A stretch of 63,010 nucleotides of DNA, counting the filler, from Asterionella formosa (taxonomy: Eukaryota): the NCBI GenBank assembly GCA_002256025.1. It is 7 parts of 7 records of this genome, joined end to end, with 100 filler letters (N's around TTAATTAATTAA, not from the genome) between each part and the next. Parts side by side here need not be neighbours in the genome. Positions count along the whole stretch, not along the records: positions 27,085 to 35,999 come from NKIB01011462.1; 6 more parts are not named here. One strand, given 5' to 3'. Positions 1 to 63,010 of the stretch are shown in pieces. Below the pieces are notes generated by a model, which saw only the letters and a list, made by a program, of their open reading frames with translations, did no database searches and had not been told where the DNA came from. Every line of letters begins with the position of its first letter. The first letter of the stretch is position 1. The translations under genes and the position numbers were made by a program.

Positions 1-1382
1 ATTCAACTTGATGGAAACTGTGAAGTGGTTGGAATGCAACAACTGCGAGATCATCACGTAGTCATATTTTGCAAAATTGGCACCACTACTAATGTTGGTT
101 TTGATGGAGGGTTCGACGAGGGGAATGATATCATGCCTTTCGAGGTTGAAGTTGAGTACCAGTTCTGTATCATCCTCATGCATGTTCCAACAAGACAAGA
201 GATTCATCGAATATTTGTGCAGGCAGGTGATTCGTCGTTGCATGGAATTTCATTTCATTTTGCAGCCGATGGCAACACTATTGGGGTGAGTGTGTCTTGG
301 AAGGGTGTTATTATTGCTGGGTCAGATGTCAGAGATCTTGGTAGAAGTGACGACTTTAATGATGTAAGCCTCCACAAGTTGTATAAACAAAAAGGAAAGA
401 AGCTTAAGCGGAAGAAAGGTAACACAAAGGTTGGGTTGGCTCATGGAAGAGCTAAGTCATACAATTAATTTTATTTTGATAGAATTGATTATTTGACAAC
501 CTTTACGAACCATTATTTGTATACGGCACTTATTGTAAGATCACAACATCTCCATAGAACAAAGGTACTGAGTGATATTTGAATGAAGTGATATTTTTAT
601 CTTTGTTTACTTGGATAACAGGTTGAGAAAGGACTAGCAGCAAGTGAAAAATCAAAGAAGGAGAAGGAGATTTATGTCCCTACCTAGTAAATAGGTTGAT
701 GATTGACAGCGATGCCACAATTTTGTGAACCAGCCAATAGTGTTCTTGCTGAATACCAACTACTCAATCTGTCATTTTCGTTGCAAGAATTGCAAGAAAG
801 CTTACCCCCTTACATTATTCTAATCATTCTGTTGTAGCATATTTTGTTAAAAAGAAATGGCCAATACTCTCCAATTTTATACGTGCACAACGCAGATGGC
901 CAGATTTCTCCTATCAATACCCTAATATAACCATCAAATAAAGTAGCAATGTTTAGCTGGGAGTATTGGTTGCTTCTTAAAATTAGGAAGTGAAGGATGA
1001 TGAGAGTTGGTGAATGTGAACGACTAAGCCAACAATTTGTCACAATGTTATTGCCATCACGACTTGCTCAATCTTGTACAATCTCTCTGTTCAACTATAG
1101 TTGCAACCAAACTTTAGGTCACTGCCTCTCAAGAAGCGCAAGCTCTGATATTTCTCCGGCTAACAGCCCTTCATATTTTAAAATTATTCCGAATCGAATG
1201 GTATATACACTTTATGTTCTAAGGGTTCAACTTCAACACTTCTTACCGTCTTGCATGGTCTTGCCTGGTGTGCAAGAAATCGTCTCGCATAGAAAATGTA
1301 CCAATTGCTTCTACAGAGGGCTTCTTTGAAAGACATGGATCAAGCCAGGTTGGTCGCTGAGCGTGTTGTCACTTTAGTTGAA

Positions 1383-1393
1383 CAGAGGGAGTA
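1383..1393 (-). mobile_element. Possible Stowaway/mariner-like terminus (right end, CAGAGGGAG followed by TA)
   Basis: Reverse complement is TA-CTCCCTCTG, resembling the Stowaway/plant-mariner terminus TA-CTCCCTCCG; the same 11-mer occurs at 6167-6177. Short match only. Confidence 0.3.
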
Positions 1394-3174
1394 GCACATT
1401 AAAGTTATCCTATGTAGTCACATGCAACATGTTGTGCTTCACACTAGATGCGACTAAAAGGGCAATTAATTTTGGTGGTAAAAAGAATTCTAACTTCTTT
1501 GCATTGCTTTCAGCTAAATTAATTTCGTATTGTCGCTGCAATCAAGGGAAAGGAAGTAAGGGGTCGATCTGTTATGTTATCATAAATTATTTTTATTCAG
1601 CTGAAATGATATGAGCACTCAAAATCTGGTGAGTAATTTTGTTCTTTAAAATAAATTAGCTGTAAGTAAATATATTTATGATGCAGGCCTCATGATTCCC
1701 CCTATCTAATTTTTGGGTAATTTTTATTTCACCCAAAACCTCTTTTCTCTATCAAAAGCTTAGATTTATTTAGATAACAGCAGGACGAGCAAGTGATAGC
1801 AATCTCTCCTGTCAAATGCTTACCTGTAACCACATGTACCTACCTACTTGCAGTGAATCTTCAATAGAAGTCAATGCACAACTGAATCTATTGATTGCTC
1901 ACAGCCCTTCATTTTGTACTTGTATACCGGAAAAGCTCCTCTGATTTGATATGAATTCTTCGAAGAAGAAGAATCGCAATTAAGACAGTAGTGATGAAGA
2001 GGATGTGGTGAGTGAATTCTCATATGTGTCTACATCTTCATCCAATGATCATGGCAATGCCACTGTCAGTATTGGTGATGCACAGAGAATGAGAGAATCC
2101 TTTCGCACGCATTTCAACGCTGTAGCTTTTGGTTTTTTCAAATGAAAACGCGGGATCAGGCAAAACTCCAGTCAATGCGGAAGCCGGAGCAACGACAGCA
2201 ACAAATAATGAAAAGGCATGCACAGGTACAACTCCAGTCGATGACCAATTACCTTGGAGAAATTAATTCAATTCTGAACCAACAATGTGGTTGGGCCAAA
2301 ATGATGTTTTTGCATATGAAACCGCTTTTGGGATTGATTTTGATCCCATCATTCCAGATACCAGAGACAGCATCTGCAGATGCACAACTATCCAAGAGCG
2401 CATGGATGTGGCAGCTAGCAGTAGATTTCGTGCTGCTGTGGAATCCATGTATGACTTGACCCTTAATCCCAGTAACCCATCAAAAAGATGGGTACAATTG
2501 TGGTCCGATTGCTTGCCTTTTCCTGGGTTCGATTTTTGAACCAGAAATTGTAAACATATCAGCTATTTCTCCACATAGCTATCGCCTCTTTTTTGTAACA
2601 ATGTTCAAGGAAATAGTTAATCAATTCAATACTGAATTGATCTTACCAAGTGACCTACATGATACTGTTTCAATGACACAGCAAGTGAATACGGAGCAAG
2701 TGGATTTTGATGGTGAACTGATGCTAAATGAAATGGTAGCAAGAAAATTACGTCGTGGGAATGAGAACAGATGTGCAAGACATGCTATGGAAAGAGCAGT
2801 TAAAGAAACTCCCATGAAATCAAAGAAAAATGCAAGACAAAAACATGCTTAATATGTTAGAGCACAATGACAGAAGGATCAAAGGAAACACATGAAAGGC
2901 AGACATTTGCAGTCAAGGCAAAAGGCAACTGCAGATTTTGCTAGTAAATTCAGCTGATTTGGATTTCATCAGATATGACGTAACAGATCGAAAACGATTT
3001 CTTTCATTTGTCAGCCAATCTTGAACACATTTTAGACTTGAGCTAATAAATATACGGCGAGCTTAAGTCTGAAATGTGGCCGACATTGGCTGAAAGAAGA
3101 AGAAGTTGAAAATTGCGAAGCGAAATTATTTGTTTTAGTGGCGCAACAGCAATGAACAACATCAACACCATAAA

Positions 3175-3433
3175 GAACAAGAGGGATGTTTCAGTACACA
3201 CAAGTGACAACAAGCAACAAGCACATAAGCACTGAAGTGCAACAACAATCATGATATCTGAAGATCTCACTGCTAAGAACCAACACAAAGCATTATGAGT
3301 GCCGCAACAGCAATGACATCTACGAAATCAGGAACAAGACTGTTTTCACAAGGCACAAACGCCCACAACCAACAAGCACAATGGTACCGCAAGATCTCAC
3401 TGCTCTGCCAAGAACCAACACAAGGCATAATGA
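3175..3433. repeat. Degenerate tandem duplication (~130-150 bp unit)
   Basis: AAGATCTCACTGCT..AAGAACCAACACAA.GCA.ATGA at 3261-3298 and again at 3391-3433; upstream CAACAGCAATGA and CAACAAGCACA are also duplicated. Confidence 0.7.
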
Positions 3434-5157
3434 TTTCATCAAGAAATATATTGTCAGCATAACGCCACTCATTTACATTGTAGCTTCAATGGCGATTTGA
3501 TTGTTTGATTGAATTTTCGACTAGAAATAGTACAGCTTTGTTGAGCTCATCTATGTAGTTATGACTCACAGTCAATTGAGTGAAATGATTTGAATGAGTT
3601 GACTTTGATGTACCAAGCTCTCATCAGAGCATCTTCACCGCAATGCCAATTGCAGTTGAAAATATCAATACACGTCACTTGATCAAGAATTTTTTATCAA
3701 AAGTCGAATTTTTCATGTTTTTTCCCACCGCATCGACCAAATCCTAGAATAGTCAAATCTTGCGCCAAAAATTTTAGCGAATATAAATAGCACTAGATTG
3801 TTGTTACATGTGTATCGTTATATTGGTAAACCCGATTACTACCAATAAGAGAATGAAGGGACTGTGTGGTGTGTGGTACCAGGGTACTCATACATAGTAT
3901 CTGCCTGATGAAATGAGCAACAATAGCGACTCATCAGATGACAACCGCTCCTACACTTCCGTACATACCGGTTATACAAACACAGGAAGATAACGAGAAA
4001 CGGCAACCGAAGGAGGAGGCGAAGGATCAAAGGAAGTCACTTGGCTGCCGGTAGTCTGTAACTGTAGTTTTTTGAGTATTATTAGCATCACATTTCCTGT
4101 AAATTACTCATTCTTACGCAGCTAGCACTACGCCTATCTAAACTGCCGGTATTCTAGAATAGAAAAAACCTTCCGTTTTTCCAATTCGCTAGAGTGATAG
4201 CTTTCTAATCAACCATACTAGCATTGACATGTAATCTATATTATTTTTCCTTCATTTGGAATCATCTACTACATCAAAATCATCAGTGGTGGATGACAGG
4301 TGGGACAGTGAATTACTGGAAGCACTTGAATTATTGCGATGCAATTGGATCACACCTAATCCCTCCTTCACTTTGTTCCATTAAACGACATCGCCTTTAT
4401 TGGCGTGAAGCCCTTCGTTAAATGGCGCAACTCTCTTGGATACTTTAATAAAAAATTCAGCTGATTAATTGACCATCGACACTGTAAAATGTTACACAAT
4501 ATACCCATGGCATAACTTCACGTAATGCTGAGCAAACTTGAGCATATGTTGTTCTGCAGGCAAGGGAAGGAGTTGTCGATCATACTAGCCAGGGACATGC
4601 AGCAGTCTACCAATGATGACACATCACGGTACACGAGGAACAAAGCTGACTTGACAAAACTCGCACATTGCTATCGATTCTCGCTCTTGACAGCGCCAAA
4701 ATAATCCAACTTTGGTCTTGTCTGAAACCAACAATGGATCATCCTCGTTGGCTGCTGCTCCTGCTGCTCCTACTCAGGTAGCATTCTGCTTTGACGCCAA
4801 TGGATGACGATATCTAATTGGGACAGTCAAAGACTTGAAGGACAACATTTAGCAAGTTATCACATTTCATGCATGAGAATGGCTTATAGATAGCTGCCAG
4901 TATTATACAAAGGTATTTGTAATTAAGTTTATTATTTGTCTACATCAAGAGAGAAAGTTAAATGTGTATTGTAAGCCTTTGTGGATCAATTAAACAGTCA
5001 ACGTTATGTTGATGGCGCGAGCCACAATTTAGACCAATAGAAATGATTCCTTTGTTTGGCTACGGTCGGAGTCTAATCGACCAAATATCTGATATTTGGT
5101 CGATAAGGGGGTAATCCTCAATCAAGACACAAGTATATTTGGTGTTGGTCGATGCAG

Positions 5158-5270
5158 TGGCTAAAATATTTTTGCTTTTTCGACCAAGACAACACATTAT
5201 GACGAGTAATGACTCCCAACTGCAATTGGCTTGGTATTTGGTCGATGCAGTGAAGATGATCTCAACCACA
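5158..5270. repeat. Dispersed repeat, copy 1 (copy 2 at ~8428-8520)
   Basis: Shared TGGCTAAA.TATTTTTGCTTTTT.GACCAA...GTAATGACTCCCAACT.CAATTGG in direct orientation. Confidence 0.7.
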
Positions 5271-6166
5271 TGTTCAACGTTGTTACTCCGGCTATAATGA
5301 GCCGGATGATATAAGCTGTTTCGGAAGACCGATAGTTTGAAATGAATGATCAATGGTTATAAACCTATGATCAGTAAGTGTGAGATAGACATGGGTCTAT
5401 CTATGATTGTATGTTTCTAGAAATGCAAACAGCATTTGGAGAATAGTTTGTTTGTATATTCAAACCGATCAACCTAAACTAGTTTAGTAACTCACACTAA
5501 GAATAAAGAAACGAAAGAGAAATAAATTTCTCTATCTATAGCCTTCTTTGTCTAACGATATAGATCTATCTTAAAAGGTAATAATTTATAACACAGCTGT
5601 AGTAGCAAATATGACATACAGTCACACTATGATTCATGAAAAATACACGACAAAGCTAGTAAATTCTGTTTCCACTATACTGTTCCTACTTTTGTATAGA
5701 AAACAACTCACCTGTTTACTGTAGCAGTCGTACATAGTCTCCAATGAATCCAAATAGACAGGCCGTATGCCTTTAAAGGTTGTTTTTAGATCCGTAGTGG
5801 TCTTAAAAGTTACCGCCATGGTCGTTAGAAAGTCACTAGCTTTGTCATGATAATTGATTTTCGGGGAATCAATCAATTTTGACCAGTGATAACCATGTAC
5901 GTGTCCTAAAAAGTACTACATATAGGGTTATATTGACAAGCCTCATCAAAAAACTCGGGGAAACTAGCAAAACAAGTTTTAGCTTTGACAACGGTTTTTG
6001 GAATTTTTTGACTATGGGAATTGTTGCGTGTGGTAGAGAGCACTCGCTTCTTTGTTGATTTCATTAAGTACCATGACTTTCTTCTAGATTTTCCGAGAAG
6101 TCAGTTGACAAAGGAAACCTGCATTCATTTTGTCAGCCATATACACCAGTTAGAACCATAGCTAGG

Positions 6167-6200
6167 TACTCCCTCTGCCCGGAAACACTTGCATCGATTT
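6167..6200 (+). mobile_element. Possible Stowaway/mariner-like terminus (left end, TA-CTCCCTCTGCCCGGAAACACTTG)
   Basis: Resembles Stowaway-type TIR after a TA; it faces away from the 1383-1393 end, so the two cannot bound one element. Confidence 0.3.
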
Positions 6201-8427
6201 TTCACGTTTATCCGGGGCCATTTTGACTCCTGCGATTTTCTCTGGCTCCACTGCCCTATTGTGTGACTTGCTATAAGCTACGGATCCATGTGTATATTAT
6301 GTATAGAAAGATTAAAACTGGCAACTACATTTCTCTTTTTCCCTCGTAGGTTGATTTACCGGCAAAAGTAATGAGTTTTTTGGTTTGTCAACCATCAGTC
6401 GCTCTGTTTGCAATAGTAAAACAGCAATTACAAAAGCAATAATTGTTTGAAAGCATCTTCGATTGTGCTTGAAGTCATCATAATGCGGTTGATTAATCAT
6501 TATATACAATGCATAGTAAGTTTGTAAGCGTTCCGTGATGATCAGTTACCCAACAATCGAGGCAACATGCCATTGAACAGCGTTCCAACCAATTCATACT
6601 AAACATCATTTATTATTGAACATTATACTACTTGTTATCTAGAATTAGAACGTATTGCAGCTAGATTTCGAACTCAGAGTACAATGAGATAAGAAAAAGC
6701 AAGAGGCTGTCTATTTAGTGATAGTGAGATTCTGATTACATAATTAAGTCTCATCATAGCGGGTTTTCGCTGCGCACTATTTGGTGGAGCTGTTTATGCT
6801 GCTGCTATTGTATTGGAAATTTCCGAGCCTGATTTTAAACGCAACTTGAATCAATTGAGTTGTTTCAATGTTCTATTTTATGTTTGGGTACTAATTGTTT
6901 CCATTTATTTGGTCACGAGTGCGATTATTGAATAGCTTTAACGTACTCTAAGATTTAATTGTTTTTTTTGCACCTGCTTGTTGAATTAGTTTCGACGTTT
7001 TGTCTATGGAGGGACTGGCTTTCGCCACGGTGGCTTACTTAACTGTGTGACAACTGGAAATATACTAGTATGCGTCATAAATTGTCATTAAATTCATAGA
7101 TATTAAGGTGTCAATATCATATTACCAACACCTGCTTATAAATGTATGTGATCATATGTTTATATTCAAACAAATTGTAAATATACAAATGCTTTATTTC
7201 TTTAACTTAAGTTTTATAATGGAAAATATGATCATAACAGTACGATCATATTATTTAATGATTATGACGAACAATTTAAAATGCGTTATATTTATAATGA
7301 AATTTTTTATCCCAAATGTATCATTCATAATGATCGTGCATTGATGATGAAAGAATCATCATTATGTCATCTAGGTTTCCTCAGAGGTTGTCGTTTTATT
7401 TCATAGCATTTATTTAAAACAATATGACAAATGTTTGTATAAGTACCTTTAGCCATCATGTACAAGGCAACTCACTGCATACATGAGTTGATCATGAAAT
7501 AAAATTGTTTGATTGTATATCAACCCTAAACATATGGCTGTATGCATGGTAAATACCGGCAAGTATGAATGTATAAACCAGTCATATAATATCTGCTGCC
7601 ACTCCCATCTAAATGAGACTTTAATTTGATGCATATGTGCACTCAAGAAGAAAAGGAATTGCAGCACTTCGAACATTTTGTTACTCCACTGAACCACAAC
7701 AACAGTCACCCATTTCCCCGCTGAGATTTCGTTAACTCAGATCTCCAATGATATAGGACCAAATGAATTTTAATGACGATAGTTCCGAAAACGATGAGTA
7801 TGCATCTGTGTTAACACTTCAAGATGTTTTGAGATCTAGGAAGGAAACGAATAAAATGAAACTACTTATCTATTTGGTAGAAAAATATTTTTGCTGTATT
7901 CATACAGATCAGGTGAATTCAAACTGGTTTATAATTCTCCCGAGAAAATAAAAAAATATGCAAATTCTGAAACTGCCGAAATGCAAGGAAAAGAAAAACC
8001 TTTAAATGTAAAACCAAAACAGTTAAACAGCCAGTTGTTTCCAACTCAGATGCAACCGACTTCAGATAAGAACCTTTCGCCTCATCACGAAGATTCCAGT
8101 CAATATTTGATGAAATGGATTGCATGACAGGTCATTTGACCATACATCTTTACCATTCAAAGTTTCATGTGTATGAACATTCCGAAAAATCCAAAAATTG
8201 TACCAGCCAAATCAAATTACAGAAGACAAGTATTCAAAATGATCATGTCATAACCATTGTCTGAGCTGGCAAGCATATCTATTAAAGTGTTTTGGATCAT
8301 CAGGCATGAATATCTGCCATGTCCAAATCTTTATTTAGGCAAATTTACCACAACTTGCTGATATTTTGTTGACAAGTGGGTCATTCTCAACCAAGACCAA
8401 AGCTAATTTGATCTTGGCAAAAATTGT

Positions 8428-8520
8428 TGGCTAAACTATTTTTGCTTTTTTGACCAACATGATGCATCGTGACATGTAATGACTCCCAACTTCAATTGGT
8501 CTTGGTCAATGTGGTGGAGA
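8428..8520. repeat. Dispersed repeat, copy 2 (copy 1 at ~5158-5270)
   Basis: Direct visual alignment with 5158-5270. Confidence 0.7.
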
Positions 8521-8940
8521 TACTCCAATGCAGCAACCTTTAATAACTAGGGGTTATTATTATATCCAAACCACGCGTCAGACTTCATTTTGTGTGGCAA
8601 GTCTGGACGTGTTAAAATAACCAACCCTCACCTCTCTTTTATATCATGTACATTTATGATGTATTATTATCAGTATGTTATGTACATATGTGGAGTATAT
8701 AGCTATAGGTACCCTGGTACAAGGGTAAGAGGTACCTGGTACCGGTATATTTTGTTGTTGGACGGAAAATAATACCCGTAGTGACAGCTAGTGCACTAGC
8801 AATCAAGTAGCAACGTTTACACATGCAGTGATCATGAATGTTTGTAATTTCGCTGTTATCATCATCTTGTTACAACCAAAACCAAACTCTCGTTCTTCTT
8901 TGCCTGTCTCATCCCTTCTTCATTTGAATTGAATTCGTTA

Positions 8941-9040
8941 NNNNNNNNNNNNNNNNNNNNNNNNNNNNNNNNNNNNNNNNNNNNTTAATTAATTAANNNN
9001 NNNNNNNNNNNNNNNNNNNNNNNNNNNNNNNNNNNNNNNN
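8941..9040. other. Artificial scaffold spacer N44-TTAATTAATTAA-N44
   Basis: Exactly 100 nt with a six-frame-stop linker; identical spacers recur about every 9 kb. Confidence 0.98.
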
Positions 9041-9127
9041 GTACCGATATATCCACTTTCATAAATTTAATTTCTGTGAACGCTTCCTTTCCTCCGTCAT
9101 AACATAACCAAAACGTATAGGTTCAGC

Positions 9128-9544
9128 ATGATGAATTCTACATTCTACAAGCGGACCTTGAAGGCGTTGTTTCTGTTCTTACTGGTTCTGCTACTTCCAT
9201 GTCATGGTCAGAGCATTATTAGTCAACAAAATGGAGAAGCACATGTCGATCAACATCAAGAACATTCTCTGCAAACCCTTGAATCTGTCACAAGAACAAC
9301 GACGACAACAAGACCTGAACCAGCAATTCGTCACCTACGATCCATCACTGCATCCAACCAGCAACGACAACTACCAGGAAACGAATTTGATATGAAGACT
9401 TGGAGTCCTGCTGAAATAGGAACGGTATCGGGCATTGCATTCCTACTAGTGATTCTATTTGTGTTGTATTGCTGCTGTGGATGTTCACTTTGTAATATAT
9501 TGGCAATATTGTGTTGTTGGGAAATTTGCTGTGATCCAAACTGA
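9128..9544 (+). CDS. Small protein with signal peptide, one TM helix and Cys-rich C-terminal tail
   Basis: 138 aa ORF; hydrophobic N-terminus (ALFLFLLVLLLPCHG), TM segment (IGTVSGIAFLLVILFVLY), then CCCGCSLCNILAILCCWEICC. Confidence 0.7.
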   Translation: MMNSTFYKRTLKALFLFLLVLLLPCHGQSIISQQNGEAHVDQHQEHSLQTLESVTRTTTTTRPEPAIRHLRSITASNQQRQLPGNEFDMKTWSPAEIGTVSGIAFLLVILFVLYCCCGCSLCNILAILCCWEICCDPN

Positions 9545-9761
9545 TAGTAGAAGAGTGGAGAAAAGATGAGAGTCGTTAATGTGTAGACAAACGTAATGAG
9601 ATTTATTTAAAAAATTTAGATGATTTCATGACTACTGGTATTTTTGAACCTTGTTGGGTTCAAAACATACAAACCCAAACACAATGATATACAAAGCAGA
9701 TGGCTAGGAACCGCCACATGGAAGATGAATGGCACAGAAACATAATTGCATTTCAATATAA

Positions 9762-11165
9762 TCAGGGTGCTGGTCGTTGTAGTTCTTGTAGTTGTTTCTG
9801 TAAGAATGCATGGTGAACGCTCCAACCTAGGGTTGTCATCCGATTTGCCAACTCCGCCGCCGAGGCCAATTCGTACGTTACATATCTCAATCCAACTGTA
9901 TGACCTGTTTGTTTGGCAACGGCCATGGCTCGTTTTAAGGATTCTCGGCGAGAAGTGTTAGGTCCATTGATGTCCAATTCAGTGGGTTGGATGACCATTT
10001 TACGAAAGAAATTTTTCATTCGTTTGTCCACGACTGGCATGGTTGGATCTTGTCCCAACAAAATTTGTTTGGTACGTTGATTCAATGATTCTACATCTTT
10101 GGGAGACAATGATTTTTTGGTTGGTTTCATCATGGCTTCTGTGGCATTCACCACGGCGTCACTGACGCATTGCTCCCAATCCTCTGTGTTGCCAGAAAAG
10201 CGACGACTCAAGGTCAAATTCAAATCATAACGACGCCGTGATATGTCACTGTAGGGGTCATCGTCTTCCTCCTCCACATTAATGACACCAGCCATTTGAC
10301 GACACAAGAGCTCCAAGGCATATAGTGCCGTGTTTTCTTTCGTCGTTTCTCGCATAAAATCAATATTGGTGATATCCAATCTCCATATTTCTGGAAGTTC
10401 TAAAAATGAGTCTTCTTGAGAACGAAACAAAATGGTATCAATAAATGCCATCTTGAACCAATGGATCGGCGTTTCATCGACCTGTGGAGGCGGTATGGAT
10501 TGAATCCAGCGTTTCGTCAACTGCAAGTCCAACTTTTGCATCGCATACCAGTGCTGCTCCATTTCGACAGTGTATTGTTTGGCATGAACATGCTGAAGAT
10601 AGAAATTTGCGCCGTCTTGCTTGCATATTTCCGTCTTGTATAGTAGATACAGGAGGGAGTTGGTAGTATGCAACATGATGGTGGTAATATTGTGACTCCG
10701 AGTGTCCGCTTGTTGCTGAATCCAGCTCATGGTGCTTGCGGCTCGATCCGGCGATTCCAGTTGTTGCAGAGCCATGGCTGCCTTTTGCACCAAGGACGGA
10801 AGACGGCTGTCGGTCTTGTCCTCCTCCTCCTGTGTTACTTGCTGTACGTCTTGGTCCGATAGGAGAGGATGCAGATCCGGACGATTGGGTATCAGTTGTC
10901 GAATGTGTTCGTGCAGGTCCAACAGCAAGGACTTGACGGCAGCTAGTTGACCCACGACAGAGTCGCGAAAGGCTCGTTTTATAATCCACTCGAGGGCTGT
11001 TTTGTGGTCCAGCTGGTCGACAAAATCAGAAAAGGAAAGGGTACTCTCACGAGGAAAACCTGTCACAGTGAGGGTGTCAAACTCACTTGGGGCCGTCAAA
11101 AGAACGCGATGAAGCAGCGCAATGTCCGGCGGATGCTGCTGTGATGGTTGGACCAAGTTCACCAT
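9762..11165 (-). CDS. T-complex protein 11 (TCP11/SOK1)-like protein
   Basis: 467 aa uninterrupted ORF; segments LLLDLHEHIRQLIPNRPDL and LELPEIWRLDITNI resemble TCP11-family motifs (LPETLxLD type). Confidence 0.6.
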   Translation of the reverse strand: MVNLVQPSQQHPPDIALLHRVLLTAPSEFDTLTVTGFPRESTLSFSDFVDQLDHKTALEWIIKRAFRDSVVGQLAAVKSLLLDLHEHIRQLIPNRPDLHPLLSDQDVQQVTQEEEDKTDSRLPSLVQKAAMALQQLESPDRAASTMSWIQQQADTRSHNITTIMLHTTNSLLYLLYKTEICKQDGANFYLQHVHAKQYTVEMEQHWYAMQKLDLQLTKRWIQSIPPPQVDETPIHWFKMAFIDTILFRSQEDSFLELPEIWRLDITNIDFMRETTKENTALYALELLCRQMAGVINVEEEDDDPYSDISRRRYDLNLTLSRRFSGNTEDWEQCVSDAVVNATEAMMKPTKKSLSPKDVESLNQRTKQILLGQDPTMPVVDKRMKNFFRKMVIQPTELDINGPNTSRRESLKRAMAVAKQTGHTVGLRYVTYELASAAELANRMTTLGWSVHHAFLQKQLQELQRPAP

Positions 11166-11479
11166 TATCTTTCTCTCTTGTTAGTATGAATTGGGCGGCG
11201 CTAATAGTATTCGTCTCCTGGGGAATGTTGTAAATGTTGCTTGTCGTTTTATCACATTTAACTTCGCTCCTGGGGTTGAATGGCGCATTTACTTTTACGT
11301 ACCGGCAAAATTCATCATCAGCTATACCCCAGCTTGTAGCTGCGACATCATAGTTTTCATAGCGAATTGATCATCACGTTTTGTACGACTGATTTTGATT
11401 CGTCCGCTTTCGCTCGTCCCTTCTTTATAATTTACCGGTAATAGTTGAGCGATTGGACGCAGCTTGCAAAATTGTACCT

Positions 11480-11572
11480 CCAATATTGCGGTCATTTTGC
11501 TTAAACTAATATTTTAATCTTGGATAAAGATAGCTAAATCTTTAGTTTCAGCAATATTAACGCAACTTGCTG
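11480..11572. mobile_element. ~93-bp MITE-like element, copy 1
   Basis: Aligns with 56242-56335 (TTGCGGTCA.TTTGCTTAA.CTAA.ATTT.AATC...GATAA.GATAGCTAAATC..TAG..TCAGCAA.ATT...GCAACTTG.TG); right end CGCAACTTGCTG is the exact inverse of the left end of the other copy. Confidence 0.7.
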
Positions 11573-11898
11573 GTACCAGGGTACAGCATTGCACAGTGCA
11601 CAACTATAAATATTCATCACATGTCTATAAATAGCTTTTCCTGATGCATACATAGAACTTCACAATCATACTTGTATATGCACAGTATGTATTTATGTAA
11701 TAAGTGTTCTTTTGATGTTGCAACTTATTCTTGCATCTAAATAAACACGTCAGATACCGTAATCATACGATAAGCATCGGACCTTGAAAAAATGCGCGTA
11801 CACAGCACCGTGCAGGGTATACTAACTTTAGGTATCGGATGTTACAATCATGATGTGTTCATGAATTGACAAATAAACAAATTACTCTAGCTGCAGTT

Positions 11899-14800
11899 TC
11901 AACCTGTATCACCCAAGACGACCGCATTCAAATCGATGCAGCAATCGTCAATCACGCACTGTTCTGTATTGCCCAGAGGTAAATGCAACACAGCCGAAAC
12001 AGAACGAACTGCCGCGCGATCGCTTTTACGAAGGGCAGCGATTGGACTACTCTGTGTTCCGGTAGTCTCAAAGAAAATAAATCGACTCGTGCCATTCAAG
12101 GCTATAGCCGCTTTTCCTCGAAGCGTTCCCCCTTTCGCGAGATAGCACTTCCTTCCCAATGAATCCACGAAAATGATTCGTCTCCACTGGATTAGATGAA
12201 GAAGACTGAGATACGTATTTTGATATTGCGCTTCACCGGCTTCACTGTTGTCAGCACGTGCTGCAGCGTACCATCCACCTTGAAATCCAATTTTCCCGGG
12301 AACGACATGACCTTCACTGTTCAAAGTTACTGTTGTATCTTTAGATATTATCCCATCAAATGTAGTAAGCACCACGTCATATTCGGTGAATTTCTTCGTA
12401 GCAGCTCGGTTGCGTTCTGACAGAGGCATTGTTGTATGATTCAAGACAGAGTGGAACGTTCCAACTCTCAAAACCCTTTCCCACTGTTCCAAACATGCTT
12501 TTGAGCGAGCAACAACCAACGTTCCTCCATTCATCACCTCTGAATCCGGAATGGAGTGTAAATTTCTTTCCCCTTGATCTAGGAGAAGCTTCACAGTCAT
12601 TCTGCAAATCTGATCAGTCGTCATCGAGAAAATGATCACCCTTTCGTTCCGTTCCACCAACTCATCAAAAACAGCGTTAATCTTTTGCCCAAGACGTCCT
12701 GGACAATCAGCGAGAGGATCTGGGAATGAGTGCAGAGAGCGTTGTTTCCCACGCTGTGAAAATCGTCGGTTCTTCTCGGGTCGAGTTACGTTCAGAGGCT
12801 GATAGTGAAAGGAAGCACCGTCTTTGAGGACGATGTTGGCTGGAATCTCTTGCAAATAGGACATTCCATTTTCCTTGGACTTGACACGCCGTTGCCGCTC
12901 ATGAATCGTTGTGACATCAATGGTTTCTACTGTATCATTTAGGTCCGCACCACAGCCGCTCTCCAAGCAAGGCCCTGTGTTTTCTTGGTTGAAATGCGGG
13001 CTTTGCATATTTGCCTGGTGAAGAATCGGGGACTGTGAGCTGCTAAAAAGAGGACAATTGTTGGGTGATGGATGAGAACAGTCCAATGGTGATGGAGCCG
13101 AAATTTCTTCCAATGGTCGAGGCTCACTAGCCATAGAACTGTTGTCCAAGCTATCGTCCGCTTGGAGTTGAGCTTGATCCATTCCTCGTTTCGCGCTGGT
13201 AGTGGCAAGGCGCTTCGTATGACTTCGGTGGACAGCGATGATATCAGGCGAATGGTCGGCTCGCGGCGAATATGAATCTTCTCTTGCAGAGCCTCGAACG
13301 ATTTCGACAGGCGACGATACGTCGTCATCGTAAAATGGTAACCCATTGGGCTTATGACTTGTAGTGTCTGGTGAGAGACGAAACGCGTGTTTCCTAGAAG
13401 ATCCAAGTGATGTATTTTCACTATCTTGAAACCTTGGTGACTCTCTCCTTTCTGATTTCTCCGGAGATGACAGCAATGCCAACGACCTATCTTGAGTCGA
13501 CCCTTCGATTGTGAAATATCCAATTGCCTGTGGGTTGTGAAGCAAAGTCCGGTCACCAAAAGATTTTGAATGTTGTTTGAGTTGTTGGGTGACTTTATTG
13601 CTCAGGGAAACAGAAACCACGCCCTTGACGCTCATGGTTACTTTTCTCAAATCCTCCGATTTACAAACAATCTCGTTGACCATATCTTGTGCTTCAAAGG
13701 GATGGGGACTTGCATCATTTGTGGTTGCAATTGTAGGTCGTTCTGGATAAAACTTTGTTATTATTTCGTCAATTTCATCGGCTAGGCTTATACCAGAGGG
13801 AGGATATTTTAGTCCTTCCAATAATGTTTCATTGATGACATTTCCTACTTCAGAGCCGGCATAAATTGGGACACAGTTACGATCCAAAATTGTTTTGATA
13901 TCAATCGAACGTTCACCGTCGACACGCCCTTCAGCAACGGTGACAATTTGATGCAGTTCGGAATTATTTGTATTTGCAGTTTTACACGCAGTACACGGTG
14001 TTTTGATCCTTGTCATATTCTCATTGACTTCTTCAAAGTCTCGTAGTGGAGGTAGTTGTGTCTCCAAAAGTTTGCTTTTTTGTACCATAGTTTGAGCGGC
14101 TTGCAAGAATGAGTCGTCAGGTACACTGTTAGCACCTTTGTTAGCATCAATCAATCGTGTGGTGCAGGTCGCCGTATCACCTTGGAAACAATCCAAAGGC
14201 TCTGGGAATGAAAGCGGTGAGTATAGTTTCCCATACGGCGAAACTTGTTTGTTGACTTTGGATCCAGTCGTATTCATCGGCTGCGAGTGCAAGGAAGTAT
14301 TTCCATTGAAAATATCACTTGCAGGAATCGCCACGGAATAAGACATTAGATTTTCCTTCAACTTGCTTTGCCGTTTCTGTTCATGAATCATTTCATGAAT
14401 CATGGTGACATCAATAGTTTCCGCTGTATCATGGCGATCAAATCGTCGTTCGATTCCTAAGCTTGACTTGGAGTCTTTCACATTGAAATCGGGGCTCGGC
14501 ATTGTCGAATGGCACTCAATCGGAGACTGTGAGTCGCTAAAAAGAAGACAATTATTTGGTGATGGAAGGTGATCACAGTCCAATTGCGATGGAGACAAAG
14601 TTTCGCCCAAGGGTCGAGTCGCACTAGCCATAGAACAGTTATCAGAGCTATCTTCAATTCGGAGACGAGATATATCCAGTCCTCGTTTCCCACTGGTGGT
14701 GGCAAGTCGCTTTGTATGATTTGTGCGGGCTGAATTACTATCAGGTGAGTGATAGGTTCGCGGCGAGTATGACTGCTCCCTTGTCGAACCTCTAACTATT

Positions 14801-17800
14801 TCCACAGGCGAAGTTGTCGATGCGTCATCATCATAAAATGCAAACCCAGTGGAGTTATGACTTGGGGTCCCTGGTGAGAGACGTAACGCGTGTTTCTTGG
14901 TAGATACATGTGATGTATTTTCACGATCCTGAAATCTCCCAGGTATGTCATCTCCTGCTATTGCCTTTCTATTTTCTCTTCCCTCAGCGGGCGAAAGTAA
15001 GGCCAAAGATGTATCTTCAGTCGACCCTCCGATTTTGTAGGTTTCATTCCTCGTAACGGAGCCTCCGCCGTCTTTATGATGAAATTCTTTTAGCTTGTCG
15101 TCTGGTGCATCATGGTGCAACGCGCAGTCACCTTCAGCCATTTTTGAACTCGGGTTAGAACGAGGAGTTACTTCAATGTTCTCGGAACTGAATGGGCGCC
15201 CCACGAGGAGCGCATTTACTCTTGCAAGGTCGGCTAGTTTTCGTTGATGTGACTTCGAGTTAAAGGCATGTAATCCCTCTGGAAATTTTTTCTCAAAGGT
15301 ACTGATCGCATGAAAAACGAACAGAGCATACTTTTCTTTAAACAATTGTTCCTCCGATCGTGAATTTTTCTGAAACACGATGGATTCAGTCGTAACTCCT
15401 TTTTCATCCGGTTTGAAACTTGTATGATCTGCAGGGGCAACCGCTGGTACTTCTGGATGGCGCTTGGACAAAATTTTGTGTGTTTCATCGGTAGGGCCAA
15501 CAGCCACTGGGTAATATTTCTGTTGAATCATAAGTTTGTCATTTTCTCCGTCATTGATGATATTTTCGAATTCGGAACTTGGATCACTTGGTACACGATG
15601 GTCACGCATCGATGCTGACAGGTTGTTCGGTCTCGTTTCTCCCCTGTATCCTTCATTGACGTCAAAAAACTCATTGATTTCTATGCTTGGTGTTTTTGTT
15701 GCATTGTACCCACTTGACAGGCTGAGTTCAAAGTCTCGTAGTCTAGGTAGTTGTGTCGCTACAAATTTGCTTTTTTGTACCATAGTTTGAGCAGCTTGCA
15801 AGAATGAATCGTCAGCTTCATTGCTATTGATTTTGTAAGAATTACTCATTTCTTCGAGGTTGACTTGGATTTTTCTTTCAAAGCAATTCAATGGTTCTGG
15901 AAATGAAAGCGGATTGAATATGTCTTCACACGGCGCATCAGATTGAACGTTCTTATTTCCAGTCATTTGCATAGAATTGAATTGCAAGGAAGCACCATCC
16001 TTAAGAATAGTTCTGGCAGGAACCTCGTGGATTCCACCTTCCTTCCACTTGATACGCTGTTTCTGCCCATGAATCATGGTGACATCAATAGTTTCCGCTG
16101 TATCATGGCAATCAAATCCTCGTTCAACTCCTGAGCTTGACTTGGAGTCTTCTATATTGAAATCGGGGCTCGGCATTGTCGAATGGCACTCAATCGGAGA
16201 CTGTGAGTCGCTAAAAAGAAGACAATTATTTGGTGATGGAAGGTGATCACAGTCCAATTGCGATTGAGACGAAGTTTCGTCCAAGGTTTCAGGCGTATTA
16301 TCCATAGAATAGTTATCAGAGCTATCTTCAATTCGGAGACGAGAGACGTCCATTCCTCGTTTCCCACTGGTGGTGGCAAGCCGCTTTGTATGATTTGTGC
16401 GGGCAGAATGACTGTCAGGCGAATGGTAGGTTCGTGGTGAGTATGACTCTTCCCTTGTCGAACCTCTAACTATTTCGACAGGCGACGACATGGATACGTA
16501 ATCATCGTGAAATGCAAACCCAGTGGAGGTATGGCTTGCGTTGCCTGCTAGGAGACGTGACGCGTGTTAACTAGTAGGTCCAATGGGACTAATTGTCGCT
16601 TCCCTAAAGTCTGGTAAGTATGTCATCTCTTAATTGTGACTTACTCGTTTTTTTGGTCTCATCTGGTGAAAGCAATGCCAAAGATGTATCTGGCATCGTG
16701 GTTTCATTGGTTAGCTTTTCATCTTCAAAGTTGGAGTCGGTCTGGGAGATGGCTGCAAGGCCGGCAAGGAGCGCATTGACTCTTCGCAGCTCCTCCAATT
16801 TTTGCTTGTGCGACATGGAGTTGAAGGCTTTCAAGCCTTCCGGATGATTCTCCTCGAAGGTTCTAATGGCATCAAAAACAATGATGGCGTACTTTTCTTG
16901 GAAAAGCTGCCCCTTCTCTCGCAATTTCAGCTGAAACTCTCGTGTTTCCAATGTATTGTTGTCAAGTGATGGTTGTAGTCTTGGATGTTTTGCGCTAGCA
17001 ATGCGTAGTCCTTCTGGGTGGAACTTTGAAGAAATCTCGCATGTCTCATTGGTCGTTATCCCATCACTATCATAAGTGGTCGGATATATTGGTTCAAGCA
17101 TGGTTTCATCCTGTGCTCCAGAATTGATGAAATGTCCGACTTGAGATCTTGCCTCATTTGCTAGCGAACAATACGACGTTCGGCCGTCTGCATGCTGTTG
17201 GGCGTTGTCGACAACCTGATGGTATTTCTCGACGTCTCGTGGTTGACTTTGTTGCGATTTCAAGGGTTTACTCTTTTGAATCATAGTTCTAGCGGCATGC
17301 AAAAACGATTCTTCAGCTTCAGTATTCGTGATTTTGTTAGCAGTAATCGTTCTTGTGGTGTTGACATCTGCATGACTTCTGTATCCATCCAGAGATGATA
17401 GCGCAGAGTATTGTTTACCGCGGCGGACGACTCTTTGTACTTTTTCGGTTCCAATCGCTTTCCGAGGCTGGATGTTGATGGAAGCACTACTCTTCATGAC
17501 TACATTGGCCGGAATCTCCTTGAAATAGGACCGTCCATCGCCTTCTAATCTTTCATCACTAGTACACCCTCGTATATTGTCGGCACACGGGAGCTGCTTA
17601 GTTTTGGTTGTCGCCTTGTTGTATACAGCAGTCGACAAGTTATGTATCCGTTCCGTTTGATCACTCGGTTGTTCCGGGCCTTGTTGCGATTCCATCTGTT
17701 TGTTTTTTAGTATCATTGCTTGGGCGGCTTGCCAGAACGAGTCGTCAGTGTTACTGTACGTTGTACTACTACTGCTTTTGTTGTTACTGGTAGTCATGTT

Positions 17801-17920
17801 TCTCTTGTAGGAGGTCTCCTTCCATGACAATGTCGATGATAATAATCCATTGTTCCTGTTATTTTCAGAACCAAGCGTCGTTTCTTGAGATTCGTCAAAC
17901 ACGGTAACAAGAGTTGGCAT
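11899..17920 (-). CDS. ~1974-aa protein with long internal repeats and C-terminal degenerate SNF2_N-like domain; exons 17920-16645 and 16547-11899
   Basis: ORFs 16604..17920 and 11899..16491 share repeat motifs (DDSF.QAAQ.M; LF.EKYA..VF.AI.TFE...PEGL.AFNS.SH..KL..L.RVNALL.G) and join in frame through a 97-nt GTAAGT...TTAAC...CCTAG intron (16644-16548). C-terminus has GGTLVV...LEQW, YDVVLTTF and LLHLIQWRRIIFVD, as in the Rad5/Rad16-type SNF2 N-lobe. Confidence 0.75.
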
Positions 17921-17963
17921 GATGTTGGTTTGGAATGGATCGCTTCTGAAAGCTAATTAATAA

Positions 17964-18063
17964 NNNNNNNNNNNNNNNNNNNNNNNNNNNNNNNNNNNNN
18001 NNNNNNNTTAATTAATTAANNNNNNNNNNNNNNNNNNNNNNNNNNNNNNNNNNNNNNNNNNNN
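17964..18063. other. Artificial scaffold spacer
   Basis: N44-TTAATTAATTAA-N44. Confidence 0.98.
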
Positions 18064-18963
18064 CAGCCACACTTGAACCAGACGTATTAGATGTACTGAA
18101 TACTGGTTGGTAAAATCAGTACCAGGTACCGGTACTACCGGTAGTACATCCTGTCTTCCATCATGATGAACCAAGATAATGTACTACCGGGTAGTCTAAC
18201 TGGTGCTCCGAGTACCAGTACCTGGGAGTACCTGGTACCGGAATACATGGACTTTTCCCAAAAAGGGTTGAAAAAGAGAAAACTATTCGTAAATTCAGCT
18301 GCCCATTGGCATTTGCACCACTATTACTTAGAAAAACCAAAATTGCACCATCAGACTACCCATATATAGAATCCGTGCTACTGCCTGCACTACCGTAGTG
18401 ATATTTTCTACATAGGATCACGATCAGATTCATATAAGATATGTATTTTGTAGTACTAGCCAACGGCCGTAGGCTACCCTGTACATACATGTAATGGGAC
18501 ATACCTGTACTGATAAAATATTGCAAGCATTCTGTATCATAGCATACCGTATATAGGTTACTAAGGCCCCGTCTTACGGTGCCCGAATTACGAAGATTCA
18601 GTCGCCCGGATACCTGTTGGGCGTTGAATCTTCGTATTTTTGTCCCTTACGGGCTAAATAACTCGCAAATCCCCCCCGATTACGAAGATTAATCTTTGTT
18701 TGCCCGAATATTTCGAGGGTCATCCCCGATGTTGACCCAATCTTCGTAGTTTCTTGAACAATCTTCGTTTCCCGAAGATTAATCTTCGGGCAAACGAAGA
18801 TTGTCTCCACCAATCAGAATGGCGGAAACAATTTATAATCGTCATCACATATACTGATGATATAGTATTCGATACTTCGATACTTCTATTGTAGTATTAT
18901 TGTCATTATTATTACCGTAGATATTATTAATATAATAATTCTTACTTTTAATATTTTTGTTTT

Positions 18964-20433
18964 ATGATAATAATTTGTAACATGACGACTCCGCCAATGC
19001 TATCATCAACCTTCCTGGCACATTATCAACAGTGTGTGCAGCCATGGAAGCAACAATGGTTGTCATGGCAACTACCAGCAGCCTTGCCAGCTGCGTTGCG
19101 AAATGAGCTGGTTTCTCAGTTCCATTTGGAAGCTCAATCTGAAAGAGGGAATCAGCAATCGCCGTCCAACAGCAATTGCCATTCAACAACATCTGCTAAG
19201 CGAAAAAGAAAGAAACGACCTCTGGTGTCAAGGGAAGAGTCATGTTGGTGGAAGAAGTTCCTAACAAACGAAAAGCGCATCTTACAATTGGACATTAGCA
19301 CATGGGAAGCAAGACTCTTTCGCAAAATTTTTCGTCTTCCATTCGACATATTCTTGAAACTGTATGATATGACAATATCTAATGGTTGGTATGATCCACA
19401 CAGGAAAGATTGCACCAATCTTCTGTGCAACAAGGACCTTGAGTTGCTCCTCCTGGGTGTTCTCTACACTCTAGCAACTGGTGCTTCCCATTTGTATGTG
19501 TATATTCAAACTGACATCTCTAAAGAGGTACACCGAAAATTTTTCATTCACTGGACTTCAAAGTTTGCAGAAAAGAAGGATGAATATGTATACATAGTGA
19601 GAGAGGAAGAGGAAGATGATGACCAACTGCAACGAATTCTAAATGATTACAGTTCCTTTGGGCTTCCAGGTTGTATAGGCTCAGTCGATTGTGTGCACAT
19701 TGTATGGAATCGATGTCCTGCCTACCAGAAGAATATATTTAAAGGTTCCAAGGGGTATCCCTCAGTTGTTTTTGAGGTGGTTTCTGATCACAGAAGAAAG
19801 ATTTTATCAATCAGCTACCTACACCCAGGAACAAGAAATGACAAACACATAGTCAAGTTTGATGCTGCTGTTTCCAATCTACACGATAGAAATTTGTTTC
19901 TTGGCAGGCAAGAGTGGAATGTGCTCACTGTTGAGTCTTCTATTACTTGTAAAGGCTACTATTTCATTTGTGATGGAGGGTACCTACGATGGCCAGTGTT
20001 GATTTGTCCAATTAAATACGGCAATGAACATGGAAAAGAAAGGGCATGGGGTATGATGGTGGAGTCAGTTCGAAAAGATATTGAATGTACTTTTGGGATA
20101 TTGAAAATTCGATGGTTATTTCTTAAGAACTGGAACAACTTGTCTCGACCTGAGCATATCGAAAATGCGTTCACATCATGCTGTATGCTCCATAACATTC
20201 TATTAGAAAGCGATGGTTACCTTGACTGTGAAAGTTCTGACACACAGCATATTGCGCATACTGTGCAAGGTGACTGCATGGAATTGCATGTTATTTCACA
20301 CCGCAACTTCTTGAATGAAACAGTGGCTGGGGGTAAACAAAGTCAATGGTGGAATAGAGTTCAACTACTTGTTGATCATTATGACGAATTTCGTAAAAGA
20401 TGTAACAAGAAGCAAGATAGCAAGATAGCTTAA
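18964..20433 (+). CDS. PIF/Harbinger (Plant_tran-type) DDE transposase
   Basis: Open 489 aa ORF with GLPGCIGSVDCVH, KGYPSVVFEVV, GTRNDK, ICDGGYLRWP and ESVRKDIECTFGILK; catalytic D-D-E present. Confidence 0.92.
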   Translation: MIIICNMTTPPMLSSTFLAHYQQCVQPWKQQWLSWQLPAALPAALRNELVSQFHLEAQSERGNQQSPSNSNCHSTTSAKRKRKKRPLVSREESCWWKKFLTNEKRILQLDISTWEARLFRKIFRLPFDIFLKLYDMTISNGWYDPHRKDCTNLLCNKDLELLLLGVLYTLATGASHLYVYIQTDISKEVHRKFFIHWTSKFAEKKDEYVYIVREEEEDDDQLQRILNDYSSFGLPGCIGSVDCVHIVWNRCPAYQKNIFKGSKGYPSVVFEVVSDHRRKILSISYLHPGTRNDKHIVKFDAAVSNLHDRNLFLGRQEWNVLTVESSITCKGYYFICDGGYLRWPVLICPIKYGNEHGKERAWGMMVESVRKDIECTFGILKIRWLFLKNWNNLSRPEHIENAFTSCCMLHNILLESDGYLDCESSDTQHIAHTVQGDCMELHVISHRNFLNETVAGGKQSQWWNRVQLLVDHYDEFRKRCNKKQDSKIA

Positions 20434-20810
20434 TATATATTATGTAACTATATATATTCTTAGTAAAATATATTCATGAGTATTTATGTTGCCTAATTAG
20501 TTCCTGAACATCAGAGCTGTGCATAGAAAAGCAAGCACCACAACACCAAATGTTCTGTAGATTTCGAAAACCATCACAGCAAATGGAGCATACAAATTTG
20601 TTGCAATCAATGCAAAGGTGTTAACTGTTCATGACTTGGCAGTCAGTGCAAATGCCTCCAACAAGTCCTGGGCCTTCTTGATCTTTATCTTGCTCATCAT
20701 TACGAACAAAAGAGGGAATTGGGGTAGTATTTGTTGGAGTGAGCTCATTTCCAAAGACACTTGTTGCACTGACAACACTTTTGTCAGTCATAACACTTGT
20801 ACTCTCAACA

Positions 20811-21796
20811 TCATACGTTTGTAGGGAAAGGGAGATTATTGAAACAATTCAAAACAGCTGCATGATATCTGTCTTCAGGGAGTATGTGCTTGAATCTTTC
20901 ATATAGATCAAGATGAGCAACAATCTCATCAGTTTTTCCCTTTCGAGTTTGTGCTGCTTGAAAATTGAGCATCGACATATCCATCATGGTTGGGGTTTTC
21001 TGTTTGCTTGCTTGGTGATGAATATTAATCATGATGATGCTTTCGTTTATTGCTCCTTCCATGCTCCTTATTCCTCTTCTCTTCGCGATCTGCCAGCAGC
21101 ATCTCTCCTCGACTTATATTTACAACATCGCTGTCTTTCACATCTGGAACCAATTGCATATTCTTCCGAAAAATCTTTAAAGTAAGCAAATAGCACAAAG
21201 TTGGATCCCTGTATTCCCAATGATTGGGTGGGCTTGGAACAACCATGATTTCGAGTCTGCTGGTTGATTGACCAGGTAGCTAGATCAACTCCATCAATCA
21301 TGATTTGACACATTGGATTCTTCTTTTCGAAACTTTGCTTGTAAATATTGCAGACAAATTTGAAATATGCATCCTTCAAACTTTGTCCACTTGGAAGTTT
21401 GTGCAAATCCTGGGCGATGTTTGAACTAGAAATGATACTGTTGCGAAGTTTGTTTCTAATCTCCTGCCACTTTCTCCATAAGGTATCGCCAGTCATGCTC
21501 GACTTATCCTTGGACCCCCATGCATATCGCAGTTGAGATTTTATGGCGGTATCACACATATCATCCTCAAGGTCTTCATCCAGAATTCGAAAATACGCTT
21601 CAGCCATATCTCGAAAGTTCTTCTCCTCCCTAGATGCAAACCTGTATTGAAGTTTACAACCAGCAGCAAATATAATGACAATCTGCAAACTTCGAAGCAT
21701 GTGCACTTGAATGGGGCCGCCTATCCAATATCGAATACGGTCGCAAAAGGAATTCTCCTCCTCAGTTGAGTTTTCTGTTGGTCCTTCAGTCGCCAT
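20811..21796 (-). pseudogene. Harbinger accessory (Myb/SANT-like) gene, apparently frameshifted or spliced
   Basis: Inside the TIRs and convergent with the transposase; TGDTLWRKWQEIRNKLRN resembles the third Myb/SANT helix; coding-like sequence continues in frames 21025..21246 and 20811..21062. Confidence 0.55.
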
Positions 21797-23535
21797 TATG
21801 ATAATAGAGAGATGCTGGTGGTGGGAGCAGAGGAGAAAGGAGATAGGAAGATGTGAAGGCCGATCACCTTAAAACAACAACAGCAACGATGATGATGGAG
21901 CATTGAGTGTTGACAATTTTCATTATAATTAATTACTATAATATTCCTGCAGACGAGACTACTAATTTTCACGTAGGAAATAAATTTCAATTCTCGAGAT
22001 CGGTCATTTGACGTATGGATTGACATACTACATAATCTTTGGGACCGTAAGGTGGCCATAAAATTTCCCGAATACGAAGATCGAAGATTTTGCCGCGATA
22101 GCTTTGCAATATTCGATCTTCGTATTTCGTGCACCGTAAGTTTCAGCCTAACATAACTGTACGCACGATCATGGTAGGAAAATACACTGTACGACTACAT
22201 ATTAGCTATTACACGGTACCTGGTACCAGGTACTACCACCTGGTACTGGTACCGTACACAAAAATTAAACCCCATCCTCATTCGTGTAGCACAGGTACTG
22301 GGTATGCAGCAGTGGTAGACTACAGGTACTTCTTACCTGGTAAGGAGAGGAAGGTGTGAGTGATGGGACACCAACAGCAGGTGAAGGAGGGAAGTCTGAG
22401 CTGCCAGTTTGTTTTTGGAACTATATACTTGGGTTGCACTCCCAGCAGATTGAGATGCTATATCGCCTAGTTTTGAAAGTATGGTGGATGACATCAGCCA
22501 ATCAACTCTCATCTTGAAGGAGTTTTGACTTCTGACTACCAGTATTATTGGTGGTAGAAGGATTGACAAGTATGCAGAATGATGATTGAGAGTCCAGAAA
22601 GAAGTTTTCAACAATTAACAAGTTGATGAACCAACAGAAATGATGCAGGATGTGCATCAGAGAGGTAGGAGGGAGGAAGCAATTCTGTCAGCATTGTAGT
22701 CTTTCTGTTACACCAAAAGCTATTTGTTCTTTGGTAGGAATGCAAAGTTGGAACTAGGTTTATAAGATAGCTACAAATGTTACAAGGGCTGTTCAGGATA
22801 GAGTAAAAAAGGTGGAGTATTGTTGCTTGGCAAAGCATTGTGTGGGAAATAATGACTACCCTACTTTGAGCTGCATTCTTTTCACTGCCACATTGCAAAT
22901 TGACAAAATGTATGAGGTATATATTCCAGATAGAACAGTGCCACAGATTAGATTGCCAATCAATTGATATCTGCTGATCATCACACTGGTGGTCATAATT
23001 TAGGTTATTATTACACAGATGCAAATGATTTCATACTTCTGTAGTACATTTTTTTCTCACTATTTTTCAATTTATGTAGCTACATATTGTTGATTGATTC
23101 ACTTCATTTCGGTTATGTGATAAATAGACATACCCACCAGTAATAGACTTGGTCCTCTATTTACTGTAATATAGTGCAAAAGTATATGTACTTGTGGTGA
23201 CTCCATATTAAGTACTCTAATATATCCAATGGTCTATTCCCCGGATACACGTACCCTGTTTCGGTACCCTGGTACCCGGTACCAGTACCAGGTACCACCA
23301 GTCGATAGGAGCAATGGTAGGTGCAACCAGGAACAGTACCGGTATTCTCGCTAGCTTTGTGCACAATACTGGAGTACGAGTAAACTACTAGTGCTATCTT
23401 CCACTACGGGTTTAACTGGGAGTTAAATTTTTTACGACTACGTCCCCGGTATATATGTGTTTTGGTGCCGAGTAAAATTATGTCTACATACAGTAACGAG
23501 GATAAATTATTTATCGGATTATCATCATCCGTTCT

Positions 23536-26500
23536 ATGCCCGATGAGTGGCAACAAGAGTTTGAACTGAATCATGCTAAAACTTCAGACCAATCGATTCG
23601 CTCGGTTCTCGCTTACTTCGAGAGTCAACAATCGTTTAAGGACCGAAACAAGCACCTTCCCAAGAACAGTTTTCAAACAATCACACAAAATCGTCTTTGC
23701 ATTGTTGCTGAAGGCAATCGTGTGATGCGTCAAGAAAACGAGCGTGTCAGTCGTCAATTCTACAACAATAATTTTACTCCAAGTGGTCGTGGAAGAGCGC
23801 GTGCTATTGTCAATGCAGCCGGTCGCACATGGGATCGTCAGGCGACTGTTCGTCATCAAGCTCTACAAGCCAGTCGTACGTACCATGATTATCATGGCCC
23901 TTGTCCTGTACATCCTGAAGGTACACATACTTGGGGCAATTGTTTTCAGAATCCTCGTACTCAAGGTGGCCAAGCAGGTCGCATGGCTGGTCGTCATAAT
24001 GGACGTGGCCGCTCCAGTTTCGGTAGACGAGGACATTTTGGTGGTGGTGGAGGTGGTTCACACAGTAATCCTATGGAAAGTGTCAAGTTTTCAATGGTCT
24101 ATGCACATTTGATGCTATTTTAGGACCTGATTTCCTTCGTCAAGTTGCTTTAACCATTGATTTCGTAAATAACACCATGTCCTCCTGTATGGATATCACT
24201 GTTCATATGCATTTGCTCACATTCTTTGATGATGGAGAACGTTTACGTGATGTATTATTATATTTTGATGCACCTATGATTATGGAATCTTCATATGCGC
24301 TGGAAATTAAAACTGGTGAATAAACAGATGCATTTAACAATAATGCAACGGTCATGTTTGCGAACTATATTGGTTAAATATCAAACATTATTTGATGGAA
24401 AATTAAAAGTTTATCCTCATAAACAGGTACATTAGAAATTATTATCAAATGCCATCCCTGGTCATCAACGAGCATATCCGTTTGCTCATATACATTTAGA
24501 AGTTTTCAAAACCGAATTACAACGGTTGTGTAACATTGGAGTCCTACAAAAATGTGGTTCTTCTAAATGGGCGTCTCCCACTTTTATTATTTCTAAAAAG
24601 GATGGAAGTGTCTGATGGGTATCAGATTTTCGTGAACTCAATACAGTCATCAATCGTAATATATACCCTTTGCCTCGAATACAAACTATTCTCACTAAAC
24701 GTTCTGGATATGTTTTTTTCACCAAATTGGATGTTTCTATGCAATACTATACTTTTGCATTAGATGTGGAGAGTCAAAATTTGTGCGTTATTTCCACTCC
24801 ATTTGGTTTATATAAATATTTACGTCTCCCTATGGGGGTGAAATAATCATCTGATATTGCACAAGAAACTATGGAACAGAATCTAAGTGATTTAGATGAT
24901 GTGGAAATTTATATTGATGACGTGGGTTGTTTTTCAATGAATTTTTCGGATCACATTCATCTTTTGGACACTATTTTACATCGTTTACAGGCAAATGGTT
25001 TTACAATTAATCCATCTAAGTGTGAATGGGCATTCCAAGAGACAGATTAGTTAGGCTATAGGTAAACTCCTAAAGAACTGAAACCTTGGTCTAAAAAGAT
25101 CCGAGCATTGATTAATATGTCTTCACCTACCAATCTTTAACAAGTCAGATCATTCTTGCTGCTGTTACGTACTATCGAGACATGTTTCCTAGACGATCTC
25201 ATGTTCTTGTAACACTTACAGATTTAATTGGAACTATTCCATTTGTCTGGTTACCTATACATCAACAAGCTTTTGAAAGCGTTGTTGGTTGCAGATACAC
25301 TCATGCGTTATCCTGATCATAACCTTCCTTTTCATTTCTTTACTGATGCCTCTGATTATCAATTAGGGTCGGTCATTATGCAAAATGATCTCCCAGTTGC
25401 TTATTATTCTCGCAAATCATCTGCTGCTCAAAATAATTATACTACTATTGAAAAAGAATTACTTTCTGTGGTAGAAACTTTCAAAGAATTTCGCTCTATG
25501 TTATTGGGTCCAGTTCTACATGTTCACAATGATCATCGAAATCTTATTTATAATACTTTACATACTCAACATGTTCTACGGTGGAGACTTAATATTGAAG
25601 AATATCATCCTACTTTTCACTAGCTATGTGAAAGGGACTGACAATGCTATTGCAGATTCCATCTCTTGCCTCCCGAGGCTTGAGTCTTTGGTGGGGGATG
25701 ATATTGGACCGAAATCTCCAGCATCAACATCCACTTCTACCTTTTCAATTGAATTAGATTATGAACCTTTGCTTTCCTGTTTCCTTAATCATCCAATCCT
25801 GACAGACAATATTCAATATCCTTTGGATTATAATTTAATACATGATAGACAATTGCTGGATATACAATTGATTCTAAATCAACAAACACATCCGTTAAAA
25901 TTTCCCTCCATCAATTTTCATGACGTATTGCTATTTCTACATCATTATTGGATCCTATTATTAATTGGTATCATCAGATGCTGGCACTGATATTTTCAAA
26001 AATTATTTACTTCAATGTCAGTAGCCATCAGATTCTGGGAGAATATGCACAGTCCAACCAACGGATTCAAATGTGGTGTAGTATTAGGTACGTGCATACT
26101 GGTAGCTCATACTCCAATGAATGAATTTCAAGCCCAAAATATTGTGGATAAATGTTTTGCAACTGCATCATATGCAGCTCGAGCTACTATTCATAGTACA
26201 TTACATATTTCACCAGGCGCATGGGTTTTTCAACGTGATATGATATTAAATATTCCTTTGATTACAGATTTACAATTAATATACCAACGTCGACAAGTGA
26301 TAATTGATGAACGTTTACATCGTGTTAATTTCCGTCGTCGATCTTATGATTACAAGGTGGGTGACGAGATTTTAATATTATTGGATAATCCTACTACTTT
26401 GGATGATCGTGGATGAGGTCCTTATACTATTATTCAAGTACATGCCAATGGTACAGTTACTTTTCAACGCACTATGCACATTACAGAACGAATTAATATT

Positions 26501-26733
26501 CGTCGTATCAAACCTTTTCATAGGTAAAAGGTTTTCCCTCAAGTGTGGGAGAGTGAACAATCCTGCACATCGATACAGATGTATAAAGGGTTAGGGTTAT
26601 ATCAAATATATCAGAACTCGACTACCGGTAACACCTATTGTATACTTTGATGTCCACTTGGGAAGCAAGTTGTACATAAGATTAATTAGATCATATATTC
26701 AATAAATAATACTACTTCTAGTTAGATACTTCA
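23536..26733 (+). mobile_element. Degenerate Ty3/gypsy LTR retrotransposon (gag, protease remnant, RT, RNase H, integrase C-terminus, PPT, 3' LTR)
   Basis: gag CPVHPEGTHTWGNC knuckle; RT motifs WASPTFII, DFRELN, YPLPRI, YLRLPMG, YIDD; RNase [11 protein letters not shown]...[12 protein letters not shown]; integrase end INIRRIKPF; many stops and frameshifts; no 5' LTR seen. Confidence 0.9.
26554..26733 (+). repeat. Gypsy 3' LTR (180 bp, TGAA...TTCA)
   Basis: Follows purine tract GTGGGAGAG; homologous to 31869-32059 with the same boundaries. Confidence 0.85.
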
Positions 26734-26984
26734 CCAGGTACCAGGGTAACAGGTACGGAGTACCTGGTGGGAGTACCAGTACCAGTACAATTCCTGGTTG
26801 CCCACAGTTAGTAGCACAGGCAAATCATTATTTCAAAGCCATCAAGAAAAGAAGATGTACAGTCAGGTAACATTTTTTATGGGCATATGCACCCATGTAA
26901 AAGTGGGATCTTCAGTTTACAATTGAGCAGAATAGCAAAACCAGAATGGCAAGCATACATGATAGAATATTTTCAGTTTAAATC

Positions 26985-27084
26985 NNNNNNNNNNNNNNNN
27001 NNNNNNNNNNNNNNNNNNNNNNNNNNNNTTAATTAATTAANNNNNNNNNNNNNNNNNNNNNNNNNNNNNNNNNNNNNNNNNNNN
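26985..27084. other. Artificial scaffold spacer
   Basis: N44-TTAATTAATTAA-N44. Confidence 0.98.
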
Positions 27085-27993
27085 GGGGGGGGCGGGCGTG
27101 GTTGGCTGTGAAATTACACCAGGAGTGGAAGCAGTATTGATAGTGGGAGGGGAAGGTAGCATGGACCTCGTAGAGGTTGATGTATCCCGTGTAGTATCAA
27201 GTTGTATCGTAAGTAGGTGAGTACTGACTGAAGTGGTGTCCGATCTCAGTTTCCGTGGTGATGTATAATTACCGATATTTTTAGGGCGATTATAAGCGAT
27301 TATCAACCTTTGGATGGTACATTGATTTCCGGAGAAGTTCCGTAGTGTGGTAAGAATTGGTTCTTTTCCCGGGGAAAATATAGTGTCTCTGAAAATTTGT
27401 TGAATATGAGATGATGGAGGGTTGTTCGGATGGAATGGCATGTGGAGGAACACACATTGTTCTGTGTGTGTGTCCGTTCTTTGAGTGGCCGTGTTGGTTT
27501 TGTTCGATTTGTTAACACATAGCTGTTTGATGTATGTATTAAAGATGGGTATAAGGGTTTTAGCCAAATAACCTTGGACCTGTAGGCGATTGTAGAAAGA
27601 ATGGATTGCAGTTTTGAAATGTGTGTCGACCGTTGTTAAATGGTAAATCCGGTGAATCATGCCAGCAATAAGACCACGAAGGACACCAGGAGGGTGTGCA
27701 CTATGTTGTGGTATATAGAGATAGGGATTCATAGATTTTTCGAATAGTGTTGTATCAATAGAACGGGTATGTTTATTGATAGAGATTGTGAGATCCAGGA
27801 AAGTTGTTGATAATCGTCGTGGTTCTGCATTCCATTTAAGTATGCCAAAATTATTCATCAAGCTGATAAACGAGTTGTGTGATTTTTCATCCTCGATATA
27901 GGTAGTTGATGTAGGGACCCAGATTATAAAGCAATCATCAATATACCTTCTGTAGAAGGATATTTGTGAAAACGTTGGGATGGTTTGTATCTC
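27085..27993 (-). mobile_element. Penelope-like element (PLE) copy A: 5'-truncated reverse transcriptase, no GIY-YIG endonuclease seen
   Basis: Open frame from 27993 reads EIQTIPTFSQISFYRRYIDDCFIIW...FLDLTISI...TLFEKSMNPYLYIPQHSAHPPGVLRGLIAG...IIAYNRPKNIGNYTSPRKL, typical PLE RT core and thumb, followed by an S/T/P-rich tail rather than an endonuclease. Confidence 0.88.
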
Positions 27994-28021
27994 TTAGGGT
28001 TAGGGTTAGGGTTAGGTTAGG
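27994..28021 (+). repeat. Telomeric repeat tract (TTAGGG)3(TTAGG)2
   Basis: Directly read; lies exactly at the 5'-truncation point of PLE copy A and the 3' end of PLE copy B. Confidence 0.92.
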
Positions 28022-28601
28022 TGTATGGGCTACAATGACTATTATCCAAGTGACAATGAGGTGACTACTTAAGTTGCCAAAAAGTAATGAGACTAATGTT
28101 TACTTTTCGCCTGAAGGGGCTTCATCAGTTGGCTTGGATCTGTAGTCTTGTAGTACGTGAGTCCTGGTGCGTGCGGGGGAGGGGGCGGCAGACGTGGTTG
28201 GCTATGAAAATGCACTGGGAGCGGAGGCAGTATTGATAATAAAGAAGGAGGGTAGTATGGACCATGTAGAGGTTGACGTATTCCGTTCGGTATCAAGTTT
28301 TGTTGTAAGTAGGTGAGTACTGACTAACGTGGTTTTCGATCTCAGTTTCCGTGGTGACGTATAATTACCGATGTTTTTGGGGCGGTTATATGCAATTATC
28401 AGCCTTTGGATAGTGCATTGATTACCAGAGTAATTCCGTAGGGAGGTAAGTGGTGGTTCTTTCTTCGGGGAATATATGGTGTCTCTGAAAATTCGTTGTA
28501 TCTGAGATGATGGAGGGTTGTTCGGATGAAATGGCATGTGTAGAAATACACATTGTTCTGTTTTGGTATCCGAACTTTTAATGGCCGTGGTGGGTGTGTC
28601 C
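28022..28601 (-). mobile_element. PLE copy B: 3' end (RT C-terminus, hammerhead, 3' terminus)
   Basis: Homologous to copy A (EQCVFLHMPFHPNNPPSS.IQ.IFRDTI...CTIQRLIIAYNRPKNIGNYTSPRKLRS) with many third-position differences; TAG at 28202-28204 where copy A has CAG. Confidence 0.85.
28076..28133 (-). ncRNA. Type I hammerhead ribozyme
   Basis: Minus strand: GCCAA-CUGAUGA-A-GCC(CCUUCA)GGC-GAA-A-AGUAA(ACAUUAGUCUCA)UUACU-U-U-UUGGC; core nucleotides and stems I, II and III are all present; cleavage triplet UUU. Confidence 0.82.
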
Positions 28602-29975
28602 GAAGACTCAACAGTGAGCACATTCCACTCTTGCCTGCCAAGAAACGAATTTCTATCGTGTAGATTGGAAACAGCTGCATCAAACTTGACTATGTGTTTG
28701 TCATTTCTTGTTCCTGGTTGTAGGTAGCAGATTGATAAAATCTTTTTTCTGTGATCAGAAGCCACCTCAAAAACAACTGAAGGATACCCCTTGGAACCTT
28801 TAAATAAATTCTTCTGGTAGGCAGGACATCGATTCCATCCAATGTGCACACAATCGACTGAGCCTATACAACCTGGAAGCCCAATGGAACTGTAATCATT
28901 TAGAATTTGTTGCAGTTGGTTGTCATCTTCCTCTTCCTCTCTCAGTATGTATGCATATTCATCCTTCTTTTCTGCAAACTTTGAAGTCCAGTGAATGAAA
29001 ATTTTTCGGTGTACTTCTTTAGAGATGTCAGTTTGAATATACACATACAAATGGGAAGCACCGGTTGCTAGAGTTTAGAGAACACCAAGGAGGAGCAACT
29101 CAAGGTCCTTGCACAGAAGATTGGTGCAATCTTTCCTGTGCGGATCATACCAACCATTAGATATTGTCATATCATACAGTTTCAAGAATATGTCGAATGG
29201 AAGACCAAATTTTTTTTCGAAAGAGTCTTGCTTCCCATGTGTTAATGTCCCATTGTAAGATGCGCTTTTCGTTTGTTAGGAACTTTTTTCACCAACATGA
29301 CTCTTCCCTTGACACCAGAGGTCGTTTCTTTCTTTTTCGCTTAGCAGATGTTCTTGGATGGCAATTGCTGTTGGACGGCGATTGCTGATTCCCTCTTTCA
29401 GATTGAGCTTCCAAATGGAACTGAGAAACCAGCTCATTTCGCAACGCAGCTGGAGAGGCTGCTGGTGGTTGCCATGACAACCATTGTTGCTTCCATGGCT
29501 GCACACACTGTTGATAATGTGCCAGGAAGGTTGACAATAGCGTTGGCGGAGTCGTCATGTTACAAATTATTATCATAAAACAAAAATATTAAAAGTAAGA
29601 ATTATTGTATTTATAATATCTATGGTAATAATATTGACAATAATACTACAATAGAAGTATCGAAGTATCGAATACTTTATCATCAGTATATGTGATTATG
29701 ATTATATATTGTTTCCGCCATTCTGATTGGTGGAGACAATCTTCGTTTGCCCAAAGATTAATCTTCAGGAAACGAAGATTGTTCAAGAAAATAAAAAGAT
29801 TGGGTCAATATTGGGGATGACCCTCGAAATTTTCGGGCAAACGAAGATTAATCTTCGTGATCGGGGGGGATTTGCGAGTTATTTAGCCCGTAAGGGACGA
29901 AAATACGAAGATTGAACACCCAACAGGTATCTGGGTGACTGAATCTTCGTAATTCGGGCACCGTAAGACGGGGCT
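28602..29975 (-). mobile_element. Second, truncated and disrupted copy of the Harbinger element (left TIR plus 5' part of transposase)
   Basis: Closely similar to 18565-19940 in inverse orientation; TIR ends at 29975 followed by TTA; TGG>TGA at 29289-29291, further stop/frameshift; breaks off at 28602 into PLE sequence. Confidence 0.92.
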
Positions 29976-30444
29976 TTAATATGGCAATTATTTCCGTCTT
30001 GTGAAGAATGAGAGAGTTCTTTATCTTGCAAGAAAAACGCGACTTCATGTTGTTATCGGCGATCTCAATTTTCGTTGTCATTATTAGTGTTATTACTTTA
30101 CTTCTTTTACGATTGTATTTTTCATGTCATTCTCAATACAGATAGCAAGTAGCAAAGCGTCGTTCTCTATTTTCGTGGAGATAATTCGTATTTTCGTCAT
30201 GGTCAAGGTTGCAACAACATAATGAAGGATTCTCCAGCTGCTCACTGCCACTACCTGTCGTCTGATGTGTTTTCTATGTACAAAAGAATCACAAAATGGT
30301 AGCTAAATATTTATACACTAGTGCCTACGAGAAGAAAAAGAATTATAGCACGTTACTTTGTCTATAACAAGAAATTATTAGGTGCTTGGTTCCACCTCAA
30401 GAAAAATGTATAGGGGGGTCCAGGACAATGAAAAATACGGTATT

Positions 30445-30592
30445 TCAAACGGAATCATTGATATTCAAAATTAGCGCATAAAAATTCTTAGTTCCAGGGA
30501 ATTTCGGCAACCCAAAGAATATATCAAACGGAATCATTGATATTAAAAATTAGCGCATAAAAGTTCTTAGTTCCAGGGAATTTCGGCAACCC
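30445..30592. repeat. Tandem duplication, 79-bp period
   Basis: TCAAACGGAATCATTGATATT.AAAATTAGCGCATAAAA.TTCTTAGTTCCAGGGAATTTCGGCAACCC at 30445 and 30524. Confidence 0.9.
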
Positions 30593-30904
30593 TAAGCAAT
30601 ATTTTAATTTTTGCCTAGGGATTAAAATCCAGGAACCTCAAGGTTGCGGCCCCGGCTTAACCCTAGTTCGGAGAAAATATCTTTAGGGTTGTAAAACGGC
30701 GTGGAACAGGGAGTTTCCTACTATGAATTCTCATGATTCGAGTGTCCATTTGAATATTTGAATTAAATAGGAATCGGGGCCAGATTGATGGAGTTCCATT
30801 TAAAAAAAATATGATATTTAAACGTTTATACTTTTTCTACGTTACTGAATGTAGAGATAATTTAGCTCAATGGCAAAACACTTATATAAATTAGGAGTAT
30901 GCCA

Positions 30905-32059
30905 ACATAAATGCTACAATTGCTACACATTTTTATCACCCTACATTAAAAGCAAGAGTGGAACATATTGTAAGCATATGTGAAGCATGTCAATGTTCAA
31001 AATTATCTGGTACTGGTTTTGGTGAACTTCCACCCAGGAATGCATTGTTATTACCATGGTCAGAAGTCGCAGTAGATCTAATTGGTCCATGGAAGATAAC
31101 AGTGGCTGCTCAAGCAATTGAATTTCGTGCTCTAACTTGTATTGACACAGTCACCAATTTAGCAGAAATTTCACGTATCAACAATAAAACATCAGAATAT
31201 ATTGCGATGAAATTTGAAAATGATTGATTAGCCAGATATCCCCGTCCAGAACGTTGTATACATGACAATGGAGGTGAATTAACTGGTGTTCCTTTCTTAC
31301 ACATGTTAGTATTGAATGGAATTAAAGATGTGACTACTACAGTAAAGAATCTACAAGCAAATGCTATCTGTGAACATTTACATCAATCTATCAGCAATAG
31401 TCGACAAGTTATGTTAAAGGCTCATCCTCCAAAGAATGAATTTCAAGCCCAAAATATTGTGGATACATGTTTTGCAGCTGCGTCATATGCAGCTCGAGCT
31501 ACTATTCATAGTATAGTACGTATTTCACCAGGAGCATGGGTTTTTCATCGTGATATGATATTAAATATTCCTTTGATTACAGATTTACAATTAATACATC
31601 AACGTCGACAAGTGATAATTGACGAACGTTTACGTCGAGTTAATTTTCGTCGTCGATCTCATGATTACAAAGTGGGTGACGAGATTTTAATATTATTGGA
31701 TAATCCTACTACTTTGGATGATCGTGGACGAGGTCCTTGTACTATTATTCAAGTACATGCCAATGGTACAATTACTTTTCAATGCACTATGCACATTACA
31801 GAACGAATTAATATTCGTCGTATCAAACCTTTTCATAGGTAAAAGGTTTTCCCTCAAGTGTGGGAGAGTGAGCAATCCTGCACATCGATACAGATGTTTA
31901 TGGGGATGTGATGTTTATGGGGTTAGGGTTATATCAAATATATCGGAGCTCGACTAACACCTATTGTAAACTCTAATGTCAACTTGGGAAACAAGTTGTA
32001 TATAAGATTAATTAGCTCATATATTCAACAAATACTACTACTTCTAGTTAGATACTTCA
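30905..32059 (+). mobile_element. Gypsy relic: integrase, PPT and 3' LTR (same family as 23536-26733)
   Basis: HFYHP...CEACQ zinc-binding part, VAVDLIGPW, IHDNGGEL, NAICEHLH; in-frame TGA at 31225-31227; LTR 31869-32059. Confidence 0.9.
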
Positions 32060-32085
32060 CCTGGTACTGGCATGATAGACTTCAT

Positions 32086-32427
32086 TCCTAACCCTAACCC
32101 TATCTTCATGACTTGATTCTTCATGACTTACTACATGCTATCCTCATGACTTGACTATTCATGATTTACTTTTATATTTACTATGACTATGCTAAATATT
32201 TGATTCTTCATGACTTTCTACATACTATTCATGGATTACTTCTATATTTACTATGACTATGCTCAATATTTGATTCTTCATGACTTTCAACATACTACCG
32301 GTATCTTCATTACTTGATTCTTCATGACTTCCTATGTGTTATATCTTCATGACTGTCTTCTTCATGACTTACTACATATAACCGGGTGGTTTGGGTGTGA
32401 TACCATATATGATTTAGGGTAAGGGTT
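32086..32427. repeat. TTCATGACTT-based minisatellite bracketed by telomere-like motifs
   Basis: About a dozen (C)TTCATGACTT variants; CCTAACCCTAACCCTA at the left edge and TTTAGGGTAAGGGTT at the right edge. Confidence 0.75.
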
Positions 32428-32788
32428 GCATCAGACATTCGAATACCGTTGGACATGTCGGGCCCATAAGGCTTTTATCAACACAATCACCATTATGGGT
32501 AGTGACATTTTGTCATCGGCGTTTCTATCAATGTAGACCCTGATATATAAAACTGCACAAGAATAATCAAAACACAAATTGCTCTTTTCCAGCAGTGCTC
32601 ACATTTCTCCTTATCTGCAGTGGATGTTTCCTGATCCCAGGCATTGGGATTGACTGCGATTTGAGGAGTTAAGTATTATATACTTAGGTGTCGGAAGTAA
32701 ATTCAATTCTTAAAACACGACAAAAATTTGCAAAATCTAGTTTGTGGAAGGAATCAACAACAACCACAGCAAAAAATAGCATCATATC

Positions 32789-34480
32789 ATGAATACAGAG
32801 AATGGCCAGAACATGCAGGAAGACGTTGAACGAGCTGACAATCGTCCAACTACTGATGAAAGCGAGCGCGAGCCCTACATTCTTATTGATGATTTGTTGC
32901 CTTGCATCCAATCTTCCATTCGTCAGCCTGATGTATTTACTCCACCAAACCCAACCACTCTGTCTAGAACTTTATCTTGGCAGAAGCGTGGGGGTGTTAA
33001 TCAAACTTCCCACTCCAGCCCAGATATGTTGCCAGACAGCAATGATGTTGTTGTAGAGGAAGGGTCCTTTCCTGAACAGAAACTCAGAATCTCGGGGAGG
33101 AATAAAACCAAGAAAACAGGCTCTGTTTCAAGAGTGAAGAAACAACCTGGAGTGAATTGCGACAGTGATTTTGCTAAGTTGCACTCTGAGGAAGCAAAAC
33201 TTGAATTTGAAAGTGCTGATACCCTGTCTCATGCGCCTCCAGTTAATGTTGGGATGCCAGAAATTTATCCTGGAGCATTTCCTCAAGGCAGTACTTCGGC
33301 TCCTGCACGATATCTTTCGACTTCTATGGAGAGTACTACTACTAGAACCCCGATTAGTGATGGTGGTCTGGTTGTTGAACTAGAAGCCCAAATTGTTGAA
33401 GAAACTGAAGTTTTTCAAGCATTTGCCGTACAAGAAGTGACAAAACCAGCTCAAGGAGGAGAAAGCTTGTCACAACCTAAAGGTAAAAAGAAATGGATCA
33501 GTGCAATTTCAACTGTGGTCATGATAGTCACAATTGTGACAGCTGTTCTTGTTGTCAAGTATCGGAAACCATCCAATAATGAGGTTATGACAACAAGTGC
33601 TCCAACAGTGGCTGCTTCTCCTGCTCCCAGTGTTCAGGAAGTAGAATGGGTCCAACTTGGGCAGACTTTGACTGGAGTAGCTAGCTATGATCAGTTTGGC
33701 ACTTCGGTAGCACTATCTGGGAATGGAACCATCATGGCCAGCGGAGCAGTAGTATCTGATTACAATCAAACTGTTGACTCTGGTCAGGTTCATGTTTTTG
33801 TGTGGGATGGTGCCCGATGGCAAAATTTTGGGTCTCCGATTGGCGGTGTAGCAGCAGAGGATCATTTTGGTACTTCTGTGTCACTCTCCTTTGATGGGCT
33901 AACATTGGCCATAGGTGCAGACTTGAATAACAATGAGGCAGGTTATGTTCAAGTATTTAGTTTTAATGGTACAGATTGGCAGCAAGTTGGTCAAGATTTG
34001 AATGGAACTGCTGGTGAAAAGTTGGGATTTTCCGTAGCACTCGCTGGCAATGGTACCATATTAGCTGCTGGAGCACCTTTAAATGACTACAATGGCACTG
34101 ACTCTGGTGCTGTTCATGTTTATGTCTTAATTGACAACCAATGGAGTCAAATGGGGAACACCATTTTTGGAGAGGTATCATATGATAAATTTGGGATAAA
34201 GGTTGATATTTCTTTTGATGGTCTTACTTTGGTTGCTGGTGCACCAATGAATGAAGAAAATGATTTTGTTGGTGCTGGAAAACTTCGAGTATTTCATTTT
34301 GATGGTCAAGACTGGCAAAAAGTTGGTCAAGATGTAGATGGCAAGTCTACTTCTGATAGGTTTGGGTCTTCTGTGTCAATTTCTGGAGATGGTACCATCA
34401 TTGTTGGTGGAGCGCCTTTTAGCAACAATGGTGGAAGTGAAATTGGCAATGTTCGTATATTTTCATTTGACAAACATTAA
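32789..34480 (+). CDS. Type II membrane protein with FG-GAP (integrin alpha-like beta-propeller) repeats
   Basis: 563 aa; disordered N-terminus with PGAF motif, TM WISAISTVVMIVTIVTAVLVV, then five repeats of W.Q.G..L.G...D.FG.SV.LS.DG..L..GAP...G.V.VF. Confidence 0.88.
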   Translation: MNTENGQNMQEDVERADNRPTTDESEREPYILIDDLLPCIQSSIRQPDVFTPPNPTTLSRTLSWQKRGGVNQTSHSSPDMLPDSNDVVVEEGSFPEQKLRISGRNKTKKTGSVSRVKKQPGVNCDSDFAKLHSEEAKLEFESADTLSHAPPVNVGMPEIYPGAFPQGSTSAPARYLSTSMESTTTRTPISDGGLVVELEAQIVEETEVFQAFAVQEVTKPAQGGESLSQPKGKKKWISAISTVVMIVTIVTAVLVVKYRKPSNNEVMTTSAPTVAASPAPSVQEVEWVQLGQTLTGVASYDQFGTSVALSGNGTIMASGAVVSDYNQTVDSGQVHVFVWDGARWQNFGSPIGGVAAEDHFGTSVSLSFDGLTLAIGADLNNNEAGYVQVFSFNGTDWQQVGQDLNGTAGEKLGFSVALAGNGTILAAGAPLNDYNGTDSGAVHVYVLIDNQWSQMGNTIFGEVSYDKFGIKVDISFDGLTLVAGAPMNEENDFVGAGKLRVFHFDGQDWQKVGQDVDGKSTSDRFGSSVSISGDGTIIVGGAPFSNNGGSEIGNVRIFSFDKH

Positions 34481-34954
34481 AAAAAGCTTAAGCATATTTA
34501 TTCTACAAAAGAATACTAGCTATGTATAATATCTCATTTGTACTCCCCTATTTCTGGTGGGCATGTCTTTCATTGTGCTACCTGTTGACCTGACCACCTT
34601 TTGAGATAGATGATTTCCTTAGTGAAGGCCAATCTTAACAGAGATTCAAAATATTTTTTGTTGTATCTTCAGAAAAAAATGAATCTTTACAGAGGTACAT
34701 TTCACAAATATATCTCTGTATTTACTGAGTAGATTTTTCTATGCACAAAGTAGGTTGCTTGACATTGGCAAGTTGAAGTTAGCAGTTAGCTATTTCATTT
34801 CAGTAGTTAGCAAATGAAGTCAGCAGTCAGAGAATATTTCAAATTTTCAGCAAATCAAGTCAGCAGTGAGCAAGAAGTAGTCCGAGTTCAGCAAGTTAAA
34901 GTTGGTAAACAGCTATTCTGCTATAAAAGGTGGCAGCGCTTTTCCGTTTGAGGG

Positions 34955-35999
34955 GTGATGATTGCTGATGCAGGAGGTATCACTACGATTCTGTCTGCAA
35001 TGAAGATTCATTCCTCAAATGCTACTGTGCAAGAAAAAGGTTGTGGAGTACTTTGTTGCTTAGCTTTTAATGACAACAACGAGGTGATGATTGCTGAAGC
35101 AGGAGGTATCACTACAATTCTATCTGCGATGTATAACCATTTCTCCAATCTTAATGTGCAATACTGTGGTTGTGCAGCACTTATGAAGTTGGCTACTAAT
35201 AATGAAAGCATCAAGCTGATAATTGCCAATGCTGGTGGAGAAGATGCAATTAAATCTGCTATTCGAAATCACTCATCCAATGCTGGTGTCTGGGAAAAAG
35301 GTCATGAAGCACTTCTTATGATTCAACCAATTTCAACAACATCCAAGAGAGCGCATGTTCCTTCCTTAACCACTCCAACACCAAGCAGTAGCAATTCAAC
35401 TGATCTCATTTCTGAAGGTCAATCGAAAATGAAGGAAGCTATCGACAATGTGAAATCAAGACCAATCGAGCTTTCTGCTGAATTCATTACTTATTGTACA
35501 AACAATTTTGCTGAAGACAGAAAACTTGGTCAAGGAGCTTTTGGTGCTGTTTACAAAGGCCAAGATGACAATCGGGATTTTGCTGTTAAATGTATTCTAT
35601 TCAATATTGCTGTTGAGAAAAATAAGGTGGAGGAAGTTACCAAGGGTTTTAAAAGAGAATTGCAGGTGAGCTCATTTGTGGTATCAAATATTGCATTTCG
35701 TTTCAAGTCTTTATGTTTCTCATTCTACTGTCATACTGTTTCAGGCCTTGAAGAGGTTCCGACACCCCAATATTGTAACTTTGTATGGCTATCATTTGTC
35801 CCCTAATTCGCTTTATCAATACCTTGTGTTTGAGTATGCATCCAATGGTTCACTTGAGACATTCTATAGGAGTGAACAAAAAAGGGCAGGTCTCTCAAGT
35901 AAGATCTGACTTCGAATCATGTTCGAAATCTTTTGTGCCATCCACTACCTTCATACTGGTACAAAGGACAACCTTGGTCTGTTTCATCGTGATATCAAG
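34955..35999 (+). pseudogene. Armadillo-repeat + IRAK/Pelle-like Ser/Thr kinase fragment; intron 35666-35744; premature stop; cut off by scaffold end
   Basis: ARM repeats (IAEAGGITTILSAM..H.SN..VQ..GC.AL..LA); TNNFAEDRKLGQGAFGAVYKG, FAVK, HPNIVTLYGY, LVFEYASNGSL, HYLH, FHRDIK; GT..AG intron restores frame; TGA at 35907-35909 interrupts the kinase. Confidence 0.8.
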
Positions 36000-36099
36000 N
36001 NNNNNNNNNNNNNNNNNNNNNNNNNNNNNNNNNNNNNNNNNNNTTAATTAATTAANNNNNNNNNNNNNNNNNNNNNNNNNNNNNNNNNNNNNNNNNNNN
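36000..36099. other. Artificial scaffold spacer
   Basis: N44-TTAATTAATTAA-N44. Confidence 0.98.
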
Positions 36100-38883
36100 T
36101 GGGGCAATAGCTAACGATCTCGCATCCTCACTGACATAAAGAGTAGCTCCCTTTCCAGCAGTAGTGAAGGAAACAGAAGGCGCCAATTTCCTATCAGTGT
36201 CAAGCTTCGAAGCAATGATCACATCGTCCTCGATGGTCAACTTAGAATTTTTTGCACCAACGCCGTGACCGGCGGTGTTTACCTTCTGTCTTTTGCCGGA
36301 TATATTGGAAGGTTCAAAGCCTCCAAAAGTTCCAGCAACTTTGTCTTTCAAACAAAATCCAGACGAATCATAGCTGACATTTTCAGCCTGCAAAAGTTTG
36401 TTTGCCTTGGTGTATGCTTCTCCTGACACTTGCACAATTATACCCTTGCCTGCAGTTGAAAATGAAACCGGCGTAGCAATAGCATTATCTGGCGGATGCT
36501 CGAGTGAACAATCCTGGTCGCCGCTGCCACTCAATTCGTCCATGACCGAATTCAGAGCATCTTTTGGATTACCTTGATTGATAGTTCGAACCTCACTCGA
36601 GGCAGATACATAATTTACATCAAAAAATATTTGTGACTCCACAACGGGAGGTGCACTGTCACTTGAGAGCAAAATACTTGCTTTCGCCATTGCCTCCACA
36701 GAAACTGAGAGTTTTATTCCTTTTCCAGCTGTTGCAAACGACATAATTTGGGGGATCGTGGACGGATTCTCTGATTTGAACAAGCGACTCGAGTCGGCAA
36801 TGGCCTGATCTGAGATTTGTTCCGTTTCATTCTCGATCTTTGAGGCATGACTATTTAGCTTGGTAATCTGTTTGGATTGAGATACGTGGCCTCTCATCGC
36901 TCCTCTTGTGGTTGATGCTACTGAAACGAAATCAAGAAATTCTGAAACTGGTTCGATCGACTTTGTCGGGATTGCGTCTATCTGCTTACAGTCTGGTTTC
37001 GTTGTGGAATGTTCGTCCTTATTGCAAACCCAAAACATTCCAGCCTTGATAATTGCTTCTTTAGATAGTTTGATTTCTGATCGCTTTCCACTTGTATTGA
37101 AGCAAATCGGTGATGCAACTGTAGAAAAAATCGAGTGTTCTGCGCCACTATTCCCTCGTTTCACGAACGCCTTTCCATTGACCATTGAGTCGTCGGAAAT
37201 CATAATTTTCATGTCCCTGTCAGCAGTTGCGAAATGTACTGATTCATAAGCGGGTAGTTCTTTACCGCTGGAGTTCCCACCTTTAAAGTTCGACGAGTGA
37301 ACTAAATTTGATGCTAAAGCCAAGTTCATGTCGGACTGGATACATTGGCCTTCAGTGGATACCACGTGATGTGAGTGGAGTTTTGAATCTGCCTCGAGGT
37401 TGGTATCTAAAAGTAGCTTCTTCGCTTTCACGATATCTTCTTCTGAGACCGATATCAATGACGAGCGCCCTGCTGTACGAAACTCGATTGCAGGCAGTGA
37501 GAAAGGAGCGTCCGATGGAAGGTATGGTAGTTGCTCGTTATCAGAAGGATCAACCGAGTCATGGCTTGAATTACCATCAAAAATTGTACCGTCTCCGGCA
37601 CCGATATTTTCGGCGCTCTGTTCATCATTGCGAAACATGGGGACAGAATTCGGTTGGGTATTGTTAATTCCTCTTTTGCTGTGTTCATTTTTGAAATAGT
37701 CACAAGGAGATAGACCAATGGGAAATCCTTCCTTCACATGATCGTCTAAATCTGCCTTTTCCAGGTTTCCAGCTCTGAAATCTCTAGGCAAAATGGAAAC
37801 CACTTCAATTGATTTGGTTGACTCCTTCCTTTTAAACTTGTAGTTTCCACCTTTAGTCAATGGGGACGGCGGGGAACAACCTGGTTCTTCGTCTGGTGTA
37901 CAACCCATGTCATTTATCGATGCAGAAATTGCTTCTTGAGACTGGCTAGATTGGTATTGAGTATAAGTAAAGCCTCCATTTTGTTGAGTCATAATCTGCG
38001 AGAAACCAATACCTTGAGTGAAACTCTGGCCGCTTGGCGGAGGACAACACAAACGGACCTCGCAGTTGGTAACCTCGTTAAACATTGCAACTTGCGTGTG
38101 TCGTTGCGATTCGAATTGGTTGCCTTGCTGAATTTTCTTTCCGGAAGAATTTTCAATGTCACTCTTCGCACGTGTGATTGAATCCGCAGTAGATTCTTTC
38201 CCCGAAGCTTCCGATTGCTCAGTTTCAAAATTTGATGCATTCTCTGCGCAAACAGGGTATATACAAACATTAGACGCTTTGCCAGTCTGACTTTTCGATG
38301 ATGGATCTTTATCTGATGTGCAGGATCTGAGATTCTGATGTGATTGTTGTACTGTTGCAATTGGTAGATCAGAAACAAGAGAGGTAAGCGCGATGACTCT
38401 CGCTGTGGCTTCTTGATGTTGAGTCAGTTGATTCCCTGAACCTTTTTCCAGGTATGCTTCCGCAGGTGAAGAAGGAAAAACATTGATATCTGCCGCTGAT
38501 TCGCTCGCTGACTCTGGATTTTCATCTTTCTTCGGAGACTTTATGGCATCGGGCTTCCATGTTCCTTCTTGAGGCTTATTCATCCTGACACTTGCTACTA
38601 AAATATGTCGATCCACCTTTCCGTGGATTCGAAGCCGCACTGTGACGGTTGTTTCGACCGAGTAGTGCAGCATGACCGCGATCTCTTGCCTCTTGCGTTT
38701 TCGTTGCTGGATCCAAGACCCAACTTTGGACATTTTTGTTGTCGAATTCGTTAAATCTTCCAATGCTGGTCTCTGACAATCACATCGTCGTCGAGTCTTT
38801 TCTTTTGTACACACAGAACATCTCCATAATGTGATCGACGGAGCCGCTTGTTCTGACGCCCGACGCTTTCTTGTCATCATCAT
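36100..38883 (-). CDS. BRCA2: BRCA2 homolog, N-terminal part with at least six BRC-like repeats (3' end missing)
   Basis: FRTAGRSSLISVSEEDIVKAKKLL, FATADRDMKIMISDD, FNTSGKRSEIKLSKEAIIKA, FATAGKGIKLSVSVEAMAKASILL, FSTAGKGIIVQVSGEAYTKANKLL, FTTAGKGATLYVSEDA match the BRC pattern FxTAxG..V.VS...L.KA..L; the DNA-binding C-terminus would lie beyond the scaffold end. Confidence 0.82.
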
Positions 38884-39569
38884 TGTTTTGTCGTCGTTTC
38901 TATTCTCAAAAAACTTTGCTCAGCCTTTTGGCGTTGGCAAAGTCTGGACTATTGGAACTGGAGGTGCAATAGAAGAGTGGCGGCTCAGTGGTTTATGCTA
39001 CAGTAGACAGATAATACCGGTGGACGAGTAAGAATAGATAAATGCGATCATAGAGACACCTTGCCGCGATCATCCCGCCCTGCATGCATTTTGTTACATT
39101 GTTGTTATCTGGTAACCATAAACATTTCAATCACCAAAGCGCGCTGGAGCGATGATTCCTACAATGGCGGCAGGGGGAGAATACCCAATTTGGTACGGAG
39201 TACCTGGGACTATACAACCGGTACCTAGTACCCTGGTACCGTAAAGATACAGTTTTATACATATCATGATATATATAAATATGAATACGACATTCACCCT
39301 AAGGAAATTATGGCGCGGTCGAGTCTGTCCATCTTACCGGATATTACGTTGTTAACACACAGAACAGAAACCACTGACCTCCACAATTGTTTGTGTGAAA
39401 TTCTTTGTGATTGGATTCGTGACAAGCATGGTTCTCATGATTGACGATTTCTTCAAGCTAGCTCTGCGCGTCAGGGTTTCACTACCTCGTATCTAGGGAG
39501 AGTAAAATGGAGTGGGATGACACAGGAGTTCGCTTCAAGGTGACATAGTATTGTAAACATAATTCTCTC

Positions 39570-39878
39570 ATGAAGTCACGGGACAATCATAACCTGAAAA
39601 GTAATAATTCAACACACAAACTATCGCAACAACAGAAGCAATTAATGATGAGATTGACACCAAAGCCAGAAAGGAAGCCTTTAATGACTCCCCAACTCCT
39701 CAATGCCATACTCTATGAGTTGACATTGGATTCAAAGTATTTGGAAGAGGAATGTTCACGCGTTCGCGAAGGGTATCACGAAATGGGTTCTCCAGTTTCA
39801 CGACCACCCGAGAAGTGTGCTCACCCTACTGCAGATGCCGTCTATCACTCTGGACTCCATACCGCAGCAATTGTCTGA
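39570..39878 (+). CDS. Small hypothetical protein
   Basis: 102 aa ATG-initiated ORF between BRCA2 and the PsbQ-like gene with protein-like composition; no recognised domain. Confidence 0.35.
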   Translation: MKSRDNHNLKSNNSTHKLSQQQKQLMMRLTPKPERKPLMTPQLLNAILYELTLDSKYLEEECSRVREGYHEMGSPVSRPPEKCAHPTADAVYHSGLHTAAIV

Positions 39879-39980
39879 TTCATTCATTTGATAAAGACAT
39901 TTTATATGCTGTTCCGTCCAAAATCGAAACATGATGTGTAAACGTTTAACGTAGGTCTTACTGTTTAATTATAATTGAAC

Positions 39981-40592
39981 TTAAATACTCTTTGCCATTT
40001 CAATCGCTTCCCCAAGTTGAGCAATAGCTTTCATAGCAAGATCAGCGGGTTCCTTAACTTTAACTTTGCCATTTCCAGGTTGAAAGTATACAAAAACATT
40101 ATCATAGACAAGTTGATCACACATTTGCAGTGAGATGGAGAGTTCATCCTTAATGTCCACCAATCCAAACTCGTCTGTTGCCTTGGCAATCTTGAGAATT
40201 GTATTCTTGGCATCACCCATATTCCACAAGTTATTGACAGGAGGTGTCTTAAGTATTTGTCGAACTCCCTCCCAATTTTCGGCTTGAATCATCGCAGGGA
40301 TTGGCTTGAGCTTCTGTCTGCTGACTTCTAATTCGTTAATCATGGACTCGACCGTGTCGTCTGCTGCTGCCACGATTGATGGCAACGACGTGAGAACCAA
40401 CACGGAACATGCACCAGTAGTAGTAGCAGTAGTAGTCAAGGATAAAATATCCCGCCGAGTCAGTAGGACCATGGTTCGTTCAGTCAAGAATGATGGGCGG
40501 ATCGTTGGGCGAAATACTGTGACAAAACAGTTCACAGCTGAGAGGCAACTGACAACTAATAACAAAAGAGCATTCTGGATTCTTCTAAACAT
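39981..40592 (-). CDS. Plastid thylakoid-lumen protein, PsbQ-like family
   Basis: Signal peptide ending SAVNC-F (diatom bipartite type), transit region, twin-arginine TRRDILS, AAA cleavage site, helical mature domain with ENWEGVRQIL. Confidence 0.65.
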   Translation of the reverse strand: MFRRIQNALLLLVVSCLSAVNCFVTVFRPTIRPSFLTERTMVLLTRRDILSLTTTATTTGACSVLVLTSLPSIVAAADDTVESMINELEVSRQKLKPIPAMIQAENWEGVRQILKTPPVNNLWNMGDAKNTILKIAKATDEFGLVDIKDELSISLQMCDQLVYDNVFVYFQPGNGKVKVKEPADLAMKAIAQLGEAIEMAKSI

Positions 40593-41470
40593 GTTTTGGC
40601 TTGGATTGGGATGAATTCGTTGGTCTCAACAGGCAACAGTGTTGCGATTGTTATATATATTATCAAATGAAAGGGAATGGTGAAAAGATTATGTAGACGA
40701 TACCGGCACTCCGCCTTTGGATTTGCGTACCGGTACCAGGACTCCGAGTACCAGGTACAGGTACCATATACCTGGTATTTTGCGCGTGTAATATCTAATA
40801 TCCGTACCTGGCACTGGTAACTGGTCCAGCTACCTGTAATTGTGTTGTTGTCATCCATGGTCTCCCGTGATATCATGATTCTCTGTCATCACATCGTCTC
40901 ATCCACGGTATTTAATGATCCTGAATGGGAAGGTCCGGCAATTGAGATATTTAGCTTAATCTTTTTAAGTTTTAANNNNNNNNNNNNNNNNNNNNNNNNN
41001 NNNNNNNNNNNNNNNNNNNNNNNNNNNNNNNNNNNNNNNNNNNNNNNNNNNNNNNNNNNNNNNNNNNNNNNNNNNNNNNNNNNNNNNNNNNNNNNNNNNN
41101 NNNNNNNNNNNNNNNNNNNNNNNNNNNNNNNNNNNNNNNNNNNNNNNNNNNNNNNNNNNNNNNNNNNNNNNNNNNNNNNNNNNNNNNNNNNNNNNNNNNN
41201 NNNNNNNNNNNNNNNNNNNNNNNNNNNNNNNNNNNNNNNNNNNNNNNNNNNNNNNNNNNNNNNNNNNNNNNNNNNNNNNNNNNNNNNNNNNNNNNNNNNN
41301 NNNNNNNNNNNNNNNNNNNNNNNNNNNNNNNNNNNNNNNNNNNNNNNNNNNNNNNNNNNNNNNNNNNNNNNNNNNNNNNNNNNNNNNNNNNNNNNNNNNN
41401 NTTAATGAAAACTGCCGGTATCACAGAAACTACCATAACAAATTACAGAAAATATTTATAAAACGATAGA

Positions 41471-42571
41471 ATGAGCAACAGTACATGCGAGGCCTGCGGA
41501 TGGGCAGCCGCTGGAGTTTCCATGTTGGCGTTTGGATCCTTTGCTGTGCCCATCAAGAGTGAAGCAGCACGATCCGTGGACGTGGATCCATTGGTCTTTC
41601 AATCTTACAAAACTCTCATGTGCTTCCTGACGTCTTGGCTTGTCCTGCTTTTACCGGGACAGCGCGAGTTTACATTCACTGCATGGGGCATTGTCAGCGG
41701 GCTATTTTGGGTCCCCGGAGGGATCGCGACCGTCTATGCTGTGAAGGCTGCTGGAATTGCCGTCGCCAGTGGCGTGGGTTCCAGTTTTATTGTTCTAGTA
41801 TCTTTCACATGGGGCATTTTCATATTCCGGGAAAACGTGGAATCCAAGGTTGGGGCTTGCCTTGCGATTATGTTTATGATTCTAGGCATTTGTGGAATGG
41901 CCACCTTCTCCTCCCCGACCAAAGTCTTTGCTGAAATTGGAGACGGTACGATTTTGGACAATATTTCGCCAACGTCGAATTCGGGATACCAAGGACTTCA
42001 GAGAGAGGATCTTGATTCCTTCTCGGATGATGTGGATTTGGACACACTTCATGATGCTCCAGATATTCGTTTGCCGTCCTCCCCGCCATTCGATGGACAC
42101 ATTATTTGGGGACGTAAAGTACCCCGCCGAACACTTGGGATATCCGCTGCCATATTTTGTGGTATATGGGGAGGGAGTATCATGGTACCAATGCACTTTT
42201 CTCCAAGAAAGGACACTGGAGTGGGATACACCATCTCGTTTGGAATCGGGGCCTCTGTAGTTACCATTTTTCTCTGGATTCTTCGATTCGGGTACAACGT
42301 GCTTTGTACCAAATCAATTCTGTTAGCCTACCAAAGTCTTCCATCGTTTCATGTGCGAGTCATGTGGATCGCGGGGTGCACAAGTGGGATGGTATGGAGT
42401 ATTGGGAACTTCTTTAGCATTATTTCTGTGGAATTCTTGGGTGAGGGTGTGGGTTACAGTGTTGTACAAGCAGCCATGTTGGTCAGTGGACTCTGGGGCA
42501 TTTTTTATTACCATGAGATAGCTGGAGCAACAAGAATATGCTGTTGGATGCTCTCGGCGATGCTGACTGTA
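41471..42571 (+). CDS. TMEM144: TMEM144-like (DMT superfamily) multi-pass transporter; 3' end in gap
   Basis: FGSFAVPIK, DPLVFQSYK, WGIVSGLFWVPGG, GMVWSIGNFFS, LVSGLWGIFYYHEI; two hydrophobic halves separated by a hydrophilic loop. Confidence 0.8.
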
Positions 42572-43312
42572 NNNNNNNNNNNNNNNNNNNNNNNNNNNNN
42601 NNNNNNNNNNNNNNNNNNNNNNNNNNNNNNNNNNNNNNNNNNNNNNNNNNNNNNNNNNNNNNNNNNNNNNNNNNNNNNNNNNNNNNNNNNNNNNNNNNNN
42701 NNNNNNNNNNNNNNNNNNNNNNNNNNNNNNNNNNNNNNNNNNNNNNNNNNNNNNNNNNNNNNNNNNNNNNNNNNNNNNNNNNNNNNNNNNNNNNNNNNNN
42801 NNNNNNNNNNNNNNNNNNNNNNNNNNNNNNNNNNNNNNNNNNNNNNNNNNNNNNNNNNNNNNNNNNNNNNNNNNNNNNNNNNNNNNNNNNNNNNNNNNNN
42901 NNNNNNNNNNNNNNNNNNNNNNNNNNNNNNNNNNNNNNNNNNNNNNNNNNNNNNNNNNNNNNNNNNNNNNNNNNNNNNNNNNNNNNNNNNNNNNNNNNNN
43001 NNNNNNNNNNNNNNNNNNNNNNNNNNNNNNNNNNNNNNNNNNNNNNNNNNNNNNNNNNNNNNNNNNNNNNNNNNNNNNNNNNNNNNNNNNNNNNNNNNNN
43101 NNNNNNNNNNNNNNNNNNNNNNNNNNNNNNNNNNNNNNNNNNNNNNNNNNNNNNNNNNNNNNNNNNNNNNNNNNNNNNNNNNNNNNNNNNNNNNNNNNNN
43201 NNNNNNNNNNNNNNNNNNNNNNNNNNNNNNNNNNNNNNNNNNNNNNNNNNNNNNNNNNNNNNNNNNNNNNNNNNNNNNNNNNNNNNNNNNNNNNNNNNNN
43301 NNNNNNNNNNNN

Positions 43313-44915
43313 TTGTAGGCCTTGTTCTCCATGTTGATGGTCCTGAACTTTTCATCGTCGGGGTGATCGACGACATTTCCAATATAAGTCTTCAAAATTT
43401 TGAGACATGTTCCTCCATCACCACCTGCTCGATAGGCAGCCACTTTTTTGATATAGTCGTCAATCTTGGCAGCTGATGTTCCCGACTTTGCCTTTTTGGC
43501 GATATTATGAGCATCTGCACTTACTGCTCCCTTCTCATCAAGATCATATTGAATCCCATCTGGATTGTAACCATCCACTCCAAGTCTAGAACTAAGCTTT
43601 CCCTTGTTAGCGATTCGCTCGGCCTTATCCTTTGCTAGCTCAGCGCGGATCCTCTCTCGCTCCTTCTCAAAGGATTGCTTTTCCTTTCGACGCAATTGAG
43701 CTTCTCGTTTTCTTGTCTCCTGATCCAACTGTTCACGAGTTTTGTTCATCTCTTTTCCCATGAATCGACGTTGCTTTTCGCGTTCCACTTCATCCACCTT
43801 TTCAGTCTCTTCTCGTTCCGCTCGTTTAACCTTAAGGAGTTGCTTGATTTCCAAAATCTTTTCAGCCTTTTCTTCTGCGGTGAGCGGTTTGATAGCTTGT
43901 GTCGACTCTTCAAAGTCAGAATGTCCTGTTTTGTTCGCGTGAAGTTCCAAATTGGCCATGTTACTCAATACTCTACCACACTCATTGCATTTGTACGACA
44001 TCGCCTTGGCAAGTTCCTGTGGGATGGGATCATCAATGTCACTATCATCCTGATGTTGCATCAACCAATCCACAGCTCCTTCAACCGTTCCATTCCCATG
44101 CAGAAGTCCCTTTTGAGCGCGAAGGAGAGTGAATCCCATAGCCTCTGTCAATGCCTCTAGAGATTCCTTATCAAGGTTGAGAGTTGGATCTATCATGACA
44201 ACGTCTTCCTTACGATTTTCTTGTTCATCGTCGTGTTCTGACTCTTTCATTTCCATATCGTCCTTGGCACCCTCGTCCGTCATTTCCACATCCACAACGT
44301 ACGGAGCTGGTACTGGAGTAGGAGTTACCGCTGGTGGCGGCGCAGGTGTGTCAATATCAAATCGAGCCATTCTCTGCGCTCGTGCTTCTTCCGCCGTCAA
44401 GTGGATACTACTACCACCAAGACTTTGTCCTGTCGATAAATCTGCAGTGTCCTTATTGCTGTCTATCATGTCCCGGATCCCATCCATGTTGACACCCTCA
44501 ATACGATTGACTTCTGATCCGCGAACGAACAAAATATAAGTCGGAAATGCTCGGACACGAAAGGTTTGGATGGAATCACCAAGGTTGTGTTCATAGACAA
44601 TACTGAATTTCACATTCTTGGTTACATCTTGAGCATATCGAAGTGCCATTTGTTCCAGTGCTGGCTTGGAAGCTTTGCAGGGGCCACACCTGTTTATTGA
44701 TGGAATATAATGTATATACCGGTAGTGTCAGATCTCTGTTTGACTTGCGCATTTATATAACCATCAACGCGATCTTGATCAATCAGTAAAGCAAAAAGTT
44801 CGCGGCATGATGAACAACAAACGTACCACGTTGCACTGAAGCAGATTAAAGCACTCTTGTTCACTGTTATAAACTCCTTCACAGCCTGCTCTGATTCTAA
44901 TTCATGGAGTGTCAT
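43313..44915 (-). CDS. Thioredoxin-UBA-C2H2 zinc finger-coiled coil-PUB domain protein; intron 44826-44690; 3' end in gap
   Basis: Splicing GTACGT...AACAG (137 nt) produces the WCGPC active site; MGFTLLRAQKGL..AVDWL (UBA), CNECGRVLSNMANLELHANKTGH (ZnF), LKTYIGNVVDHPDDEKFRTINMENKAY (PUB). Confidence 0.88.
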
Positions 44916-45010
44916 GATCAATACTATTGTTTGCTAGAGAAGATGGTGATGGATGCTTCTTTTGAATTGCTTTGAGCGAGATTGTCCAAATAATGGTATG
45001 TTCAACGACA

Positions 45011-45110
45011 NNNNNNNNNNNNNNNNNNNNNNNNNNNNNNNNNNNNNNNNNNNNTTAATTAATTAANNNNNNNNNNNNNNNNNNNNNNNNNNNNNNNNNN
45101 NNNNNNNNNN
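45011..45110. other. Artificial scaffold spacer
   Basis: N44-TTAATTAATTAA-N44. Confidence 0.98.
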
Positions 45111-45437
45111 AGGCACTACTAGCTAGTAACTCAAAATGCTAGTCACATCGTGCATTGCCTGTACTATGTATACTGGGTGAACCGTACAAATTCATGCACG
45201 ATTTCATACATGCATTGTGTATTTGTAATTTGTTGCCGTATTTCGACATCAAGTATGTCATGCAAACGGATTCTGGATTCCGTCCTGTGGTCACTTGTGT
45301 GTAGAATTTTATTGTGTGTAGCCTGTTCATATCTTACCTACATAAATGTCAAACTGTCCGGTAAAACTGAAATGCAACTCATCATACTTTCCTGAAGACT
45401 ACCGGTATGAAGGAAAAAGGATCTGTTCGACTCCTGA

Positions 45438-45623
45438 AGGTAAGACACGACCGAGGGTGGAGACTGCCTGCGAGTATTCTTGTGTTCAAGGCTTGGGAGA
45501 TGCGAGTAGGTGGACCAAACGAGTGGCGCCCCCGGCGCTGTGACAAGGTCAACCTGCGAGGGCCTCCCAAGCCGAGTCGACAAGATTACGAGTAGGCAGA
45601 CTACTCCTGCGTAGGGTCTTCCT
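45438..45623 (+). other. Long imperfect rod-like hairpin (structured RNA or ssDNA candidate)
   Basis: Nested helices CTGCCTGC/GTAGGCAG, TCTTGT/ACAAGA, GGCTTGGGAG/CTCCCAAGCC, GTAGGTGGACC/GGTCAACCTGC, GTGGCGCC/GGCGCTGT; several G-U pairs on the + strand. Confidence 0.65.
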
Positions 45624-45949
45624 AGTTCACAAACTAGCTATCAGCGCCCTTTTCGTCACAAACATTGCCCTTACTGTTAACATTCAAAACATATTTCATA
45701 TTGTTTGCATGTTTGATGCGAACTAGCCAATTGCCCTTCATATTAAACAAATATTGTATATTTCACATGTACGTTTTTGGATAACTCAATCCTGCAATTT
45801 CCCATCATATAAAAAATATTTTGTATATTTCATATGCTCCTTTTTTGAGTGCCGAACTACCTTCAATATTTTCCATAGCCCCTAGATTTGCCTGCCGAAA
45901 TGGACTGCCGTTAATTTAAGGGAAATGGATTACTGACATCTATTGCCCC

Positions 45950-47050
45950 CCTGTGGACAGCCGTTTACTTGAAGGAAATGGGCTGACGAAATTAGAAGAG
46001 AGTAGGCGTAGGGAATGTCCTGGCCGGGAATGAGAGTGTAGGGCCCCCCACAAGCATGTGGCGGGCAAGGTCTTGCATAACTGCTGGCTGGGCCTGTAGG
46101 TGTAAGTACCACAGTGTTTTGTCGGATCGCCAGCAGCCAATTAAGCGAATGCGGTCAGTATCAACATGCGCGCACAGTAGATCCATAGCGCCGCCCGCCC
46201 GGACTTAGCGGGCGCTCACATCAGAGGGAAGAAAACCTACGGATGATCCGATGAGGGCTGCAGAGGCACGGAGTGTGACGGTGATATTGGTGGTCATGAT
46301 GTACATCCAGCGGTGGTTGTGGTGGAGGCCATTGATGGGGGTGATGGAATGGGCATTGTGTTGGGAAAGGGGAAGGAGGGAATCAAACTCCTCCCATACC
46401 GTGTCGAGAAGCGTCACAAGCGCCAATTAAAGTAGGTGGAGTGGGGACAAGTTCGCGGAAACGGGCGGGGCATGTGTGCAACTGGTTGACTATATGTTTA
46501 AAATCCGTCAAGAACTGGTGCACCGCGGCCATAAGTTTCACGCGATTTCTTGAAGTAGCCGATGTTAGCGCATGTTGGAAGAGACTAAATAAACCGCGGC
46601 TGCCGGGAAGAGCTGGCAGGACGCTACGTTATTCACCAATCAGCTGTTGCCAATTGCGGAGGGCCATGCATTGGCGGTTGGCCGTGGAGTCCAGGAGGTG
46701 ATTCAGTTTGGTCAGGCGATGGGGGGGGGGGGCAAGGTCTGGGTTTCAGTGTCGAGCGTCCAGCCTAGAATGGTTTTGGACGTGGACCAGTGGGCGTCAC
46801 CCTGACCAAGTTTCTTATCCGAGATTGGGTCCTTGCGGTAAGGGGGGTCTGACAGGGCTGGGGGCCGGAAGAGGGAGTTGATGGCATCAAGGAGGGCTGT
46901 GCGAACGCGGTGGCGATTGCGAGCGGTTTGGGCGATGTCAATAAAATCATCGACAAACACATCTGTGGCGGCCAATGGGATTTGCGGTTGGTGGAAGGCG
47001 GCGGGGGCCCATGGAGTTTGATGTCTAGGGGCGGCACGTCTGCGCTTGGT
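45950..47050 (-). mobile_element. DIRS-like tyrosine-recombinase retrotransposon relic (RT, connection region, YR C-terminus; internally deleted)
   Basis: DVFVDDFI...DPISDKKLGQGDAHWSTSKTILGW (RT); WQQLIGE*RS..PGSRGLFS; VSAR*VRAGGAMDLLCAHVDTDRIRLIGCWRSDKTLWYLH (YR catalytic end). GC-rich relative to flanks. Confidence 0.8.
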
Positions 47051-47054
47051 GTGT

Positions 47055-49461
47055 CAACAGAGGACATTGAAAACGACAATCTTGTTGTTGAAAATGCAGA
47101 TGATTCTGTGAATATCACTGCAGTTTGTTTAGATAATGACGTTTCTTTCAGAAATAATTTACTTGAGAAAAATGCAACAGTTCCACAAGCATTAAAGAAA
47201 TTGGATGGAATGGAAAAATGGACAGAAGTTACTGGTAAGGTCGCTCCATGCTCTCCTCGCTTAACACCTGAAAAATCTTCACTTCGAGAATCTGTTGTTT
47301 GTGTCAGCGAGCAACCAGATTCCATGGATTTTCTAGGCAACCATGAGGGTTTTGAGATTAATTATGCGTATTCTACGACGCTTGCATCTGATGCTGGTGA
47401 ACCTAGAACATATAAGGAGGCTCTTAAACATCAGGATGTTGCTAATTGGACATTGGCAACCAAAGGAGAAATCGACAAATTTTACAAATGGGATGACTGG
47501 AAAAAGGTCCCCAGGAATATTTTAAATGGCCGGCAACCTCATGGCACTCGTTGGGTGTTCAAATGCAAAGCAGGACATGACAAGAGTTTTCGATGTAAAG
47601 GTTGAATTGTGGTCAAAGGATATGTTCAAATACCTGGTATTGACTTCACGGAATCTTTTGCTCTTGTTGCTGCTGATGCTTCTATGCGGAGTATCTTCGC
47701 CATTACACTATTTAATTGGCATCATCATGTCAAGGATCGATAGATTTGCAAAATTATTGATGTGGAAGCTGCATTTCTCGAAGGAGATATGGACTAAAGC
47801 ATTTACATTGAATACCTTGATGGAATTTTAGATTACGGTTTTGAATCTGCTGACACTGTCAAGAACACATGTACCTTACTTGAGAAAGCCATGTACGGTA
47901 TGGTGCAGGCCGCATTACAATTATTCAAGAAGTTGGTTAAGAATTTTACTCTCATTGGTTTGGAACAAAAGCAAAGTGGACCCATTTGCGTTTTTCTTGA
48001 AGAAACAGGGTGAACTGATACTGATTATTGGCATTCATGTTGATGATTGTGCTATTGCAGGCAAACCTTCCAATGTTCAGTGGTTCAAATCTTTGATGAA
48101 GAAATATTTTACCATAAAGGAACTGGGAATGCTGTATTAACATTTGGGTGTAAGGGACGAGTGGAGTGAAGACACAACCGGTCGATATTTAGAAGCAAGC
48201 ATGGAAAATTTTGTAACAGTTATGATTGAAGACTTCAAAACCTTGTTTAAGAAGCTACCACAGACAGCAATGACTCCAGCTCTTTCAGGTACTATCTTGA
48301 AAAACTGATGGGAATACTATTCTACTCAAATAAAATCGTTCCATGGATGGGAAGCGCGCTGCTATATTTTGTGAAAAAGATTGGAACAGTATGTGCCAAT
48401 CCATGATGCAAGCAAACTATCACAACACTTGGAAAATCCGGGAGAAGCGCAATGTCACGCTGTGGGAAATATATTTCTATGCATATATGTCATCGAAAAT
48501 TGAAAATGAGACCACGTCGTGCAATGAGAGTTCAAGACGTCGTGGGTAGTTCATTCGGTAACAACCCTGATACTCAGAAGTCAACAAGTGCCTACATGGG
48601 AAAAATCGGAGGTTCTGCTTTGTTGATTAATTGCATTTGAAAGGGTCGAGCAATTGTGACATTTTCAAGCACTGAAGCTGATTACATGGCTTTATCTGAT
48701 GGATCTAAAGAGACAACGTTCGTTACAAATATACTTGCTGAGGTGACCAAAGTGATAATGCCAACAAGTCTTCTGTCTGAAGATAATGCTAGTGCAATTT
48801 TTCTATTGAAAAATTCACAGGTTGGTTCAAGAACCAGACATATTGATGTCCATTATCACTTTATTCGAGAGAAAGTGAAAGCAGGGGCGATTAATGTTTC
48901 ATACATATATCAATACATTAAAGAATCCCGCGGATTTGCTGTATAAAAGTGTGACACAAAAAGCGCATGATGCGCACGCCTTTCAAATTATGAATGCAGC
49001 ATTCATGGATTGCCGGGATCGAGATCAGGGAGGGTGACAAAATATTGAATAGTGGATTCTTTTTTATGTGATTCGATTAATTCGATCAAACGATAATATG
49101 ATTATATGTGAATGAACGATGGCACGTAATAATTCAATGGAATAAATCTTGTGTTTGTCATGAGATGTCAATTGACTTATTGTAAAGTGTGAACAACCAC
49201 TACATTCTTGGAGTAATCACGGTGAGGGGAGAAACAGATCGTGTTTGGGAATGAACAGTTGTTGCGATGGACAACACTCTGAGAAAAGTTCATCTTTGAA
49301 GTTTTAGTTTTAGCTCATAACAAGTAAAGTGTGAAATCTGTTTTCAACTTAAAGTTTGGAATGTTAAAATGTAAGGCAAGTCAAGTTATCACCGAAGCTA
49401 GCAATACAAATAGTTGGGTGAGTAAGCTCATAGCTGTGAACATATCCTAGATACTTTAACA
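47055..49461 (+). mobile_element. Ty1/copia relic (RT, RNase H, PPT, 3' LTR ~49035-49461)
   Basis: EPRTYKEAL, TRWVFK, KGYVQIPGIDFTES, DVEAAFLEG, HVDDC, SSTEADYMALS, RTRHIDVHYHFIRE; purine tract AGGGAGGG followed by TG...CA; numerous stops and frameshifts. Confidence 0.9.
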
Positions 49462-50480
49462 CTGGAATACATGCAAGATGGCCGGGATTTCGGTTTTTCA
49501 TGTCATTCATACACAAGAAAACGAGTACTTTTCACTCAAATATACACCATTGTGTTAAAAATGTTTGGAATACATATTACCACCAGTATGGTAGTACCAG
49601 GGTACCGACATTCAACAATACACTGCTTATTCTTCACGCGAATAGAAAATTCGCATTTCTTGAAGAAAAATATTCCCAAAAAGCCATTGTGCACATAAAA
49701 ACACTTTTGTACAAGGATGTTAATGGAATGTCTCAAGGCCCAAAACGCTATGCAAGATTGACAAAAAATGGCTGCCTGCAACTGAAAATTTATTATTTTT
49801 GCTTCATGAAGAAACACTTATCGAAAGCATTTGAAGACTTCTGTGGAGCATCAATGTCGCCAATCAGACACCTATTTGACAGTCATGAGCACTTTAATCC
49901 GAAATGGTATCCTGCGAAATAAAATAAAAGAGTCAGTACAGTAAAATATCGGAATATTGTCGACAACAAGAAAATGTTTGATTGGTTTATTCAAAATGTT
50001 GAAAATGGATGGAAGGTGAGAAACTCAAAGCATTACATCACCCATTTGATATACAAATGAATGAGGCGATGAACAATGCTATTACAAGGCGGTGTCTAAG
50101 AAACAAAATGCTCGCTGGCTCCTGAGTCGAAGACTGCTCAATCGAGTAGCGTGAGTGGCTGGACAACAGACACAAGGCGCTAATAAATACATTTCAGAAG
50201 TATATGAGGAATTTGGAATGACTATGTCGACTTGACAACAAACCTGTTGGTGCCAATGGCAAAGAAACTCGATCAAATGATGCGGAATACAAGAAAAAGC
50301 CCAAAAGGAAACGCAAACGACTGGAAGAAATCCATAAACAGTGCATGTTTTGAAATTACTATTAAACAAGAAAAGACCGACCCGAAAAGAGGAAGAACTT
50401 ACTAATCAGGTATAGCAGCCAGGCACAGAGGATACTGAAGCTAGTGTTCAACCTCCCGCTGCCAAGAGGTGCAAACATTG
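49462..50480 (+). pseudogene. Degenerate DNA transposase (Mutator-like/Kolobok-like type), interrupted by the copia insertion
   Basis: IRHLFDSHEHFNPKWYPAK and LHHPFDIQMNEAMNNAITRRC...LLNRVA resemble the H..H..C...WC and TQ.NE..N..I....PK motifs of these transposases. Confidence 0.55.
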
Positions 50481-50901
50481 CAGACTGACATACCATTTGA
50501 GAAGGAAAAATGCACAATATCACTACCACAACAGCAACTCCTCGTGTTGAACTTGCACAAGAAACTACTGGTATTACTGATTTTACTGATGCATCAAATA
50601 CATGTGGTTCAAGTGAGACTGGCGTGATTTTATAAGACCGGGATAATCTAGCCAATCTGGAGCAGGTGAGTGAATTTAATTCAACCAATCAGAACATGTG
50701 TTATGACGTGGGAACTTACCATGGAGTAGTCTTTTCGGACAGAGAATTATGTAGGCATATAGACCTACGCAAGACTACTATGTTTACAATGACGTTTTTG
50801 CACGTGCAAATTCCGATTCCAACATATTGGTGATGGTATCTGTGGGTTCTCATGAAGATTAAAATAGAAAGCGTGTATGCTATAACTTCAGGCGTTAACT
50901 T

Positions 50902-51004
50902 CTGGAGAGAAAGTGCAGTTATGTATAGTAGATTTTTAAGCCCCCCTTTTTTCACTATTTTTGGGGTCTTACAAATCTACGATACATAACTGCACTTTCT
51001 CCAG
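50902..51004. repeat. Closely spaced inverted repeat (~42-bp arms, ~18-nt loop)
   Basis: CTGGAGAGAAAGTGCAGTTATGTATAGTAGATTTTTAAGCCCCC versus the inverse of GGGGTCTTACAAATCTACGATACATAACTGCACTTTCTCCAG. Confidence 0.88.
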
Positions 51005-51189
51005 TAATGAGGTCCTTACCATATCTGCAAATGGAGCATAACCCCTATAGCTGGTTGCAACCTGAAGATCGATAGTATAGTAGGATACAAAGGCCTCAGT
51101 ATAAAGTTTATCTTGTGTTTAGCCCATAATCAAAAGTGAAATTTTGTGATGCACACACAAAATTGATAAACATATATATATATGTGTTT

Positions 51190-52450
51190 TCTCAGCTCAT
51201 TTCTCCGCAAAAGGTATGCAACATCGATCTGATGTTGTCGTTCATGTTTGTTGAATTTGTTGCATGCTTCTTGTTTGCTTCGTTGGTTTTTTGTTTGCTG
51301 TTAGTACTAGATAATGAAAGATATGTTGTCTTGAAGAAATTTGTGTCGAAATCGAGGAAACAGCGGCGTGTTTTGAATTGTTTGACAAGCTTGTCAAGGT
51401 CAACTTCGGTGTCCATCCCGTCATTTTATTGTTTGTCAATATCTTTCCAAATCTTGAAGTATGCACATATTCATTGTCTTGCTTGCTCGCCAAGAAAAAA
51501 TGTCGTATCCTTTTTTTTGTTTAACACTTTTTCCCTTGGCATGCTCTCTTGCACCGCAGCATTGAAGTTCTCTTTCCCCTTTTCTCTCCTCAGGGCAACT
51601 TAACAGTAAAAATTATTGGCATAACCCAAGAATAATCGATTCCCTCTCCTGCAAGCAAGTTCAGTGAAATTTTCGTGTTCAGTCAACAACAAGTACTCCC
51701 TTTTCCTTTCCAATTGACTGCAATGATTTTGTCTCTCTTCCTTTAAATGAAGACATTTTCCTTTCAACGACTTCAAAGACAATTATTTCTGGAAAAATCT
51801 AAATTCATTCTGCTTTCCATGTAGCTCTACAATCTCAATTATTCAATAAATCCACACTCCGCCCCAAAGCAATTGCAATAGACCCTTTGGTTTACTTCGC
51901 CATCCTTCAATAACTTTTTGTTTTAATCGCTTCAATTGGTAAGTTGTGTTCTTGCGACTTTGATTGGTGCATTGCTTGCTTGTTGCCCTTTGATCCATGT
52001 GTGGTTTGAATTTGTTTCAGTTTTGATTTGTACTGCCTCCTCAGAGTCCAACAAGTCAAGTGCAACAATAGCAGCCACTCTGCTCCTCTTTGTACCCCTC
52101 AACAGGTTCATTGAATTTCAAATGGACAAGTGCTGTTAGGGCCTTTTCATGTATGTCTTTCGAAAGCTTCTTGATGGAAAGGAAATCCATGTTTTCTTTG
52201 GCAGATTGTTGAATACTCATGCAGATTTCAGGGTTGGCGTGGTGGAAGGAGGGTGATAGATCTTTTGAGTTATGATCACTTGGATGGAGCTTGTGGTACC
52301 ACTTGGAGACAATGTATGCATGTTTGGCAAGTGTGAGAACAGTGCAAAAATGTTCCCAGGTTCAGATATTCATGTTATCTTTTGCAATTTGGAGTGAGTG
52401 AGGAATGTATTAGCAATTATGGTGGATGTTCCTCCTGTGATGATGGGTGA
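51190..52450 (-). pseudogene. Degenerate DDE transposase, probably IS630-Tc1-mariner-related
   Basis: Across frameshifts: GWRSKPKGLLQLLW(E)CGFI, TRKFH*(E)LAGEGIDYSW(G)YANNFY, KGKENF, KTRRCFLDFD, matching the KPKGLxQxLWERG...PKxHxELAGEGIEYxWG pattern. Confidence 0.6.
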
Positions 52451-54015
52451 TGTCGTCTCCTTGTTTGTTAAGTAGGTTGAGATTCTGAATCAAGAATGGG
52501 AGGTATTCAGAGCTGGAGTTATTTGCTTAACTTAAGATTTAAATTCTTTTGTAAATGCATGAATGTTTGAAGATTTTCTTGGCTTCATGGGAGTCCAATT
52601 ATGTTGTTTTTGTTGCTGGATGTTGTTGTGGCTGCTGAGAGTATTGGATGGTTGCAGGGGGAACGATGACTGAAATCATGACTTCTTGCTCTAGCTGAAT
52701 TCCATTGCTCAGTAATTGGGACAATGAATCAGCAGCTGGTTCTGATGAAACATCAGTCCCCCCTTTAGCATTACAAATTTACTTGCACTAGTAGTAATTG
52801 CTTCTTTTCCTTTCCCTTTTTGTTCTTCACTTGTCCTTCTTCTCCTTGGCCTTGAATTCAATTCTTCTCCTACTAGACTAGTCATCGCAGTGTAACTATT
52901 GGAATCAAAAATATTGCATAGAGAAACTTCTTTCTCCATATTCGAGGTGAATTACTACTACCACTAGATCATATCACATGACCATCATGACCCTGACTTC
53001 CACTTCTTAGCAGTCTCTTCAATGGAAAAAAATTATCTTCCCATTCAAATAATATACATTTGTAGGAAACTTAGGAACTGCTGATGCGTCTTTCCTGTAA
53101 TATGAACAAGTTACTGCCTACTTTTTTCCTTGGTTTCATACGCATGTCGAAATGCCATCACCTTCTTGCCTGTAGAAATCTCGACCTCATTTACTTCCAA
53201 GGATAGATTCGGAAACACCTTATTGAAATGCCTTATCAATATATTATTATGAAATTTCATATTATCGCCAAGGGAGTACTTTCATGATGATATTCCCTGA
53301 ATTGATTGACTAGCAACCAAACACCATGAATGGCAGGCAGGGTTGCTGGTGGCAGCCATAACTGATATTGTTACAACAATTTGATTATCATGTGAAAAGT
53401 GATTCCCCAAAAGGTTTCCGCTCATGGCTAGACAAAAAATCTAAAAGACTTTGGGGAATCACTTTTGCGCAAGTAATGGCAGCGATATTGAGCAACATGG
53501 TGAGGTGATCGAAGCAAACAAATTGGCGTGATATTCCTTAAACCTATGGAGATAAGGATAAATTTTGGTACCAGTTCTACGTGGGCTTCTATAATTATGA
53601 TTTTGATCCAACCATTGAGCAATGACTGTATCTGTATGCAAAGTCAGTCGTATCGGTGAAACCTAATTTTACCTTTAACTATTTTATCTATTTCTACGTA
53701 ATGTGTGGCTTGATTTAGATCATAAAAATATTTTGGAACGAAGCAGACCTCGCAATGTCTAACTCCAGATTAGGTACCGGTATGGTAATCATGTGGAGTG
53801 AATACGCAAACAAAATAAATCCTCAAAAATGGCAAGCGAAGTGAACGGAACGTATTGATTCTCACAGCTTCCATCTGCTCGTACCTGGTACCATCCCACA
53901 ATGGAGCCTTCCGCACGCTTCCCTACACCCGAGAGCGCCCTCCAAGATGCCCTCTCCCATCTCCAAATACGAACCGTTGTACAGGAAACTATCCAATCAA
54001 TGCTTGTAGATGTGG

Positions 54016-54115
54016 NNNNNNNNNNNNNNNNNNNNNNNNNNNNNNNNNNNNNNNNNNNNTTAATTAATTAANNNNNNNNNNNNNNNNNNNNNNNNNNNNN
54101 NNNNNNNNNNNNNNN
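54016..54115. other. Artificial scaffold spacer
   Basis: N44-TTAATTAATTAA-N44. Confidence 0.98.
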
Positions 54116-54754
54116 TGTTGTGCTGCCTGCCTCCCAACGATTGTCATCCAAGTACCACATTGATGGCTTCATTACCTTAAACATTCTCCATCCTTCGAAT
54201 GCGCAATGTGTCGAAGCCACAATGTTTTTCGTTATGTATTGCATAAACTTTCTTTTCTTGTCATGTGCTTTACTACGACGTATCTTTTCATGAAGCAGCA
54301 GGCATTGTTTGTTAACATGACAGAACGATTTCAAAAATATATATGCCATGAATATAGTAATAAAATTTGTAAATATATATATAGTGTTATACATTTATAA
54401 AATTCAAAGGCGTTCTCGATATGGAACATCTGATATGGTTAAAATGATCATACTCGCATATACATAATTCGAAAATACTCAATGCACTATATGTCCATTG
54501 TTTTCAACGACTACGTGTACCGGTATTATCTCTGAAATTTGTTTGCATCGATATTTTCTATGTCCGTTGAAACTAATTATTTAGACCATTCAATTGGTGT
54601 AAGTCATAACCGCCAGGGTTTTGGTAGCAAATTGTTTAAGCCCCTTTTTTGGGCGGGAGCTCTTCATGTGTACCGGTACATCATATGACAATAACAATAT
54701 ATCATATATAGTATATACAGAGTACCAGTAGCAGGTAGTAAGTGATATACTTGG

Positions 54755-55128
54755 GGTAGTCGGAGTAGTAAACTAGCAACAGAACACCATATGTTCAGGA
54801 CTGTTGCTACTGCAGTGGGACAATAAATCATCATAGTTTTAGGATAGTATGATTGTAAAACTAAAAACCAATAGAACACCATATGTTCAGGACTGTTGCT
54901 ACTGCAGTGGGACAGTAAATCATCATAGTTTTAGGATCGTAAAATCGTAAAACTAAAAACCAATAGAACACCATATGTTCAGGACTGTTGCTACTGCAAT
55001 GGGACAGTAAATCATCATAGTTTTAGGATCGTATGATCGTGAAACTGAAAAGCTGTAGTCGGAGTACTAAGCAAGCAATATAAAACCATATGTCTATGAC
55101 TGCTGCTACTGCAGCGGGACAGTAAATG
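54755..55128. repeat. Tandem repeat, 92-bp unit, three near-identical copies plus one degenerate
   Basis: AGAACACCATATGTTCAGGACTGTTGCTACTGCA.TGGGACA.TAAATCATCATAGTTTTAGGAT at 54781, 54873 and 54965; degenerate copy near 55080. Confidence 0.93.
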
Positions 55129-56241
55129 AATTTAAGATCATCGAACTTGAAGGAAAACAACGACAACAGTTATCAAGTAGTACAATGTCTTCAAGAAACC
55201 ATAAAGAGGTTCATGAAAACAAGCGAAATGTGGCAAATACTGCCGGTATGGAACAAAGAAGTAAGTTCCAAAATGAGTTTACAAAGAAAAAGCGAATAGG
55301 CGATTATCCAAAGCAACCCAATCGGCGATTGGGAGACGTTGGGGGTAATACCCCATCGTCGATGGGGACACCATCAGGTTCTGTTTCCACTAGTAGTGGA
55401 AACAGAACCTGCAAGCACCCTAAAAAATGATACATGTGTATCCAGTGGTGTGGCCACCAGGGGGGCAGCGCTAGTTTGATCAACCGCGCCAACCAGGCCA
55501 ATCAAATGGAGGTAAGTATTTCATGTTGCCCAATCATATTATATATGTGGAAGCGGACACTTACAATGGAATTTTTTGTACAGGAGATTTTACGACTAAA
55601 TATTTTAGAACAAGACCACCATTCCGATGATGACGTTTCAGCGATAAGTGATTCTGAGTCCGACATTTTGGAGACCATTGAAAAAGCCGATTTTGTCGAA
55701 ATTTTGGACAATGATAGCTCAATGTTGGCAGGGTTTGAAGACAAGTGAAGTACATAGGTAATCTTCATAGAGCCCCAGAAGTTAACTTTCGGCGAGAAAC
55801 TGCAGAAAGGAACTTTTTTTACTAGGGCAAATAAACGAGTTGGCCCGGTAAAATCCACTATTTTCAGCATGGTTAAAAAACCGAAGTTCCTTTCTGCAGT
55901 TTCTCGCCAGATCCTATATACTGACGATACATAGAGTTGACCTATATACCCATACATCGATCAATGACTGTATCTAAGCATATGAAAAGGGTGTCCAATG
56001 GTGAAAGCTCCAAGTAGCGATATACATATTTAGTTTAGACGTGAAAAGTATGTGTTTGAGTACTCTGACTCAATATTGTTTTTTAACCCTACCTCTATGC
56101 TAGGGTTGAAATTAGGAACCTTAAATCGAGTTGCCGTTGCATGATACTTTTTCAAAAAATATGAAACCAAGTCGAAAATGATAAGAACGACCCTTATTAT
56201 ACGGGTACCTGGTACCTGGTACCAGGTACCATACCTGGTAT

Positions 56242-56335
56242 CAGCAAGTTGCGGTCAGTTTGCTTAATCTAAAATTTCAATCCAAGATAACGATAGCTAA
56301 ATCATTAGAGTCAGCAAAATTGCTGCAACTTGTTG
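56242..56335. mobile_element. ~94-bp MITE-like element, copy 2
   Basis: TIR CAGCAAGTTGC...GCAACTTGTTG; body homologous to 11480-11572 on another scaffold. Confidence 0.72.
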
Positions 56336-57042
56336 CAGTTGCAACTTGTTGCAGGTACTGGTACCCACCCTCCCGGGAAGGTCCTGGTAAAACACGTATT
56401 CTCTTAGGAAAAGATTAAGCTAAATATCTTGATTATCGGACCTTCAACTGGCCTGCTTGTTTTGTTGTCTGTTCACGAAAGCTTATTCAGTACTTCCGCG
56501 CCATAAATTTCTAATTCTCGTCACCATCAAACAGTATGTTGTACTCTTGGTAACCTGGTACCTGGTACTTACCAAGTACCGTGGTCCGTTAACAGTCACA
56601 TGCTACCAGGGTACTGGTACCCATAACATATTAACCATATATAACGGTATGTGTCTGCAGAGGCAAGCAAGAAGCATGGTTGCAGGAATGTCACTCACGA
56701 TTGGAAACAAGCAACAAGTCAAGATGTAAAATGAACATACCGGTACCTGGTATTAATGGTACCAGGTACCAGGTGGTATGTGATAGTATGGCTTCCTCGT
56801 AGCACAGCCCCCACTCCCAACTCCCCCTTCTTGCGTGTGTGATCATTCGTCTGCCGTTGTTTTTGAAAGTGTCATGGTGGTGAAGATTATGATTTCACGA
56901 ATATTTCGACTTACTCATTTCAAAAAACTACTTTCGGTAAGCCAGACATACTACCAGTCGTAATCCCTTTTGCTTTATCACAATTATTCATCCATTCATT
57001 CCATTCCATTCCATTCCATTACTACTACTATCTCTAGAGGAA

Positions 57043-58968
57043 ATGACATCGGCCCTCTTCAAACACTTGTTGCAACGCAAACGACAACGTGTATCCAAGG
57101 ACCCACTTCCACCATTGTCATTATCATCAGAGATGATTGCGCTGGAAGGCAACAATGACAATACTAATGAATTGACGACGACAAAACGAATGATTGAGAA
57201 ACAACAACTACCACAACGAGGAGAAGAGCAACAAGAACATGAAGAAGAAGAACAATCACTATTGACACCATCATCACAAATGGAAGATAGATTACGAAAA
57301 CGATTGTATAATGATGAAGAATCTCAAGATAATAATGACAACGACGACGTGCCAGTAACAACAACAAACACATTAGCAACAACAACAGTAAATGACAGGA
57401 CTGTAACAGCCACACCTTCTAACACTACTGCAAAAACAACAACAGCAACGATTGTACAATGGCAATTGGAACAATTTCAAGCACGTGAGGCCTCACTTCA
57501 AGCACAGTACGAGAATAGTCTAGAACAATTACATCAACAACACCAGTTGGCATTGGGAGAAATGCAACGAATGTGCGATCAAATGAGACATGAGTACAGT
57601 ATAAAATTGCAAGAAGAAGTTGTACGAGCCAACAACTATAAGAAACAATTTGATACACTCAAGATTCGATACAAAAAATGGTATAAGGAACTAGAAGGAT
57701 GGATTACTACTATGAATGTCAAGACAACATTGAATCCTGCTACTACTCCTATTGATCAAACGATGATTTGCAAATGTTGCAAAATGGTGAAATCAAACAA
57801 CGACAATAGCAACAACACAATCATGATGAGGCGTACTCCTCCTCCTGTTATTTTGGAGATTCACAATGAAAATGACCCAATAAGTACACAACGGCCGTCA
57901 CCATCACCACCGGTCCTTTTGACCCATTCCAAACAACTGCCCACTGCTGATCAATCGAAAGTAGAAAGGATCATCCACAGCAACAACAGTATTAACAACA
58001 ACAGCCATTGCAAACCATTCAAGGATTCCACAAACATCATACCACCAAAAACAACCAATACAGCAGTTACACCATCTCCTTATTGGGGAATCAAGTCAAA
58101 ACACAAACACCAGCATCGACAAATGCAACAACAGGAGAATCGAAGGATTTTGTCCCAGAATGATGAGGAAAATAGTCAAACTCAGTGGGATGGTCCAACA
58201 TTTATGGAAACATCAGATTTACTAAGGGATGCTAGTAGGACAATCGCCACCAACAACAAAGATATCATGACACAACAGGGAGCCGACACTCCTACTAGGC
58301 ACACTGCCATTGACGAATCGCAAGCGTTATTGGATTCATTCCAACCAATGGATTCGAAAAATTTGTCACATAAAACAAGAACAATTGCAAGGAAAGCCCC
58401 GACGAAGAAAAGAATAGCTCCGTGGACATTAGCTGGCATTTCTAGAAACTTTGTTCATGAGTCGACCCCTGCAGCAACTTACGCCAAACCAACTGCAAGT
58501 CCGGATCACTACCACCAACACCAAAACATGACGATAATGAAGAGTAACCCACCTCTTACAAACTACCATCGCTCATCATCCTTGGAAAGACTAACTAGTG
58601 CCAAAGGCACGGGTCGAAACGAGGCGACTGCACGTCATGACCACAATCATGATGGTTCCACCGCGAAGAGAGAGGAGGATGACTTTGCCCCTAGTAGCAC
58701 TCCTCCTACCAACAAGAAGCCTCCAGGTTTTGTTTATCATGACGTGGTTCGGAATAAGGTGGAACGACAATCTATGCCTGGACATTCATGTCAAGAATGC
58801 AAGGCATTTTGGGACACTGTGTGTGACGATGGAACTGTCTTTGAACGTAAACATTTCGAAGACTGTTCTCGTCATCGTGCTCGTCATAGTCCACCATCAA
58901 CGCCAGATGGATTTTGGGAATTGTCCTTTATGGACGAAATCAAGGCACGTCGGGACGAAAAGTCGTGA
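57043..58968 (+). CDS. SAE2: CtIP/SAE2/COM1 DNA end-resection factor
   Basis: 641 aa; N-terminal coiled coil; C-terminal VVRNKVERQSMPGHSCQECKAFW...CSRHRARHSPPSTPDGFW (CxxC, RHR and TPxxFW motifs). Confidence 0.9.
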   Translation: MTSALFKHLLQRKRQRVSKDPLPPLSLSSEMIALEGNNDNTNELTTTKRMIEKQQLPQRGEEQQEHEEEEQSLLTPSSQMEDRLRKRLYNDEESQDNNDNDDVPVTTTNTLATTTVNDRTVTATPSNTTAKTTTATIVQWQLEQFQAREASLQAQYENSLEQLHQQHQLALGEMQRMCDQMRHEYSIKLQEEVVRANNYKKQFDTLKIRYKKWYKELEGWITTMNVKTTLNPATTPIDQTMICKCCKMVKSNNDNSNNTIMMRRTPPPVILEIHNENDPISTQRPSPSPPVLLTHSKQLPTADQSKVERIIHSNNSINNNSHCKPFKDSTNIIPPKTTNTAVTPSPYWGIKSKHKHQHRQMQQQENRRILSQNDEENSQTQWDGPTFMETSDLLRDASRTIATNNKDIMTQQGADTPTRHTAIDESQALLDSFQPMDSKNLSHKTRTIARKAPTKKRIAPWTLAGISRNFVHESTPAATYAKPTASPDHYHQHQNMTIMKSNPPLTNYHRSSSLERLTSAKGTGRNEATARHDHNHDGSTAKREEDDFAPSSTPPTNKKPPGFVYHDVVRNKVERQSMPGHSCQECKAFWDTVCDDGTVFERKHFEDCSRHRARHSPPSTPDGFWELSFMDEIKARRDEKS

Positions 58969-59065
58969 CTATTACATGTATAGTTTGAAATCAATCTTGC
59001 AAATTCCGTTCTAGTTTTGTTCGATTCTACTTTTTTATTCGTGCGACAATAGAATAATTCCTCCA

Positions 59066-59824
59066 TTATAACTCCAACAGTTTATCTGGGACACCATTAA
59101 TGAGACGACCAACGAGTTCTTGTCCGACATACCGTTCTTCGATTTTGTTCCCATCCTTTTCTAAACTCTGAATCGTAACTTTCTGACCATTCTCATAGAC
59201 AGTTCTGGTGCTCTTTTTAGTGTACGCAGAACCCGAACATTGATACGTCGAGGCTGATCGTTGTCCATTAACTGTTGTGGTTGTGGATATATGGCAATTC
59301 AGCCCCAACTTTTCAATGATCCACTCCAGCCAATTCAGTGTTGACGAATTGGCTGTTGCTGGTGTTGTTGTTGTTGTCTTTTGGAGAGTTCCATCCTTAC
59401 TTTGAAATTCTCTCGAAAATCGATCGTCCATATCTCGAAAGGCTTCTTTAAAGAAAGGATCGTTATGAAACAAGTCATTGAATTGATGAAATGCATGTTC
59501 CCGTCGTCGTGCATCCGTACTGCGACCAGGTCGACGCTTGGTCCGCCATTGTTGCTCTCGTTCTTGCTGCCCTTGTCCTTGCTGCTGGTCTATTCCCTCG
59601 TGAGTCTCATGCAGGACAGTGTCGTATTCCTTTCGTTTAGTCTCATCAGACAACACCTCGTAGGCTTCGGAAACCTTTTGAAAGACAATCGTCGCCTCTT
59701 CTTCATTTCCAAGATTCCGATCAGGATGGTGCTTCATGGCCAGCCGCCGATAGGCTTTCTTAATGTCTGCGAGTGTTGTGGCATCGCTGTCCTCTAGTTC
59801 GAGAATGCTGTAGTAGTTTTCCAT
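59066..59824 (-). CDS. DnaJ/Hsp40 J-domain protein
   Basis: [10 protein letters not shown]...[17 protein letters not shown]...[24 protein letters not shown] at 59824 is the likely start (frame is open back to 60049). Confidence 0.9.
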
Positions 59825-61327
59825 GGCACTAACGGTTGTGGGGAGGAGGGAGGGGAGGAGTGACAATGACAACGGTAGTCGTAGGAAGTAGAGAGACTCA
59901 TACTGCAAATGGGAAGGGTAAGTGTGTACGAAAAGCCCCTCGTTTCTTGGGATGTTTTCGAGTATGTACATACCAGCAGTTGATAAAAAGTTAACGCGTG
60001 TTGAGGATAAGAGAGTAGCAGGCAGATCATCAGTTCTGATGGCGGGCATATATCGCTACATTACATTTGCTAACGGTACCAGATGAACCGTGTACCGGTA
60101 TGTAGTCTCAATGTATCATTACCATGTGCATGTCTACATTTTACCGGCATACGGTAGTTTATAGTAACGGTATATGTATAACCATATCAACATTTTATAC
60201 AGTAACGACGCCTCCGATCAGTCATCATTGTTAACTGCGTACCGGTAAATGTGGGCAGACATGCAAAGCATGCTAACTTTTAGTACCGCACTCCTGTCCT
60301 ACTACTTCGACTAATTTATCGCTACTCTTAGAATTTGGTAGTAGAGCAACTGTGACTGACTACCCCTGGGGTATTTGTGTTCCAAGTACCGGTTTTCCGG
60401 ATTGGGAATGACTCGAAGATGGCGAGGCGTTTTAAAAACAAAAACCGAGCTGGAAAGGCGAGTCAGGACATCATAGTTCTGATTCATTCGGGTGCCAATG
60501 TCAAGCCGGTCCCGTGTGTCCTGGATCCCTGCATTGTCTGGTATGTTGTTTTTGTAATTGTGAGGTACGATGAGCCGGATGGTACCAGGTACTAAATCAC
60601 TAGCGCTGTGATACTGGTTTGTTGGCGTATGGATCCATACTATTTAAGTGGAAAGGGCTGTTGCATGGTTATTCCTTGATTCCGGATTTGTGTAGAAGCT
60701 GAGTACTGCTTTGAACTTGCATACTTCCAATAAATCTCATGTTTTGGAATAAACCAGGGGAAAGTGAGTTCTGGTTATAATATTTATTGAGAGGTGGATC
60801 AATAGGCATATCTTGGAGCGAAACTTTGTGTAGTGACTACCGGTATGTAATGGTCATGATAGTATTTTTTGGGCCAGCTTTTCTGTTGGTATTGAATTCG
60901 TGATGGAGCCATGTGTGAACTGACATCCTTATTATAGAATATGATGGCTTTATACTTGATAGTAACTAACGTAGAAAAATCTAAAGTGTCTTTAAGGTCA
61001 AATGATTAGAAGTTGGTCCTTGTACAAGATAAGTAGTAAGGTATGTGGTGACTAACAGTGTGGTTGAGTTATGGTCATGAAAGTTTGGAAAGCGAGCTTG
61101 TGCGCTTTTTCGTTTGTCTGTTTGTTTGTTGAGACACATAAGATTGATTTCCGACTTGCCAGTGATGTGATGTTGTGTGCGTTAATTGTTGAAACCTTAG
61201 AGTGCATCTGGCTGTGCTAGTGAAGTGCCTGAGTAGCGGGGCTGGTATCATTGTGCCTGAATTCATTAAATTCGGCTAGTTATGTTGAGGTCACATCATG
61301 ATGATGTTGTAGGATGAGAGCTCAGCA

Positions 61328-61639
61328 GAGTGGCGACTCGCTCAGTCAGAGTGATAGTGACAGACTCAGTATGTTGGTAAGCGATGGCAGGGAGAACCAC
61401 TAGATTGTGTGACAGGATGATCCTTGTTGTTCACATCAATTTCAGTTTTTGACGAGACTGTGCTTTTGTCATGCGCGCTGTAGGGGGAGACAGTGGATCC
61501 TTTGTTCCCTTTAAATCTTAGAGTGGAGACTCAGCAGTCAGAGTGATAGTGACTGGCTTAGTGTGCAGTAAGCGATGGCAGTGAGAACCACTAGACTGTG
61601 TGACAGGATGATCCTTGTTCACATCAATTATAGTTTTTG
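61328..61639. repeat. Direct duplication of ~120 bp (61328-61451 and 61521-61639)
   Basis: GAGTGG.GACTC..CAGTCAGAGTGATAGTGAC...GTAAGCGATGGCAG.GAGAACCACTAGA.TGTGTGACAGGATGATCCTTGTT..CACATCAATT occurs twice. Confidence 0.88.
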
Positions 61640-63010
61640 GTCAAATCTTCATCCCTGATGATCTAGGCGATGCTCTAGTGCCTAGTATCTATGATAATCT
61701 AGTGAAAGTAGTGATTGAATGCAGATGTTTCTATATGGAACCATTCTTGTAAAGAATTGGCCTGAACAGCATAGAAGCCTTCACATGATCATGCTGGCCA
61801 ATTCCATTGAATCCACAAAACAAGAATGAGATATCTAATCTGAGCCGAATCCATTTATGTAAAACCCTCTCATGCCATTTGGTTACCAGTAGTCCTTGCA
61901 CCTGTCACAACCATTTCCTTGCAGGACTTAGATATGAGGCAAGGAATTCTTCAATGTCTTCATCCAAAAAATCGTTCTCATTCCTTGCGAAATGAATCAT
62001 TTCCCGATATTTGGTTGTCATGTTTTCCCATTCAAGCAATTTCCCTGCATTTGTCTCACGTGTTGTTCTCAGCTTTTTTTCAGCTTGTTCTCGTCCATTT
62101 CTTGGCCAAAAACACAACAAAGGACTGCATCTAGTAGTCCATCTATGTATTTTCTTGCCCTTGCATTCTTAGTTACATTTTCTAGTTAGCAACGCCGTTG
62201 AGCAGGGTTGGTGAGCGTTCCCAGCACTTCAACCATCATAACTTTCTTGATAGCTAGTAAAAACGAAGTCTGTTTGACACTGTCGGGATTGCCATAGCGA
62301 CGCATGCCGTGCTGGAGGAGCACATGAAAATTTTTACAGTGAAACAAGCATGGCATGCATTGCTTGCTCTACTTTAATCAATGCCAGCTCAGCCACAGTC
62401 TCCCTCCTTATCACTGCCACCTTCTGTTTGATCTCTATTTTGTCCTGTAGTGATCCTTGTCATTCCTCCAGGGTCATCATTCCATAAATCAGTAATCTGT
62501 TATGGTGTCTTGTTATTGACGTTCCTGGTGGTAACCAGAATGTTAGACTACCTGGTACATTATAATTCCTACTCCGAATACTACATGCTGTATGTATGAA
62601 TTGCATAACAATGGTGATGGCTTGGTCGATCGTATGTAATCTAATTTACCGGTAATACCGGTAAGAGTTCTCGTGCAGAGATACATAAGTAGCAGGGTGT
62701 GATCCTAGGCTTTCCTGACCTTCAAAGGAACAAGAAAGTACGAAATGTCCACCGGTAACATTACTTCTCGGCCAAAACCTGTACTCCTAATGCTACCCTC
62801 CAGAAATTGTAAAATGAATCTGCGTTTACTCGTGATGATGCAAGTGGTTATTTGGGTGATATTTCGATGGTATGTGGAATATTATAAAATTAAAACAAGA
62901 ACTGCTAATTGGAAATCAATAGATCAGTTCTACCGTTAGTTCTTGTTCTAGGCACATCAGCTGAGCGACAGAAGTAAATCTCGATGAAATATAAACCTAT
63001 ACTTAAAATA

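Follow-up and report, generated by a model that had tools for sequence, protein, structure and literature searches.

A Coprina-type, endonuclease-less Penelope-like element in Asterionella formosa: probable remnant of end-primed retrotransposition

Drosophila HeT-A, TART and TAHRE are non-LTR retroelements arrayed head to tail on chromosome ends, where they replace telomerase, and among the Penelope-like elements (PLEs) Athena is the clade marked by a frameshift. For endonuclease-less PLEs, both an end-primed mechanism and a telomere-bracketed layout have been described (PMC6431247, PMC3846280, PMC13159263). The Coprina clade comprises members from fungi, Selaginella and the diatom Phaeodactylum tricornutum (Pt1), together with Coprina-1_Alen (PMC13159263). 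In Naiad and Chlamys, as presented in PMC8557442, the nuclease is N-terminal, the motif reads DKA and the canonical hammerhead is lacking; the legend to Fig. 1 of that paper depicts the PLE ORF1 as separated from the reverse transcriptase (RT) by a frameshift. Fungal and protist elements, a Thalassiosira oceanica variant included, have been documented to carry hammerheads of type I whose helix III is long (PMC4209133). For several diatoms the telomere repeat is reported as TTAGGG (PMC3622300, PMC12044402), and, as context only, telomerase activity went undetected in Phaeodactylum according to PMC3622300.

Two element copies and the tract between them

The window, that is, the whole stretch of A. 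formosa DNA analysed here, is 63,010 nucleotides long. The features considered are given below.

8941-9040, 17964-18063, 26985-27084, 36000-36099, 45011-45110 and 54016-54115: linker positions in the window
26985-27084, no strand: artificial linker (N44, 12-nt spacer TTAATTAATTAA, N44), left border of contig 27085-35999
27085-27993, minus: copy A, 5'-truncated RT ORF of an endonuclease-less PLE, from RT motif C to the thumb and C-terminal domain
27945-27934, minus: YIDD of copy A, an RT motif
27994-28021, plus: telomere-type tract (TTAGGG)3(TTAGG)2, G-rich on the cDNA strand
28022-28603, minus: copy B, 3' fragment (582 nt) belonging to a second subfamily, with ORF end, 3' UTR, hammerhead and terminal motif
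28042-28047, minus: GGATAA motif, which relatives also show downstream of their hammerheads
28076-28133, minus: type I hammerhead ribozyme inside copy B
28204-28202, minus: stop codon of the copy B ORF
28602-29975, minus: PIF/Harbinger-type DNA transposon fragment, broken inside the transposase at the B junction
32087-32100, opposite strand: second short telomere-like run, 20 nt past a gypsy-type LTR
32780-34480, plus: FG-GAP repeat ORF, open, 566 codons, on the telomere-ward side of the chain
34952-35999, plus: ARM-repeat/kinase-like gene, probably intron-bearing and truncated at the contig end, with weak Pfam scores

A script run on the window found the identical N44-TTAATTAATTAA-N44 linker six times at a spacing of about 9 kb, from which the window was read as a probable concatenation of seven unrelated contigs of about 9 kb each; features on the two sides of a linker are thus not neighbours. 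Since position 27085 is a contig edge, the 3' end of copy A falls outside the assembled sequence. The sequence facts that the original prediction gave for 27085-28601 held, and its description needed amendment in that A's 3' end lies beyond this edge.

Copy A (27085-27993, minus) stays open in one frame over 303 codons and is 91% identical to residues 316-618 of the 624-residue same-family protein P0248. It starts at P0248 residue 316, 16 residues before YIDD, and leaves the contig edge about six codons ahead of the family stop; judged by copy B, its missing 3' end would extend about 160 nt past that edge. At A's truncation the 28-nt tract, in which two of the five units are variant, opens with a complete TTAGGG unit, foreign letters being absent at both borders of the tract, and no microhomology was found between the tract and A's expected continuation. 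The 11-mer TTAGGGTTAGG has two sites in the window (four overlapping matches) against an expected 0.01. The claim that A is cut just upstream of YIDD (16 codons) and capped directly by an exact (TTAGGG)3(TTAGG)2 on the cDNA strand was thereby borne out; such a capped 5' truncation, G-rich on the cDNA strand, was seen in copy A only.

On the other side of the tract, a diverged copy B in the same orientation as A was confirmed, with 82.3% nucleotide identity to A over 423 nt. Between the two copies dS was 0.63 and dN/dS 0.09 over 72 conserved codons, and dN/dS was 0.31 over 132 codons. The dN/dS of 0.09 indicates that A and B are true, separately selected subfamilies, in agreement with the proposal that a second subfamily had extended the chain. 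B-type proteins occur in other samples (P0124, P0125), and A-type copies also carry B's 3' end (joint 28151->27090 in run X5; P0243). The tract begins 20 nt past GGATAA, within the range of 16-66 nt at which the four resolved 3' junctions of relatives follow this motif, and the 3' end of B is therefore considered complete.

The 5' end of B carries no telomere cap and joins a broken PIF/Harbinger-type transposon through a 2-nt GA microhomology. A stretch of a further contig of the window (18559-19940) shows 95% identity to this fragment. Across the join between B and the transposon, 28395-28628 is matched with one difference by a contig of another study, whose far side covers 27 letters, below the 31 letters that we required for bridging support by a read or contig. 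Beyond the chain the contig continues for over 7 kb and holds open host-like genes; the site is thus internal now, as the prediction of a later internalisation had it.

Further observations concern mostly the same flank. Summed depth over 29990-30200 was very high in all four runs, pointing to a further, very abundant repeat right after the end of the transposon fragment. RNA runs, by contrast with no particular region, contained small shares only (0.09-0.15). The relatives listed for the FG-GAP repeat ORF (32780-34480) were mostly bacterial secreted proteins, barring one 81% match. The telomere-like run at 32087-32100 heads an array of degenerate repeats (32094-32382), and no Penelope-like sequence was found beside it. 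Two gypsy-type LTR copies each contain GGGTTAGGGTT (26588-26597 and 31920-31929), and no Penelope-like element adjoins these sites.

Endonuclease-less protein family and hammerhead ribozyme

The protein search returned 176 longer and 146 similar-length relatives, the best 120 of each being examined; the few named relatives among the matches listed were diatom proteins (Chaetoceros, Cyclotella and an entry abbreviated 'Aulac'). The cluster of the closest match contains three members (P0248, P0251 and P0255, 624 aa each, 91% identical to A), in which DKN, the RT core, the thumb and a disordered tail are followed by no further domain before the stop at 624 aa. The structure model of P0248 (pLDDT 89) had telomerases as its top four PDB folds (E 7e-9 to 3e-8), with LINE-1 RT only slightly behind, and Atlas neighbours of the family carry PF28514/PF26215. 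In a quick, midpoint-rooted 39-row tree the family nests with a Chaetoceros tenuissimus protein (SH-aLRT 98). Pfam gave no match for copies A and B or P0248, the PDB sequence search gave none, and no relatives were found among viral contigs; the one hammerhead-like pattern match there (L103) was dropped, having no RT match. The PLE features present were thus a telomerase-related RT with the N-terminal DK(G/N) motif as DKN, core, thumb and YIDD, accompanied by a type I hammerhead near the 3' end or pseudo-LTR and a tandem arrangement.

The absence of a GIY-YIG domain after the RT thumb was confirmed at copies A and B. By itself this is an insufficient test, because Naiad and Chlamys carry the nuclease in front, as PMC8557442 presents them. 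GIY-YIG-like patterns matched none of 398 related proteins. Of these, 329 extend to the profile end, with tails of up to 182 aa (median 7), and 176 to the profile start (longest head 104). By Pfam, no GIY-YIG was found in 28 and 12 proteins of whole or circular related units; the profile search that had been proposed for full-length copies was in this form negative in these relatives, as it was in P0248. The same tests did flag the distant locus L087, with a pattern match and a Pfam E of 0.046, which is below the cut-off and serves as a weak positive control. In addition, the motif was DKN and not DKA in 233 of 254 calls, and no N-terminal or separate endonuclease was found in relatives at 34-48% identity. 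As near-full-length members end after the thumb and the GIY-YIG motif is found in 0/398, the family is an endonuclease-less PLE, its upstream region being judged from relatives only. The classification originally proposed thus stands on the 624-aa members ending after the thumb, the negative motif and Pfam searches, and a fold nearest to telomerase.

The predicted ribozyme in copy B consists of helix I (5 bp), the CUGAUGA core, helix II (3 bp), GAAA and helix III (5 bp), and its predicted cut lies between 28081 and 28080. The type I descriptor matched once in the window, as opposed to 0.017 times per shuffled window (60 shuffles). Sense-strand matches occurred in 41 of 84 related loci, and no locus had one on the opposite strand. 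Thirty related motifs showed covariation, with 46 double changes versus 18 in shuffled alignments (0/500); a slide by one column still left 34. A model built from the relatives' motifs alone found the motif of B with an E of 1.4e-6. No hammerhead family match was obtained in Rfam, and the hammerhead was not the lowest-energy structure in free folding (z -2.1). Taken together, structure and covariation indicate that the hammerhead at 28133-28076 is real. Position 17 was U in the descriptor matches listed, including 28081 in the window; U17 makes an unusual hammerhead cleavage triplet. The predicted cut falls 59 nt before the tract, suggesting that the template of B ran past the cut. The ribozyme-bearing 3' end had been put forward as possibly undescribed; this is not supported, as protist type I hammerheads are already reported in PMC4209133.

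Related loci and the telomere link

The comparison set of 84 related loci (34-48% identity, 68 families) was drawn from metagenomes and stray bin contigs; L085-L088, being distant or fragmentary, were excluded from the 84-locus counts. Related units run in the order ORF1, overlapping RT ORF, 3' UTR and hammerhead, measure about 3.3-7 kb and lack accessory ORFs; whole or circular units contain ORF1 and the RT ORF only. Overlapping ends were seen in 11 of 88 loci. Among 28 informative cases, 26 have ORF1 of the next unit after the hammerhead region; 16 more were too short. ORF1 of the relatives is all-helical with no nuclease match, and its structural search gave no match at E<=0.001.

Of 56 ORF1/RT overlaps, 53 place the RT in the -1 frame. 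A correctly framed slippery heptamer was found in 45 of the 56, and the two wrong frames gave 30 and 24. Counted by frame, A AAA AAC with GGGG after it occurred 12, 0 and 0 times, the loci not being independent in either count. A slippery heptamer, short spacer and G-rich stem would thus make up a candidate -1 frameshift signal in L001-L084 (e.g. L003:532, L013:1053).

Some further features of these loci were recorded. Many families have a simple repeat (CAA, GA, GT, TTG or ATC) between the RT stop and the hammerhead (L010-L030, L046, L048), which in L016, L017, L022 and L029 is internal to the element and not part of the target. Six ORFs end in NPNPNP (P0069, P0141, P0260, P0261, P0393, P0468), a sequence that telomere-complement repeats could encode. 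The eukaryotic Penelope-like contigs of L079-L084 and L088 sit in prokaryote genome bins, that is, they are bin contamination; none of five prokaryote bins holding stray element contigs had a TTAGGG tract, which is uninformative, and a bacterial promoter scan was empty, its bacterial models not being relevant here.

No telomeric run longer than 12 nt was present in the 84 related loci: with 14 telomere motifs the longest run was 12 nt (six rows, two of the TTAGGG type). Telomeric contig ends were likewise absent among them, and all four resolved 3' junctions in relatives were non-telomeric. In L077 a 3' end is joined to a 5'-truncated copy without a spacer, the geometry being otherwise that of the window. 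Within 60 nt past the terminal motif, telomere complement was not enriched in 40 related 3' regions (at least 8 nt in 1/40; mean 4.5 vs 4.3 shuffled, P=0.12), one locus, L080, having a 12-nt complement 35 nt past the motif. The suggestion that the variant TTAGG units are element-encoded thus gained no support from these regions.

Since the related loci come from other species and from collapsed short-read contigs, these results weaken the telomere reading in this host and stop short of refuting it. For the expected association of other copies with telomeric repeats, the comparison thus covers 84 loci of other species in collapsed short-read contigs, none with a run above 12 nt; the present copy is internal. 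As for a retroelement-assisted telomere system, we found no evidence of host benefit, and most relatives are without telomeric junctions; a host-serving role in diatom telomere maintenance is unsupported by the present results.

Origin of the chain and relation to known systems

We regard the locus as probably the relic of end-primed retrotransposition by a Coprina-type endonuclease-less PLE, with the full chain being copy A, telomerase, copy B and rejoining. The copies are arranged head to tail around a tract whose G-rich strand is the cDNA strand; B is complete at its 3' end and A is cut at its 5' end. By analogy with the model set out in PMC3846280, PMC6431247 and PMC13159263, from which the order of events and the action of telomerase are adopted, A would have been reverse-transcribed onto an exposed DNA 3' end, either a native telomere or a briefly healed break, and would have stopped within the RT core. 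Telomerase would then have added a few TTAGGG units at A's end, and RNA of the second subfamily may have been primed on this short G-rich end. The template of B, still with 59 nt beyond the ribozyme cut, would have been an uncut, tandem or circular RNA, and its synthesis presumably halted after 582 nt. Finally, the uncapped end of B would have been joined to DNA of the broken transposon via 2 nt of shared sequence, and the chain would thereby have become internal. Of the predicted successive rounds of terminal retrotransposition and capping, the polarity, the capped A and the complete 3' end of B agree with the locus; the uncapped B joined to a broken transposon does not. A fossil chromosome end is plausible, and would look no different from an internal break that had been healed for a short time or from a chain that had been copied in.

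The latter would apply if the chain had formed at an end elsewhere and been copied here whole, by read-through RNA or by template switching in break repair, in which case the locus would not be an end in situ. The hammerhead region of B, equivalent to the next unit's 5' leader, could then promote transcription across the tract and on through A to the 3' end of A, and the 26 of 28 informative cases in which that region precedes the next ORF1 are consistent with this. The far end of B, with its microhomology join into a broken transposon, also resembles an insertion into a break, and the summed depth over B in run X1 (5,700-6,200 vs about 800-1,100 per listed contig) hints at several B-like copies, while giving no copy number. 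No second copy of the joint of A, tract and B was seen, with methods that would not have revealed one. We consider such copying rather unlikely. It appears improbable that the tract was made here by something other than telomerase, as an element-encoded annealing tag of subfamily B or as an interstitial telomere-like repeat or repair patch that was already present and served for landing. The variant TTAGG units adjoining B, the 12-nt complement in L080, the NPNPNP ending of a sister family's ORF and more short telomere-like runs on the same contig would fit that origin; the start of the tract on a complete TTAGGG unit right where A is truncated, the absence of foreign letters at both its borders and the lack of clade-wide enrichment (1/40 with at least 8 nt; P=0.12) speak against it.

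A 28-nt tract is shorter than usual assembly words, and a join across it normally needs spanning reads. This argues against an assembly chimera in which the repeat served to fuse a telomere-capped end of A with the end of a separate B, as does the other-study contig over the join of B to the transposon (28395-28628, one difference), albeit with only 27 letters past it. The assembly is of short contigs, the family is multi-copy and the junction of A, tract and B is known from the assembled contig alone; we nevertheless judge a chimera very improbable. An endonuclease encoded elsewhere in the element, N-terminally as in Naiad/Chlamys or in a separate frame, which merely targets telomere-like repeats, is hardly credible. 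The window copies are 5'-truncated and the ORF1 evidence comes from relatives, not from DNA upstream of the family's own RT ORF, which would fit this reading; the all-helical ORF1 of relatives without nuclease match, the predominance of DKN over DKA (233/254), the canonical hammerheads and the ability of the same tests to flag GIY-YIG in L087 all oppose it. Beside the end-primed relic that we favour, we tentatively entertain, as a possible though doubtful reading, that a large, little-described and probably diatom clade (at least 68 families in 84 loci), built of helical ORF1, -1 frameshift, RT and U17 hammerhead, spreads mostly without telomeres through break priming and tandem arrays, and that this locus was a break that telomerase began to heal, that two subfamilies extended and that was then re-joined. 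Should the clade-wide lack of telomeric junctions be upheld in long-read genomes, the locus would gain in importance, because endonuclease-less PLEs have been described as largely confined to chromosome ends; the spread of many families via internal breaks would make these telomerase relatives testable as break-repair parasites.

Compared with known systems, the Drosophila arrays appear similar in their head-to-tail addition to ends, and differ in that telomere repeats persist here. Athena shares the ORF1/RT frameshift with the relatives (-1 frame in 53 of 56 overlaps); it is described as rotifer-specific, and the units found here measure about 3.3-7 kb and have no accessory ORFs. With Athena and Terminon of bdelloid rotifers the locus has in common the head-to-tail, 5'-truncated copies with short telomeric stretches between them and the 3' hammerhead (PMC6431247), whereas an element-encoded telomere complement beside the ribozyme is unsupported in the 40 related 3' regions. 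Naiad and Chlamys resemble the family in their related RT and in having no endonuclease after the thumb, and differ by the N-terminal GIY-YIG, DKA in place of DKN and the lack of canonical hammerheads, as given in PMC8557442.

Closest is Coprina, an assignment suggested by features and not by a tree with named Coprina elements. Our search of the literature found no description of this family, and the supplements of PMC8557442 and PMC4209133 may list diatom elements. Unlike in Coprina, the chain is internal with an uncapped outer end, and related families are mostly without telomeric junctions in short-read contigs. Like Coprina, the family has no endonuclease and carries the DKN motif, RT and thumb; its ORF points away from the G-rich end, telomeric repeats lie between the element and its neighbour, and the hammerhead is of type I, with a long helix III in the elements of PMC4209133. 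The relatives' coiled-coil-like ORF1 plus RT ORF likewise match Coprina-1_Alen as described in PMC13159263. We do not claim the architecture as unpublished: the telomere-linked Coprina-type arrangement is already known, and what the present locus contributes is a further family and one clean junction within a class whose presence in diatoms has been reported before.

What the first reader, a model, noticed from the sequence alone, without database searches (positions are those of the whole stretch)
28076..28133. Complete type I hammerhead ribozyme overlapping the end of the PLE ORF, with a UUU cleavage triplet
Seen: CUGAUGA and GAAA core, 5-bp stem I, 3-bp stem II with an extra A, 6-bp stem III. 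If the TAG at 28204 is read as CAG (as in copy A), the RT frame runs through the core (..PTDEAPSGEK*) and stops in stem III at 28102-28100. ATCCAAG upstream could pair with CTTGGAT downstream to extend stem I around a loop containing the palindrome ACTTAAGT. It lies ~55 nt from the telomeric tract. Established: PLE terminal repeats often carry type I hammerheads and NUH permits UUU, though it is uncommon. Inference: it processes tandem transcripts or helps present the RNA 3' end to the telomere.
Basis: partly seen in the sequence, partly recalled or inferred. Interest (0 to 1): 0.75.

Follow-up and report, generated by a model that had tools for sequence, protein, structure and literature searches.

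The report
Hammerhead ribozyme of telomere-attaching retroelement
This is a genuine self-cutting RNA motif (hammerhead ribozyme) at the tail of a broken copy of a telomere-attaching jumping gene, probably in a diatom; the arrangement is already described, though this lineage's ribozymes share a U at the cut site and an extra conserved motif that deserve a bench test.

Summary
Confirmed: a complete type I hammerhead at 28133-28076 (- strand), cut predicted after 28081, 54 nt before (CCCTAA)n, ending a 5'-broken endonuclease-less Penelope-like element (PLE). The own genome has 16 intact copies; 3 of 58 columns vary against 124 of 278 upstream. Equivalent hammerheads with covarying stems sit in 50 of 83 loci of distant RT relatives. 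This is a known kind (Cervera & de la Pena 2014), and the scan noted it before on another contig of this genome (e1-7577398). U17 is the lineage norm (19 of 21 families) and common in published PLE hammerheads (24 of 56, UUU included). The ORF overlap is incidental: 8 of 19 copies stop before the core, as do 39 of 39 relative hits. New side results: a GGAUAAC-like motif ~30 nt after the cut in 30 of 38 families (shuffles 2.5); 2 of about 10 telomere-capped 5' junctions lie within 4 nt of the cut, one exactly at it and carrying the ORF1 leader. That is suggestive fossil evidence of cleavage in vivo. Cleavage itself is untested; folding predicts a competing inactive state.

The parts
28076..28133 (-). 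Type I hammerhead ribozyme (stem Ia 5 bp, core + extra A9.1, stem II 3 bp, stem III 6 bp, UUU; cut predicted between 28081 and 28080)
   Evidence: conservation; covariation in relatives
28121..28128 (-). Catalytic core CUGAUGA plus extra A
   Evidence: extra A in 20 of 21 families; published PLE consensus CUGANGAH
28081..28083 (-). Cleavage triplet UUU (U16.2, U16.1, U17)
   Evidence: U17 in 19 of 21 families
28088..28099 (-). Loop III, 12 nt; one base longer than in every other intact copy (insertion at about 28099)
28142..28147 (-).
   Evidence: MFE in copies C2710 and C8875 under hammerhead constraint; weak overall, 16 of 25 above shuffled control
28133..28139 (-).
28041..28047 (-). GGAUAAU: lineage-wide conserved GGAUAA(C) motif, 33 nt after the cut; function unknown
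   Evidence: 30 of 38 families at >=6/7 against shuffled mean 2.5, maximum 8
27994..28021 (-). (CCTAA)2(CCCTAA)3 telomere-complementary tract joining copy B's 3' end to 5'-truncated copy A
28022..28603 (-). PLE copy B: RT C-terminal (thumb) coding remnant with in-frame TAG at 28204-28202, plus the 3' terminal repeat
   Evidence: hhalign to RT alignment A1, probability 99.8, E 7e-28
27085..27993 (-). PLE copy A: 5'-truncated RT frame (303 aa, YIDD motif), capped by the telomeric tract, running off the contig end before its own hammerhead
28602..29981 (-). 5' part of a PIF/Harbinger-like DNA transposon, broken inside its transposase and joined in frame to copy B; second copy at 18559-19940
   Evidence: Pfam Plant_tran and DDE_Tnp_4; self-BLAST 95% over 1383 nt

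Best explanation
The motif is the self-cleaving hammerhead of the terminal repeat (pLTR) of a two-ORF, endonuclease-less Penelope-like retroelement that attaches to chromosome ends. Complete units are repeat - ORF1 - RT ORF - repeat, about 3.5 kb (shown: C13746; the repeat-ORF1 junction also in C13957). A transcript that starts in or upstream of the first repeat is cut after U17, which frees the element RNA and sets its 5' end about 65-180 nt before the ORF1 AUG (inferred). The same motif in the downstream repeat must often stay uncut, because the (CCCUAA)n tract that pairs with the G-rich telomere overhang and primes reverse transcription lies 3' of it and genomic copies run through it (shown for the DNA, inferred for the RNA). 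I therefore expect a slow or partial cleaver; U17, a short stem II and a competing inactive fold fit that. Telomerase then caps the cDNA end, which gives repeat-bracketed, 5'-truncated copies such as copy A (inferred; published model). This copy is a dead, now internal relic: 5' end lost, in-frame stop, ordinary genes distal to it. The ORF overlap is read-through of a low-complexity tail, not a designed feature.
For: Exact geometry. Near-invariance in the genome: 3 of 58 columns vary against 124 of 278 upstream among 8 variant copies (copies not independent). Same motif on the sense strand at the same place in distant relatives: 33 descriptor hits in 31 of 76 loci against 1 in 152 shuffled loci; 55 model hits in 50 of 83 loci, 53 on the RT strand; 8 of 10 pairs with two-sided changes, covariation 0.79 against 0.245 shuffled and at most 0.14 slid. 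Unit anatomy: (ORF1 overlapping the RT ORF in the -1 frame in 10 of 10 intact loci of 12 examined; no GIY-YIG pattern). Telomere-capped fragment beginning exactly at the first base after the cut and ending in the ORF1 leader (5 contigs, one event); a second event 3-4 nt upstream (C14520). [quoted passage not shown]
Against: No cleavage was measured. Secondary-structure models put the hammerhead fold 3.1-3.8 kcal/mol above the ensemble in short contexts at 25-37 C (under 1% populated) and lower in a long one; the family consensus is an inactive fold (core-trapping hairpin plus over-extended stem III). RNA-library contigs run through the cut site and none ends there (contigs cannot show ends). 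The exact-cut junction is a single event inside a T run with 1-nt microhomology to the telomere repeat, and the second junction lies upstream of the cut, which needs an uncut template or added bases. Sequences in the covariation count were picked by a pairing descriptor, so the 98% paired is partly by construction. Only 6 of 38 family tails show 7 or more nt of CCCTAA repeat within 130 nt, so telomere targeting is shown for this genome's family, not for the whole lineage.
Confidence: 0.72

Rival explanations
1. The fold is kept mainly as a structural 3'-end signal (RT binding, presenting the telomere-pairing tract) and rarely or never cuts in vivo; catalytic residues persist because the fold needs them.
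For: All genomic 3' ends retain the uncut motif and tail; RNA contigs are continuous across the cut; the predicted ground state is inactive; PMC6431247 calls cleavage auxiliary; PMC4209133 does not rule out functions other than cleavage.
Against: Core, G10.1-C11.1 (21 of 21), A15.1-U16.1 (21 of 21) and an unpaired H17 are kept across RTs only about 40% identical, as expected of catalysis; one telomere-capped junction maps to the cut.
Confidence: 0.17
2. The ribozyme cuts tandem transcripts at both ends into monomers that circularise (retrozyme-like); the 1.1-kb truncated, telomere-bracketed unit of the young subfamily is a non-autonomous circle or array.
For: In two lake RNA libraries contigs of the young subfamily covering the last 1.1 kb reach depth 300 and 1005, against about 2-8 for copy-B-specific and transposon parts; the same truncated unit occurs in three contigs with long telomeric runs; circles are a published hypothesis.
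Against: Contig depth cannot separate DNA, copy number and expression, and no silent control stretch was laid; circles and tandem arrays give the same contig; the other two libraries show low depth; junctions lie mostly far from the cut.
Confidence: 0.07
3. The overlap of RT frame and ribozyme is functional (translation through the core controls cleavage, or the PTDEAPSGEK tail matters).
For: The last 25-30 codons before the in-stem stop are open in several older copies, and C8875 reads through unbroken.
Against: The youngest, ORF-intact subfamily, which dominates the RNA contigs, stops before the core; 39 of 39 relative hits stop 91-510 nt upstream; the conserved RT ends about 70 codons earlier.
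Confidence: 0.03

Closest known systems
Type I hammerheads of telomere-associated, endonuclease-deficient PLEs of fungi and protists (Cervera & de la Pena 2014, PMC4209133)
   Same: [quoted passage not shown]
   Different: This family's sequence is not shown to be among theirs (their Fig. 3C is a picture I could not see). The lineage-wide U17 and the GGAUAAC motif are not mentioned in the text I read.
Coprina / Athena (EN-) PLEs and Terminons (Gladyshev & Arkhipova 2007; Arkhipova et al. 2017; seen only through PMC8557442, PMC6431247, PMC13159263)
   Same: No endonuclease, hammerhead followed by reverse-complement telomeric repeats, 5'-truncated copies capped by telomeric repeats, head-to-tail chains.
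   Different: Two ORFs with a -1 overlap (Athena-like; Coprina usually has one ORF, with exceptions); clade placement not tested; unit only about 3.5 kb, no accessory ORFs.
Minimal dimeric hammerheads of metazoan EN+ PLEs and non-LTR retrozymes
   Same: Core with extra nucleotide; U17 frequent (24 of 56 listed).
   Different: Those have almost no helix III, a long helix II and work as dimers; this one has a 6-bp helix III, a 3-bp helix II (2 bp in many relatives) and could fold as a monomer.

Membership tests
Type I hammerhead ribozyme | Core CUGANGA and GAAA with G10.1-C11.1 and A15.1-U16.1 | tested here: met
Type I hammerhead ribozyme | Three helices, open ends in stem I, supported by covariation | tested here: met
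   (rows chosen by a pairing descriptor; shuffled-locus control)
Type I hammerhead ribozyme | NUH cleavage triplet | tested here: met
   UUU; NUH rule as stated in PMC3884650
Type I hammerhead ribozyme | Match to a curated Rfam hammerhead model | tested here: not met
   no hit; a limit of the models rather than a defining failure, since core and helices are all present
Type I hammerhead ribozyme | Stem I - stem II tertiary contact | tested here: inconclusive
   distal stem I ambiguous; PMC4209133 also found none in protist and fungal PLE hammerheads
Type I hammerhead ribozyme | Self-cleavage | not testable with these tools
   only contigs, no raw reads; indirect junction evidence
Penelope-like element | PLE-type RT (DKN motif, G.AMG motif, Y.DD, thumb) | tested here: met
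   consensus of alignment A1 compared by eye with Fig. S1 of PMC8557442; homologs carry PF28514 and PF26215; the local Pfam copy gave no RT hit
Penelope-like element | Partial-tandem terminal repeats carrying the hammerhead | tested here: met
   C13746 has hammerheads 3495 nt apart; L103, L104, L139, L140, L146 likewise carry two
EN- telomeric PLE (Coprina/Athena) | No GIY-YIG endonuclease | tested here: met
   no pattern in the ORFs of 12 loci (simple pattern); RT homologs end shortly after the thumb
EN- telomeric PLE (Coprina/Athena) | Reverse-complement telomeric repeats 3' of the hammerhead and capping 5' truncations | tested here: met
   for this genome; only 6 of 38 families show CCCTAA tracts
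EN- telomeric PLE (Coprina/Athena) | Location at a present chromosome end | tested here: not met
   this copy has about 7.9 kb of other sequence, with ordinary genes, on its distal side; other copies end in long telomeric runs at contig ends
Coprina clade specifically | RT phylogeny grouping with named Coprina elements | not tested
   no named reference sequences were available as tool records; the tree holds only unnamed relatives

The most novel reading that the evidence does not exclude
This PLE lineage keeps a deliberately weak hammerhead (U17, short stem II, competing trap fold) so that the upstream copy cuts and sets the RNA's 5' end while the downstream copy usually survives to keep the telomere-pairing tail. 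Telomere-capped insertions that start at the cut are the genomic record of that cleavage, and the GGAUAAC motif about 30 nt after the cut is an undescribed RT-binding or translation signal exposed by it.
Probability: 0.25. Interest if true: 0.6.

Novelty: new member of a known kind. Interest (0 to 1): 0.33.

Why it matters
The motif is expected for this class of element. What PLE hammerheads do in vivo is still open (PMC8557442: 'still unclear'). This family offers a test: a monomer-capable ribozyme, natural U17 and C17 lineages, a conserved downstream motif, and a telomere-capped insertion starting at the predicted cut. If more such junctions or RNA ends were found, they would be direct evidence that the ribozyme defines the 5' end of the RNA copied onto chromosome ends by a telomerase-related enzyme.

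Tried and rejected
Rfam, whole window at gathering score and 27900-28400 at E<=10: no hammerhead hit. Local Pfam found no RT family in copy A or 6 homologs; PDB sequence search gave only weak hits, E>=0.06. and model R1 used a mis-registered structure string and were discarded; searches are the corrected versions (the window row is still off by one column in A3). Model R2 was trained on U17 rows only, so its 34 of 36 clusters with U17 are biased; two clusters (L193, L197) are doubtful; I rely on the descriptor count instead. Four of 37 relaxed-descriptor hits (L099:3609, L112:446, L124 minus strand, L147:1038) were set aside as off-position. Of 33 loci without a model hit, 27 have 264 nt or less after the RT match; of the other 6, three hold hand-found hammerheads (L146 GUU, L196 UUC, L167 GUC with a core change), L157 and L165 showed none, and L141 showed no core in the pattern scan (part had an indexing bug, redone in 91). 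A general stem Ib in relatives is only weakly supported by folding (16 of 25 above shuffled upstream). Sequencing runs: only contigs of small share from freshwater metatranscriptomes were offered; they cannot show ends, strand or level. The sigma-70 scan is irrelevant to a eukaryote. The tree is the quick, unfinished search. Three key papers were not held.

Full report
Observation. The window is a chain of contigs joined by N spacers; the finding lies on contig C11462 of the own genome (window 27085-35999). On the - strand the motif reads stem I GCCAA (28133-28129), CUGAUGA (28128-28122), an extra A, a 3-bp stem II with a 6-nt loop, GAAA (28108-28105), a 6-bp stem III, UUU, and UUGGC (28080-28076). 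It is the only full three-stem hit in the window. Rfam misses it, and unconstrained folding gives another structure, so the case rests on comparison.

Surroundings. The hammerhead ends a 580-nt remnant (copy B, 28603-28022) that encodes the thumb end of an RT (hhalign probability 99.8) with an in-frame TAG. It is followed by (CCTAA)2(CCCTAA)3 and by a 5'-truncated copy A, whose frame runs off the contig. Upstream, copy B is joined to the broken middle of a PIF/Harbinger-like transposase, and ordinary genes follow: the copy is dead and internal. Copy A's protein has 176 homologs at E<=0.001 among proteins of 532-2000 residues; of the 120 listed, the named eukaryotic ones are from the diatom Chaetoceros tenuissimus. 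The alignment of 53 of them shows DKN, G.AMG and Y.DD motifs and ends shortly after the thumb, like the PLE rows of Fig. S1 in PMC8557442 (compared by eye). The host is probably a diatom (inference).

Own genome. The 271-nt query has 47 matches; a pattern search finds 16 intact hammerheads in 15 contigs against 2 control matches; three more copies are damaged or cut (C13061, C9463, C15005). Among 8 variant copies, 3 of 58 hammerhead columns vary against 124 of 278 upstream (the copies are related, so the nominal p of 7e-10 overstates it). C13746 holds a whole decayed unit, repeat - ORF1 - RT - repeat, with hammerheads 3495 nt apart, and C13957 shows the repeat followed by a short leader and the ORF1 AUG. 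Many copies end in CCCTAA repeats and several are capped by them at the 5' break.

Relatives. A metagenome scan kept the best 80 of 488 confirmed stretches, giving 76 loci; 7 more came from genome contigs. A descriptor allowing any base at position 17 gave 37 hits in the 76 loci: 33 at the terminal-repeat position in 31 loci and 4 set aside, against 1 hit in 152 shuffled loci, + strand only. A covariance model found 55 hits in 50 of 83 loci, 53 on the RT strand; most of the 33 misses are contigs that end too early. On 15 aligned families 8 of 10 pairs show two-sided changes, covariation 0.79 against 0.245 in shuffles and at most 0.14 in slid registers (rows were chosen for pairing). In 10 of 12 loci examined both ORFs are intact; in all 10, ORF1 starts 65-180 nt after the cut and overlaps the RT ORF in the -1 frame, and no GIY-YIG pattern is present.

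The UUU triplet. Among 21 family representatives U17 occurs in 19 and C17 in 2, the extra A in 20, and G10.1-C11.1 in all. Hand inspection added one U17 and two C17 cases. On a quick RT tree the three C17 rows included fall in one subclade. In Fig. S3 of PMC4209133 I count U17 in 24 of 56 metazoan PLE hammerheads, C17 in 25, A17 in 6, G17 in 1, with UUU in Crassostrea. So UUU is not unusual for a PLE; this lineage is more uniformly U17 (Fisher p 2e-4, families not independent). That U17 cleaves more slowly than C17 is recalled, not from a call.

The ORF overlap. Of 19 copies examined, 8 have a TAA about 10 codons before the core, among them the youngest ORF-intact ones; C8875 reads through; the window copy does so only past its TAG; the rest are frameshifted or truncated. 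In 39 of 39 relative hits with the RT end upstream, the stop lies 91-510 nt before the core. The RNA-library contigs of highest depth are of the early-stop subfamily. The overlap is incidental.

Flanking structure. In two other copies a stem Ib (GACUAC/GUAGUC or part of it) is preferred. The family consensus fold is inactive: UGAAG/CUUCA traps the core and stem III slips into the U run. The hammerhead fold holds under 1% of the secondary-structure ensemble (tertiary contacts and Mg2+ not modelled). Across families the sequence GGAUAA(C) is conserved 17-56 nt after the cut, mostly 25-36: 30 of 38 match at >=6/7 against a shuffled mean of 2.5, maximum 8 of 500 shuffles; the motif was picked after seeing the data, but GATAA and GGATA are also the two commonest 5-mers, in 25 and 24 of 38. 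It is mostly not predicted to pair upstream in relatives. One literature search listed 7 papers, none holding GGATA or GGAUA; the 2007 and 2017 Arkhipova-lab papers and Lunse et al. were not held and may describe it.

A possible record of cleavage. Five contigs carry (CCCTAA)n joined to the first base after the predicted cut; they share flanks and are one event. That fragment ends in the leader found before ORF1 in C13957, so it derives from a repeat that stood in front of a unit. C14520 is a second event, joined 3-4 nt upstream of the cut. I count about 10 independent telomere-capped 5' junctions, at roughly -3120, -2180, -1033, -1005, -903, -780, -194, -35, -3 and 0 from the cut (hand tally; C9463 left out as ambiguous). 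This is suggestive only. Search one search found no paper holding 5 of 6 terms on this point, a weak search. RNA-library contigs cross the cut without ending there, which shows uncut RNA, religated RNA or DNA.

Mechanism. Shown: fold potential, conservation, position in the terminal repeat, unit anatomy, telomeric junctions. Inferred: cleavage of the upstream repeat sets the RNA's 5' end; the downstream copy often stays uncut so that the CCCUAA tract can pair with the telomere overhang and prime the RT; telomerase caps the product. Confidence about 0.7; rivals are a mainly structural role, circle formation, and a functional ORF overlap.

Known status. PMC4209133 (parts 1-2 of 4 of the text, parts 1-2 of 3 of the supplement; Fig. 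3C not visible) describes type I hammerheads with large helix III in fungal and protist EN- PLEs and monomeric cleavage of a fungal one. PMC8557442, PMC6431247, PMC13159263, PMC6765202, PMC3884650 and bioRxiv 10.64898/2026.07.22.740005 were seen as passages; PMC3138052 passages added nothing. The scan's earlier notes on other contigs of this genome reached the same filing. Verdict: a new member of a known kind, interest 0.33; the lineage-wide U17, the GGAUAAC motif and the cut-site junction are the parts worth a bench test.

Noticed in passing
window 28041-28047 (-) and 30 of 38 relative families: Conserved GGAUAA(C) motif about 30 nt after the hammerhead cut; in several relatives it heads a small hairpin. 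Could be an RT-binding, translation or promoter signal.
   Followed up: partly
L030-L034 (G000 C11899, C6226, C2800, C2798, C14284): An LRR-like gene is broken and patched with an 85-nt PLE piece running from the ORF1 leader back to exactly the hammerhead cut, then capped with telomeric repeats; one event, duplicated five times.
   Followed up: partly
window 28202-29074 (-): In-frame chimeric frame of 290 codons: front half of a PIF/Harbinger-like transposase fused to the PLE RT thumb; deletion or template switch not decided.
   Followed up: no
G000 C2710, C3952, C15319; runs X1, X3: A 1.1-kb truncated, telomere-bracketed unit of the young subfamily recurs in three contigs; contigs of this subfamily reach depth 300-1005 in two lake RNA libraries. 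Possibly an amplified or highly transcribed non-autonomous unit.
   Followed up: partly
L104, L107, L110, L124, L130, L140, L146, L168, L194, L195: ORF1 overlaps the RT ORF in the -1 frame in 10 of 10 intact units, suggesting programmed frameshifting.
   Followed up: no
L146:244 and 4191: Hammerhead with an insertion of about 110 nt in stem III, no extra A, GUU triplet.
   Followed up: partly
L095, L114, L135, L197: Core variants at positions 3-4 or 6 (CCGA, UCGA, CUGU) in otherwise well-formed hammerheads of relatives.
   Followed up: no
L021-L028, L181-L183, L185-L187: An old PLE tail, telomere-capped inside loop II, duplicated in at least ten contigs beside ARM-repeat-like coding sequence.
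   Followed up: partly
L178:2740-2884 (C13920) and C14531: A 134-nt internal RT fragment bracketed by telomeric repeats on both sides, suggesting priming inside the ORF at a CTAAC microhomology.
   Followed up: no
L192-L198: PLE relatives sit in seven contigs of six bacterial metagenome-assembled genomes, most on short contigs; probably eukaryotic contamination.
   Followed up: no
window 9762-17956 (-): Very long ORFs (472, 1555, 450 aa) with internal repeats and no Pfam match.
   Followed up: no
window 31920-31930, 32090-32101, 32415-32427: Scattered short telomeric repeats between a mobile-element-like region and the FG-GAP gene, distal to the PLE copy.
   Followed up: no
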